Shown in pieces: positions 1-64,000 of a DNA stretch of 64,000 bases. This DNA is from Paraphysomonas bandaiensis. Its lineage: Eukaryota > Protista > Chrysophyceae. Both the position numbers and the translations under genes were made by a program. The stretch is from assembly GCA_965644295.1 (NCBI GenBank), contig CBFFRP010000091.1, forward strand, positions 104,345-168,344. Reading direction: 5' to 3'. Within the stretch, counting starts at the first letter, position 1. The number at the start of each line of letters is the position of its first letter. Below the pieces are notes generated by a model. The model searched no databases and had not been told where the DNA came from. It worked only from the letters and a program-made list of their open reading frames with translations.

Positions 1-782
1 CTCAACAAAGTCGGACTCAACAGATATTGTTCTGCCCACTCATAGCCGAATGATTGTGTGGTACAAGGGGCACAAATAAGTGTCGCTTGTATAGACGTCT
101 TTGGGCTTGACGAATAAACAGGCATCCGGAAAAAAGCCTACCTCAAGCGTATCCGGGACAGGGCCCACCTGAAGGGTAACCGGAGTATTGGGCTGCCTGC
201 TGTGAGCGCAGTCAAGCATCCGGGATGTTCACCTTAAGGACTCAAAAACCTGAAATTAGCAGACGTCAGGTATATCAACATTCTGCTTGCTCACGGCGTT
301 TGCTTTGAGCGATAGAGTGGAGGTGGTTGCACCTTGGTGCTTGCGGAGACGCACAAGCAGCTTTCGTAGCGTTAAATAATAGGACAATATATTAGGATTC
401 AGCTTAATACATGATTGTATCTGTGAGTTATAATGGTCAATGAAATATATCATGAACTGAATTAGAGAGAGTATCTGTCGAAGATACATGATCGTCATCA
501 TAATGTCGTCATTATAAGTTAGACTTCTAACTATTCCGTTGTGCATGATAGTTATGTTCTATATTGTTATTTATAATTTTCACTCTATCGTGTTCTTTAC
601 TTACACTCTAATAATCACAACATTGTTTTACTATTATAAAGATCAATTCTTTATTCAATAGAGTTTGTACTAGTTAGTTACAGGTTGTCGTCTATCTAGC
701 TTGACCAGTTTTCTTCTAGCTACTAGGCTGTAAGCTGGTGCTGATTCTTAACGCCTATTGCCAAGAATAAAACCTGCAATAT
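1..782 (+). mobile_element. Structured repeat family 1 (putative non-autonomous retroelement), copy A, with internal deletion and ~270-bp insertion
   Basis: Collinear with copies at 36044-36534 (+), 18554-19110 (-) and 54648-55198 (-). Shares the ctcaacaaagtcggactc start, the gcaccttggtgcttgcggagacgcacaagcagctttcgtagcgttaaata core and the aacgcctattgc tail. Confidence 0.85.
390..655. mobile_element. AT-rich insertion inside family-1 copy A, possibly a solo LTR
   Basis: Absent from the other copies. Flanked by caata at 385-389 and 656-660. Confidence 0.5.
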
Positions 783-1295
783 AGCTAGGTTAATTTTAAA
801 TTATATGAAAATTTGCTTGCTTCGGTTCTGAAACGACGCGAATATTTTGTATTTTTTTTAGTGAAATGGTATCTCACTCTACGCTATGTAGCAGTCAACT
901 TTAATTTTGCCATGTAGTTAGTTTACTGAACCACATATATCGCAAGTTTGTACCTATATTTTATCATCTACTAGCTTATAATTACTCTTTCATACATACC
1001 GTGTGATATTCTACAGTTGTTGAATAAAATATAATATGAATGCATGTTGGCTAAACTCAACATCTAGTATTTGATAAAACGTAAATAACCTACGTATTTG
1101 GTGGCACAAAAAAGTAAACAGTGTGAGTGGTAATGTTGACTAAATAATCGTGATGCGTTTCCTCAGCATTGTTAGAATAATCGGCATCTCATTTTATGAC
1201 ACCGTCAATGTAGACCTGGCCATATCATATCTAAAAGACAGGTATGACTACCTTATAGACCGCATTCACTTATTTATTATCTATAGTTGAATGCC

Positions 1296-5905
<4,610 letters not shown>

Positions 5906-6350
5906 GTTTCGTTTATATTAAAATTAGATCATGGCAGTATATGTATATCGACTGGTGACTATAGACGTATAGGCGACGTAATCTATGGGTTCCTATGCAG
6001 CTTAATGGATGGCTTGGCTTGCCTTCACTTCATATATATGCTACTGTATACTGTACAAATGAATATGTAGCACTTCTTTTCATCAGATACACAATTGGAA
6101 CCAATAGATCATGAGTTCATTGATGTTATTGGTTAGTTCTTCTAATTTTATGTGCTGGTTTTTCATAGTGAACTGAAAATTGGGGATATCTGTGGGACCG
6201 GTGTGTAGAACTGTGGTTTCCTGCTACCTATGCGTCATTTTCAGTCATTAATCTCATTCTCCTTGAGAACAGATACAGCAGCAGATATATCGAGGAGAGA
6301 GATACAAGCCCATCTCACCCGTCTAGCCACTCTAATATATCGAGGATTAC

Positions 6351-7645
6351 ATGTCAGATATCTTGCTCTACTGCAGCAGTGCAGCTGTGGTCCTGATTAT
6401 ACCTGTAGTTTATTATGTATTCTGTTATCGCAGTGAGCGAGATGTTCGCCCCTTATCTATGCGCGGCAGTAGATGGTATGGCTCTCGATTTTTCGTTTTA
6501 TGTAATCCTATAAGTGGTAAGAGGGAGGGGAAGCGTATAGTAGAGACTGTAGTTCAACCTTGGAGTAAAGCAAACAACATCACCTTAGATGTTGTGTACA
6601 CCGAAAAGCAACTCCATGCCCACGAAATAGCTGCGAAATCGAATCTTGCTTTATATGAAGGCATACTGATAGTATCCGGAGATGGTTTGGTTCATGAGTT
6701 TATGAATGGATTGGCCTCTGGGTATTCACGTACGTCAGAATATTTAAAGCGTTTAAAGATGATTCCTCCAATCGGAATTATTCCATCAGGTTTACAGCGA
6801 CTATTTAGTGCATAGTCCTCCTCCTTATTGTGTTGAATTTTATTCCCCAGGTACATGTAGGGGAATAGCCATGAGCCTACATTCCGCTGATCCTCAAGTC
6901 GCCATGGAGAAAATTATGCGTGGCTCGCCCAAAGGTGTTGATATGTACCACGTAACCAGTGTGGATACCAGAGAATCTAATATTGATATATGGGACGTAC
7001 ACTACTTTTCATGGGCAATATTTGCTGATGCAAGCTTTATGATTGAGAAGAAAATACGATGGATACCAAGAATGTTGCGTGAGACAGTGGCTGCTATATG
7101 CGTCATCGGTCGCCGCCAGGTATATTACTGCGCGTTATGTGCATACATGATAAATTAATGCTACATATATGTTGTGATTTTTTTGATATTCGTAGGTGTA
7201 TAGAGGCACTCTATATATGGATCCAGTACCTATGACCAGCTGTCAGAGGAAGCGTCGAATGTATGATGACTCCAATGCGCTAACCACGGTTAAAACAGGG
7301 CCATATAAAGGCCAGAAAGTTATATCTGGCTCATTCGTTATGTTTACTGCTGGGAGTATGCCGTATGCTACATACGACATGAAATTACTTCCGTCCTCAT
7401 TACCCAACGACGGAAGTATTGATGTTATTCTCATGCGCGGAACTGCTACTCGTTTGCAGCTCCTTTCTGTTTTTCTTAGTCTCGGTGATGGGTCTCATGT
7501 TTTATCTGAGTCAGTGGAGGTATACAAAGTAAAGTCATTTACGTTACTCCCTGAGTCAGGGAATTTGGATGTGTCGGGAGAATTGTACCCTTGCGCGAAA
7601 GTTCATGTCTGTGCGCATAAAGACTGTGCTAAGTTTATATACTGA
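6351..7645 (+). CDS. Sphingosine kinase / DAG-kinase-family lipid kinase with N-terminal hydrophobic anchor, 3 exons
   Basis: NPISGKR, SGDGLVHEFMNGL, IIPSG|T and DVSGE motifs. Introns at about 6790-6850 and 7120-7195. Confidence 0.9.
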
Positions 7646-8892
7646 AGAGTCCTATAGTAGTAGCGGATACGTGGTACGTGTTCATGTCCTTTGAATTTTG
7701 TTGTTTTTAGTTATTACATTTTGGTGTATTGAACATCAAAAAACTCCATAAACCAACCGGGTTCAGGGAGCAGTAGATTTCAATAGCAGTGCTAGTCTGT
7801 GTTGTGCCAGAACTATAGCATAATCAGTAATGCAATATATTCGCAGTAGAACTTCAGATATGTACTTAATTACCAGTGACTACAGAACTACAGAATTCAT
7901 CCTGACTCGACCAATATGATATAATGTCGCTTCGATATTAAACAGAAAATTTCACCACGCCGCTGCATGCTACATAACCTGGTTAATGCGGATTTAAAAG
8001 AGACCATCAAAATAACAACGACTCTGAAATAACACCTTCGCTACTCATAGGCTTATAGTAATCTTTCCTAAGTGTATTGTATTGAGAGTTCATCTGGGTT
8101 ATATAGATTTTTAATCTTTTTTTACTCTTCACTTATTGAGACGCTGAGCATATTTTATCATCTATTTTATATAAAAGACAGCTGATACACTGATACTGTC
8201 TTCGTCAGCAATATATTTTACTCTAAATATTACTTTTCCACTCCTCGCTGTTTGAATATTACGGGAAACATTGGCTCATATTTTTACACAAAACGTCCAA
8301 CAGTAAACTACCAAATCTGTTTTGTATAACTCTTTACATTTTTGTTGTAAAAAACTGCTACGATCTATATATTCTTAGAGTTGACTGCTATAATCTCTAT
8401 ATATATTGGGCTCAACATAACGCTTATATTAGCATCAGGCAAATATAGACATTCAACTTCAATTTTCGGTTCATCAGAAGCTCTCTCCTGTCGTGACTGG
8501 TGACTCTTTTTCTCATATTATTAAGTACATTTTATCTGTTTTAATTGTCCTGAATATTACCCTAAACCCTCTACCCTAATCTTATAATATTATAATATAT
8601 ATAAAAGATTTATTGAAAAGTTATTTAAAAATTATAATATAGTATAGATTTTATGGATATGATTTTATGGACCAATTATCCTCCCATATATCTCTTTGAT
8701 TGTTGTAGTTATGGTTTCAACATATCTTTATATGTATTTCTAAGACTATTCTCTGATCTGTGTTGACTTAGTCAATAATAAGAGTTAATATTCAATTGAC
8801 GACGTCATTGTTTTTGTATAAATTTATTGTTACGTGTTAAAATGTGTTGTTGTCATCAGCATATACGCATATGGCAAGTGCCATGAACGTAT

Positions 8893-9070
8893 ATTTTGCA
8901 CCCTACAGTTGAGATTTTTTTATATGACTATATTATAATATTGATTGCAGTAATTGCAGTAGTATTGTGAGATATTTTAACAGAAACAATATTGATGGAA
9001 TATTTGGCCGGTCCACCAATCAATATATTTTACAATATATTGCAATGCAATATTATGTTTCCTAGCCCTG
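8893..9070 (-). mobile_element. hAT family fragment (one end only)
   Basis: Matches about 43001-43175 of the complete copy and ends in the TIR ...cctagccctg. Confidence 0.85.
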
Positions 9071-9161
9071 GCATATACCACATGTAATCCTGTGTGCCTA
9101 TATGTGCTATATTACCTAGTACCCATATATACCAATGACCAATGTACTACATTGGTGCAGA

Positions 9162-9199
9162 TTTTTAACGCTTACTGCTAAATAATAAGACTTTCAATA
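9162..9199 (+). mobile_element. Family-1 3'-terminal fragment (~40 nt)
   Basis: ttttaacgcttactgctaaataataagactttcaata matches the tails at about 36499-36534 and 54648-54681 (reverse complement). Confidence 0.6.
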
Positions 9200-9504
9200 T
9201 ATGCCATTGTGTCCAACTAATGTAACTCATGGCTTTTTAATGTGCTGTTACCTAGTCCTGAACCATATTCATCCTGAAACATAGGTAACTCTTACGGGAG
9301 AACTAAACTTTTGTACGGTCCGCCGTTCGCAAGTAAAATCAGTATATTGTTCAAAGGTCAAAGCAATGTAGGAGTGGAAGGTTGATTTGTATCATTATTA
9401 TATATTAAAACAAATCCACGTGCAAAGATACTATCAGTACCTGAAAGCTCGTAAACGCAATGGAAGCTATTGCGAAGCAAATATTGCGTAACACACCCTA
9501 CTAA

Positions 9505-10140
9505 CTACTCCCAATTTTTGGTGATGTTGATATCATATTCGTACTCCAAGTGCTTGACTCCATCAGAATCGATAAACTGGTTACGCGCCCGATACTTTCC
9601 TCGAAACATCATTCCCTTTGGTGCCTCCTGATAGTAGTTGCGGGGGAATTCAAATACGTGGGGGACGCTGGCTGGAGGGTAACTGCCAATCATGATGTCA
9701 TCTGATTCACTGAAAATAGCTTTGCTGAGTTTCTGGCAGTACTTCAGGCCGGCCACAATTTCATGCTGCACACGGAAAGATATGATGAATTTATATTTAG
9801 CACCTTCCTTGACGGACACCCCAAGTGTTCTCAGTCTAGCAAGACCTTCCTCGGAGTCCAAGTTGTAGACAATATCTTCTCGGCCCTCGCTCTCTTCAAA
9901 CTTCACGCGAAACTCTGTGACAATAATCCGCCTAGGATCATTAGGATCTCCCAAGTCTCCCTGTGCTGCAGCACCAAGGAGACTCTCCTTATATTTTCTC
10001 AGGCTCTCATCCTCAGCGTCAGCAGCTAAAATATCAGCAACATTCTTGGAGGCAGATTCAGACGCCTTGTACTCGGCACTGGACTCGGCCGTGGCCTCAG
10101 CGGCAGCTGTATCGGGGTTGGATGCGTCAAACTCAGACAT
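9505..10140 (-). CDS. Rho GDP-dissociation inhibitor, single exon
   Basis: DAEDESLRKYKESLLG, KEGAKY, IGSYPP and EAPKGMMFRGKY motifs. Confidence 0.95.
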   Translation of the reverse strand: MSEFDASNPDTAAAEATAESSAEYKASESASKNVADILAADAEDESLRKYKESLLGAAAQGDLGDPNDPRRIIVTEFRVKFEESEGREDIVYNLDSEEGLARLRTLGVSVKEGAKYKFIISFRVQHEIVAGLKYCQKLSKAIFSESDDIMIGSYPPASVPHVFEFPRNYYQEAPKGMMFRGKYRARNQFIDSDGVKHLEYEYDINITKNWE

Positions 10141-10786
10141 ATTTCTGTACTGTACCAGTCGTAATATGAAAATCAGATGAAGTCAGTGCTGTATAATTAT
10201 CAAGAGTGTGGATCCTCACAACACTCTACATACATACGTATACCATATCTATAGTTGATATATACATATGTATATACTGCTGTACGTGCTCTGCACCTGT
10301 ACATGCAGCATACAGCGGTATATACTGTACATGTATACCGGTATATCCCAAAAGCACTTCAATAGTCATAAAAATCCTATATTTTTTGTTATAAAAGTAC
10401 GATACACCTATAAAATACCAACAATATTTTGAATTCGGAAGCAGACTAGATACTGCTGTATGCAGTTTTCTTCCTCCACAGCTGGCCACTGTAGCTGTAC
10501 ACATACACCGGTACAGCAGTATTGTATGTACATGTACTCCTCTGTATGTATGTATGTATGTGTGTGTGTTGAATGGTTAAGTGATAAGAGTATTCGTGAT
10601 GTGCTGAGTTTCATTCAAACAATAGAACTGTAAAAACACTCAGTCCTGGTAGTTTGTTTTATAGGACTATTGTCTTAACTATTGTGTATATATTAACCAA
10701 CTGAACGAAAGCCTATAGGCGAGTCTATGAAGTGCTGGTTCTTGTGTTAGTATAATTTAATTCTAATTCACTATCCACAAACAATC

Positions 10787-12253
10787 ATGCAAGAACAACA
10801 ACAGACATCTGTAAACGACTTGGATGCATGGATCGAGAAGTTGTATAGCTGTAAGTCACTGACTGAGAATGAAGTGAAGCTATTATGCGAGAAAGTAAGC
10901 GTCTGTGTTGCGATGCGAATGCTTATCTCAGTGATTGTTTTCAGGCACGTGAAGTGTTTATGGAAGAGTCAAATGTACAGCCAGTTCGATGCCCGGTTAC
11001 AATATGCGGTGATGTGCATGGACAACTCCACGACCTCATTGAATTATTTCGTATTGGTGGTCAAGCGCCTGATACGAATTATTTATTCATGGGGGATTAT
11101 GTTGATAGAGGCTATTACTCGGTATGCACTTAGTGGTGTGCTTCTTGTACAGTTTTAATGAGTATTTTATAGGTGGAGACTGTGAGTTTATTAGTGTGCT
11201 TGAAGGTTAGATTCCCAGAGCGCGTATTTATTCTTCGCGGCAATCACGAAAGTCGACAAATTACCCAAGTGTATGTGCATTAGAAGTATGCGTCTGCTAG
11301 ACAAAATGACTGATTGTGGTGTTGTAGATACGGATTTTTTGACGAATGTGTACGTAAATACGGCAGCGGAAACGTATGGAAGATGTATACTGACTTATTT
11401 GATTATCTCCCGTTGACTGCGGTAGTCGAGGATCAAATATTCTGTTTACACGGAGGCCTTTCGCCTTCTATTGATACACTTGACCACATCCGCCAACTGG
11501 ACAGAGTGCAGGAGGTACAAAAACAAAACCATCGAGTGTTGTTGTTTTGTGTACTCTAAATATATTACTTATTATTGGAGTAGATGATGTAGCCATTTGA
11601 ATTTGATTACGAAACGAATAATTATTGCTCGCTCTGTCTTATGGTCATGTAGGTACCCCATGAGGGCCCTATGTGCGACCTGCTGTGGTCAGATCCAGAT
11701 GATAGAAAGGGGTGGGGTATTTCGCCGAGGTACTGTAACATTACTCTCAATATTTCTGTACGTGGGATCCATTACGTTTTTATAATATGTAATGGATATT
11801 TTCTTTGACATCAATCTACGTAACATATTTTGATGGGTATGTTTAGAGGTGCTGGGTATACATTCGGGAGCGATATCTCTGAGATTTTCAACCACAAGAA
11901 TGGCCTTACCCTCGTTTCTAGGGCTCACCAGCTGGTCATGGATGTAAGTGTTGTGTACCCTATTTGCTAATGATGTGAGTGAATTGTTAATGATTTTGAC
12001 AGGGATATAACTGGTCGCATGTGATGAATGTGGTAACAATATTCAGCGCACCTAACTACTGCTACCGGTGCGGGAATCAGGCCGCCATCATGGAGGTCGA
12101 CGAATACTTGAACAAGACATTGTAAGTGTTCCATATGTTGCTCTTTGTGGTGGCCCTTTTGCTTAATTTCTTATATCCAGCCTCCAGTTCGATCCTGCCC
12201 CACGCCGCGGCGAGCCAATGGTCACTCGCAGAACACCAGACTACTTTCTGTAG
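10787..12253 (+). CDS. PPP2C: Ser/Thr protein phosphatase 2A catalytic subunit, 8 exons
   Basis: [34 protein letters not shown] and C-terminal TPDYFL-stop (tag at 12251-12253). Confidence 0.97.
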
Positions 12254-12832
12254 CTTGCGACAGCTGCTGTCAAGTCAGGCAGGTGGTCGATGTACTTTGA
12301 AGTTGGTTTGCTGTTTGGCTGTATGAGATTCATACAATGTAACTAGTATTGAAAAGTGAATTTAGTAGCCGACGCTCTGTTCAGCATTATTAATTAAATC
12401 TCGATATCTAACTTTCGAATGTAAGAGAGTTTGGACATATATGAGATACCAGCTCAATCTGACATAGCTCATCAAGTCCGTACAGCTTGTCCACAATCCT
12501 GATCTGTTCTTCATGGACTGCATACTGTATCGATAGTAGGATAATACCCTCTAGCAAGTTTCTCTTAACTCTACCATTAAGATAGGTTCGAGCTCTATCT
12601 TGCAGCTCCTGCTGAGGTTCCTCATCCATGTTGGTTTTTGACATTTTACTTGTTTATTAAAGTAAAGGAAAGTAATGTCGTTAGACTAGATAGTTTATTA
12701 TTTCATAGGAAATTATGCATTGTCATGTAAACACCTCAACTTTTTAATTTTATACTTTTTCCATGTTAGTCTCTAATCGAATTCCGTATCATGAATCGTC
12801 ATGATACTTCAGTTTTCCCTGTATTTTGTACT

Positions 12833-12931
12833 TAGTTATATTTAACCATGGGCAATAAGGAGGCTATATCGTCCCGCGCTCAAAATTTAGACAAGGGAAG
12901 ATAGTCCTTCTCCCTAGGTTAAATTGTAGCT
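12833..12931 (+). mobile_element. Tiny (~80-100 bp) palindromic MITE-like element, family 3
   Basis: Ends agttatatttaacc ... ggttaaattgtagct. The core taaggaggctatatcgtcccgcgctca recurs inverted at 55376-55454. Confidence 0.65.
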
Positions 12932-12987
12932 TATTGTCATGATGTTGAAAGAGTAATATTAGATTGTATATAGCTAATAGCTATTAA

Positions 12988-13635
12988 CAGGGATAGGGAA
13001 CAATGTAATGTATTGCAATACATTGTACTATATATTGTAAAATATATTGATTGGTGGGCTGATCAAATATTCCATCAATATTATGATTGTCATATACAGA
13101 AAGCTTCTTAACTGTAGGGTAAAATATAAGCCGATGTATATAAATCTCCGTTCAGACAGTGATTATTGCAACAATACAGAGGATGACGAAGCTGAAGTTG
13201 GCTATATGCGGAAAAATTCTTCAATCAGCTTAAAAATTTAAGAAACGGAAAGTTGAAATATCTAAGTACAGGTGCACGAGTCATGTAGAATGTACTACCA
13301 ATACATGTAAACGCCTGTTCAGCGCAGCAAAACTGATTATATCAGTGTTGCGCAAACGTATGCATCCTACCACACTTAATATGCTGTTGCTTGCTGAAAG
13401 CTAACCGACAGTCGTGGCCGGATGCAAGCATATTTCAATTAATATTGGATGACTATGGTGATGATGATGTCACCGATGATGGCTCAGAGGATGAGTATGA
13501 GGAAATTTTTAATTAGTAAAGAGTAGAGGGTTTAATGACCTTAGACCTTATAATGACAAGTACTAAAAACTACGGATGTATTTACTTACTGATTAGTCAT
13601 ACTAATATATTGCAATATATTTTTCCCTATCCCTG
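12988..13635 (+). mobile_element. Non-autonomous hAT element
   Basis: TIRs cagggatagggaa / ttccctatccctg. 8-bp TSD gctattaa / gctattag. Residual hAT dimerisation motif CTTNTCKRLFSAAKLII at about 13292-13342. Confidence 0.92.
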
Positions 13636-13900
13636 GCTATTAGTAGCTTGCTTGCTGTAATAAGAAATAGGTGTTTCCTGATTAGCATTAAGAAAACAAA
13701 AATGAGAATACGTATTGTTTCGAATGAATGGTATGTATACTGGCTGCGTATGCATTGGGAAATTTGCATGTGGGAAACTCAAACAATAAACCCCCAAATT
13801 TCTATATATAATAGCGACAACAATTGCACTCTTACCACAGAAGGATACTGAGGAAATAGCAACTGTCAGGATACTTTTCAAGCCCTAATTCTATGCACTA
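13636..13900 (+). pseudogene. Decayed RTE-like LINE fragment (post-RT region), apparently split by the hAT element
   Basis: Frameshifted peptides ISIKKTKMRI, VCILAAY and QQLHSYHRRILRK resemble the RTE consensus TKxRIY..V..LLY..L..FH.R.LR.I. Confidence 0.4.
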
Positions 13901-14120
13901 TGTCATAATTCTTGGTCATAACTTATTATAAAGTGCTTGTGAGGTAAATATGGAACACTACAACGATTCCATAATCATAGATTTTAGAATAGCACACAAA
14001 GGAATGAGCACTTTCCCTTACAAAAAATACCATGATTGTTAGTAACAACAGTACTGGATATCGTAATATATATAAATATGATACAGTCCACACTATTTGA
14101 CACACATTCAGTGCGATATC

Positions 14121-14630
14121 CTAACGCACCAACACAACAGCTAGAGCAAACGAAAATGCTATTATATAGCTGACAGGCCCAACTAATCTACTTCCTGAAT
14201 TGCATCCACAACGCTCGACTGCAATCTTCACGTGCCACAGTACATCATCCCAGCACCCTTCCAGCTCTTTAGCTGTTACATATGTGAAATACGATTGTGT
14301 GTCAATAGCAAGCACTTACGAGGGTCGAAAAAATAACCATCAGGAAGACACACGCCATCGCATGCATAATACATTTTATCTATTTTATTCTGGCAGCCAT
14401 CAGGGCAGACACCGTACGTGGGATCACAAGACATACACGAGTTGACTGTAGTTCCATCCCCTCTATTCGCGATTTTCCTGGTAGCTGTTGAAACAAAATA
14501 AAAACGAAGCACGGAGACACGGACTACACTAAAACTACACACCTCGTACACACTCGTGGGTATTGGCTTTTTGTTGCGCTAGCGCTGATATAATCAGACA
14601 TGAATATATCCACAGTCGTAGAGACGACAT
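14121..14630 (-). CDS. Small Cys-rich secreted, probably GPI-anchored protein (~135 aa, 3 exons)
   Basis: Signal peptide MSSLRLWIYSCLIISALA (ATG at 14630), 10 Cys in the mature region, and a CNSG followed by a hydrophobic C-terminal tail. Two GT-AG introns join the ORF pieces. Confidence 0.75.
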
Positions 14631-15096
14631 TATACGGGGCCCTCTTGATCAAACGCTAGCGGTAACGAGTATGTTTTTCTTTCAGTATCTCCTTTCGAAG
14701 TACTGCTGTTGGCACTCACTTATGTTGTCGGTATAGTGTATGGAAGCAGTCTAGTATGCTGCTTCCGTTTATACATAGCGGTGTGTATGCTGGTACAGCA
14801 CTCAACAGAACTACTCGACAGTCCCCTATACAAATTAACGTAACGCACTCTCCACTGTAGTCGGAATACCAGAATACACCCACAGAATACTACGAACTAC
14901 TGTCCAGAATTAATTTTTGTCAACTTTTTTTTTGTAAAATTGTCCCTACATTGTCTTGTACCTGTAGGTGTACCTGCACACCACACTACGAGTAGGACAG
15001 TACGACAATGTGAAGTCCACTGACAGGCTGGTGTGTTAAGTTCTTGGCCCAACATCATCTCACTGAACCGCTTCACATCACCACACAGTGAGCAAT

Positions 15097-18000
15097 ATGG
15101 AGGCTGATTGGGGTGTGAGTTGTTTCACAGGAGATGATGATTTCGATCAGCGGTATGATGGGTCTGAGTATGCTCAAGATGACTATATCAGAGACCATAT
15201 TATGGACGATCACGATGAGGCCTCTGAAACATACGATCATGACAGTGCACCTCCCGTTAAATCAATTAAGAAAGCACGATCACAGAAGCGGAAGTCACGC
15301 AAGAAACGCCTGACGAATGTTGAGTATTTCTATGACATTATACTGTCGTGGGCTGTGTCGGCTCTCTATGAGGACTCTCGTCACAAACTTCGCTTGCCTC
15401 CTCTAGTCCCTTTACGCAAAGACTACCAGACTGTGTCGCAATACTGTGATACCTTGTTGCAGCTCCCTATCGAGGAATCCAGAGCCAGTCTTGTACGTGG
15501 GATGCATTGTCCAGAGGCTTGTTTTTCATTGCAATATGTAAACAGTCCGAACGACTGCACACAGTCCACCCCATTGGTCGCCTTAGAATTCATACATCAC
15601 GGTGGGAGCGAAGTGCTAAAGCCAGGATGGATTCTCTTCTTATACCCTCAAACTTCTGATGAAAGTAGTTACTATTCGAAAAACAAGAAACGAAAATATT
15701 CTTCATCCGAGACTCTGAAGCATCAGCTTGTACAGGATATGCAGTTACACAGCGGTGTACCTGCTACTCTTGCCCTTGGAAAATACTCTTTTTCATCTTG
15801 TGCGTATGGATCAGGTTCGGTACTACTTTGGGTTCATGCCGACAATTTGTCTCGTATAGTTAACCTTGGAACCCATTTAAAAGCATATGCCGTTGAGAAT
15901 TTGATATCCTACCAACGCATGGTGAGTGCATGTCTGGACAGACCTTGTCCACCATTCATGCCTGCTCTACTTGGACAAAAGCAAGCCACACGTATCAGAT
16001 TCGATTATAGTAATGACAATGATGACTCTATTATCGAAGTCAGTCAAGAATCATCATCTGAGTGTACTCTAAATTTGAATCAATCTGACGGAAAGAGTGA
16101 CGATGACTCCGATGCAGAGCAACATTCGAATGAGGAGAGTGGATATTTAGACTTTAACCACGAGCTTCCTGCATTGGATGCTAGTCAACAGAAGGCATTG
16201 GATCAGATCATGGATAGTGACCGGGGAGGAAATGGGTCACGACTTCACATAGTACAAGGTCCACCAGGTACAATGCGGAATTTTTTTCCTTTGTTTCTGC
16301 TCTATTGTGTGTGGTTTACACTTAACTATTTGGATGGCTTGTTCTGTGAAAATTATGTGTACCATATGTCGATGATGAGTTAAGCTCTGTATCTGTTTGT
16401 GTAGGGTGTGGAAAAACTTTTTTTCTGGTACACTTACTCCACCGCCTAGTTTGTCAAGAATCCCCTCGATGTGTTCTTGTTTGTGCTCCTTCTAATAAGG
16501 CAGTGAGTGTTGTGATAGAAAAATATCGCGAATCTAGCCGACTAGGTAGATGGCGAGAAAGACCCGTGTTGATGGTAGGAGTACAGGACAAGATAGAGAT
16601 GTGCTCAACGGCTAGACTTGGGGCAGTCGATATGGCGTGCAGTATTGTGGAGGGAGAGCGGGTAGTTGCCCCAGGCGATGCTGTAAAACAATTACGAGAT
16701 CTATTTACACAATGCTCCTGTGGAGTGCATAAACACTCTGCATGTGACGACTGTGGCACATTTCGAAACACATACAGTGATACTACCCCACAACTTGTCT
16801 CTGGCCCCAGAGGGATCCTTCCCCCAGCCCTCATTGAGATAATATTGTCTGTTACGGAGCCAACAGCGGCTTCAGATACTCTTGTATACACCTATTCGCA
16901 TAGAGTTGCGGTAGCGCTTACCGCCATTGGAGACGTGTTTGGCGAATCTGTTGCTCTCCTGGACAGGCTATATTCAACTTCAGCCGACACCGTATGTCAT
17001 GTCTGCGTGCGCAGCATGGCAAAGCAAGTAATGAATGCGCTTGTTGACGAATACTACGACGTAGTAAATGTATTACAGTCAGTAGTTCCCGAGTTCTTTA
17101 AGTCGTCAATTCGGTCATCGCATATAAGTGTGATAAATGCATTGCAGGGGTTATCCAAGACTACGTGTGAGATACTGCTGGACGGTGTGTGTGGTGATTA
17201 TAATGATGCAACTGTAGCAACGGAGCTTCTTCTCTCCGCTTTAAAAATTATGAGCAATGACATTAAAGACCCGACATTTGAAACGAGTTTTTTAAATGAA
17301 CTATTAGCATCTGCCTGGGTGGTCTGCTGCACACTATCAAGTGCTGGGTCTGGCGTGATGAAAGTATGTCGTGACCGATTTGATGTTCTAATTGTTGATG
17401 AAGCTGGCCAGTGTCTTGAGAGTGAGCTACTTGTGGCATGCAATACCAACCCTCAGCGACTAGTTTTGATAGGTGACCCTAAGCAGCTTCCAGCTACAGT
17501 ACTTTCTTTGGAGGCTCAAAAAATACATTTAGGACGATCTACCATGGAGCGTTTAATGTACAGTTGTAGCACACCTTATGTGATGCTTAATACGCAGTAT
17601 CGTATGCATGCAGATATATGTCAGTTCCCAAATAAACAATTCTACAACAAACAACTCCTCACTGCCAGTTCTGTTGACACTCGTCCTTGCATAATTGACC
17701 CGATAATACGAAGACTAAAGAGAAATAGTGCTCTATCTCGCATGGGAAATTACATGTTTGTGAATATATCATCCGGTGAAACTGGTGGGGGATACCGCGG
17801 GAAGAGCAAATGCAACATTGGAGAGGCGGATTTTATATCGAGGTGCGTATGGGTGTATTGATGTAGCTTGTGTTGTCATTATTATATTTCAGGATGCTTG
17901 TGTATTGGCATCGAAATGGAATTGCAGTACATTCACAAGTTGGAATCATAACTTTTTATGCTGCACAAGTGGCTGCTATAAAAAAAAGTTTGAGTAAAGT

Positions 18001-18307
18001 GGGGTCTGAACTCGGTGCTGCTCACAAAGCTATTAAAGTTATGTCTATTGATGGCTTTCAGGGCTCTGAGGCGGACTTAATTATAGTATCATTTGTTAGA
18101 AGCAATTCAACTTCAACAGTAGGTTTTGTAAGTGACTTTCAAAGATTGAATGTTTCGCTTACACGTGCGAAGCATTCACTGGTTCTAGTTGGATGTGCGG
18201 AAACGCTGAAGTCATCAGACTCGTCTGATTTACGTCAGCTTGTACACGATGCTGTGACCCGTAATAGAATAATTGATTTTGATAGTGCTTTGTCATACAT
18301 GAAATAG
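15097..18307 (+). CDS. SF1 Upf1/Sen1/DNA2-NAM7-like helicase, 3 exons
   Basis: QGPPG|CGKT, DEAGQ, IGDPKQLPAT, QYRMH, ITFYAAQ, IDGFQGSEAD and RLNVSLTRAK motifs. Confidence 0.93.
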
Positions 18308-18553
18308 ACAAGTATGGTGTTAAGTGTTAATGATTTACAATTATTACATGAGTAAATTGTATAAAAAGACAAGTGAGTGTCGATGTATGTGTAAGGTGTA
18401 AGCAATAGTTGAGACGTGGTACCCTTCGGGTATAAGGTATAAGAACAGAAACCTGCCCACAGAATAGTATTTATTGCTTTTTCGCCACCAAAAGAAAAAG
18501 AAAATATGTAATAAACATCGTTGTTTAAGTATGAGTACCTTTCAGTTAATAGA

Positions 18554-19110
18554 TGTTGAGGGATAGTAGTGAATGTTTTATTACTAACTATATATAGACG
18601 TTTAAGAGTCTAAACTAATTTAGCATTGCAATTCAACTAACTGGTTTTTAATTCTGATATCCTACTCTTTAATGCTACGAAAGCTGCTTGTGTGTCATTT
18701 CAAGCACCAAGGTGCAGCAACTTTCGTTCTATCACTCAAAGCAAACAGGATGTTGATATACCTGGCATCTGCTGACTTCAATACTTTTCAGTCCTAACGG
18801 TGAACAGCCCGGATGCTTAACTTTAGCATGCAGCCCAATACCCCGATTACCCTTCGGGTGGGCCCAGTCCCGGATGCCTCTTTATTCGTCAGGGCTCAAA
18901 GACGCCTACACAAGAGACACTAATTAGTGTCACTTGTACCACACAAGTATTTGGCTATTATGAGTGGGCAGAAGGGCAGAACATTATTTGGCTATCTGCT
19001 GACTATACATTATTCGGCTCACGTCAGTTTCCTCGAGAAATGTTTACAGTACTCATCCCCCAGAATCCAGAATACCCCAAAAATGGTGAGAGTCACACTT
19101 TGTTGAGGGA
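18554..19110 (-). mobile_element. Family-1 repeat, copy C (diverged)
   Basis: Reverse-complement homology to copies A and D over about 500 nt. tgttgaggga occurs at both ends. Confidence 0.85.
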
Positions 19111-19799
19111 ACGAGAGACTATTAATTCCAATGCTAGTGTAATCAACAAAGTTTTGAGAGAAACTCCAATAAAATATTTTCTGAAGTCACACTGCAGTTT
19201 TTTCGTTTTATGCCCTTCAGAAATCATGTTTCAGTTTCCGTGTCCTATATTGTGTGTATCTATGTCATTTAACGACTGTTAAAATTCTTTAATAATATTC
19301 CCCGTAGAGCACATGGCAACTACGTAACAAGTTTCAAGGTTGTTGTACTCGTAAACTTAACAATTTGTTCAACCTGACAACAACTATGTAGTAGTTTTTA
19401 GTATTTATTTACCATACTACAAGTTAACTCTTGACTCATAACTCTTTATATATTCCAATGACACCTCATTAGGGAATACATCCTTTCATTGCCGAATATA
19501 ATATGGTACGGTAACTTTCAATTAATATAATAGTAAATATTTCAAGGAATTACTGTAGTAAAAGGTTGAGAATATGATTAAAATTAATCAAGTAGTGAAT
19601 AGTTACATGTTCCCTTAAGTATATGATTCAGTATACATAACTACCTTCATTCATCCAGTTCAAGTATTTTGTATTTCATAGTCGTACTGTATATATAGCT
19701 ATACAGTTAAAAAGTGAATATACATTACAAAGAAAAGAATAATAGAACTAAAAATCAACAAAGAACGTGTACTAGCTTATATTCAACATTACTTCAGTT

Positions 19800-20017
19800 C
19801 AGGGCTAGGTAACAATATATATATTACGATACTAATACTATTGTTAGATAGTTTTGGAACCTGCCCTACAACAATCAATCAAAATTAATTGAAGTATGCA
19901 TGCATTCGGCCGCAACTGTCGATTAGATTTCATTTATTGTGAGATACTTTAAACAGCAACCATATTGGCAAGAATATTTGGTGGGTCCAGCAATCAATAT
20001 ATTGTTGCCTAGCCCTG
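19800..20017 (-). mobile_element. Short internally deleted hAT element (218 bp)
   Basis: TIRs cagggctaggtaacaatatat / atatattgttgcctagccctg. The internal block matches about 42709-42755. The TSD is degenerate (5/8). Confidence 0.85.
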
Positions 20018-20579
20018 GTTCTGTAACTGCTCTACGGTTACTTGATACTTACGCCAGTACTGCATTCACTGATATGAAATATATATAATGTATACGCACG
20101 ACTTATATATAGGATATAGGATGTGTGTATGCTGTATACGTAGTTGTCCCAAAATTGTTGATACATGAATTTTGCAAGCACAGCAATATGTATATGTACC
20201 CAAGGACGAGGTGAAACCACTGCCCGTACATGTTTTATTTTCCTCTCTACTTTATTCTGTATATACGAAACGCATTGTCTTATAATAGCATATTAGAGTG
20301 TAAGAAATTATTATTCGATGCTTCCGTGTGCATGGAGTGCAGAGTCTTCCGCTTCTTTTCATAAACTTGTTATTATCAATGACATGGCTACCGACGAATT
20401 GAAGAAAATGCTTTCTGCAAACAGCACAAAGCTAACAGCGAGCGTCATTGTGACAGAACTACTCCTACCGCTTGCTGCTACCAGGGATTACACATAATTA
20501 GTATTACGAATCCATCGATATATTGACACATGCATGACATAGCATGCTTGATAACACCCTTTCGATTTCAATGTTTCGG

Positions 20580-23455
20580 TTAATTTGAGACCAGCTGGTT
20601 CCATTTGGACATATCTAGCAGCTCGAGCCAAGGCGCAATGCGATAGCCCGCCGAGGTGTACCAGTCTGCAATGTCATCAAAATTCGCAGCCACTTGGCCA
20701 TCTTTCTTCGAGGTGGTAGGGGAGGTTAGAACGGAATCACAAGCAAATAGGGCTGTCCCATCAGCGACCCGGATGAGCTCATCAGGAGAGAGTTCCTGGG
20801 CAGCACCACTGAGAGTAAGAAGTGCGCAGAGAAAGGAACGGAAAAAACGCCAGAGACCGCGACGAGACAATAATCCGTCCGTGTCCTCGTCAATCAAGTC
20901 AAATGCAGTTGCTAATTTGGCGCTCTTAGACCTGATAAAATGTAAATTTAAGACACATAAAACTGCTGTGGATATATCAACATAGGAGCACCAATGAAAC
21001 TGCAGAAAACCACAGCACAATCACAAATCTTACCCTGAACAAAGTACTGCGAGTCCAATAGCAACCTCTATCGCATCGACCACACCCTTTCCCGTTCTGT
21101 CGAAGGCATTGAAGAGTGAACCAAAAGCATCCCTGTTTTTGTCGGTTAATGGGGAAGACGGTACCCCACCACGACTGACTCTCGCTTCTACATCGGCATA
21201 ATATTGCTTGCGTCGCTCAGGGTGGATCCGCTGGATGAGACGGTCAAAATCTTTCCTAGAAAGGAGACCGTCCTTTCCACAAGATGACACGATAGCATGC
21301 ACAATACGCTCTGGCTCCAGTGCCCTCAATCGAGTTGACAGTGCACTCACCTCACGCACAGTGGCAGCAGAAATTGACACAACATGCTGGGCGTTGCGAC
21401 GGTAAAGCATAAGCGTAAAGGTTGCGTCGTCTTCCTCATCTTCCTCGGGGCGCTCGGGGGAATGAATGATGTTAGAGTGCATGCGACGGTGCATTGGAAG
21501 CGAGGTTCTTTTGCGGTCATTAGCACTGGCTTCAGCGACATTCGAGGCACTCACAGCAGAGATCTTGACCCACTTAGACAAATCGATAAGCTCAATCCAT
21601 GGGATTATTCTGAATCCTCCGTCATTATACCAGTCTCCAAAGGTCTGAAAATCAATCAAAGCTCCGTTGGATATATTGTGAGCAAGCAGCTGGCAAGTAT
21701 TGTTAACTATCTCGCTAGTCTTCCCGTACTCCCGAGAGGAAGCGGTTGAAAATGAGCATGCGAGTAGCATTCGGAGAAACGACCCCAAGAACAGGGCCAG
21801 CTCGTCGGTGGAGAGAAGACCGTCACCGTTACTGATGTACATACAACAAGAGTAAGAGTTCAAAACTTATCACTGCAGCAACGACAAAGCGATGAACCGT
21901 GTAGCGTACCACTCATACATATAATCCGTACCATACCAGAATAGAACACCATTACACAAATAAAATATGAACCGCATAGCTACATGTTACACACAAGCTC
22001 TGCCATACGAATATTACCTGTCAAACAAATGAAAGCAAGCGCTCAGTTTTGAACTCTTAGACCCCTTGCATAAAACTGCTAGTCCTGAAGCGAGGGAAAT
22101 GAGCAAGGCTTGGTTTTGCCCATCATCATCATATGAGTAGTAGATAGAAGACAGTGCAAAGGAAACTCTCGCCAGCTCATCATCATTCTGTATAGAAGAT
22201 GAGACCGGGCTCGTGTGAAGCACATCGTATGTACACATGGTTACGAAAGAACAGAAAATTATAAGGTGCACAAGATGCATTCATGAAAGCAAATACATTT
22301 ACTCAAGGTCAAAATAGAGTACAACACACCACCTAATACAACTTACCAGATCTTTTGGGGCGGAGGAACTGACGAAATTGTTATATCCGGATATCGATAT
22401 GACGCCATCGTACACGCAGTACTCCTGTAAGCGCTGGAGGAGTACCTGGGGGGTAAGGTTGTAAAAACCTGTCAACTGAGATATCTGTAGTACGAAATTG
22501 GAATCGCTTTCCATGAGAGTGAGAGAGTGCCCATTGGGCAAATCAGACCGGAAAATCTCCGTCCCATCGTCTTCCACAAACGGGTTTTCCGGTACGTTTT
22601 CAGAGTCATTTGCAACGCCATTTCCTGTCCAGCTGTCCGAAGCCTGGGAGGAAAGGGTGGGGCGAGCAGGAGGATCAGAAAGAGAGTCTCCCAAGTCCCT
22701 AAGAGGCAACCATTTGGAGAGATCCAGAAGCTCCAGCCAGGTGGCAACGCGGTATCCACCCTTAGTATACCAGTCCGCCAGGTTCTCAAAAGAACAACCG
22801 CGGGTAGATCCATTATTCGGGAGAGATTGCAGTAGATTAGCAGATGTCCACACTGCACAGTCATCGCACACGGACGCAAGGTCTCCAGATGACATGTCCA
22901 GTGAGGCACCACTGACTGTCAGTAACACACAGAGAAAAGCCCGAAAGTACCGCCACAGACCCCGTTTACTGAGCACTCCATCCTTGTCTTCGTCCATGAG
23001 ATCAAAGGCAAAAGCCAATTTAGTACTTTTCGACCTACGATGACACATTAAATGATCTGTAATAAATACATTTAACACACTTACCCTTCACAAATTACTG
23101 CTAGGCCACACACAAGGTCAATGACATCTACAACATCACTATCTGTCCTATCGAAAGTATAGAATATCGACGACAAAGTCATTGAGCACCCAACTTTATC
23201 AACCTCTGAGATATCTGAACTAACGAGGAGCCTCTCAATCCCACGATCATAAGCGACTTTAGTCAGCAGTCCATCACGAGAGAGTCCCCCCATAACTTTA
23301 GCAACATCCCGCAACTCAATGTCGTTAAACCCGCTCTTGATCACAAAATTATTTAACGCTCTAATCGTCGACTCTGTTATATTTAAATTAAAATTATTGA
23401 GCTGAAACTGATAGCAGAGAGTGTCTCCTGCGCTGCTCTTATCTCCTCTGCTCAT
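20580..23455 (-). CDS. Multi-module EF-hand protein (NCS/calcineurin-B-like repeats), 5 exons
   Basis: Repeated FD-x-D..G/V.D..L..GLAVLC.G.KS.KL..AFDL.D...DG.LS modules. Three of them end in DWY..GG(Y/F)....WLEL.D.SKW. Confidence 0.85.
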
Positions 23456-23653
23456 ATTAATTACACTGCTCGGATAAGAAGGTGTCAATCAATACTCCAA
23501 CTCCAGGGATATCACAGATAGGGATATTTGAGAGATGCTTATATGAAATTACCGGGTAAGGCGGGAGGCTTATGTCTATACTGCTGTAAAGGACAAATGC
23601 TCTAGATGCAGTTAAATAACCATCATACACACAACACACTCCACTACACCAAC

Positions 23654-23835
23654 TACACATACATACACATATACCTACCTACCTACATACATACATACAT
23701 ACATACATACCTACATACATACATACATACATACATACATACATACATACATACATACATACATACATACATACATACATACATACATACATACATACAT
23801 ACATACATACATACATACATACATACATACATACA
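23654..23835. repeat. (TACA)n microsatellite with TACC variants
   Basis: About 45 tetranucleotide units in the divergent spacer between the EF-hand and Sec23-like genes. Confidence 0.98.
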
Positions 23836-23908
23836 GTCTAGATGTTAGATGTGTCAGTGGGTTGGGTCAGTGGAAAGAAACTTGTCGTCTGTATATTTCA
23901 TCCACACT

Positions 23909-26895
23909 ATGGGTGACAACGACATATACTACCCCGATGTGTCTCTATCATCGAGTGTGCTGTACTCTGGTGGTGGGGTGAGCGCAGTGTCCTGCAGGAC
24001 AGGTGTGGTGGTTCACCCCTTCATGAGGAAGGCCTCTGTGACTGTCTCATGTCAGCGCTCTCCGTTCTTATGTCTCCATTGCGGGGGCTTCCTCAACATG
24101 TATTGTAGAGTGGACGGGACTACAGGAGCATGGCGGTGTTCGTTATGTGGTGGTGACAATGGATCTTTTCATCCTAACATTAACGGGCGAGATGTATCGG
24201 ATGAGCTTCAGGTGTATCCTGAGCTGTCCAACCCACAGGTTGATTTTATGGAGAGCACTTATTATGCCAGTGCATCCAATTCAGCGAATAGTGCAGGAGA
24301 TCACATTAGAATGTTTGTTTTTGACACGACTGTGTGTGAGGCACAAGGGCTAAGGGACTTTTTGTCTGAGATGTTAGAATGTCTCTCTCCATCTACTCGC
24401 ATTAGTATTATTGCATATGGGCGTAATATCAGTCTACTTCGTTTATGTGGTGGAGAACCTGGATGTGCTGTATGTGTTGACGTGCTTCCAGGGGCGAGAG
24501 ATTGCTCTGCTCTCTCTCATCTCTACCAGCAGGGTGAATACACAACAACTGCTAGAAATGCTGTTCAGTGCCTGAGTGACATCGTAGGGGCACTTCAGTG
24601 CCTTTCAGATGACACAACAGGTAGCAAAACATGCACCGCTACCACTGCGTCGACCTTGTTGAAAGTTGTGTGTTCTGTTGCTGGGGAGGCAGCTCCGGGT
24701 GTACAGGCTTTGCTTGTGGCTGGTAGAAATATCCCTGTGGGTGTCCTACAATCCGAAGAGGATAGACTACAGTCTTACGCTCGAGTAGGTCGAGATGCAT
24801 GTATACGTGGCCATTGCTGGGTGGATGCTTTGGTTGTTTCAATGCACGGAGTTGATATCGACGCGGTGGATGCCCTTGCTGGGGGTTCTGGGGGCACAGT
24901 TGTTGGGTCTGGCTATTCTTTGAACGAGAAACATCTCATACTCTCTGCCAAGCGCTGCCTGTCTCTTCCCCGCTCGTGCTTCCCGATGCCTTTTCCAACT
25001 TTATCTACTGAAGCAGCCAGTGACGCTTCGGAGGGTGCACTGGTTACGGTGGAGGTGCGCACGTCTCCTGGTATAACAGTAGACCAGATTACCGGCCCCG
25101 TTTTCGGAGTGAGGGAGGACGCATTGGATGGCCGCCGGAGTTTATTGAAAGACCTCATTGACGATGCTCTTAGTAGCGGATCAAGTATGCACAGCTCTCT
25201 GCGACGGCTAGTGGACCGTGAGCATGTTCGCCGCACTGTCGAGGCCATAGAGTGCAGTAAACCTACCTCCGGAGTAGTGGGCACCGCTGGCATGGATACA
25301 GATGCATTGCATCGAGAGCTAACAGCTAGGTGTGTGGAAAGCGACTATATATCGCAGTGTGAGCTGATGCGTTTGGACCCCGATACGGCGCTGAGCTTTG
25401 AGCTGGAGCCTGGAGAAGCACTGCGAGGAACAGAACAAGCGATTGTACAGATAGTAGTCCGCTATGCTGATCGAGATAGCAAGGTCACTAAAGTAATGAC
25501 GAGCCGCCTTAAATGCAGCGAGGATGTGAGTGTTTTTCTGGGTAGCCTTGATGTGGATGTATGGGGCCCAGTAGTGATGCGGGACATTGTTGGGGACCTT
25601 CACGCATCCTCTGATGCTGCTGCACAAAGGGCCTGGGGAAAACAACAGGAGCAAGAAGACCCCTTAGCCAAGCTTATCCAGACAACTGAAAGTGAGAATA
25701 ATACTGTGCACATGATGTATACTTGTTTTTTTTTATGAATATGATGTAGGTGTGTCTGTGACTGCCGAGTTGGACCGGTTGGTGAAAGACTTAGTTGATG
25801 TGCTGTGGATGGGTCAAAGGAACCTGACAAATGCTGATGGATGGAAAGCACCTCCTGATTGTAGCTGGAAGGTTTCAGAGATGTGCCGCGCGCTATTCCA
25901 TCTCAGAGAAGGACCTCTGTTGTATGGACCTTCAGCGGTATGTGGGCTGTGTTGTTGTTCATGAAGAGAATGTTGTTGACTTTGGGAGCTACAGAATCCA
26001 CAGGAGTCGTACCTGGCCCGATCGTGGTTCCTCTCGTTCACACCGCAGCAGTTTTCACAATTGGTTCAGCCTATAGTCCAGGTGTTTGACCCTTCCACGT
26101 GCCCCCCAGCTATACTCTGTCCTCCTTCAAGTGACGCCTCCCAACTCCAAGATACTCAGCCTGAGGGTGATAGTGACCTTGAGGAGTGGGTGATAATGGC
26201 ATTGGATGATGTACCAGCAGACTCTTTGCAATTATTGCCGAACCTAATTGCAGTGATAGACCTAGGTGATAAGATGGTAGTCAGAGTGGGCCGCGACATC
26301 GATTCTAAATATGGTGAGTGCTCAGTATATTGTGTTGGGTGTTCGGTAAAGTGGCCATTAAACAGGGAGTTTAATCTCTATTACTGAGCGCGTTGTTCGC
26401 CGTCGAATTGAAAATCGGTTTCCCGCGCCAGTATATCATAGAGTAAGAGAAGGATCCCCACAGGACCGCATGGTGTTTGCTCGGATGAACCCATCTCACC
26501 GCGATGGGGTTGACATATCACTGAAACGGATTCCTAGTCTGACGTCACTAGAGCCAGGTGTCCTTGAGGATCTATCCGCCAGCATGCCGTACACTGATCA
26601 GAAGTCGTATTTCCAATACATATCCTCCCTTGCTCCAAAATTTGCCGTAGCTGTAGAATTAGACCCGTCAGGGGGAGGTGACCGATCGGTCTTACATGGT
26701 GCACCATCAAGTGTTCAGCCTATGGACAGAGGTGGTGGCACTTCCTCTGCACCGCCCCATCGTCCCCCAGTAGATGTAGATAGCGTTATAAATACCACCT
26801 ACACTTCACCTGCTGCTCCTCCTACACAAATGCCACCTCCTCGATCTCAAACACAATATCTACCCCCTCCTATACCTCCCGCTCCTGGAATGTGA
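23909..26895 (+). CDS. Sec23-like COPII coat protein (divergent), multi-exon
   Basis: Sec23/24 zinc finger CLHC...WRCSLC, vWA-like trunk (FVFD), beta-sandwich, and gelsolin-like region with EGSPQDR..ARMNPSH..TD. Pro-rich tail. Confidence 0.85.
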
Positions 26896-27270
26896 TAAGT
26901 CTGTATATTCCGTAATTAATATGAATTTGATAAGATTTATACATGAAAAGCTTTATATTGGAGTGAAAGCTTATTATTTAGGATTATACCCTTGTGGAAA
27001 TGCTAGAAACTAGAATAATAACCTCGGCCTAGCGTATTGCTGGCTCTGGGCTGCCGACGAGTGCAAATAAAACTTTTGCTACATTTATGTATATATTATA
27101 CGTACATGGTTGTAATGAACCATTGTTGCTCTCTCTCAGCAGTGTGGGAAATTTGATGTTATTAATAGTTGTAATGTCGACATATATCACACTTTTACAC
27201 AAAAGTTATACATTGGTAACATATTCAGCAAAAGCGCCCAGTTGAAACTAAAAACACAAAATGATGTGCT

Positions 27271-29084
27271 CTAACCAATGCTATCATCTTCATACTGCAC
27301 AGACCCTATATTTTGTTGGCTCATGAGCATCGCTTCTTCTTTTCTAATCTTGGCTTCCTCCATAAGTTTAGTGCAAACGTCGAAGTTAGGTCCCTCGTAC
27401 GGCCAGGTGGAAACAATAGTGTACTCCTTTCCACACGCTACTGTTCTCGGTAATCCTCTTCCGATGCGTCCGACAATCGCACCGAATCCCCCCACGTGAC
27501 CAGGTATTGGGGTGTATATCACATCCTTTTCTTCTATAGTCCTACCCAAGCAGCCATACTTATTGCTGCCCCAGGTATACAATTCACCTTCCCTGGTAAT
27601 GGCTGCGCAGTGGAAGTCTCCAGCAGACACCTCCTTTATCAGTAAATGTACGCTGAAAATATGACATCATATCAGGTATATAGGTTTGCGCCTACGTACT
27701 TGTAAAAATATTCCACTGGTTGAGCGTAGGACGACACCTGCGTAGACCCTTGTGCTAATTGTCCATGGTACCCACTTCCCCAGGTGTATAACTGCACACA
27801 GTGTTTACAAAACTTCACATCTGTATCAGAATAGAACTCACCACGCCACCTCCCATCATAGGTGGATACTGTATTATAGCCATACTATGCCAGGCCCCGG
27901 CAGCTACCTGCAAAATAACTTTCTCCTTGGTGCGTGGCACCAACACGGGATCATATCTGTCGCGTTGGTCGCCCAAACCGAGTTTGTATCCAGACCCGCT
28001 ACCCCAAGCCCATACACCAGAGGGCCCTATCAAACACGGCTAACACAAAGCACATGGACGTAGATATATTCGGAACCTACCTAAAGCAAGGGTATGATCT
28101 GCCCCACACGCAACTTGTGAAACAGGCTCAAGGGTCGCGAGATGTGTTGGCACTGGAAAGAGATGTCGCTCTCTTTCTGGCACGCCTAGCCGCTCTGACG
28201 CACCCACACCCAATCGGCCATTCCCTGCATGTCCCCAGGAATACAGCTGAAATATAAAAAGAGTGAATATGTTACAGGAGAAAACGCAATGTATCTACCG
28301 TGCCAGTCTGCGTGAGTGCCAGGGAGTGATTGGCCCCGGCAGCCACCTGCTTTACAGCCGGGAAACTGTTGTTAATAGCGATTGTAGGATGATTGTCAAA
28401 ATGACCAAGGCCTAACTGACCACAATTACCATCCCCCCATACAAATGTATCTCCTCCTTGCGCACATGCAAGACAGTGCGAGGAACCCACAGAGACTTGA
28501 ATACATTCTTCACCCGCCAGGTCGTAAACCATCTGCGGCTCCAACCAATTTATCTGTCCGCCCTGCAATGCTTTCGATCCCTTGGGATTATATCCCGTAC
28601 GGCCCACTCCACCTCCACCCCATACATATACCGTGTAATCTTCGGTAACAGCGAAAGTCATGTCGGTGCTTGCGGCTATTAGTCGAACATTGGCACCCCT
28701 CATCTGCGGCAGCACAGAAAACACTGACCGCGACTCTATATCACCGGTTCCCAGTTGTCCTTTGTCGTTACGCCCACATACATACACACTTCCACGTTCC
28801 TCGAGATCAGCCTGTATTAGAAACTCTGTATCAAGGGTCTCTTGATAAGCAAACTTGTGCAGCTGTTCGTCAGCTAAAGAAACTCGAAGTCTTTCTATCA
28901 ACTCAAGTCTAGTTCCGGTTGTTTCCAAGTCTCTTGCCTCCAAATGATTCCGTAAATCTTTCCGTGATAAGTTTTCCACACCAATTTCATTAATGTGCTC
29001 GGCGTTCCCCCATTCAATGATTTTCTTGGGACCTTTCGATAGTCGTGCTAGTTTGATCTGCCTCAGCACATCTAAGGCGGACAT
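27271..29084 (-). CDS. SAP-domain plus RCC1-repeat protein, multi-exon
   Basis: SAP motif LSRKDLRNHLEARDLETTGTRLELIERL. Multiple VY.WG.G..GQLG.G and V.AG..HS repeats. Confidence 0.9.
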
Positions 29085-29705
29085 TTCGATATGACCACTA
29101 CACTATGTAATCGCTTCTGAGCTATGTAAGGAATGCACCTTCCAACTCAGACGCCAGTAACTGCATACGAATACAAAGTCTCCACTGTGATGATTTGAAA
29201 TGATTGCAGTGTTAACGCTTCCTGTTGCTCATGTATCAGAGCAGCTGCAGCTGGAGCTACTGTAACATCTCTGCGTCTGTTCAGTTTTTTCATACAAAAA
29301 AATAAACACTTCTCGAAGCAGAAACCGCTTAGAAATACTGCTGTATTTCAAGTGGAATACAGCGAACTGTGGTGAGGATATACGAACAGACTGTGGTTTG
29401 GTATGTACACTGTATACGACTACAGACTACAGCAGTATACTGCACAGAAAAAAGCTGATATCAGTAGGTGTATATGTGGAGGGAGTAGGAAAGTACGAAG
29501 ATATAGGTACAGCTGTACATAATACTACAGGACTGTACAGGAAGAGGTGCCATAAGGTCTACCGCCGTATGCCAATGGGCCGAATGCCTGCGGGATGTCC
29601 ATATGATGCCTGCCTCTGCACGTATATTCCACTCATTCATTCTTCAATTATTTCTCCTTTAACGAGTGAATATATCTAATCAAGTTAATGGATTGATAAG
29701 TTGGT

Positions 29706-32700
29706 ATGTCTTCAAGACCATCATTTCACTCTACTCATAGCAGGTGCCAAGTTGCAAGAAATGGTAAGTCCCATCCATGGGGACTGCAGCTAATCAAACC
29801 ACCCAGCTGTGACACTGTAGAGGTCAGGCATATCAACAGCAATGGGGCTATATCCCAGTCACCCCTTAGTGTTGGTGATAGAATTACCTCTGTTAATGGA
29901 AGATCGCTCAGAGGGCTTAAGTTTGAAGAGATTGAAGAGATATTTAGCAGCGCAGTGTATGTCGATATCGAGTTTACATCCGATTCACACGATGATGATA
30001 ATGAGACTTACGATTTTATATTTGATGATGATGATAATGAGTCATTTTATACTCCCGTAGTCCCCAGTGAGCTCTCTTTATATTCTTCCAGTCATGAAGT
30101 AATTGACCTTGTCAGCGATGACGATGGGGTACCTGATGCGGGTACTGTTGTAGTGGCTGGAGGATCATCAAGAGGTACTGTTGATAGCTGCTCGGATGGT
30201 ATTGTAAACTTAGTGTCTGACGATGAGGATATTCCCCCTCCGACAAGGATGGCAGCTCCGGCTGGTCTTGTCCTCTCTTCCTCTCCGTGGAAAAGGCCAC
30301 ATCCTGCTAGCGCTTCTGTGTCAGCTGTACCCATGAGTGTACCACCAGGTACGATTTCTTCATCTCCACTAGCTAAGCGGCGACGTATTCCCCTGACTGA
30401 ACATTCTGGTGTTAAAGATACCACCACAGTATCGGAGAAGGTGATAAAGAGAGAAGGTGTGGGGTTTGGGTGTGCTGATATTGTAGACGAGGTTGTCGAA
30501 GTCCGGAACCCACAACTCAATCAGTCCATATCATCTGCTCCTGCACCTGCTGTAGTAGATATGGAGACCGAAGACGAATGCGTGGAGTACGTTGGTGGGA
30601 ATATGACTGTCGCATCTGATATGCCCCACCAGCGCGAGGCCTGTACGAAATATTCCTTCGTGCTGGATTTCTCACCCTCTCTCGATTCAACACGTCGCAG
30701 TGGAGCTGTAGAAGCAAACCGTTTGCACTGTAGTAAGTGCTATTGCTACTTGTGCGAAGTACCTGCAGAAGAATGTAGAGATTGGGTATGTCACTGCTGC
30801 GCCACACACAAGATAGCGTTGTGGAGGGGACTACGGGTAGCCATGAGTTCGCCGTTGCTTCGACTGCTTCCACCAGTTGCATGTATTCGAGTTTTAACGC
30901 GGATGAAAAACTCCCAGGTAAGGAGTGAAAGTATCTTTGGAGAGCCACGAGTAAATTTGGTCGAAATGAATAATGTGGTGGAGGAGGTTTGGGCGCGTGT
31001 CGCGGAACATCTACACCCAACCAGTGCAGGTAGTGATTCATCTTCCGACTGTCCATTTTTACCCGAGATTCCGAAGGAAGACTACTTGGAGGCTCTGGCG
31101 ACGTTGGTGGCAGTAATTAAGAAGTGTGCGCCGGATATCACCATGGAAAAGTTTTGTTCTGAATGCTTTCGTATACTCGCTGCTGTCGTGCTACTATCAC
31201 GGTGTTGTACTGCACCTTTCGCCCCTCCTGAATCAGTCTCTGCCAGTTGTGCAGAATTGAGTTCAATTGTACAGCGTGTTCATAGTCCCGGAACAAGGGG
31301 CCTTATATTGAATTGGATAGATGCCATACAATTCCTTGTTTCTCCTGTTATGCAAACGAATCCAAACTGGGTTTGGTGTTGTCCTTCTCACCTGAGCGAA
31401 TTAATTTCTTCTGATGCGATTGTGCCACTGGCCTGTACCATCTACGATGCTTTGGTGGATGTGAATGCATGTGGGCTGACCAGACTAGAGTTTTCTAAAA
31501 TTAATGCGACTAGGGGGACAAGTGTGCGTGTGAAATGCTTCCTCTCATTTGTTTCAGAGTTGAATATTTCGTTGGCATCTGAGTGCATCATGACTGTGGG
31601 ATACTTCAATCAGCTTAATGTATATATTTTCCGGGAAGGGCTAGATAAACTTAACCTGCTTCATCTGTGCGTATTGATGTCTCTGATACAAGATGATAGC
31701 TTCGACTTTGATTATAAACCCAATTTCATATTGATGGTGTCAAATTACATTCTCATTAGGACCCCTCGCCACGAACTGCAGGATTTCCTTCGACTGCGGA
31801 ATGGCGGGACGACCCTAGGTGGAGAGATGATGGACACACAGGCAATTCTAAATAAATTTGACAAGCAGTACTTGACCCGCCCTTCCGAATGGGTGAAGCT
31901 CTACTCTGATACTACGAAGTTGGCCGACGATTCTATTTTACATTTGGCCATGGCGCTTGTGTTGAACTCTCCAGCATTTTGCCATAAAAGGCTAAAACAG
32001 GTCGAGGGGGGCACCCCTGATATGTTTGATCAAATCTTATTTGACCTAGGTCGTGTGCTGCCGCATGGAAATGCGGAGCTGCACTTGGTAATAGCTTATT
32101 TTATCATTGCTCATGGAAATCTCGGAGAAGAAATTAGTGAGTCAATTAGAGCTGTGGCGATAAGAATGGCAATTCACGTTGTTATAAGTCGCCTGCTTTA
32201 TTTTCAATTGAGCGTTCATGAGGTTGAGGTGATATTTCGTAATTTACCTAAAGAACTGTACACGAAACTATGTCTTAATCGAATCCCCGCTGAGAACTAC
32301 CCGCCTCTACGCCCTGTCGGCGAGAGTGTCGAGTTTTCACAAAAAGATAAATCCTACGATGATCCAGGTATTCTTAAACCCGATATATGCGAACGTTTTT
32401 GTCGCAAACTTGGGGTGGTATCGAGGCTGCTCTCGTCAAACCCCGAACTTAAACGAGATGGGTTTGCGAAACTGTTTCAAGTGGCGTGGTGTTGTTTTGT
32501 TTCTCACGGGGCTGCTCTCATTCGATCCGGTAGTAGGGCATGTTGTAAAAACGTATTGCGCATTCTACGGATTGTGTCTGATTTGGAGAAGGAATTCGGT
32601 AGTGATCTTGAGGCTCTGCCAAAAGGTATATCCGAACTGCTGATTGTGGCACGGCTACAAGGGACTCGCGAGAAGGCTGAATCTGATGTTTTCACCCCTG

Positions 32701-35700
32701 AGGCAGCGAGAGGGATTAGGGTAGCGCTTCAAGCTAGTGAGCATATACCCAATGGCAATGTATCCAAATTATGGAGCAGCAGTGGCGAATGTAGATGGGG
32801 ATTTTGGCAGCGGCTACTGCTAGAGATGTATATAGACATGAACCCTCTGTCGCGGATAATCATGGAGGATTGGTCATTCATGTATCGTCCTGTTTGTAAT
32901 GCTGTTTCTCTAGTAACTTCTTTTGTCTCCTCTTTTCCAACTGATATTGCATCGAGCCGAGAACATTGTGAGCATATTTGGTTTCCTATAATAAAATGTT
33001 TTAAGCAAAGCGATAATAGCGGTCTTCTCGTAGCATTGGATCGTGTCTGTGAAGCATCTCGCCCCACTGCTCTTGACACGATGATATATTTCTACGAGGA
33101 GGCCATGATCGATATTTTAATTGCGTCGCAGTCTCCATGTATGTTTAGAGTTGTAAGGCGTTGTCTTCGCAATTGTTCGGAACCCAAGCATCCCTTGCAC
33201 TCTCAACACTCACATATGCAGGCCCTTTGGACCAACGCCGTGGAAAAAGTGCAAACTATGTTACTCACTGGCTCGAGTAAGGGGAATGAAGCCTTCAGAC
33301 GCGTGCGTCTGGCGGCAATTCTCGGAAATAATTTCTTGATGTCACAGATGCTGAAGTGTGCCCTTCCGAATCATTCTGATGAATCGGCCAAGTTTGATAA
33401 CACACACATTAGGCTGCTAGTTGACCTACTCAAGACAGCAGACAGCGCTCAAGATGTAGTATTCGTAAGCCATCATATCATTGACTGGGTGCGTCGTCTT
33501 GTCTCTCCTATGAGAGAAATGATTAGCAATGCGCAAGTTGTTATACCTGACACTCTGTCACTCTTAGAGTCAAATAAACACATAGTAGTGGAAATTCTAG
33601 CTTTACTACAGCCGTCACGTGACTCTGTCATTGCGTGTTTAAAGAATATGCGGAATGTACAATACGACGAAGAAACGTATGCTGTTGTGATGACACATAT
33701 GAAGCGTACTTATGTCGATGGCGTAATGGAGCCTAGGGATTATCTCTATATGTGCAAGGAGTTCTTCGATTGTGAAGAAATGAACGATTTCTTCAGTCTT
33801 CTTTTGTTTAAGAACCAAGACCCTCTCTGTGATGAAGGATTTCTAAAGGAGTGTTTCTCAGTGGTGGCCGAATGCTCAGTCCATGCGCACTCCTACGTAA
33901 AAGCAATATTAACACTTCAGTGGATTGCTGCGCTCGCGATATCCATGTCTGAATACGATAATGCTTTCCGCCAGTCGCTATTTGAAGGTATAAGTGGCCT
34001 TAATTGGGACTTCTTGCACGCTGGAATTGATCTTGATGAAAAGCTCGTGTATTTGCGCTGTATAGCCTCTGCACAAGGCACTCTACTGAAACCACATGCA
34101 TCCTACCTGGTTTTAGTACTTCTCTCTCAACCTTCAGTTGGGAATTTTACCGCCCTCGCTTATCATGACATTACGGCTGAAACGAGAAGAAAACTGTTGC
34201 TATCTACCTTTAACGAATCGTGTCCAGATACGTATGTGCAGCTGGCTGCAAATGCAAGAGAGTTCGCGCACCTTTTCTCTTCCCTCCGTAGGCTCTGCGT
34301 TGATGTGGAGAGCGCCAAGCGATGCATACAGTTGGCTAAGCCTGTTCTTGTGGATTGTATGACGAGACCGATTACGTCCCAGTGGTTCATCTCTGGTGGG
34401 TGTCTGACGGAGGCCATACCTTGGCTTGTTCGTCTGAAGGCTCTCTCCGACACTATGCGTGACCACCCAGGAAACGAAGAGCTGAAATCTGATTTTGAGG
34501 ATTTGCTTAAAACTACCTGTAGGCAGGCTCCTCTCTGTGTCGAGCGCTTAATGAACTGCGTGGCGGCATTTCGAGCGAATAACATTAGCAATTTTATTGA
34601 CTCTCTGCATTCATTACCTGCTGGTGAAAATGGGCCAGTTAACGTATTCGAGTCTGTAACGAAGCTGTGTGAATGCATCGCATTTGAAGAATGGAGTTTC
34701 ACGGAGAGGATACTGAAGTTTGTCGAATTTTCGCAAATGAGCGTGATGATTAGCGAGCCTTTTTGTCGTCAGTGCGATTGCTTTTGCAGGGTGTTGTGCT
34801 ACAAACAGACATGGCATGATTTTGCTGACACGGTATTAAAGTCTTCTATATTGGACAGTGTGTGTAGTATTGCGAAAGGAATGAAATTCGACCCTACGAA
34901 ATATGAGTCAGAGTTATCTCGATTTCTTCCCCTAGTGGACTATGTTGTCAACAATGAAGTGTGGGCGGCAGAATCAATGGTTCCATATCTGAGGAGATGT
35001 ATAGAATATTTCTCCGCTATTGTTTATATTGGCGGAACGTCTTCATCTGATTACTATAAAGTTAACATCTGGGCGAGACTGGTAAATGCTGTAAATGAAA
35101 AAGCGAGAAAAAAAGTTGAACACCTCCAACTTCTCTGCGCTGTTGCTCACAATCGTAGCATTGGTGGATACATTCTAAAGTATTCTGACTTTTCGAAGGC
35201 AGCTGCATGTGCGCAGAGCTGTCATCAACTCGAGCTGTGGTTAGAGAGCTTTGGGAAAGTTATGAAACCAAGGAACGCAGTAGAAAGTAACCATGTGTTG
35301 TCATTCCTTTTTGCCTTTCCGAAAGTCGGTGAATTTGATGGGAGAGATCAGCTCTGGGACAGTCTTTTTAATGACGTCAGAAACACCCTAGATAGCTCTA
35401 AATTTGGTGCTATACATGCTATATGCGCTCTCGGAATTACCCAAAATTTGATTGAAAGAAAGGAGCTGGAAGCAGCCATCGCATCTGCTATTGGCTCTGC
35501 CGATGTGCTAAAGGACTACAAGGAAATCTTCCCATTGCTAGAGCAGCTTCTCGGGTTGGGACAAATTGGTGTGGATAAAGTCAACTTAACCGTGTTGACG
35601 GCTGTGAGGTCGCTTGTTAGCGAGAGGGTGCATGAAGCCAAACGACAACTATTTGGGCGGTTCATTCGTGAAATTAGATGTGCGTATTTGAAGCACGGTC

Positions 35701-35798
35701 GTCAAGTTGATTGGAAAGGCGTGTATGCCGAGGGTATCAGGTTACTGCAACCGAAAAAGAAGGTGCAAGAGGTACTTAAAAAAGAAGGTAGTTTATAG
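29706..35798 (+). CDS. 2030-aa intronless protein: PDZ, SIM-like motifs, Cys/His-rich (RIN13-like) domain, long helical region
   Basis: Single 6.1-kb ORF. PDZ motif PWGLQL...LSVGDRITSVNG. VIDLVSDDD and IVNLVSDDED. DMPHQREAC...HCSKCYCYLCEVPAEEC.DW..HCCA. Confidence 0.85.
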   Translation: MSSRPSFHSTHSRCQVARNGKSHPWGLQLIKPPSCDTVEVRHINSNGAISQSPLSVGDRITSVNGRSLRGLKFEEIEEIFSSAVYVDIEFTSDSHDDDNETYDFIFDDDDNESFYTPVVPSELSLYSSSHEVIDLVSDDDGVPDAGTVVVAGGSSRGTVDSCSDGIVNLVSDDEDIPPPTRMAAPAGLVLSSSPWKRPHPASASVSAVPMSVPPGTISSSPLAKRRRIPLTEHSGVKDTTTVSEKVIKREGVGFGCADIVDEVVEVRNPQLNQSISSAPAPAVVDMETEDECVEYVGGNMTVASDMPHQREACTKYSFVLDFSPSLDSTRRSGAVEANRLHCSKCYCYLCEVPAEECRDWVCHCCATHKIALWRGLRVAMSSPLLRLLPPVACIRVLTRMKNSQVRSESIFGEPRVNLVEMNNVVEEVWARVAEHLHPTSAGSDSSSDCPFLPEIPKEDYLEALATLVAVIKKCAPDITMEKFCSECFRILAAVVLLSRCCTAPFAPPESVSASCAELSSIVQRVHSPGTRGLILNWIDAIQFLVSPVMQTNPNWVWCCPSHLSELISSDAIVPLACTIYDALVDVNACGLTRLEFSKINATRGTSVRVKCFLSFVSELNISLASECIMTVGYFNQLNVYIFREGLDKLNLLHLCVLMSLIQDDSFDFDYKPNFILMVSNYILIRTPRHELQDFLRLRNGGTTLGGEMMDTQAILNKFDKQYLTRPSEWVKLYSDTTKLADDSILHLAMALVLNSPAFCHKRLKQVEGGTPDMFDQILFDLGRVLPHGNAELHLVIAYFIIAHGNLGEEISESIRAVAIRMAIHVVISRLLYFQLSVHEVEVIFRNLPKELYTKLCLNRIPAENYPPLRPVGESVEFSQKDKSYDDPGILKPDICERFCRKLGVVSRLLSSNPELKRDGFAKLFQVAWCCFVSHGAALIRSGSRACCKNVLRILRIVSDLEKEFGSDLEALPKGISELLIVARLQGTREKAESDVFTPEAARGIRVALQASEHIPNGNVSKLWSSSGECRWGFWQRLLLEMYIDMNPLSRIIMEDWSFMYRPVCNAVSLVTSFVSSFPTDIASSREHCEHIWFPIIKCFKQSDNSGLLVALDRVCEASRPTALDTMIYFYEEAMIDILIASQSPCMFRVVRRCLRNCSEPKHPLHSQHSHMQALWTNAVEKVQTMLLTGSSKGNEAFRRVRLAAILGNNFLMSQMLKCALPNHSDESAKFDNTHIRLLVDLLKTADSAQDVVFVSHHIIDWVRRLVSPMREMISNAQVVIPDTLSLLESNKHIVVEILALLQPSRDSVIACLKNMRNVQYDEETYAVVMTHMKRTYVDGVMEPRDYLYMCKEFFDCEEMNDFFSLLLFKNQDPLCDEGFLKECFSVVAECSVHAHSYVKAILTLQWIAALAISMSEYDNAFRQSLFEGISGLNWDFLHAGIDLDEKLVYLRCIASAQGTLLKPHASYLVLVLLSQPSVGNFTALAYHDITAETRRKLLLSTFNESCPDTYVQLAANAREFAHLFSSLRRLCVDVESAKRCIQLAKPVLVDCMTRPITSQWFISGGCLTEAIPWLVRLKALSDTMRDHPGNEELKSDFEDLLKTTCRQAPLCVERLMNCVAAFRANNISNFIDSLHSLPAGENGPVNVFESVTKLCECIAFEEWSFTERILKFVEFSQMSVMISEPFCRQCDCFCRVLCYKQTWHDFADTVLKSSILDSVCSIAKGMKFDPTKYESELSRFLPLVDYVVNNEVWAAESMVPYLRRCIEYFSAIVYIGGTSSSDYYKVNIWARLVNAVNEKARKKVEHLQLLCAVAHNRSIGGYILKYSDFSKAAACAQSCHQLELWLESFGKVMKPRNAVESNHVLSFLFAFPKVGEFDGRDQLWDSLFNDVRNTLDSSKFGAIHAICALGITQNLIERKELEAAIASAIGSADVLKDYKEIFPLLEQLLGLGQIGVDKVNLTVLTAVRSLVSERVHEAKRQLFGRFIREIRCAYLKHGRQVDWKGVYAEGIRLLQPKKKVQEVLKKEGSL

Positions 35799-36043
35799 CG
35801 TTGTTTATACGAACTAGTTGTATATATGGTATCGTTATCGAAGGATATTTTTTAGCTGCTATATATTCGTTGTTTGCGTATATATATCTGGCATTAACCA
35901 TAACATTTCGTTGAGATATAGTTTGCATTCTTCTTGAAGAACTATACTTTGCATGACTAAAGTATACATGTACATACGTTGTCTTTCAAACAACAGTAAA
36001 ATATGTAGTAGTGTAAGAATAGTATATTATATACTATATACAA

Positions 36044-36534
36044 CCCTCAACAAAGTCGGACTCGCACCTTTTCGTGGTGTTCTGGGAGATAAGTACCGGA
36101 GAGATTCTCTCTGGGAAACTAACGTGAGTCGCAAACATAGTCAGCAGATATTCTTCTGCCCACTCATAGCCGAATGCTTGTGTGGTACAAGGGACACCAA
36201 TAAGTGTTACTTGTGTAGACGTCTTTGGGCCCTGACGAATAAACAGGCATCCACCTCAAGAAGGGCATCCGGGACAGGGCCCACCTGAAGGGTAACCGGG
36301 GTATTGGGCTGCCTGCTGAAGTCAAGCATCCGGGATGTTCACCTTAAGAACTCAGAGCGGAAGTGGTCGCACCTTGGTGATTGCGGCGACGCACAAACAG
36401 CTTCCGTAGCGTTAAATAGTAGGATAAAAAAGTGTGTACTGAATACTTACAGATAGAGGTCTAACTAGTTTGTCTAGCATTCATCTAGCGGTGCAGGCTT
36501 TTAACGCCTATTGCTAATAATAAGACTTCCAATA
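36044..36534 (+). mobile_element. Family-1 repeat, copy D (both ends present)
   Basis: Starts ccctcaacaaagtcggactcgcac and ends aacgcctattgctaataataagacttccaata. Confidence 0.9.
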
Positions 36535-36633
36535 TATGTATTGTATACAAAATGTTTGTCCCTTCATTGTTGAAACAGATGTATTACTGCGACAACTTTA
36601 AAATTATATCAATGTTAGCTATTATCAGATTAT

Positions 36634-37034
36634 CAGGGTTCGCAATACTATAGATGGAGGTTTCGAAGCCGGTCCAACAATGCTATTGCAATATAGTAGT
36701 ATCATTGATCAGAAAGTAAACACATCAGTATATTCCATTTTTAATACTAGTCATTAAGATCACTTGAAAACCAAACCCATTTCGCTGGCTAATTGCAATT
36801 TTCTTCGTCTTCTGGCTCTCATCATCGGTGGCGACAGCAGCACCATATATATTCATTCAAATTAATTGAAATATGTATGCATCCGGCCACAACTGTCGAT
36901 TTCCTTTCAGAAATAAAATCGTATTAAGTGTAGTGGCAATGTATCAACACTGATAACATAAGTTTTGGTGCGCTGCACAGGCGTTCATATGTATTTGAAG
37001 TAATACAACATGACTCGTGCACCTATACTTTTTG
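36634..37034 (-). mobile_element. Truncated hAT element, abutting family-1 copy E
   Basis: Starts caggg and is collinear with about 42405-42900, including the dimerisation-domain remnant. Confidence 0.8.
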
Positions 37035-37506
37035 AGTAGCGAATGACTTATTACTAGCAATAGGCAATTAGTAGTCAGTGCTTAACTCTGATATTATACT
37101 ATTTAATGCAGTAGTGAATGTCTGATGACTGGCTATCGGCGTGTCAGAATTTAACTAACAAGTGCTTAACTCTGATATTATCCTACTATTTGGGCCTATG
37201 AAAGCTGCTTGTGCGTCACTGCAAGCGCCAAGGTCCTTATAAGACGAAGAGCCCGGATGTGTGACTTCAGTTGGCAGCCCAATACTCCAGGCTCCCTTGA
37301 GGTGGGACCATTCTCGGATGCCTATTTATTCGTCAAGGCCCAAAGACGTCTACTATACACAAGTGACACTCATTAGTTAGTAGTGTCACTTGTACCACAC
37401 AAGCATTTGGTTATGAGTGAGCAGAATAATATCTGCAGACTATACATGAATGCGGCTCACATAAGTTTCCCGGGTATCTCCTGTACTTATCCCCCAGAAC
37501 ACCACG
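37035..37506 (-). mobile_element. Family-1 repeat, copy E, with tandemly repeated 3' end
   Basis: Reverse-complement homology to copy D. agtgcttaactctgatattat and the terminal gtag(t/c)gaatg each occur twice. Confidence 0.85.
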
Positions 37507-37905
37507 TTGTAATATTTTTGATTAATACCATAAACTACAGTCAATAATTATTTACGGAGTTCTCGTATAACACATTTTTGATATATATTTTGACTTTATA
37601 GTACAAACATTGAACTACCGCGACAAGGTTCTGTTGAAGAAATAATGGCGTTTGTGATTTGAAAACAGAGTGATACAATTGTGTTCTTTTGAGTTAATGT
37701 GACGTGCTATTGTAAGTATTCAATCTGTCTGATGCACATACAATTAAAAAATGGGTAATCGTTAGCATATATTTTGTATTTCAATACAAAGCTACAAACT
37801 TATCAAAAATAATAAATATTATGTATTTAAATTTTAAATTCATATTGAATTGATCATCTGGAAGTAGTTTTAAACAACTTGGGATTTTCTCCATAAATTT
37901 GGAAG

Positions 37906-38043
37906 TGACCAAATGGGAAGTTCGGGAATGTTTAATGAAGATCTGTATTATAGATATGTTGAAAGTTGAGACGGCGCTGCATTTAGGTGCTATTGTGATT
38001 GCTCGGTTGTGACATGTATATTCACACGTCACTTTTATAGGCC
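37906..38043 (+). pseudogene. Duplicated fragment of the uL23m gene (part of exon 2 plus intron 2)
   Basis: Ungapped by-eye alignment to 41485-41623, including the intron gtgct...ttttatag. Confidence 0.9.
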
Positions 38044-38386
38044 TATATAGTGATGGCGCTCCTACAGAGCAAATTGTTGAATTATTGCGACGAAATGATG
38101 AGGGTGGTACCGTGTATTAGAATATGGATCTTATTCTAGTATATTCAGTATGCAACTTGAAGACAATATACGAGAATACAGTGAAATATAGTGATGTACA
38201 AATGCTATGATGATATTGAGAAACTGAAATAGTTTTATCTTTCAAGATATGTTCAGTAACGAGAGGTTCGCATATGTAGGATATTATGCGTAGATTAAAA
38301 TGAGTTAGTGTTAAATAATTCTCTGCCCTACGATGGCAAATACAGTCCAACATAAAGTTTCACTCTATTAACCAGCTCCAAGCCCA

Positions 38387-39847
38387 ATGTCTCTATTGAG
38401 ACTGTGGCTGAGTCACATCAGTGTGCCCAGGGCCTTTTACACTCCCTTACTGCTGCATTTTGTTGACCACCACGCTTCCGACAAATTACCTGTCACACCA
38501 TGTTGTACACGCTCCAAGCCCCCCTGCCTGGCCTTGCAACCTTCACCCTACTCAACTACTTCAGTTAAACCACGTGCCTGCACCAATGCAGCGCTGACCG
38601 CACCTACGTGCTATCCCCTCAGCAGACAACTTCGTCTCACCCATCGCTTTCTACGGCTACAACCTCTCAGAACATGGCTCGTGCGAGCAGGCTCACGAAA
38701 ACGACCCCCATGGACCCCCTATGCAATCACTGAATACTCTCGATCCCTCTCAACTGTGCAACAGGGCTGCCTTCTGCCGCCCACTCAACCCAACCCAACA
38801 TGGTTTGTCTGTGGTCCATCCACCCAGCAGGCTACCCCCTCACCCTGTTCACCTATCACCCCCACAGCCCATCCATCTCATTGGATAGACACTGTATTCC
38901 GCATACGGTATACTCGACTACTGTACTACTGTGTCCTACAGGATGTATACCATTCCGTGTATACCTCTACTGCTGTTGGACACATCACCATGTCCATGTA
39001 CCTGTCTACCTGTACTGTTGGACACATCACCATGTCCATGTACCTGTCTACCTGTACTGTTGGACACATCACCATGTCCATGTACCTGTCTACCTGTACT
39101 GTTGGACACATCACCAGCTCTCTCTCACTGTCCAACACACTCATAACACCACTGCAGTGTCATACACACACACAGTACACTCTACCTCCTCCTAGAAAAC
39201 CCCCAGACAAACTATCGCCTCTCCCTTACTGGGCGTACTGGTCCACCCACTATTCCTCCTTCCTTCCACAAACTCAATTCCTTCCATCTTATGATGTGTT
39301 TTGCTCCAACGATCACTTCTTCCTGGACACCAAATACCCGGTGGAGTTGGAACTACACGCGCTACTCGAGAGAATTCCTGACCTCGTCATCATGCGTCTC
39401 CAAAATGTGTTGCAATGTCATTCCAAGGGAATGCAAGGAGTCCACCGTGCCAGGTCCATCAACCATCCCTCCCACGCCCTTCAGGGGAAGGAATTCTCCT
39501 CCGATAACAGCGGTGACGGACCCAGCAAATCCACCCACACATTACCCTTACCCACTAAGGATGCCACCACACCGTATGCAACGTTATTTGACTATTTCCC
39601 AGTCAAACGGAAGCCCAGACCTCCACAACGCCGACGGCTTCGACAACTCTATCTACACCCGCGGCCCCACAGGAGCACAGTAACACATACTGCAAACCCA
39701 ACTCCTCCTCCCAACAATCCCCACCACTCCCAACCCACACATCTGGAACTAGGTGCACTCAGGACCCTAATTCAGAATGCTGAGCCCCCTACAAAACCAA
39801 TGGAGACACATCCCAAAGGGAGACCCCCAGATCAAAAGCGCCGGTGA
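38387..39847 (+). CDS. Orphan 486-aa Pro/Thr/His-rich ORF linked to a family-1 3' end (probably element-derived)
   Basis: 1461-nt open frame on a C/A-rich strand with an in-frame 42-bp repeat and RKPPD and GRPPD motifs. The family-1 tail starts about 45 nt after the stop. Confidence 0.4.
   Translation: MSLLRLWLSHISVPRAFYTPLLLHFVDHHASDKLPVTPCCTRSKPPCLALQPSPYSTTSVKPRACTNAALTAPTCYPLSRQLRLTHRFLRLQPLRTWLVRAGSRKRPPWTPYAITEYSRSLSTVQQGCLLPPTQPNPTWFVCGPSTQQATPSPCSPITPTAHPSHWIDTVFRIRYTRLLYYCVLQDVYHSVYTSTAVGHITMSMYLSTCTVGHITMSMYLSTCTVGHITMSMYLSTCTVGHITSSLSLSNTLITPLQCHTHTQYTLPPPRKPPDKLSPLPYWAYWSTHYSSFLPQTQFLPSYDVFCSNDHFFLDTKYPVELELHALLERIPDLVIMRLQNVLQCHSKGMQGVHRARSINHPSHALQGKEFSSDNSGDGPSKSTHTLPLPTKDATTPYATLFDYFPVKRKPRPPQRRRLRQLYLHPRPHRSTVTHTANPTPPPNNPHHSQPTHLELGALRTLIQNAEPPTKPMETHPKGRPPDQKRR
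38971..39116. repeat. 42-bp tandem repeat, about 3.5 copies (TVGHITMSMYLSTC)
   Basis: Unit tactgttggacacatcaccatgtccatgtacctgtctacctg starts at 38971, 39013, 39055 and 39097. Confidence 0.97.
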
Positions 39848-39891
39848 GTCCACGGACACACGATAAAGGCGAATTTCATATCACACAAAAA

Positions 39892-40082
39892 GAACGGAAG
39901 TGGTTGCACCTTGGTGCTTGCGGCGACGCACAAGCAGCTTTCGTAGCGTTAAATAGTAGGATAAAAGAGTTTGTATTGATTAGTTACGGGTAGTGGTCTA
40001 ACTAGTATGACTAGCATTCTTCTAGCCACTAATTGATGCAAGGTCTCAACGCCTATTGCTAAATAATCAGACATTCACTACT
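39892..40082 (+). mobile_element. Family-1 3' portion, copy F
   Basis: cggaagtggttgcaccttggtgcttgcggcgacgcacaagcagctttcgtagcgttaaatagtaggat ... cagacattcactact. Confidence 0.9.
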
Positions 40083-40429
40083 GAGTTAGTGTTGGTTATC
40101 ACAACTTCATGTAAACGATATTAATAAATCTATCTAGTCTTACGACAAATTCTCTCTGTGATCTAGCTTAAAATGAGCAATTTCCAACACCGTTTAACTA
40201 AGAGCGACTTAAAGTAACTGAAACTTGCTGTTGCCATCATTTAATGTCTACTTACTGCGTCTACCTATTGGATTGCCTGTCACAACGTATAAATTCCCAA
40301 AGTATTCTTATCATCATACGATTACTAAATGCTAATTATTCACTATTTATATACCCATACTCCAATTACAAATTCCGTATATTTCACGTTAAAATTAAAT
40401 ACAAATTCGTCAAGGAAACAACGTTCAAC

Positions 40430-41060
40430 CTACTCATTAATAGGCATTAGAAATGATGTGTGCGCTTTATATACCGAAGAAAGCTTCACTGAAGGAGACA
40501 AGGTTGAAAATCCTGACGTCCTGTAAGCATCATCGAGTGAATGCAGTCGACTGTAGACTCTCGAAATATCGAACAGGAGATAATACACAACCGGCAATCT
40601 AACTAATGCATCTTCTGCTGCACGGGCATGTGGTTTCAAGCATACGAGCAACACTTCGCTTCACACTGTGCTTACTTTAAGATAAACTGCACTTGCATTG
40701 GAGTGCTACAGCCGCCGCTGATGTGCTATTAGAAGTGGCAGGAATAGCAGCCCATTATGATCTCCTCTCTGTGCGTGTGTGTGTCTGTCTGTGACTGTGT
40801 GTGTGTCTATAGTATATCAGCTTTAACACCACACTTGACTGGTGATTCAAGCCAGGAGACATTAACAAGAGCCTGCAGAGACATTTACACGAGTGACTGC
40901 AATCAGTAGTAGCTGATAGACTCTGGCCGGCTATGTGCTACCAGCGTATCATCCATAGCATAGCTGGGTAGTGGAGTGCCTATCAGTATCAGTGACGAGG
41001 AGATCATCAGCTAATTCGCATACGCATCCAGCGGTCACTTCATTCAAAGTGAAGTGAAGT
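40430..41060 (-). ncRNA. Putative spliced non-coding snoRNA host transcript divergent from uL23m (ends approximate)
   Basis: Intron-like segments gtatgc...ctgcag (41023-40873) and gtaagc...gtgcag (40675-40618). No credible ORF. Occupies the position of the divergent partner found for every other gene. Confidence 0.5.
40899..41018 (-). ncRNA. Candidate intronic box C/D snoRNA
   Basis: Box C TGATGA (41009-41004), D' CTGA (40992-40989) and D CTGA (40906-40903). The guide ATCAGCTACTA next to box D pairs with LSU rRNA UAGUAGCUGGU (one G-U pair). Confidence 0.55.
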
Positions 41061-41336
41061 GAAGAAACACACTTCCAACAAGTGAAAATACACTACTGTA
41101 TACCTGGAATACAGACACGGCATACCACGACTGGTCAGTGTTTTTTCGTATGTATTTTTTTGTGAGGGTCCTGTGGATGACACCAGCATTAATACTGTGG
41201 GAGGTGAGGCGAGGTGAGGGGAGTGTGCTGGGCTAGAGCACATACACTAAGACTCAGACATTGTTATCTCCAGATATCAGCTTGTCGCCTACCATTAAAT
41301 TTGTTGATAGTATTTCTCACTCCGTTATTCTAAAAC

Positions 41337-41733
41337 ATGGTGAAGGTGTGGTTTCCGGACATGTATATGAGGCTGGTTGGAAGTAAGTGCCATTCATTAA
41401 TAATTTTATATGTAAATAATCGTAACACTGCAGAGAATTTATCCAGACCAGTCGGTAAGGCAGTGTTCTACGTCAAACCCAGCATGACCAAATGGGAAGT
41501 TCGTGAATATTTAACGAAAATCTATAACATGGATATATTGAAAGTTGAGACGGCACTGCATTTAGGTGCTGTTGTGACTGCTTGGGTTGTGTCATGTATA
41601 TTAACACGTCTCTTTTATAGGCCGATGGAAGAGATTTTATGGTAAGCGAGATGTTGTTGCATACAAACGAAGAAATTTCAAGAAGGCATACGTTGATTTC
41701 GTGAACTCTGTTCCCAAGGATTCGACAGCATGA
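41337..41733 (+). CDS. MRPL23: Mitochondrial ribosomal protein uL23m, 3 exons
   Basis: VWFPDMYMRLV, AVFYVKPSMTKWEVREYLTKIYNMDILKVET and GRWKR...FKKAYV. Stop at 41731-41733. Confidence 0.9.
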
Positions 41734-42404
41734 TTAAGTTAGTGTGGAAAGTTTGTATCGTTTTAGATTATTAACACTGACTATCATCTCAGGAATAAAG
41801 TGTAGACAAAAATGCACATATTAGTGAATAATGAAAGTACTAAGTGTTGTGACGATGTGAATTTGTGACTGTATACAGGATGCGCATTGGAGGTGTAGAA
41901 GATAGAAGTCACTAGCTTTCATTTACTCTTTTTCTTAACCGCGAGCAACGGTTTATATACTCCTACGTACGAAGCAGAGTATTCACTCATGTGCAACTGA
42001 AAAGGGTAGAACTCTTTATAGTAGCCTACTTTACACATTACGGCTCTTGCACCTAGCTACGAAAAACGAAATTATACAAATATACTATATATTATAATAA
42101 TATTAAGTGCTAGTTACGTTATATGTGTATTTCGTAGTGGTAGACTTGTAGCAAATGTTGTGTCCATTAAGTAAGTATCAAGTATTTGTAGCACTGCTTC
42201 TTTGCAACCAAGGTTGTTCGTGCCCAGCTCCACACTGTTTGAGTTTATACTACTCAACTACTCAATTTCTGTTCGTAGAAATCAGTACCAGAGCGTTATG
42301 TATTAGGGCAACATATTAATATGAAACTTCTGAATAAAGTGTGACGAGAATTCGTAAAACGAAACTCATGACGCAGCCACAAACGTTCTAATCAACCTTT
42401 ATAT

Positions 42405-43175
42405 CAGGGATCGGGAACAATATATTGCAATACTATTGTTAGAGAGCGTTCCATCAATAGTATTGATGGATTTTTTAAACCGGTCCTACAATACAATTAC
42501 AATATATTGCAATATATTGTCAATGTATTGCTATATATTAGTATGACTAATCAGTAGGTATACACATCCGTAGATTTCATTTTTAGTATTAGTCATTAAG
42601 ATCACATGACAACCAAACCAACTGCTGCTTATAGCTACTAAAAATCCACCTCGTCCTCATCCTCTGAGCCATCATCGGTGACGTCAACATCACCATATTC
42701 ATTCACAGAATTAATTGAAAAGTGCTAGTATCCGGTCATAACTGTCGAATAGCTTTATGAAACAACAGTATATTAAGTAGGATGGATACTTTTGGCAACA
42801 CTGATATAATATGTTTAGCTGTGCTGAACAGACGTTCCCATGTATTGGAAGTACATAGCAGGGCCAGGCAACCGTTAATGACTCGTGGATCTGCACGTTT
42901 CTTAATTTTTTGAGCTGACTGAAGATTTTTAGTCGCATAGTCAACATCAGCTTCATTATCCTTTGTAATGTTGTAATCAATTTCTCGGTTATTTATATCC
43001 ATTTTGCACCCTACAGTTGAGAATCTTCTCTTATATGACTATCATAATATTGATTGCAATATATTGCAATAGTATTGTGAGCTCTTTTAACAGAAACAGT
43101 ATTGATGGAATATTTGACCAGTCCACCAATCAATATATTTTACAATATATTACAATATATTGTTCCCTATCCCTG
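42405..43175 (-). mobile_element. Non-autonomous hAT element with perfect TSD
   Basis: TIRs cagggatcgggaacaatatattg / caatatattgttccctatccctg. 8-bp TSD ctttatat on both sides. Remnant CTSNTWERLFSTAKHII. Confidence 0.95.
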
Positions 43176-43378
43176 CTTTATATTCGCATTTTAATCTCTT
43201 TCTATCTGATTACAGTGCGCACTAACCCACAATCAACAACACCACGTTGACAGTAAAAGGACAAGAAATGATATACTCCACGTCCGTGTGATAAAAAAGA
43301 ATACAAAATATATATCTAATTAATACAAATTGTACAAATAATAAGTAATAAAGAAAACTTTAAATATAAAATTCGAAA

Positions 43379-44632
43379 CTACCACGTTAGTTGTTCAAGC
43401 TCTGCATTGCTAATCGACTTATCTCTTGGGGGTCTATACAAAATATCCAAATCGAGCAACACATCATCTAGCATCATACTGGCCTCAATTATAAGTCCTG
43501 CTGCGTCCTTATCAATGTTGTTTCCCATTAGGCTAAGACCCTTTAAGATAGTATTCTGCAAAATCCCCTTCGCAAGATAGCGAGCGCCCGTGCTATCGAT
43601 GCTGTTCAGCTGAAGTCTAGCCACAAGTACACCATCAGTTCATAGGAAAATATAGCAAACTGAAATACCCAATATATGCCACACTGCGATTCTTCTCGAA
43701 GGCTTGAGCTAACCATCTCGCGCCATCATTTCCAATTTGGTTTGAGTGCATACTGATATGAGCGATCTTTTTATTTCGGGCCAGCAAGTTCCCAATGACC
43801 TTTGTACCTTCATCACCTATCATGTTATCGTCCAGCACAAGAGCAGCAAGAGAATTGTCGTTCTGGAGGGCGTTGCATAGCACACTTGCACATTCCACAT
43901 CAACGCCACTGTTACTGAGACTAACACAAAAATATCAACATTGACATATATTAAGCATTGGTAGCGTATTTACTCGAGAAGCTTTAGTTCACTACGTTTA
44001 TTGTCGCTGATAGCGTTGGCGATATGAGATATCCCGGGCGCACCAAGGGCATTCCCTGCAATGCTGATACAATTCGATTACCAAGAAACAAATAAACAAG
44101 ACAATATTACTTCAAATTTGTCAGTGATCTATTTACTTTTAGTCCTTTTGAGAGCTCAAGAGCTCCATCTGAAGATATTTTACACTTCCTTAAACTGTCA
44201 CCATGGTGACAAAAGACCAACCAGAGGTAATCATATGCGATCGTACCTGAGAGAACGAAGAGATGACTGGCCTGTAAGTAGCTCGCCTATAACAGTACAC
44301 CCTGGTATTGCAAGAAAGTTTTGATCCAAGTTTAACGTTTTCAGTACCCTGCTCGATGCAAGAGCGCTACCTAGAGCAGATATACCATCTGAATCATAAT
44401 TCCCTTCTCCCCTTGAATTTACACCACAGATATGATTTCCAGATAAATCAATCTCAACCAGAGGAGATTGTCCCCCCCCAGGTCGACCGGCTCCAAATTG
44501 TTGAATGCATTTCGAAACCGTTACAAGATCTTGTGGTCCGACGAAACCGTTCGATAAGTCCAAACAGTCAATAGTGTCTTGTTCTCCGCGCAATTTTCGG
44601 CATAATACAGGAGTAACGGTGCTCTGGTACAT
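43379..44632 (-). CDS. RNI-like leucine-rich repeat protein, multi-exon
   Basis: Repeated L..L.L..N.IG..G...LA..L motifs. ATG at 44632. GT-AG introns. Confidence 0.88.
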
Positions 44633-44991
44633 CGTCCTCGCTATTATACTCCAATTTAACAGCGTCAACGAATCTTTAAAGCATGTGGAAGTCCCTCCCA
44701 TACATACTCACATCATACATACTCATACATATGCAATGCAGAAAGAGGTATACAGCAGTATACCGGTATATACGTCCATCTATACTCTGCATATTCGTGT
44801 ATATGTACATTGCTGTACGTGTGTGTGCGGTGGTTGTTATGGTCAACTATAACTCTCTTCTTCAGGAGACAGTCACCTATACACACTATCGCACTATACT
44901 CTACTATACTATACACACCCTCGACTCTCTTCAACAAATGCGATTGTAGACATAGCTTGAAGGGTTGCTGATTGTGCTGGTTGTATTCACC

Positions 44992-47907
44992 ATGTTCGGG
45001 CGATATATTCCTGACACTGAGGTGGAGTGGATTCACTCGGACCAGGTGAGTGGATCACTGATCATACGCACGCCTTATCTATCGAATGTAGGCAACTATA
45101 GTCGCATCTGTGTTTGCCAGTGTATCAATACTCATCAGCATTGCTCACATCATGCAGCACTTGACTCACTACACGATGCCTGGGATCCAGATATATGTCA
45201 TTCGTATTCTCTTTATTTGTCCTGTATATGCTATTTGTTCTGCATTAGCGCTAGGTCTAGGTGGTGCTGGTGCTTATTCTGAGATTGGTAGAGATGTTTA
45301 TGAGGCATTTGTGATATACTCATTCCTTAACTTAATATTGGAATACTGCGGTGGGGAAACAGATTGCATCTATCAAATTGAAAATGAACCGCAGTTGCGG
45401 ATGCCTTGTCCCCTGTGTTTCATGAAACCAATGCCAAGGGATGCCAGGTGACAGCTTTGTTATTTGTCATCCCGTGTTAACAGTCTGAAATCATTTCAAG
45501 ATTGATGCGACTTTGCCACCGAGGCGTGCTGCAGTTCATCATTGTGAAGCCCTTGGTGGCTATTATGGACGTGATTATGATCGCCACGGGCAACTACTAC
45601 AAGCTTCCCTACCAGATATTTGAGTTTATTGTGTACAACATCAGGCGAGTATTTTTATTGTACCAAATTTTCCTGACATATGGTGATTACAGCTATGCGT
45701 GGGCGCTTTACTGTATGTTTGTCTTCTACCTGGCCACAAAACAACTCATCCGGAAATTTAGACCAGTGATGAAGTTCGCGACTGTTAAGGGTAAACTAAA
45801 TGTATGCAGTTAAGTGGTAACGTATGCCTTATTTGATGTATACAGCAATCGTATTTGCGACATATTATCAGAGTCTAGCGGTGAAGGCAAGTTCAATGTC
45901 TCCCGAGGACTCATACATGTGGAACGATCTCATTCTCTGCGTTGAGATGGTACTCTTTTCTCTTTTGCTTATGTGTGCCTTTCCAACTTCAGGTTCGATA
46001 TACTTCATATATATGCGGTTTGGTTGTAATGGTGTGGAACAGAGTTCCAAGGAGGCATTCCTGACAGCAAATTTATCGATAATGTCAAGAGTGTCCTGTC
46101 AGTTCGCGATGTGATGCAGGTATGACTGATTATATATCCTCTCCCCACATTTTACGCTTTCTTCGCAATGGGTTGTAGGACGTGTACCACAACTTCATGC
46201 CTGTTTATCAAGATTATGCCCTTCAGCGGTCAGAAAAAGAGATGCCCGAGGTCGTGCGTGTGAAGACCTACCTAGCAGGTTGCTTGTTGGGGGATGTATG
46301 TGCTTTGTTTTGAGAAGGAATTATTTGCAGGGAATTTAGATAGTGTGGCGATTGAAATGAGTCACCGTTATAGGGGAAGAAACAAGTAAGAGAACCTAAT
46401 ATAAGAGGTGATGATTAAATGCTCATATTTCACAGGAGATTTGCATTTAACTCCTTGCTACGTGGAGATAACCCTATCCAAGCCCGACCGAGAAGCAGCA
46501 GTGCTCACTACCGCCAGGCTTCGGTAGCCTCTGATTGCAGCGATGGGTCTGACCTAGGTAGTAGCGAGCACTCTGATACGTCATTGAACAGCGCCCCTGT
46601 AGAGCTAGAAAGCAGGTTGGATGTGGAGAGTGGTGAATGGAATAACGGTGGTCTCTGTTTTGGCAAATCCGATGAATTGCTGAATACACAGACCCATCGA
46701 TTTATGGTGCCCCCTCTATCACCTCCACAGAAGGACGAAATGACTATGAGTCGTGTGCAAAGAGATGTGCTGCATCGCAAACGGGCTACAATGGCAACGC
46801 AAGGTAAGCGACCATATGGTCTTTTGATGTGTTCTCACGTATATGATTGGGAACATCTAGGTGTGGTTGTGTCTGCACCTGGAGTGAAATCTCGTCAATC
46901 GTACTTCCACTCATCAGGTAATTGGGTTTAATATTTTCCTTCTGTTTTCACTCGCAGCAGACGAATATATACAGAACAGAGTTGATCAGGGTTCAGAAGC
47001 AGATGTTGTGAACCCTCTAGTCTCACTAGCAATTAACCCATCAGCTGCAAATCTTCCAAGGCTACCACGGCGAATGCTCAAGGATGATTCTATGATAGCT
47101 ACTGTGTAAGTGGAGTAATATGTGCAACTTTATGATTGGTGTTTGCTAAGATATATGCATCTGTGTTGTGATAGTTATGTGCTCAGGGAGAACATGTCAC
47201 AAAGTGCAGATTGCTGCATCGTACGACCTTCACGTCTTGCAAAAGTAGAGGCGTCTGTGCCTCGCCCTGTACGCGCAATTCCTCCGCCACGTCGATCTTC
47301 TCCTCTTGAAACAACCACGCCCTGTAACTCACCGGACATTGCCGTTAATGGGGAGGAGTATTCTGGGTTTGTGTTCGATGATAATGCAGTTCACCCATCG
47401 ATCTTCATGAATGATCAGGAGGATAACTGGGACGATGAAGAGGAACTCTGGGGAGAATTTGTTGGGCGGATGAGCTATTGCGAATCGGAAACGCGCAGTA
47501 GAGGTAGCAGTGCAGGTCAAACGTTAGACATCAATGAGAGGGTAGAACATGATAGATATTTATTGGAGGAGAAAAAACGTCTCACTACCTGTGATATCGA
47601 TGCATCAGAGGTAAATAATGGGACGGGTTGTGATCTCAGTACAGTCGGTTCTACTGAGGGTGTATGCGTAAATATGTCTGATGATGTGTGTAGAGGAAGT
47701 CAACGAAGTTCTTGTGCCACTTTTAGTGATAGGCCAGTTAATAGTGAAATAGTGAGAGGGGAAGAGCGAGAAAGGGAAACCCTAGAGAATAGTGCTAGCC
47801 ATGTCAATTTTGAGGAGAGTCAGCAATTTCCGTCTGAAGATAATGGATGCAGTGATTGCAGCCATCACAGAGAGGGGCTGTATATTAATCATGTATTAGA
47901 AATATGA
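44992..47907 (+). CDS. TMEM184/OSTalpha-family transporter with long disordered C-terminus, multi-exon
   Basis: QHLTHY..P..Q.YVIRILF..PVYA, RDVYEAFVIYSFL, GVLQF..VKP, KFATVK.IVFATYYQ and ILCVEM motifs. Confidence 0.92.
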
Positions 47908-48269
47908 GTGGTTGTAGTAATAAAAACCTGTGTGTTATACGTCGTTGAATATTGTTAGAAAGTTTATAAGCAGTTTATGACATCTGCTTCCGCCGAAGAT
48001 GCGAAAAGTATAGTATTCCAGGATAGTCCTAGACATCCTACCTATTAAAACATTCACATAATATAAAACATAACTCTCACTAACTTGATGAACAGATATA
48101 AGATATAGTGATTTTGTAGTGCAACACACCTCGAATTTCGATATTAAAAAATATTTATTATTTATTATCAATACTCGATATATCCAGCACTACTATATAT
48201 GTTATATACATGCCACGTATCATTAAATTAAGCGTTCTACATGCCTTGACTTTGGATCATCTGAAACAG

Positions 48270-49046
48270 CTATAAATCAATTACAACTGGGCAGTTACTG
48301 GGATTATATTTTCCGTCCATAATGCAGGCATTGATTGAAACACATGACAGCTTGTGGTTAAATAACTTTTGTCCAGGAAAATGGATACCATGGTATCCGT
48401 GGGCATGACCCCATATATGCAGAGCAGGACGCATGGTGTCTTGCAACTGAAAGCAAGGTCCATGTGTAACGAGAATATCCACATCAGTGCTGCAAAGAGC
48501 TTCATTCCTTGTAGCCTCATAAAACTCACCAGATTGAAATGCATCATTCCTAGACCGTCCATGAGATAACGGTGATCCCCATATCTTTAGATCTCCAACA
48601 TTTGTAGAAGAGTTTTCCAGGTAAGTCGCGTTGGTTAACACCTCCTGAACACCTTTGGTTCCAAGGGCTTGCATAACACCGTCATGATTTCCTGACACTA
48701 CTATTCTTCTTCTGCATCTGACAGACCCTAACCATTCATTGAATTCTTTAAGGTTCTTAACCCCTCGTGAGTGTGATACCCTCTGGCTGCTCATGAAGAC
48801 ATCTCCAGCGTGTATGAATATGTCACCCTCAGGAAGGTCTCCAATAACATCGTGACGCTGATGCGTGTCACTAATAACAATAATTCGTGTTTTCGATTCA
48901 CTCTTTCGAGGGAGTTCATCACGACGGCGTATTCTAGGCTGCTCCCCGCCTCTGATATCAGCGTAGAGACATTCATCCAACTTAGCATCATTTCCCAGTC
49001 GATAGGAGTAATAAATATCCATCACTAAATCATTAATAAACGACAT
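48270..49046 (-). CDS. Metallophosphoesterase (MPPED1/2-like), single exon
   Basis: ISDTH, HAGD, SGNHD, VTHGP and WGHAH motifs. Confidence 0.92.
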   Translation of the reverse strand: MSFINDLVMDIYYSYRLGNDAKLDECLYADIRGGEQPRIRRRDELPRKSESKTRIIVISDTHQRHDVIGDLPEGDIFIHAGDVFMSSQRVSHSRGVKNLKEFNEWLGSVRCRRRIVVSGNHDGVMQALGTKGVQEVLTNATYLENSSTNVGDLKIWGSPLSHGRSRNDAFQSGEFYEATRNEALCSTDVDILVTHGPCFQLQDTMRPALHIWGHAHGYHGIHFPGQKLFNHKLSCVSINACIMDGKYNPSNCPVVIDL

Positions 49047-49494
49047 CACTGTTGTTAGAATTCCCCGCTATCTATCTATGACTCTAGCGCATAGAGTTTG
49101 ACGAGTGAGTCCTGAGGACTGCAGACTGCAGTGTGTCTGACTGCCTGCATAGCCCGCACATTCTTCGAGATTTTTTAGAGATGTTGAGATATTTCCTCAA
49201 AACAAACGTACTGTTTAACGGCCACATGTAGCCGGTTTCTTTCCGTCTAATGAAGTATGAAACGCAAAGGGTCTTTTTCCCTATTCTTGTGTCTGAAGGG
49301 CCACATACAGTACAGCATGATCCATATGGAGCCCAGATGACTGTATGCGTACTGTGCATACTGCGGCTGCTGTGTGTGACCGACCCTCTCACACATAAAT
49401 ATGTACGTTAACATTATCATATTCACAGCTCAAGTACATTATCATGGGCTGAATGATGAGTCCCGATCATAAATGATATTCTCAGCCGTACAGT

Positions 49495-52400
49495 ATGATC
49501 TCGCTCACCATAAGAGACAGCAAGGACACACGAGTGGAAGAGTCTCAGTTGAACGACGACATCTCATGCATCAGTGAGGGGTTCTCTATATCTGATGGGT
49601 CATCTAAACCCTCCAGCCCGATTAAACTAAAGCAGTATTTTGGTGCTGATGCGAGGAATGAGTTCGGGCGGCGTATACGATGGCTGTCCAATCAGAGGAA
49701 AGTACTGTATCGCCGCAAAGAAGATATGCTGGATAGAACTAGATTTGAGTATAACTACGACAGTGAGGGGGTGAGGGATCAGGAGTGTTTGAGTGATGAT
49801 GATTGTGCGTCAGTGGACTCCTTTGATGTACAGACAGTGCAGACTGATGTCCAAACGGGATCCTTGGCATCCCCTAGAACAAAGTTCATATCATCCTGCT
49901 TGAAGCGTGGACTTAACCCGCGCATGTCTCTAATAGTGCGACGGAGGGTGTCTCCTGAGCTTAACTTGCAGCACCAAGGTATGGGAGATGAGCTTGGTAT
50001 TCTTTTTGCAGAGTCACTGCGAGATCTCCCATGCGTGAACTCGATTAACCTTGCGGACAACAATCTGAGCGATATCTCTGTTGGACCGCTGCTGAACGCC
50101 ATAATAGCCCTTCCGCATGTTACTCACTTGAATTTGTCAAACAACCGCCTTGATCGAAAGTCCACCGCTGCTCTAGCGCGGTACTTGAAGACACCTTCCT
50201 GTCCCCTGCGCCGCCTGGTGCTCCAGAAGAGCGACATAGATGACGACGAGTGCCATATGTTTGTGGATGCACTAACTGGAAACATGGTATTGGAAGAGCT
50301 TGATCTAGGCAGCAACAAGATAGGGCAGGTAGAAATGCTCAACGTACTACAGCCGGACATTATTACGGGGGGAGAAGCGATTGCAAGTCTACTTGCGGCT
50401 AATACCTGTGGTCTGCAAACTCTCCACCTCGGTTGGAACATGATACGATTGGATGGGGGTATCGCTCTTGCTGATTGCCTTTCTACAAACGACCGTATAC
50501 TGCATTTGGACCTCTCATACAATACCCTTGGGCAAGATGGGGGTGAACACCTTGGTAATGCTTTGCTTAGCAATGACACAATTAAAACTTTGCTACTGGC
50601 TAACAACGGCATTAACTTCACGGCCTGTTTTGCCATTTGTGTGGCAATAGAGGAAAATTTATCACTGAGACAAGTGCAGATGGACGGCAACCCCATAGGT
50701 GAAGGCGGTGGTCGAATTCTCATGCAAGTCCCGTTCAGTGTGGGTAAGTATCTGTGACAGTGCATATGTTCATAGTAAATTGAGATTGTTTTGCAGGGTG
50801 TCGGGTGAAGGTCTCAGCTTCGCGATGCAATCTCATGATCAAAGATTCTGGGAGCAAGTTCGACCCAAGTTCCTCGCCTGTAGGGTTCTATGAACTGGCT
50901 TTGAACCGTCCTTATGAGCGAGCTGTTTGTATCAAACTCCTACGACTGATTGCTGACAGTTCATGTTACATGGTGGGTGCTTGTGCCTATGATCCCCGGC
51001 CAGCTGACACATCTGGGCGACCAAAGGCGACCCCTGCGAGAGGAATAGCTACTGATTCTTCTGCGTCTGTAGACCCCGCAGTGGCCATCCCTTCCACAGC
51101 ACACCGCATGCGCCTGGTTCGGGTGATGTCGAAAGAGAAGGAATCTCGCCTCGATGAGTACGAGAGAATAACGCTGCATCGACTTCATGATGTTTTAAAT
51201 GCGGCCACAGACGTGAAGCTTGCACAGGAGATGTTTCGAACTTATGACGTAGATGGGTCTGGATGTCTCGATAGAATAGAGGTCAGGGATCTACTATCCA
51301 AGGTTGGCTTGAGACTCGAGGAGGATGCGTTTCTGCAAGCGATGGATCTCTGCGATGTGGACAGCTCAGGTGAGCTGGATGAGGACGAGTTCCTGGACTT
51401 TCTGCGGATGCAGAAAGAAGAGGCATCCTACAGGATAAAGAGTCTAACAGAGTTCCCTGTCATGGCACTTGCGGAGAACACCTCGCACAAGTATATTCCC
51501 CCAGAGACCGGAATGATATACATTCAGGTGTGCGAGGACTATTCAAGCCAGAACAACGCGAGGACAGTGACTGCAATAGAGCACTCCAATATAATGGAGC
51601 TTGTCCGAAAGGGCGTGGAGAGCGTGTCCACAGTGTTGGAGTTTTGTATTCAAAACTCCTTCTTGCGTCAGCAAGAGGCTCGACATATTTTTAACGCTAT
51701 GTATTCTGAGACCCGAGACCCAGCAACCATTATGATGAAGTTACTTCCGCGCATGTCGGACCCCAATGAAGCCAGAGCTTTCATGATGCACACTATAAAT
51801 TTTGACAAAGCCTCACTGCGTCAGTTGGTGAAGCTTATGGGAAACGCACTGCGCCCTATACTGGGCCGGTACGACGGATATTATGACCTCGACCTTTCTA
51901 TGGAGATGGATAGGATATGTCTCGGCAAACTTCTCAAACAGAATGAACAACATCGACGTACGTGCATGTCGAAGTGTGTTTTCGAACAAGGTCGAACTGG
52001 TGACCTCAGCCAGTATGGGGATTGGTCTGCTTTTCGCAACGCTGTTATAGACGGCGAGTCTGTGCATATATCTACAGAACTATTTAATCCAATTCCCAAG
52101 CGTGGACATGTGTGTTTTGACTTCAGTGGTACTGAAAAGGCTCCTCGCAATGCCATTGTCGTCAAAGATTCGCGGTGTGTAAATGTACTGCTGAACTTAT
52201 CACTGGTATTGCCACAACACAGGAGCAGGATGTTTGAGGAGCTAGAGACCATGGAGGACATAGCCAAATGTGATTTCAAATTTGATGGAACTTTCGTGCC
52301 CATCAACGATACGATTCGGGCCGAACAGATCCAGCTGTGTATGTGTAAGTTTTATGACCGACTACCTCTGAGATCGAAGGAAAACGCAATTGCCCGAGCG

Positions 52401-53914
52401 CTGGAGGAGTATAAATACGGCGTTGATGGTGTAGATATACGCAAACAGGAAGATGATGATTCGGACAATGACTCCACAGACTCGTTGAGTCATTTGCTCT
52501 TCGAAGAGGATGAAAAATGCCATTTGCGGCGTCAACGAAGTATAGATGAGGATGCATTAGAGCTGGGAACTGTGGACCTGTCGAAGCGGCCGAAGTACGA
52601 GGAAATAAAGCGTAAGCAACGTACAAAATACAGAAGATACGCTACGATAGGTAGAAATATAGCCCGCGAAGAATTACCTTCAGATGTCGAAAATGAATCT
52701 GCCGTATCACCGACCGATACCACTTTGACTATTCAGTCCGATGCTGCAGAGATTAATATCAGCGGCTGCGAAGTAGAAAGCCCAGGATCAATATCTAGTC
52801 CGAATAGCAGCGATTTACGACCTAAAGAAGGAAGCAGTCGTGGCAATAGAAGAGCCAAGGATGTGAATATTCGAGAGACTTATCTTACAATGACCAAATC
52901 CAACCCCTTCCTCACAGGCACCACTGAAGCTACAACTGAAAATGTTCCAGATGAAGCTGATGATGTTGAGTGTAGTGTGAAGGCGAATCGAATTGTTGAA
53001 GCTATTGTAGACATTTTCTCTCGCGTATACCTTAGATCTAGGCACTTGGCGCTGATTCTTCGGTGGTTCTTTATTGGAAGGCATCACAGGACCAGACATT
53101 TTGGATCTTACCGTGTGGAGCTTGCTGTGCAGCTGTTTTGCCGCGTCGTAGACACTCATAACTTTGACCTCGTGTTGCGGGTGTTGCAGCCCTATGAGTG
53201 CGCACATTTCATTTGTCGGATGGGTATTCTGAATGTGTTCAACCCCCTCAAACCTGAGGGTGCACATTGTCTGTGTTTGGCGAGGCGAGATGAAAGAGTT
53301 GCGGCCAAAATCTTGACTGCTTTGTCTGTGACAGAGCCTGGAGAGAACCTAGTGGACGGGTCGTTCAGGTGGGAGTACGATGCGTCAAAGATTCCGGGAT
53401 GGGAGTTGACAGAGTCTTGGCTACGGGATGAGGACATGCTGGACAGGGGGTTTCTCTCTGTCACATACTCGAATGGAACAGGTTGTGCAGTCAATTTAAG
53501 AAAATCCCTGCTATATTTGGTAAGTAGTTTATTGCGTAATCGCGCTGAATTAATCTTACCGTTGCTGTGTGTAGGTGCGGATTAGCGAGGCCGATATTTT
53601 GTCTGATGAAAACAATGTGTTCGACGACGGATCGAGAACTCACATAAAGCTAGTGGGCAAAGCGTACATCCAAAGTCATCAAGGTACTATATACGTATGC
53701 AGTTGTGGCCACTGTTATTCATGTTCTGGTTGCAGATATATGGGATTCACTCCTTGCGCCAGTGACCTCATCAACTGCCCAGCTTGGAGCCGGTTTAGAT
53801 TTTTTTGAAGTTTTCCCTCGTGCATTAAGAAAACTGTCATCTCATAAGTCAGCTGATCAAGAGGATGTCATGCAAACGAAACCCACAAGTAGTAAAGGGA
53901 AAGTGGTTCGTTAG
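49495..53914 (+). CDS. Large RNI-like LRR plus EF-hand-pair protein, about 4 exons
   Basis: About 9 RNI-type LRRs in exon 1. EF loops DVDGSGCLDRIE and DVDSSGELDEDE. GT-AG introns at about 50747, 53520 and 53683. Confidence 0.88.
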
Positions 53915-54647
53915 TATATAGTGTTGTTTGTTAGTTTTTAGGTGTTTGAATCGGGATATGCTTGTTATCATTCTGTTCGTATGTATTCATACACAACTAT
54001 GATGTTGGAGGTGATATGGCTATCTGACATATGTGCAAAGTGCCACCCTTTGTCACAGTTCTTTGTACTGTTCGTTAATCTGGGAAATTTATTGTCGTAT
54101 ATAATGTTGTGCTACCATATTTATTTTATCGCCCTTCGATTCTATTCGCGAGCATTCGTTGGATAATGTAATTCTACGTTTTTTTAATTGAACGTGTCGT
54201 TTTCTCTGATATTTATCAAAGTCAGTGTGCATACGAGAATACGAAAACAAGGTAACTAATCCACAATATACTGGCAAGCAGTGTCAGAAGTGACGAAGAA
54301 TTCAAGTTTAAAATGCCAGCCACTAAAACAGGAAACTTAGAAATATAAACACGTGAGTTTTGGTTTATACTGTACACCATTCCACGAATGACAGGGTTCA
54401 ATATATTTCATCTCCTCTTTCAACTAGAAAACATTCATAAAAAACACACTTTTTCCCCAAGTTTGAAAGAAGCCACTACGAGGTTCGTAGCAGGGGTTAA
54501 GTGTGTTATAAAAGATGTGATGATGATGTCAGCAACGAAACGAAACCTCGTGCAACTACAACTTCCCACATTCAACATCTTCACATTGATTTATGCGCGA
54601 ATTCAACCTTGTAGTTGCTATTCTCTCAGTATCTAGGGGTTAGTACT

Positions 54648-55198
54648 TATTGAAAGTCTCATTATTAGCAATAGGCGTTAAGAATCAGCACTAGCTTACT
54701 GCCTAGTAGCTAGATGAAAACTAGTCAAAAGCTAGATAGACGTCTACCTTCTACCTGTATAGCTAACCAGTACAAACTCTATTATCCAACTATTTAACGC
54801 TACGAAAGCTGCTTGTGTGCGTCTCCGCAAGCATTAAGGTACAACCACTTCCGCTCTACTCAAAGCAAACGCCGTGAGCAAGCAGAATGTTGATATACCT
54901 AACATCTGCTGACTTAATTTTTTGAGTCGTTAAGGTGAACATCCCGGATGCTTGACTTCAGCAGGCAGTCCCATACCCCGGTTACCTTTGAGGTGGGCTA
55001 TGTCCTAGATGTCTGTATATTCATCAGAACCCAAAGGCGTCTACACGAGTGACACTTCTTAGCATTTGGCTATGAATGGGCAGAACAATATCTGCTCACT
55101 ATGTTTGCGGCTCACGTGAGTTTCCCACAGAGAATCTCTCAGGTGCTTCTTGTCCCCCAGAACACCACGAAATGTGCGAGTCCGACTTTGTTGAGGGA
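54648..55198 (-). mobile_element. Family-1 repeat, copy G (near full length; contains the amplification breakpoint)
   Basis: Reverse-complement homology to copies A and D from the tail to gttgaggg. Confidence 0.9.
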
Positions 55199-55375
55199 GT
55201 TTATGTATTTGAACACAAATGTGTATTTTCTAAAATTATGTCTTATATGCATAAACTGTTTATTCGATAGAATATCTTGATAATTTATTTTGTTTTGTTA
55301 ATGTTAATCATGGAATGTCTATTTCATCTTATATTTCAGATATATTAGGTTTTCAATATATGTCATGAGGATATG

Positions 55376-55454
55376 AGTTACAATTTAACCGATGAATAAG
55401 ATTCTGAGCGCGGGACGATATAGCCTCCTTAAAACCCATAGTTAAATATAACTA
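55376..55454 (-). mobile_element. Family-3 palindromic MITE (also at about 58856-58934 and 62324-62402)
   Basis: Inverted match to 12833-12931. Ends agttacaatttaacc / agttaaatataact. Confidence 0.65.
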
Positions 55455-55926
55455 TATGTTTGGTAAATGAATTTACTTTTTTCGTTATAAGCATGTGATC
55501 AATTATTTCTAAATTATCTGCTTTAAAATTAAGAATTATCATAAACGCAGAATACTTTTATCGAAAATGAATTTTAAAAAATCTGTATTGCCAACAATCT
55601 GCTGGCAACGTTATATAGAAGTTATGCATCATCTACACTAATTTTACATATTTAATCCAGCATGGCTCCTGCTCGTCACTAATTGTCTGTTTCGGTTCGT
55701 TAACCCTTTTATATGACACCCCGCAACTAGCAAAGCTTGGACATGATATGCGCTTTCAAAAAAATAAACGTCTCCATAATTTATCCCAACAAAATGGTGA
55801 ACACCAGAAAATCGTAAAAGCAATAGTGAAAACAATTTGCACGTCACTACAAAAACAAATAAAAAATGAAATAAAAAACAATGCCACATCGAGAATCCAA
55901 ATTGAAGATGACATCATTTCTCTATG

Positions 55927-57109
55927 TTAATATTTTGTGGTAGCCCCAGTGGCTTCTAGGATCTCATATAGCTTTTTCTCTTCCGGATCCATAGCTTTCC
56001 AGCGCATTCCTAAGTACTTGCCCATTGTCCGTTGCATATCTCCACACTTCAGACCAGCGAGAAATAAACGCTCCTACAATTCAGTCTAATTATGACAATA
56101 TCGTGCATGACATACAAAATGGATACCCACCTGATGGGCAAACAAACTGTACGCAGTTCTCGGACGCATTACTTTAGGAGCTCCAGCAGATGTAGTATCA
56201 CCAGACTCAGTATCCACTTTCTTCCGCCTTCCACGTCTTTTCTTCACCACACCCGCTTCAAACAAATTCTCAGCTTGGGACTTTGACGGGCTCTGAAGAG
56301 ACTTCGATGGCTGCCCGTCGAGTCCGTAACCCGGTGGCGGGTCAATTCTGCATAATACCATACATTATGATTGATCAACTACATTGCATATGGTGCCTTA
56401 CTTGGGCACAATGCTTCCCCCATGAAAGGTGTTGTAGACGTGAAGTTCCTGTAGGTATCTTATCTTATCGTTATGCGCCTTCTTCAGGAATACAGCCTTC
56501 TTGTTCTTGGGAAGGTCTCGCCAAAGCTTGCCGATAATCTTATTCACTTCATTGTTTGCAAGATGCTTCAAAACACATGTCACATAACACACTGATAAGG
56601 AGATTGATAGGCTTACAGCGAACTCATGAGACATAGTGGCCCGCACCCGTATGGCGAAGAAGTTAAACCCGCTGACATATCCCTTTGGCTCTCTCACCTA
56701 TATATGTATGAGCCCCACGTATGATATGTGTACGTGTGTGTACGTGTGTATGTGTACGTGTGTATGTGTACGTGTGTATGTGTGCATGTATGTATATACG
56801 GGTCAGAGGGCTCTGGTGGTAGGGAGCACTTACATGCTTGAATGATCCCTCACTGGCAAAGGTGGACGGCGGCAGAGCAAGAGCCTCTGATTTGAATGCA
56901 GCGGAAACATCCAACAGACTCAACTGCTCGTCCGTGTCTGCTGCTCGCGAGGTACTGTCAGGCCTGTCTGTTGCATTGCCCTCTATACCATGAGAGAGCT
57001 TATCAGGGGACACGCTTGCAATGGAAATCTCTTGCTTCACTGAGGAGAGAGAGTGGAGTGACAGGGGCGGGGTCATGGGCAGGCTAATGGGGGCTGCTGT
57101 GGTTATCAT
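55927..57109 (-). CDS. Dual HMG-box protein, copy 1, 5 exons
   Basis: PKGYVSGFNFF...NNEVNKIIGKLWRDL...DKIRYLQEL and PRTAYSLF...MGKYLGMRWKAMDPEEKKLYE, with a basic KKRRGRRKK linker. Confidence 0.9.
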
Positions 57110-57526
57110 CCTTGTATTGAGCACAATCCAACCTTTGGAGTGGTGTTTAACTAGAAATATGTGTAGAGGCACAAAACTGATTAAGTATGAAAATCTATGC
57201 TTTTGGGCCCAAGGTCTTATTTTCCAGGATATCATAGTGCAGGTACGAGCAGCAGATAAGATACGTACGACTTATGTGCGTATGTAGGGGTGTGATATCT
57301 AGATATGCGTAGAGTATGGAGCAGCTGTCGTTGTACTTCTGCAAGACCACTCCACACACAAGAAGCACAGTGCATAAGTACATCTCCTGCAGTACGGTGA
57401 AGACGTACAGATCAAGATGTTATGATCTCAGCATGATCTCCACACATACATGCATATCGAGAAGAACCCCGGGCGGGCCTGTACCGCATAACCAACAGCA
57501 TAACCCCGTCAAGTAACCTCCTCTCG

Positions 57527-58156
57527 ATGTATCTTCTTCCTCTATCATTAGGTCTATTATCTGTGTGTGTTGTTGATGGTTTGTCTGTGTCTGTTAAGCC
57601 GGGGTCCATGGAGTGCTTCATAGTAACTGCATCCACTGGAACACACTGCTTTGGTAGCTTTCAGATACTCTCCTCTGACCCAGAGCCAATATCAATCACA
57701 GTAGTGGGTCCTGCCCCTGCTCATACCATGTATCACGAGTCACGATACAGAGGCACTGGAGCTATAGACACAGATGAGACAGAGGGCTCCTTTGCTTTCG
57801 ATGCTGACCTGGAGGGGGATTATAACCTTTGCATAAGCAATGGAAACCCACAAAATCACGATGGTCATGAGAAGTTAGTTGCTTTCAACTTTAGGACTGT
57901 GGATAGCACGGGGGATACTGATTATGAGTTCGCAAGTCTCCAGTCAGACCTCTTGGAACTGCAAAAAGGACTCACTTTTCTTAAGGACCATCAAAGCTTT
58001 ATGAATCAGCGTGAAGATGTTCATAAAACTACATTAGAAAGTACGAATGTTAAAGTGTTGTGTTGGACTGTTGTGGAAGCAGTGATATTGGTAGGAATGA
58101 TGCTGTGGCAACTGACATACATCAGTAAATTTTTTGAAACTAAGAGAAAACTGTGA
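57527..58156 (+). CDS. p24/emp24/GOLD cargo receptor, copy 1
   Basis: Signal peptide, GOLD Cys pair (ECF, YNLCISN), coiled coil, TM helix and FFETKRKL tail. Confidence 0.95.
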   Translation: MYLLPLSLGLLSVCVVDGLSVSVKPGSMECFIVTASTGTHCFGSFQILSSDPEPISITVVGPAPAHTMYHESRYRGTGAIDTDETEGSFAFDADLEGDYNLCISNGNPQNHDGHEKLVAFNFRTVDSTGDTDYEFASLQSDLLELQKGLTFLKDHQSFMNQREDVHKTTLESTNVKVLCWTVVEAVILVGMMLWQLTYISKFFETKRKL

Positions 58157-59408
58157 TACCCCTAGGAGGTACCATAAATGCATTCCGCGGACGATGTGCT
58201 CTATGATATGAACACTACTACAATTGGAATAGGTCACGACTTCGATACAGGGTTACAAGAAGCCGGCAACCTTGTCCAACAACAGAAAAGTGGAGAAGGG
58301 GTTGCCTCGCTCGCTACCATTATTATATATTAAATTAAAGTTTATGTCATAGAAAGAACGCGTAACGATGCAACCTCCTTCTCCCTCTTTTCAATTTGAT
58401 GTGGCTCCATCTAATCCCCACCTTAATGAAATATCAGCAAATGTAACATAGCTCTCGACTCTACATCCGTAGCCTGTAGCACTTTAGCAATCAATCACGC
58501 AGCTTAAACGCACCTAAAATCAATTTTAAATTGGCTTATTATCTTTTGGCTATGAATGGGCAGAACAATATCTGCTCACTATGTTTGCGGCTCACGTGAG
58601 TTTCCCTCAGAGAATCTCTCAGGTATTTCTTGTCCCCCAGAACACCACGAAATGTGCGAGTCCGACTTTGTTGGGGGAGTTTATGTATTTGAACACAAAT
58701 GTGTATTTTCTAAATTTATGTCTTATATGCATAAACTGTTTATTTGATAGAATATCTTGATAATTTATTTTGTTTTGTTAATGTTAATCATGGAATGTCT
58801 ATTTCATCTTATATTTCAGATATATTAGGTTTTCAATATATGTCATGAGGATATGAGTTACAATTTAACCGATGAATAAGATTCTGAGCGCGGGACGATA
58901 TAGCCTCCTTAAAACCCATAGTTAAATATAACTATATGTTTGGTAAATGAATTTACTTTTTTCGTTATAAGCATGTGATCAATTATTTCTAAATTATCTG
59001 CTTTAAAATTAAGAATTATCATAAACGCAGAATACTTTTATCGAAAATGAATTTTAAAAAATCTGTATTGCCAACAATCTGCTGGCAACGTTATATAGAA
59101 GTTATGCATCATCTACACTAATTTTACATATTTAATCCAGCATGGCTCCTGCTCGTCACTAATTGTCTGTTTCGGTTCGTTAACCCTTTTATATGACACC
59201 CCGCAACTAGCAAAGCTTGTGGACATGATATGCGCTTTCAAAAAAATAAACGTCTCCATAATTTATCCCAACAAAATGGTGAACACCAGAAAATCGTAAA
59301 AGCAATAGTGAAAACAATTTGCACGTCACTACAAAAACAAATAAAAAATGAAATAAAAAACAATGCCACATCGAGAATCCAAATTGAAGATGACATCATT
59401 TCTCTATG

Positions 59409-60577
59409 TTAATATTTTGTGGTAGCCCCAGTGGCTTCTAGGATCTCATATAGCTTTTTCTCTTCCGGATCCATAGCTTTCCAGCGCATTCCTAAGTACT
59501 TGCCCATTGTCCGTTGCATATCTCCACACTTCAGACCAGCGAGAAATAAACGCTCCTACAATTCAGTCTAATTATGACAATATCGTGCACGACATACAAA
59601 ACGGATACCCACCTGATGGGCAAACAAACTGTACGCAGTTCTCGGACGCATTACTTTAGGAGCTCCAGCAGATGTAGTATCACCAGACTCAGTATCCACT
59701 TTCTTCCGCCTTCCACGTCTTTTCTTCACCACACCCGCTTCAAACAAATTCTCAGCTTGGGACTTTGACGGGCTCTGAAGAGACTTCGATGGCTGCCCGT
59801 CGAGTCCGTAACCCGGTGGCGGGTCAATTCTGCATAATACCATACATTATGATTGATCAACTACATTGCATATGGTGCCTTACTTGGGCACAATGCTTCC
59901 CCCATGAAAGGTGTTGTAGACGTGAAGTTCCTGTAGGTATCTTATTTTATCGTTATGCGCCTTCTTCAGGAATACAGCCTTCTTGTTCTTGGGAAGGTCT
60001 CGCCAAAGCTTGCCGATAATCTTATTCACTTCATTGTTTGCAAGATGCTTCAAAACACATGTCACATAACACACTGATAAGGAGATTGATAGGCTTACAG
60101 CGAACTCATGAGACATAGTGGCCCGCACCCGTATGGCGAAGAAGTTAAACCCGCTGACATATCCCTTTGGCTCTCTCACCTATATATGTATAAGCCCCAC
60201 GTATGATATGTGTACGTGTGTGTACGTGTGTATGTGTACGTGTGTATGTGTGCATGTATGTATATACGGGTCAGAGGGCTCTGGTGGTAGGGAGCACTTA
60301 CATGCTTGAATGATCCCTCACTGGCAAAGGTGGACGGCGGCAGAGCAAGAGCCTCTGATTTGAATGCAGCGGAAACATCCAACAGACTCAACTGCTCGTC
60401 CGTGTCTGCTGCTCGCGAGGTACTGTCAGGCCTGTCTGTTGCATTGCCCTCTATACCATGAGAGAGCTTATCAGGGGACACGCTTGCAATGGAAATCTCT
60501 TGCTTCACTGAGGAGAGAGAGTGGAGTGACAGGGGCGGGGTCATGGGCAGGCTAATGGGGGCTGCTGTGGTTATCAT
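59409..60577 (-). CDS. Dual HMG-box protein, copy 2
   Basis: Same exon structure as copy 1. The differences I saw are intronic or synonymous. Confidence 0.9.
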
Positions 60578-60994
60578 CCTTGTATTGAGCACAATCCAAC
60601 CTTTGGAGTGGTGTTTAACTAGAAATATGTGTAGAGGCACAAAACTGATTAAGTATGAAAATCTATGCTTTTGGGCCCAAGGTCTTATTTTCCAGGATAT
60701 CATAGTGCAGGTACGAGCAGCAGATAAGATACGTACGACTTATGTGCGTATGTAGGGGTGTGATATCTAGATATGCGTAGAGTATGGAGCAGCTGTCGTT
60801 GTACTTCTGCAAGACCACTCCACACACAAGAAGCACAGTGCATAAGTACATCTCCTGCAGTACGGTGAAGACGTACAGATCAAGATGTTATGATCTCAGC
60901 ATGATCTCCACACATACATGCATATCGAGAAGAACCCCGGGCGGGCCTGTACCGCATAACCAACAGCATAACCCCGTCAAGTAACCTCCTCTCG

Positions 60995-61624
60995 ATGTAT
61001 CTTCTTCCTCTATCATTAGGTCTATTATCTGTGTGTGTTGTTGATGGTTTGTCTGTGTCTGTTAAGCCGGGGTCCATGGAGTGCTTCATAGTAACTGCAT
61101 CCACTGGAACACACTGCTTTGGTAGCTTTCAGATACTCTCCTCTGACCCAGAGCCAATATCAATCACAGTAGTGGGTCCTGCCCCTGCTCATACCATGTA
61201 TCACGAGTCACGATACAGAGGCACTGGAGCTATAGACACAGATGAGACAGAGGGCTCCTTTGCTTTCGATGCTGACCTGGAGGGGGATTATAACCTTTGC
61301 ATAAGCAATGGAAACCCACAAAATCACGATGGTCATGAGAAGTTAGTTGCTTTCAACTTTAGGACTGTGGATAGCACGGGGGATACTGATTATGAGTTCG
61401 CAAGTCTCCAGTCAGACCTCTTGGAACTGCAAAAAGGACTCACTTTTCTTAAGGACCATCAAAGCTTTATGAATCAGCGTGAAGATGTTCATAAAACTAC
61501 ATTAGAAAGTACGAATGTTAAAGTGTTGTGTTGGACTGTTGTGGAAGCAGTGATATTGGTAGGAATGATGCTGTGGCAACTGACATACATCAGTAAATTT
61601 TTTGAAACTAAGAGAAAACTGTGA
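60995..61624 (+). CDS. p24/emp24/GOLD cargo receptor, copy 2
   Basis: Translated protein identical to copy 1. Confidence 0.95.
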   Translation: MYLLPLSLGLLSVCVVDGLSVSVKPGSMECFIVTASTGTHCFGSFQILSSDPEPISITVVGPAPAHTMYHESRYRGTGAIDTDETEGSFAFDADLEGDYNLCISNGNPQNHDGHEKLVAFNFRTVDSTGDTDYEFASLQSDLLELQKGLTFLKDHQSFMNQREDVHKTTLESTNVKVLCWTVVEAVILVGMMLWQLTYISKFFETKRKL

Positions 61625-62875
61625 TACCCCTAGGAGGTACCATAAATGCATTCCGCGGACGATGTGCTCTATGATATGAACACTACTACAATTGGAATAG
61701 GTCACGACTTCGATACAGGGTTACAAGAAGCCGGCAACCTTGTCCAACAACAGAAAAGTGGAGAAGGGGTTGCCTCGCTCGCTACGATTATTATATATTA
61801 AATTAAAGTTTATGTCATAGAAAGAACGCGTAACGATGCAACCTCCTTCTCCCTCTTTTCAATTTGATGTGGCTCCATCTAATCCCCACCTTAATGTAAT
61901 ATCAGCAAATGTAACATAGCTCTCGACTCTACATCCGTAGCCTGTAGCACTTTAGCAATCAATCACGCAGCTTAAACGCACCTAAAATCAATTTTAAATT
62001 GGCTTATTAGCTTTTGGCTATGAATGGGCAGAACAATATCTGCTCACTATGTTTGCGGCTCACGTGAGTTTCCCTCAGAGAATCTCTCAGGTATTTCTTG
62101 TCCCCCAGAACACCACGAAATGTGCGAGTCCGACTTTGTTGAGGGAGTTTATGTATTTGAACACAAATGTGTATTTCTAAATTTATGTCTTATATGCATA
62201 AACTGTTTATTTGATAGAATATCTTGATAATTTATTTTGTTTTGTTAATGTTAATCATGGAATGTCTATTTCATCTTATATTTCAGATATATTAGGTTTT
62301 CAATATATGTCATGAGGATATGAGTTACAATTTAACCGATGAATAAGATTCTGAGCGCGGGACGATATAGCCTCCTTAAAACCCATAGTTAAATATAACT
62401 ATATGTTTGGTAAATGAATTTACTTTTTTCGTTATAAGCATGTGATCAATTATTTCTAAATTATCTGCTTTAAAATTAAGAATTATCATAAACGCAGAAT
62501 ACTTTTATCGAAAATGAATTTTAAAAAATCTGTATTGCCAACAATCTGCTGGCAACGTTATATAGAAGTTATGCATCATCTACACTAATTTTACATATTT
62601 AATCCAGCATGGCTCCTGCTCGTCACTAATTGTCTGTTTCGGTTCGTTAACCCTTTTATATGACACCCCGCAACTAGCAAAGCTTGTGGACATGATATGC
62701 GCTTTCAAAAAAATAAACGTCTCCATAATTTATCCCAACAAAATGGTGAACACCAGAAAATCGTAAAAGCAATAGTGAAAACAATTTGCACGTCACTACA
62801 AAAACAAATAAAAAATGAAATAAAAAACAATGCCACATCGAGAATCCAAATTGAAGATGACATCATTTCTCTATG

Positions 62876-64000
62876 TTAATATTTTGTGGTAGCCCCAGTG
62901 GCTTCTAGGATCTCATATAGCTTTTTCTCTTCCGGATCCATAGCTTTCCAGCGCATTCCTAAGTACTTGCCCATTGTCCGTTGCATATCTCCACACTTCA
63001 GACCAGCGAGAAATAAACGCTCCTACAATTCAGTCTAAGTATGACAATATCGTGCATGACATACAAAACGGATACCCACCTGATGGGCAAACAAACTGTA
63101 CGCAGTTCTCGGACGCATTACTTTAGGAGCTCCAGCAGATGTAGTATCACCAGACTCAGTATCCACTTTCTTCCGCCTTCCACGTCTTTTCTTCACCACG
63201 CCCGCTTCAAACAAATTCTCAGCTTGGGACTTTGACGGGCTCTGAAGAGACTTCGATGGCTGCCCGTCGAGTCCGTAACCCGGTGGCGGGTCAATTCTGC
63301 ATAATACCATACATTATGATTGATCAACTACATTGCATATGGTGCCTTACTTGGGCACAATGCTTCCCCCATGAAAGGTGTTGTAGACGTGAAGTTCCTG
63401 TAGGTATCTTATTTTATCGTTATGCGCCTTCTTCAGGAATACAGCCTTCTTGTTCTTGGGAAGGTCTCGCCAAAGCTTGCCGATAATCTTATTCACTTCA
63501 TTGTTTGCAAGATGCTTCAAAACACATGTCACATAACACACTGATAAGGAGATTGATAGGCTTACAGCGAACTCATGAGACATAGTGGCCCGCACCCGTA
63601 TGGCGAAGAAGTTAAACCCGCTGACATATCCCTTTGGCTCTCTCACCTATATATGTATAAGCCCCACGTATGATATGTGTACGTGTGTATGTGTACGTGT
63701 GTATGTGTACGTGTGTATGTGTGCATGTATGTATATACGGGTCAGAGGGCTCTGGTGGTAGGGAGCACTTACATGCTTGAATGATCCCTCACTGGCAAAG
63801 GTGGACGGCGGCAGAGCAAGAGCCTCTGATTTGAATGCAGCGGAAACATCCAACAGACTCAACTGCTCGTCCGTGTCTGCTGCTCGCGAGGTACTGTCAG
63901 GCCTGTCTGTTGCATTGCCCTCTATACCATGAGAGAGCTTATCAGGGGACACGCTTGCAATGGAAATCTCTTGCTTCACTGAGGAGAGAGAGTGGAGTGA
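62876..64000 (-). CDS. Dual HMG-box protein, copy 3 (5' end outside window)
   Basis: Same exons as copy 1, truncated by the window edge. Confidence 0.88.

Follow-up and report, generated by a model that had tools for sequence, protein, structure and literature searches.

Analysis of a 64,000-nucleotide stretch of DNA from Paraphysomonas bandaiensis (hereafter "the window") suggests that a short locus on its minus strand is probably a single-copy box C/D snoRNA gene, which would guide the modification of the LSU rRNA adenosine homologous to Am945 of Arabidopsis. This assignment draws on the sequence motifs, on a guide that pairs with rRNA of the same organism and whose target is the counterpart of a nucleotide 2'-O-methylated (Nm) in plants, on the single-copy state of the locus, on the transcription of the region, and on the use of box C/D snoRNAs by the same genome, which carries U24 and U14 arrays. 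According to the model we propose, Paraphysomonas (a colourless chrysophyte, i.e. a stramenopile, living as a marine flagellate) would make a box C/D snoRNA of ~107-115 nt, whose boxes C and D would form a kink-turn with fibrillarin, Nop56, Nop58 and Snu13, and whose 11 nt preceding box D would pair with the LSU segment UAGUAGCUGGU and direct the 2'-O-methylation of its second A. The snoRNA would occupy the 5' portion of a ~680-nt non-coding transcript, from which it would be excised; ~225 bp would separate the start of this transcript from the 5' end of the opposite-strand gene coding for the mitochondrial ribosomal protein uL23m. We infer the minus-strand transcript, the stable small RNA and the methylated A from the evidence laid out below. 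The elements of the candidate, read along the minus strand, are as follows:

40873..41023, minus strand, 151 nt: GT...AG segment, from GTATGC (starting at 41023) to CTGCAG (ending at 40873); an intron proposed from the sequence, with no splicing observed
40903..41009, minus strand, 107 nt: core of the predicted box C/D snoRNA, from box C to box D
41004..41009, minus strand: box C, TGATGA (exact), with C at the preceding position instead of the consensus purine
40992-40989, minus strand: box D', CTGA, 11 nt past box C
40986-40983, minus strand: second CTGA, following TA (the sequence CTGATA occurs twice)
40949..40954, minus strand: C'-like box GGATGA, agreeing with TGATGA in 5 of 6 positions, 42 nt before box D
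40907..40917, minus strand, 11 nt: D guide ATCAGCTACTA, pairing with the LSU rRNA of the organism over 11 bp (one G-U)
40903..40906, minus strand: box D, CTGA (exact)

Box C/D snoRNAs are characterized by a box C (consensus RUGAUGA) close to the 5' end and a box D (CUGA) close to the 3' end. In the candidate all four boxes are present in the canonical order (C, D', C', D), and boxes C and D agree with the consensus save for the C in place of the purine in front of box C, a deviation against which the initial annotation had already cautioned and which is indeed there in the sequence. The internal pair consists of CUGA and GGAUGA, and the spacing between C' and D is long. Box D is followed by 30 further nt up to the closing CTGCAG. 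The whole minus-strand segment, with its GT-AG ends, boxes and guide, reads exactly as it had been written down initially, and it is present in a single copy in the 62.6-Mb assembly. In agreement with Paraphysomonas as the source of the DNA, a protein encoded 7 kb from the locus shares 100% identity with an MMETSP transcript, and an MMETSP1103 entry (taxon id 36769) belongs to its 90% cluster.

The guide was compared with the organism's own rRNA by means of a snoscan-like script. LSU rDNA with CATCTAGTAGCTGGTTCC is found on two contigs of the assembly (G000:C525 and C543), and the guide forms an uninterrupted 11-bp duplex with TAGTAGCTGGT that includes a single G-U pair. The antisense element directly abuts box D and, with its 11 nt, exceeds the usual minimum of 10 nt; the 5th guide nucleotide, counted upstream from box D, is opposite the second A of UAGUAGC, which places the predicted Nm at G000:C543:85 and C525:10186. 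The pairing originally proposed (an 11-nt guide with one G-U, aimed at the second A of UAGU-A-GC) is therefore confirmed against the LSU rRNA of the same organism.

By its sequence context, the predicted target is the exact homolog of A945 in Arabidopsis 25S rRNA, which reads CCAUCUAGU-A945-GCUGGUUCC, with G943, U944, A945, G946 and C947 lying within CCAUCUAGUAGCUGGUUCC (PMC8053127). In Arabidopsis this nucleotide is 2'-O-methylated, with a RiboMeth-seq score of 0.94-0.96 and SnoR12 (Z44) as the guide, and mutants with lowered SnoR12.2 show a reduced score of 0.73-0.76 (PMC8053127). A second laboratory also lists 25S Am945, with AtsnoR12-1a/1b as the guides and with the human and yeast columns empty, and equates Arabidopsis Am826 and Gm917 with yeast A817 and G908, i.e. 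with an offset of +9 (PMC8583080). As the offset is +9 at these neighboring sites, the target corresponds to yeast A936. Both statements of the initial annotation about the site thus prove correct: the site lies where it had been placed, near yeast 25S A936, and the equivalent A is methylated in plants, as Am945 in two RiboMeth-seq studies of Arabidopsis (PMC8053127, PMC8583080). The Dictyostelium map has no Nm in the interval that corresponds to yeast A649-A1133 (PMC8817022). Another assignment of the target, to yeast A817/human A1521 (the site of snR60 and SNORD77/80), was rejected on the basis of the per-nucleotide numbering of Arabidopsis 25S rRNA. Counting from seven known yeast sites likewise spoke against the A817 assignment.

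The rDNA of this assembly is badly fragmented, with pieces at G000:C525:9694-10351, C543:1-578, C545:1-2110, C516:511-1052 and on C653. The LSU piece on C525 (positions 669-1451 of the Rfam model, including the target site) directly adjoins the region that lies 99 nt before the SSU, and on C545 just 2110 nt of LSU represent model positions 1-2949, with the 18-nt target motif missing; such fragments may be due either to misassembly or to rearranged rDNA copies. Further SSU rRNA-like matches, either partial or with lower scores, were found on G000:C188, C196 (~104 kb), C551, C437, C68 (~177 kb) and C669, and these could represent divergent or degenerate rDNA, organellar rRNA, or insertions.

Motifs as short as those of box C/D snoRNAs have to be judged against chance. 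The window contains five CTGA sites with an 11-nt guide to rRNA, among which only the candidate has TGATGA 50-160 nt upstream. In the null model of 400 first-order Markov windows of 64 kb, a guide with box D occurs on average 5.2 times per window, and the additional presence of box C lowers the mean to 0.23; the trio of box C, guide and box D is found in 20% of the random windows and is therefore not significant. When box D' (9-20 nt past box C) and a C'-like box are also demanded, the mean drops to 0.005 per window, i.e. the full box constellation is rare, as judged with filter criteria that were set after the candidate had been seen. A scan of metagenome contigs for box C, a gap of 60-90 nt, the guide and box D returned 117 matches (92 of them unique), nearly all in coding sequences or bacterial noise, and D' together with C' accompanies the pattern in 2 of the 92 unique matches (about 2%), both of them inside long ORFs. 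Arabidopsis has 111 Nm sites, which amount to about 2% of its rRNA positions; multiplication of the rate of 0.005 per window by this 2% leads to the expectation of ~0.1 such chance candidates directed at a documented site in the whole genome. The 13-mer comprising the guide core and box D occurs once in the 62.6-Mb genome, and its reversed control does not occur at all.

These counts bear on the most serious rival explanation, according to which the constellation arose by chance within a promoter-associated divergent ncRNA of uL23m, or within a plus-strand lncRNA, and no snoRNP is formed. Such an explanation would account for the frequency of the simple trio, both in the random windows and among the metagenome matches with their predominance of coding sequences, and it would agree with the weak terminal stem, the orphan D' guide, the lack of an Rfam match and of a detected homolog (all discussed below), as well as with a transcript whose strand is not readable from the contigs. 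It is at odds with the sharp reduction in rate that D' and C' bring about, both in the simulation and empirically, with the uniqueness of the 13-mer, and with the +5 rule pointing to a nucleotide that is methylated in Arabidopsis, which contributes a further factor of ~0.02. On balance, we regard a chance origin as unlikely, albeit as an explanation to be reckoned with, and favor the snoRNA gene.

Several features nonetheless weaken the snoRNA assignment. Instead of a terminal stem of 4-5 bp, the sequences beside the boxes can form 2 bp (GC/GC) with a UU bulge, and an alternative stem, UGCG/UGCA, has 4 bp including one G-U, is asymmetric and is located 7 nt from box C; whether one counts the 2 bp or the asymmetric 4 bp, the weakness of the stem conceded in the initial annotation stands. 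Many intronic animal snoRNAs are devoid of a terminal stem, and this feature is not strictly required. Box C is paired elsewhere in the MFE fold, and the fold of the candidate is no more stable than that of shuffled sequence (z = -0.83). The comparison with Rfam that had been suggested for the locus turned out negative: no snoRNA family was matched in the whole window at the gathering thresholds, or in the region 40600-41300 even at E<=10.

For the D' guide we found no convincing target in rRNA, U6 or U2. Its matches comprise only 7-10 bp, at sites not known to be methylated, so the lack of a D' target acknowledged at the outset remains a valid reservation. In 18S rRNA it pairs over 7 bp at AACG*AGG, a position that probably corresponds to yeast Gm1572. 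In LSU rRNA it pairs over 10 bp (one G-U) at AUUA*GUGACG, which is not a known Nm site and which lies a few nt from a conserved one, presumably that of yeast A2220. The D' matches are no better than expected from several registers and ~5.8 kb of targets. The stretch before the second CTGA (40983-41003) includes 8 nt perfectly complementary to positions 47-54 of U2 snRNA (UAUCAGUG), the gene of which is located at G000:C8:31929-32113; under the +5 rule the target would be A51, a position not known to carry an Nm in U2 of Arabidopsis.

One could imagine an RNA of a different kind, i.e. an orphan C/D-like RNA acting via the D' guide, or a regulator of the uL23m promoter, for which the match to LSU rRNA would be incidental. 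The perfect 8-bp match to U2 and the 7-bp match to 18S rRNA could be read in this way, as could the 225-bp intergenic region common to the locus and uL23m. Yet with several registers and targets of this total length chance alone should produce matches of 7-8 bp, the predicted nucleotides are neither known Nm sites in Arabidopsis U2 nor supported in more than one lineage, and the 11-bp pairing of the D guide is far stronger. We consider an RNA of this kind very improbable and return to the LSU-directed snoRNA.

Its genomic neighborhood and the evidence for transcription involve the following features:

40354..41030, strand not assigned, 677 nt: transcribed unit, represented by one RNA contig of depth 44 from the culture run X1
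40856..40901, minus strand: two imperfect tandem units of 22-24 nt, each starting with TGCAG, which begin 1 nt past box D
41255..41859, plus strand: divergent gene of the mitochondrial ribosomal protein uL23m, from its ORF, with the ATG at 41337
41383-41433 (51 nt) and 41563-41617 (55 nt), plus strand: introns of uL23m, spliced in four runs

We surveyed the region 39900-42400 in four public RNA runs, all of them in the form of assembled contigs, from which RNA ends, strand and level are unreadable. The X1 contig is 699 nt long, gapless and unspliced across 41030-40354, and it differs from the window solely in that the 22-nt unit 40856-40877 is present once more, inserted behind 40855; this additional copy may represent either a strain polymorphism or a repeat collapsed in the assembly. 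In a polyA metatranscriptome, coverage is confined to 40388-40602 and 40623-40860, with a depth of 3-6. The depth in X1 falls to zero in the flanks 40236-40319 and 41076-41243, so its coverage reflects a transcript and not DNA background. In each of the four runs the uL23m introns, which lie 300 nt from the locus, have been spliced out; this indicates that the runs are RNA and that they contain the organism. No convincing ORF was found in the transcribed region, and the candidate lies ~20 nt from one end of the transcribed unit.

The initial annotation described the candidate as intronic, and it is this part of the proposal that the RNA data fail to support. Were 41023-40873 spliced from a non-coding host RNA and then trimmed, the candidate would be an intron-encoded snoRNA, i.e. 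a special case of the preferred explanation. The ends of the segment carry consensus splice sites, GTATGC...CTGCAG, which resemble those of the local introns (the uL23m introns end with CTGCAG and TATAG), and the U14 unit of the same genome likewise has GTATGC upstream and CAG ~31 nt past box D. The segment was also rightly called long for this window, being 3x the length of the confirmed introns of neighboring uL23m. In contrast, the sole contig over the segment is unspliced and starts 7 nt upstream of the GT, none of the four runs has contigs over 41031-41243, where exon 1 is expected, and the flanking exons are not seen joined in mature RNA: the 41024/40872 joint is absent from all four contig runs, in every one of which the uL23m introns are spliced, although a minor spliced isoform could be missed, or lost when the contigs were assembled. 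In addition, the proposed 3' splice site is located within the 22-nt unit 40856-40877, of which the strain used for the RNA run has one more copy, and is thus not a fixed landmark. We consider an intronic origin rather doubtful. Provided that the snoRNA is real, the available RNA contig data favor release from an unspliced precursor, which we regard as the likely route, and excision from a GT-AG intron would be the considerably less probable one. Under the preferred interpretation, the snoRNA would reside in a non-coding transcript divergent from uL23m.

At positions 39880-40083 of the window (extending to about 40235), we found a dispersed ~203-nt repeat, which the genome contains in no fewer than 40 copies that are 100% identical (2889 candidates at first look). 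It is often located at the starts of contigs, with one copy beside the 3' end of the LSU on C516, and matches no Rfam family. The RNA depth over this repeat is ~6x10^5 in X1, as compared to ~1.2x10^3 for uL23m, and it is represented by hundreds of variant RNA contigs, many with internal "skips" that end at 40062. Elsewhere in the window there is a tandem duplication of ~3.5 kb (56663-58156 and 60176-61624), which contains an identical plus-strand ORF of 209 aa with a signal-peptide-like start and a C-terminal membrane segment, reminiscent of p24/emp24, as well as a minus-strand ORF of 175-190 aa.

Searches for conservation of the candidate were carried out along several lines. Among the 117 pattern matches in the metagenome contigs no homolog was identified; three look-alikes around box D (L079, L122 and L132) were rejected, as they correspond to a protein-coding exon. 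A blastn comparison of the region 39000-43500 with all retrieved loci gave no match. Synteny was followed with exon 2 of uL23m alone as the query, which recovered four relatives with 62-73% identity (the Pfam domain Ribosomal_L23, PF00276, is present in relatives of this exon), two of the contigs being too short, and the guide is absent upstream of uL23m in the three distant relatives with usable upstream DNA. Synteny via a metallophosphoesterase 7 kb away was discarded, its nearest relative being 53% identical and having other neighbors. As the relatives are distant, the missing homologs are an absence of support and not a refutation. A literature search on SnoR12/Z44 and on stramenopile snoRNA maps returned nothing useful. 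One metagenome contig (Ga0078894_10098960; L040:2262-2355, minus strand) contains a 94-nt element with box C, box D and a guide CCAGCTACTA to the same LSU site. This element is flanked by a perfect 5-bp stem (GCGAT/ATCGC), lies in AT-rich, apparently non-coding sequence and has no match in Rfam; it may be a functional analog in another eukaryote.

Among known systems, the closest counterpart of the candidate is the Arabidopsis box C/D snoRNA SnoR12 (Z44; AtsnoR12-1a, -1b and -2), which guides 25S Am945 and Am2127. The two belong to the same class and share a predicted target, which in the invariant LSU domain II segment UAGUAGCUGG is the second A. No Rfam family matches the candidate; moreover, SnoR12 has a second guide (for A2127), whereas for the D' guide of the candidate no comparable LSU match was found and the best matches are elsewhere, and SnoR12 is part of a polycistronic cluster with U24, whereas the candidate stands alone. 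The relationship between the two may be one of either orthology or convergence. A more far-reaching scenario combines several steps: the candidate would be a true ortholog of SnoR12, Am945 would be ancestral to Archaeplastida and stramenopiles and lost in opisthokonts and Amoebozoa, and an unspliced polyadenylated ncRNA, driven by a bidirectional promoter shared with the mitoribosomal gene, would yield the guide from its 5' end. Taken as a whole, we find this scenario quite improbable.

Within the genome of P. bandaiensis itself, the candidate can be compared with two arrays of box C/D snoRNAs:

G000:C375:105-8580: U24 in tandem, with a 300-nt period and 29 or more identical copies (53 bits)
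G000:C434:87990-102345: a U14-like snoRNA in tandem, with a period of ~255 nt and 55 or more copies (50 bits; Rfam cut-off 64)

The U14 unit resembles the candidate not only in the GTATGC and CAG that bracket it, but also in its length of 113 nt and its non-coding surroundings. Both U24 and U14 have clean terminal stems, of 5 bp and 4 bp, respectively, in contrast to the weak stem of the candidate, and both match Rfam families and are 30-60 fold amplified, whereas the candidate is single copy and matches no family.

With regard to the mode of expression, independently transcribed snoRNA genes of yeast and plants produce Pol II precursors that are 3'-extended and polyadenylated. The candidate resembles them in its position near the end of an unspliced RNA of ~680 nt in polyA-type libraries, as far as contig data can tell. 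The mammalian genes GAS5 and SNHG are non-coding hosts of snoRNAs, and the transcript described here is similar to them in that it has no convincing ORF and in that the candidate is bounded by GT...AG. It differs from them in that no spliced form has been seen and that it carries one snoRNA-like element only.

If the candidate is real, it enlarges by one guide RNA the snoRNA repertoire of chrysophytes, about which almost nothing is known. As a single-copy gene it contrasts with the snoRNA genes that this genome carries in amplified tandem arrays. It would represent an ordinary class of RNA in an unstudied lineage, and no concept of snoRNA action is altered by it. It does lead to the prediction that an rRNA methylation documented only in plants would also be present in a stramenopile, and this prediction for the equivalent of Am945 bears on the age of rRNA modifications that are considered "lineage-specific".
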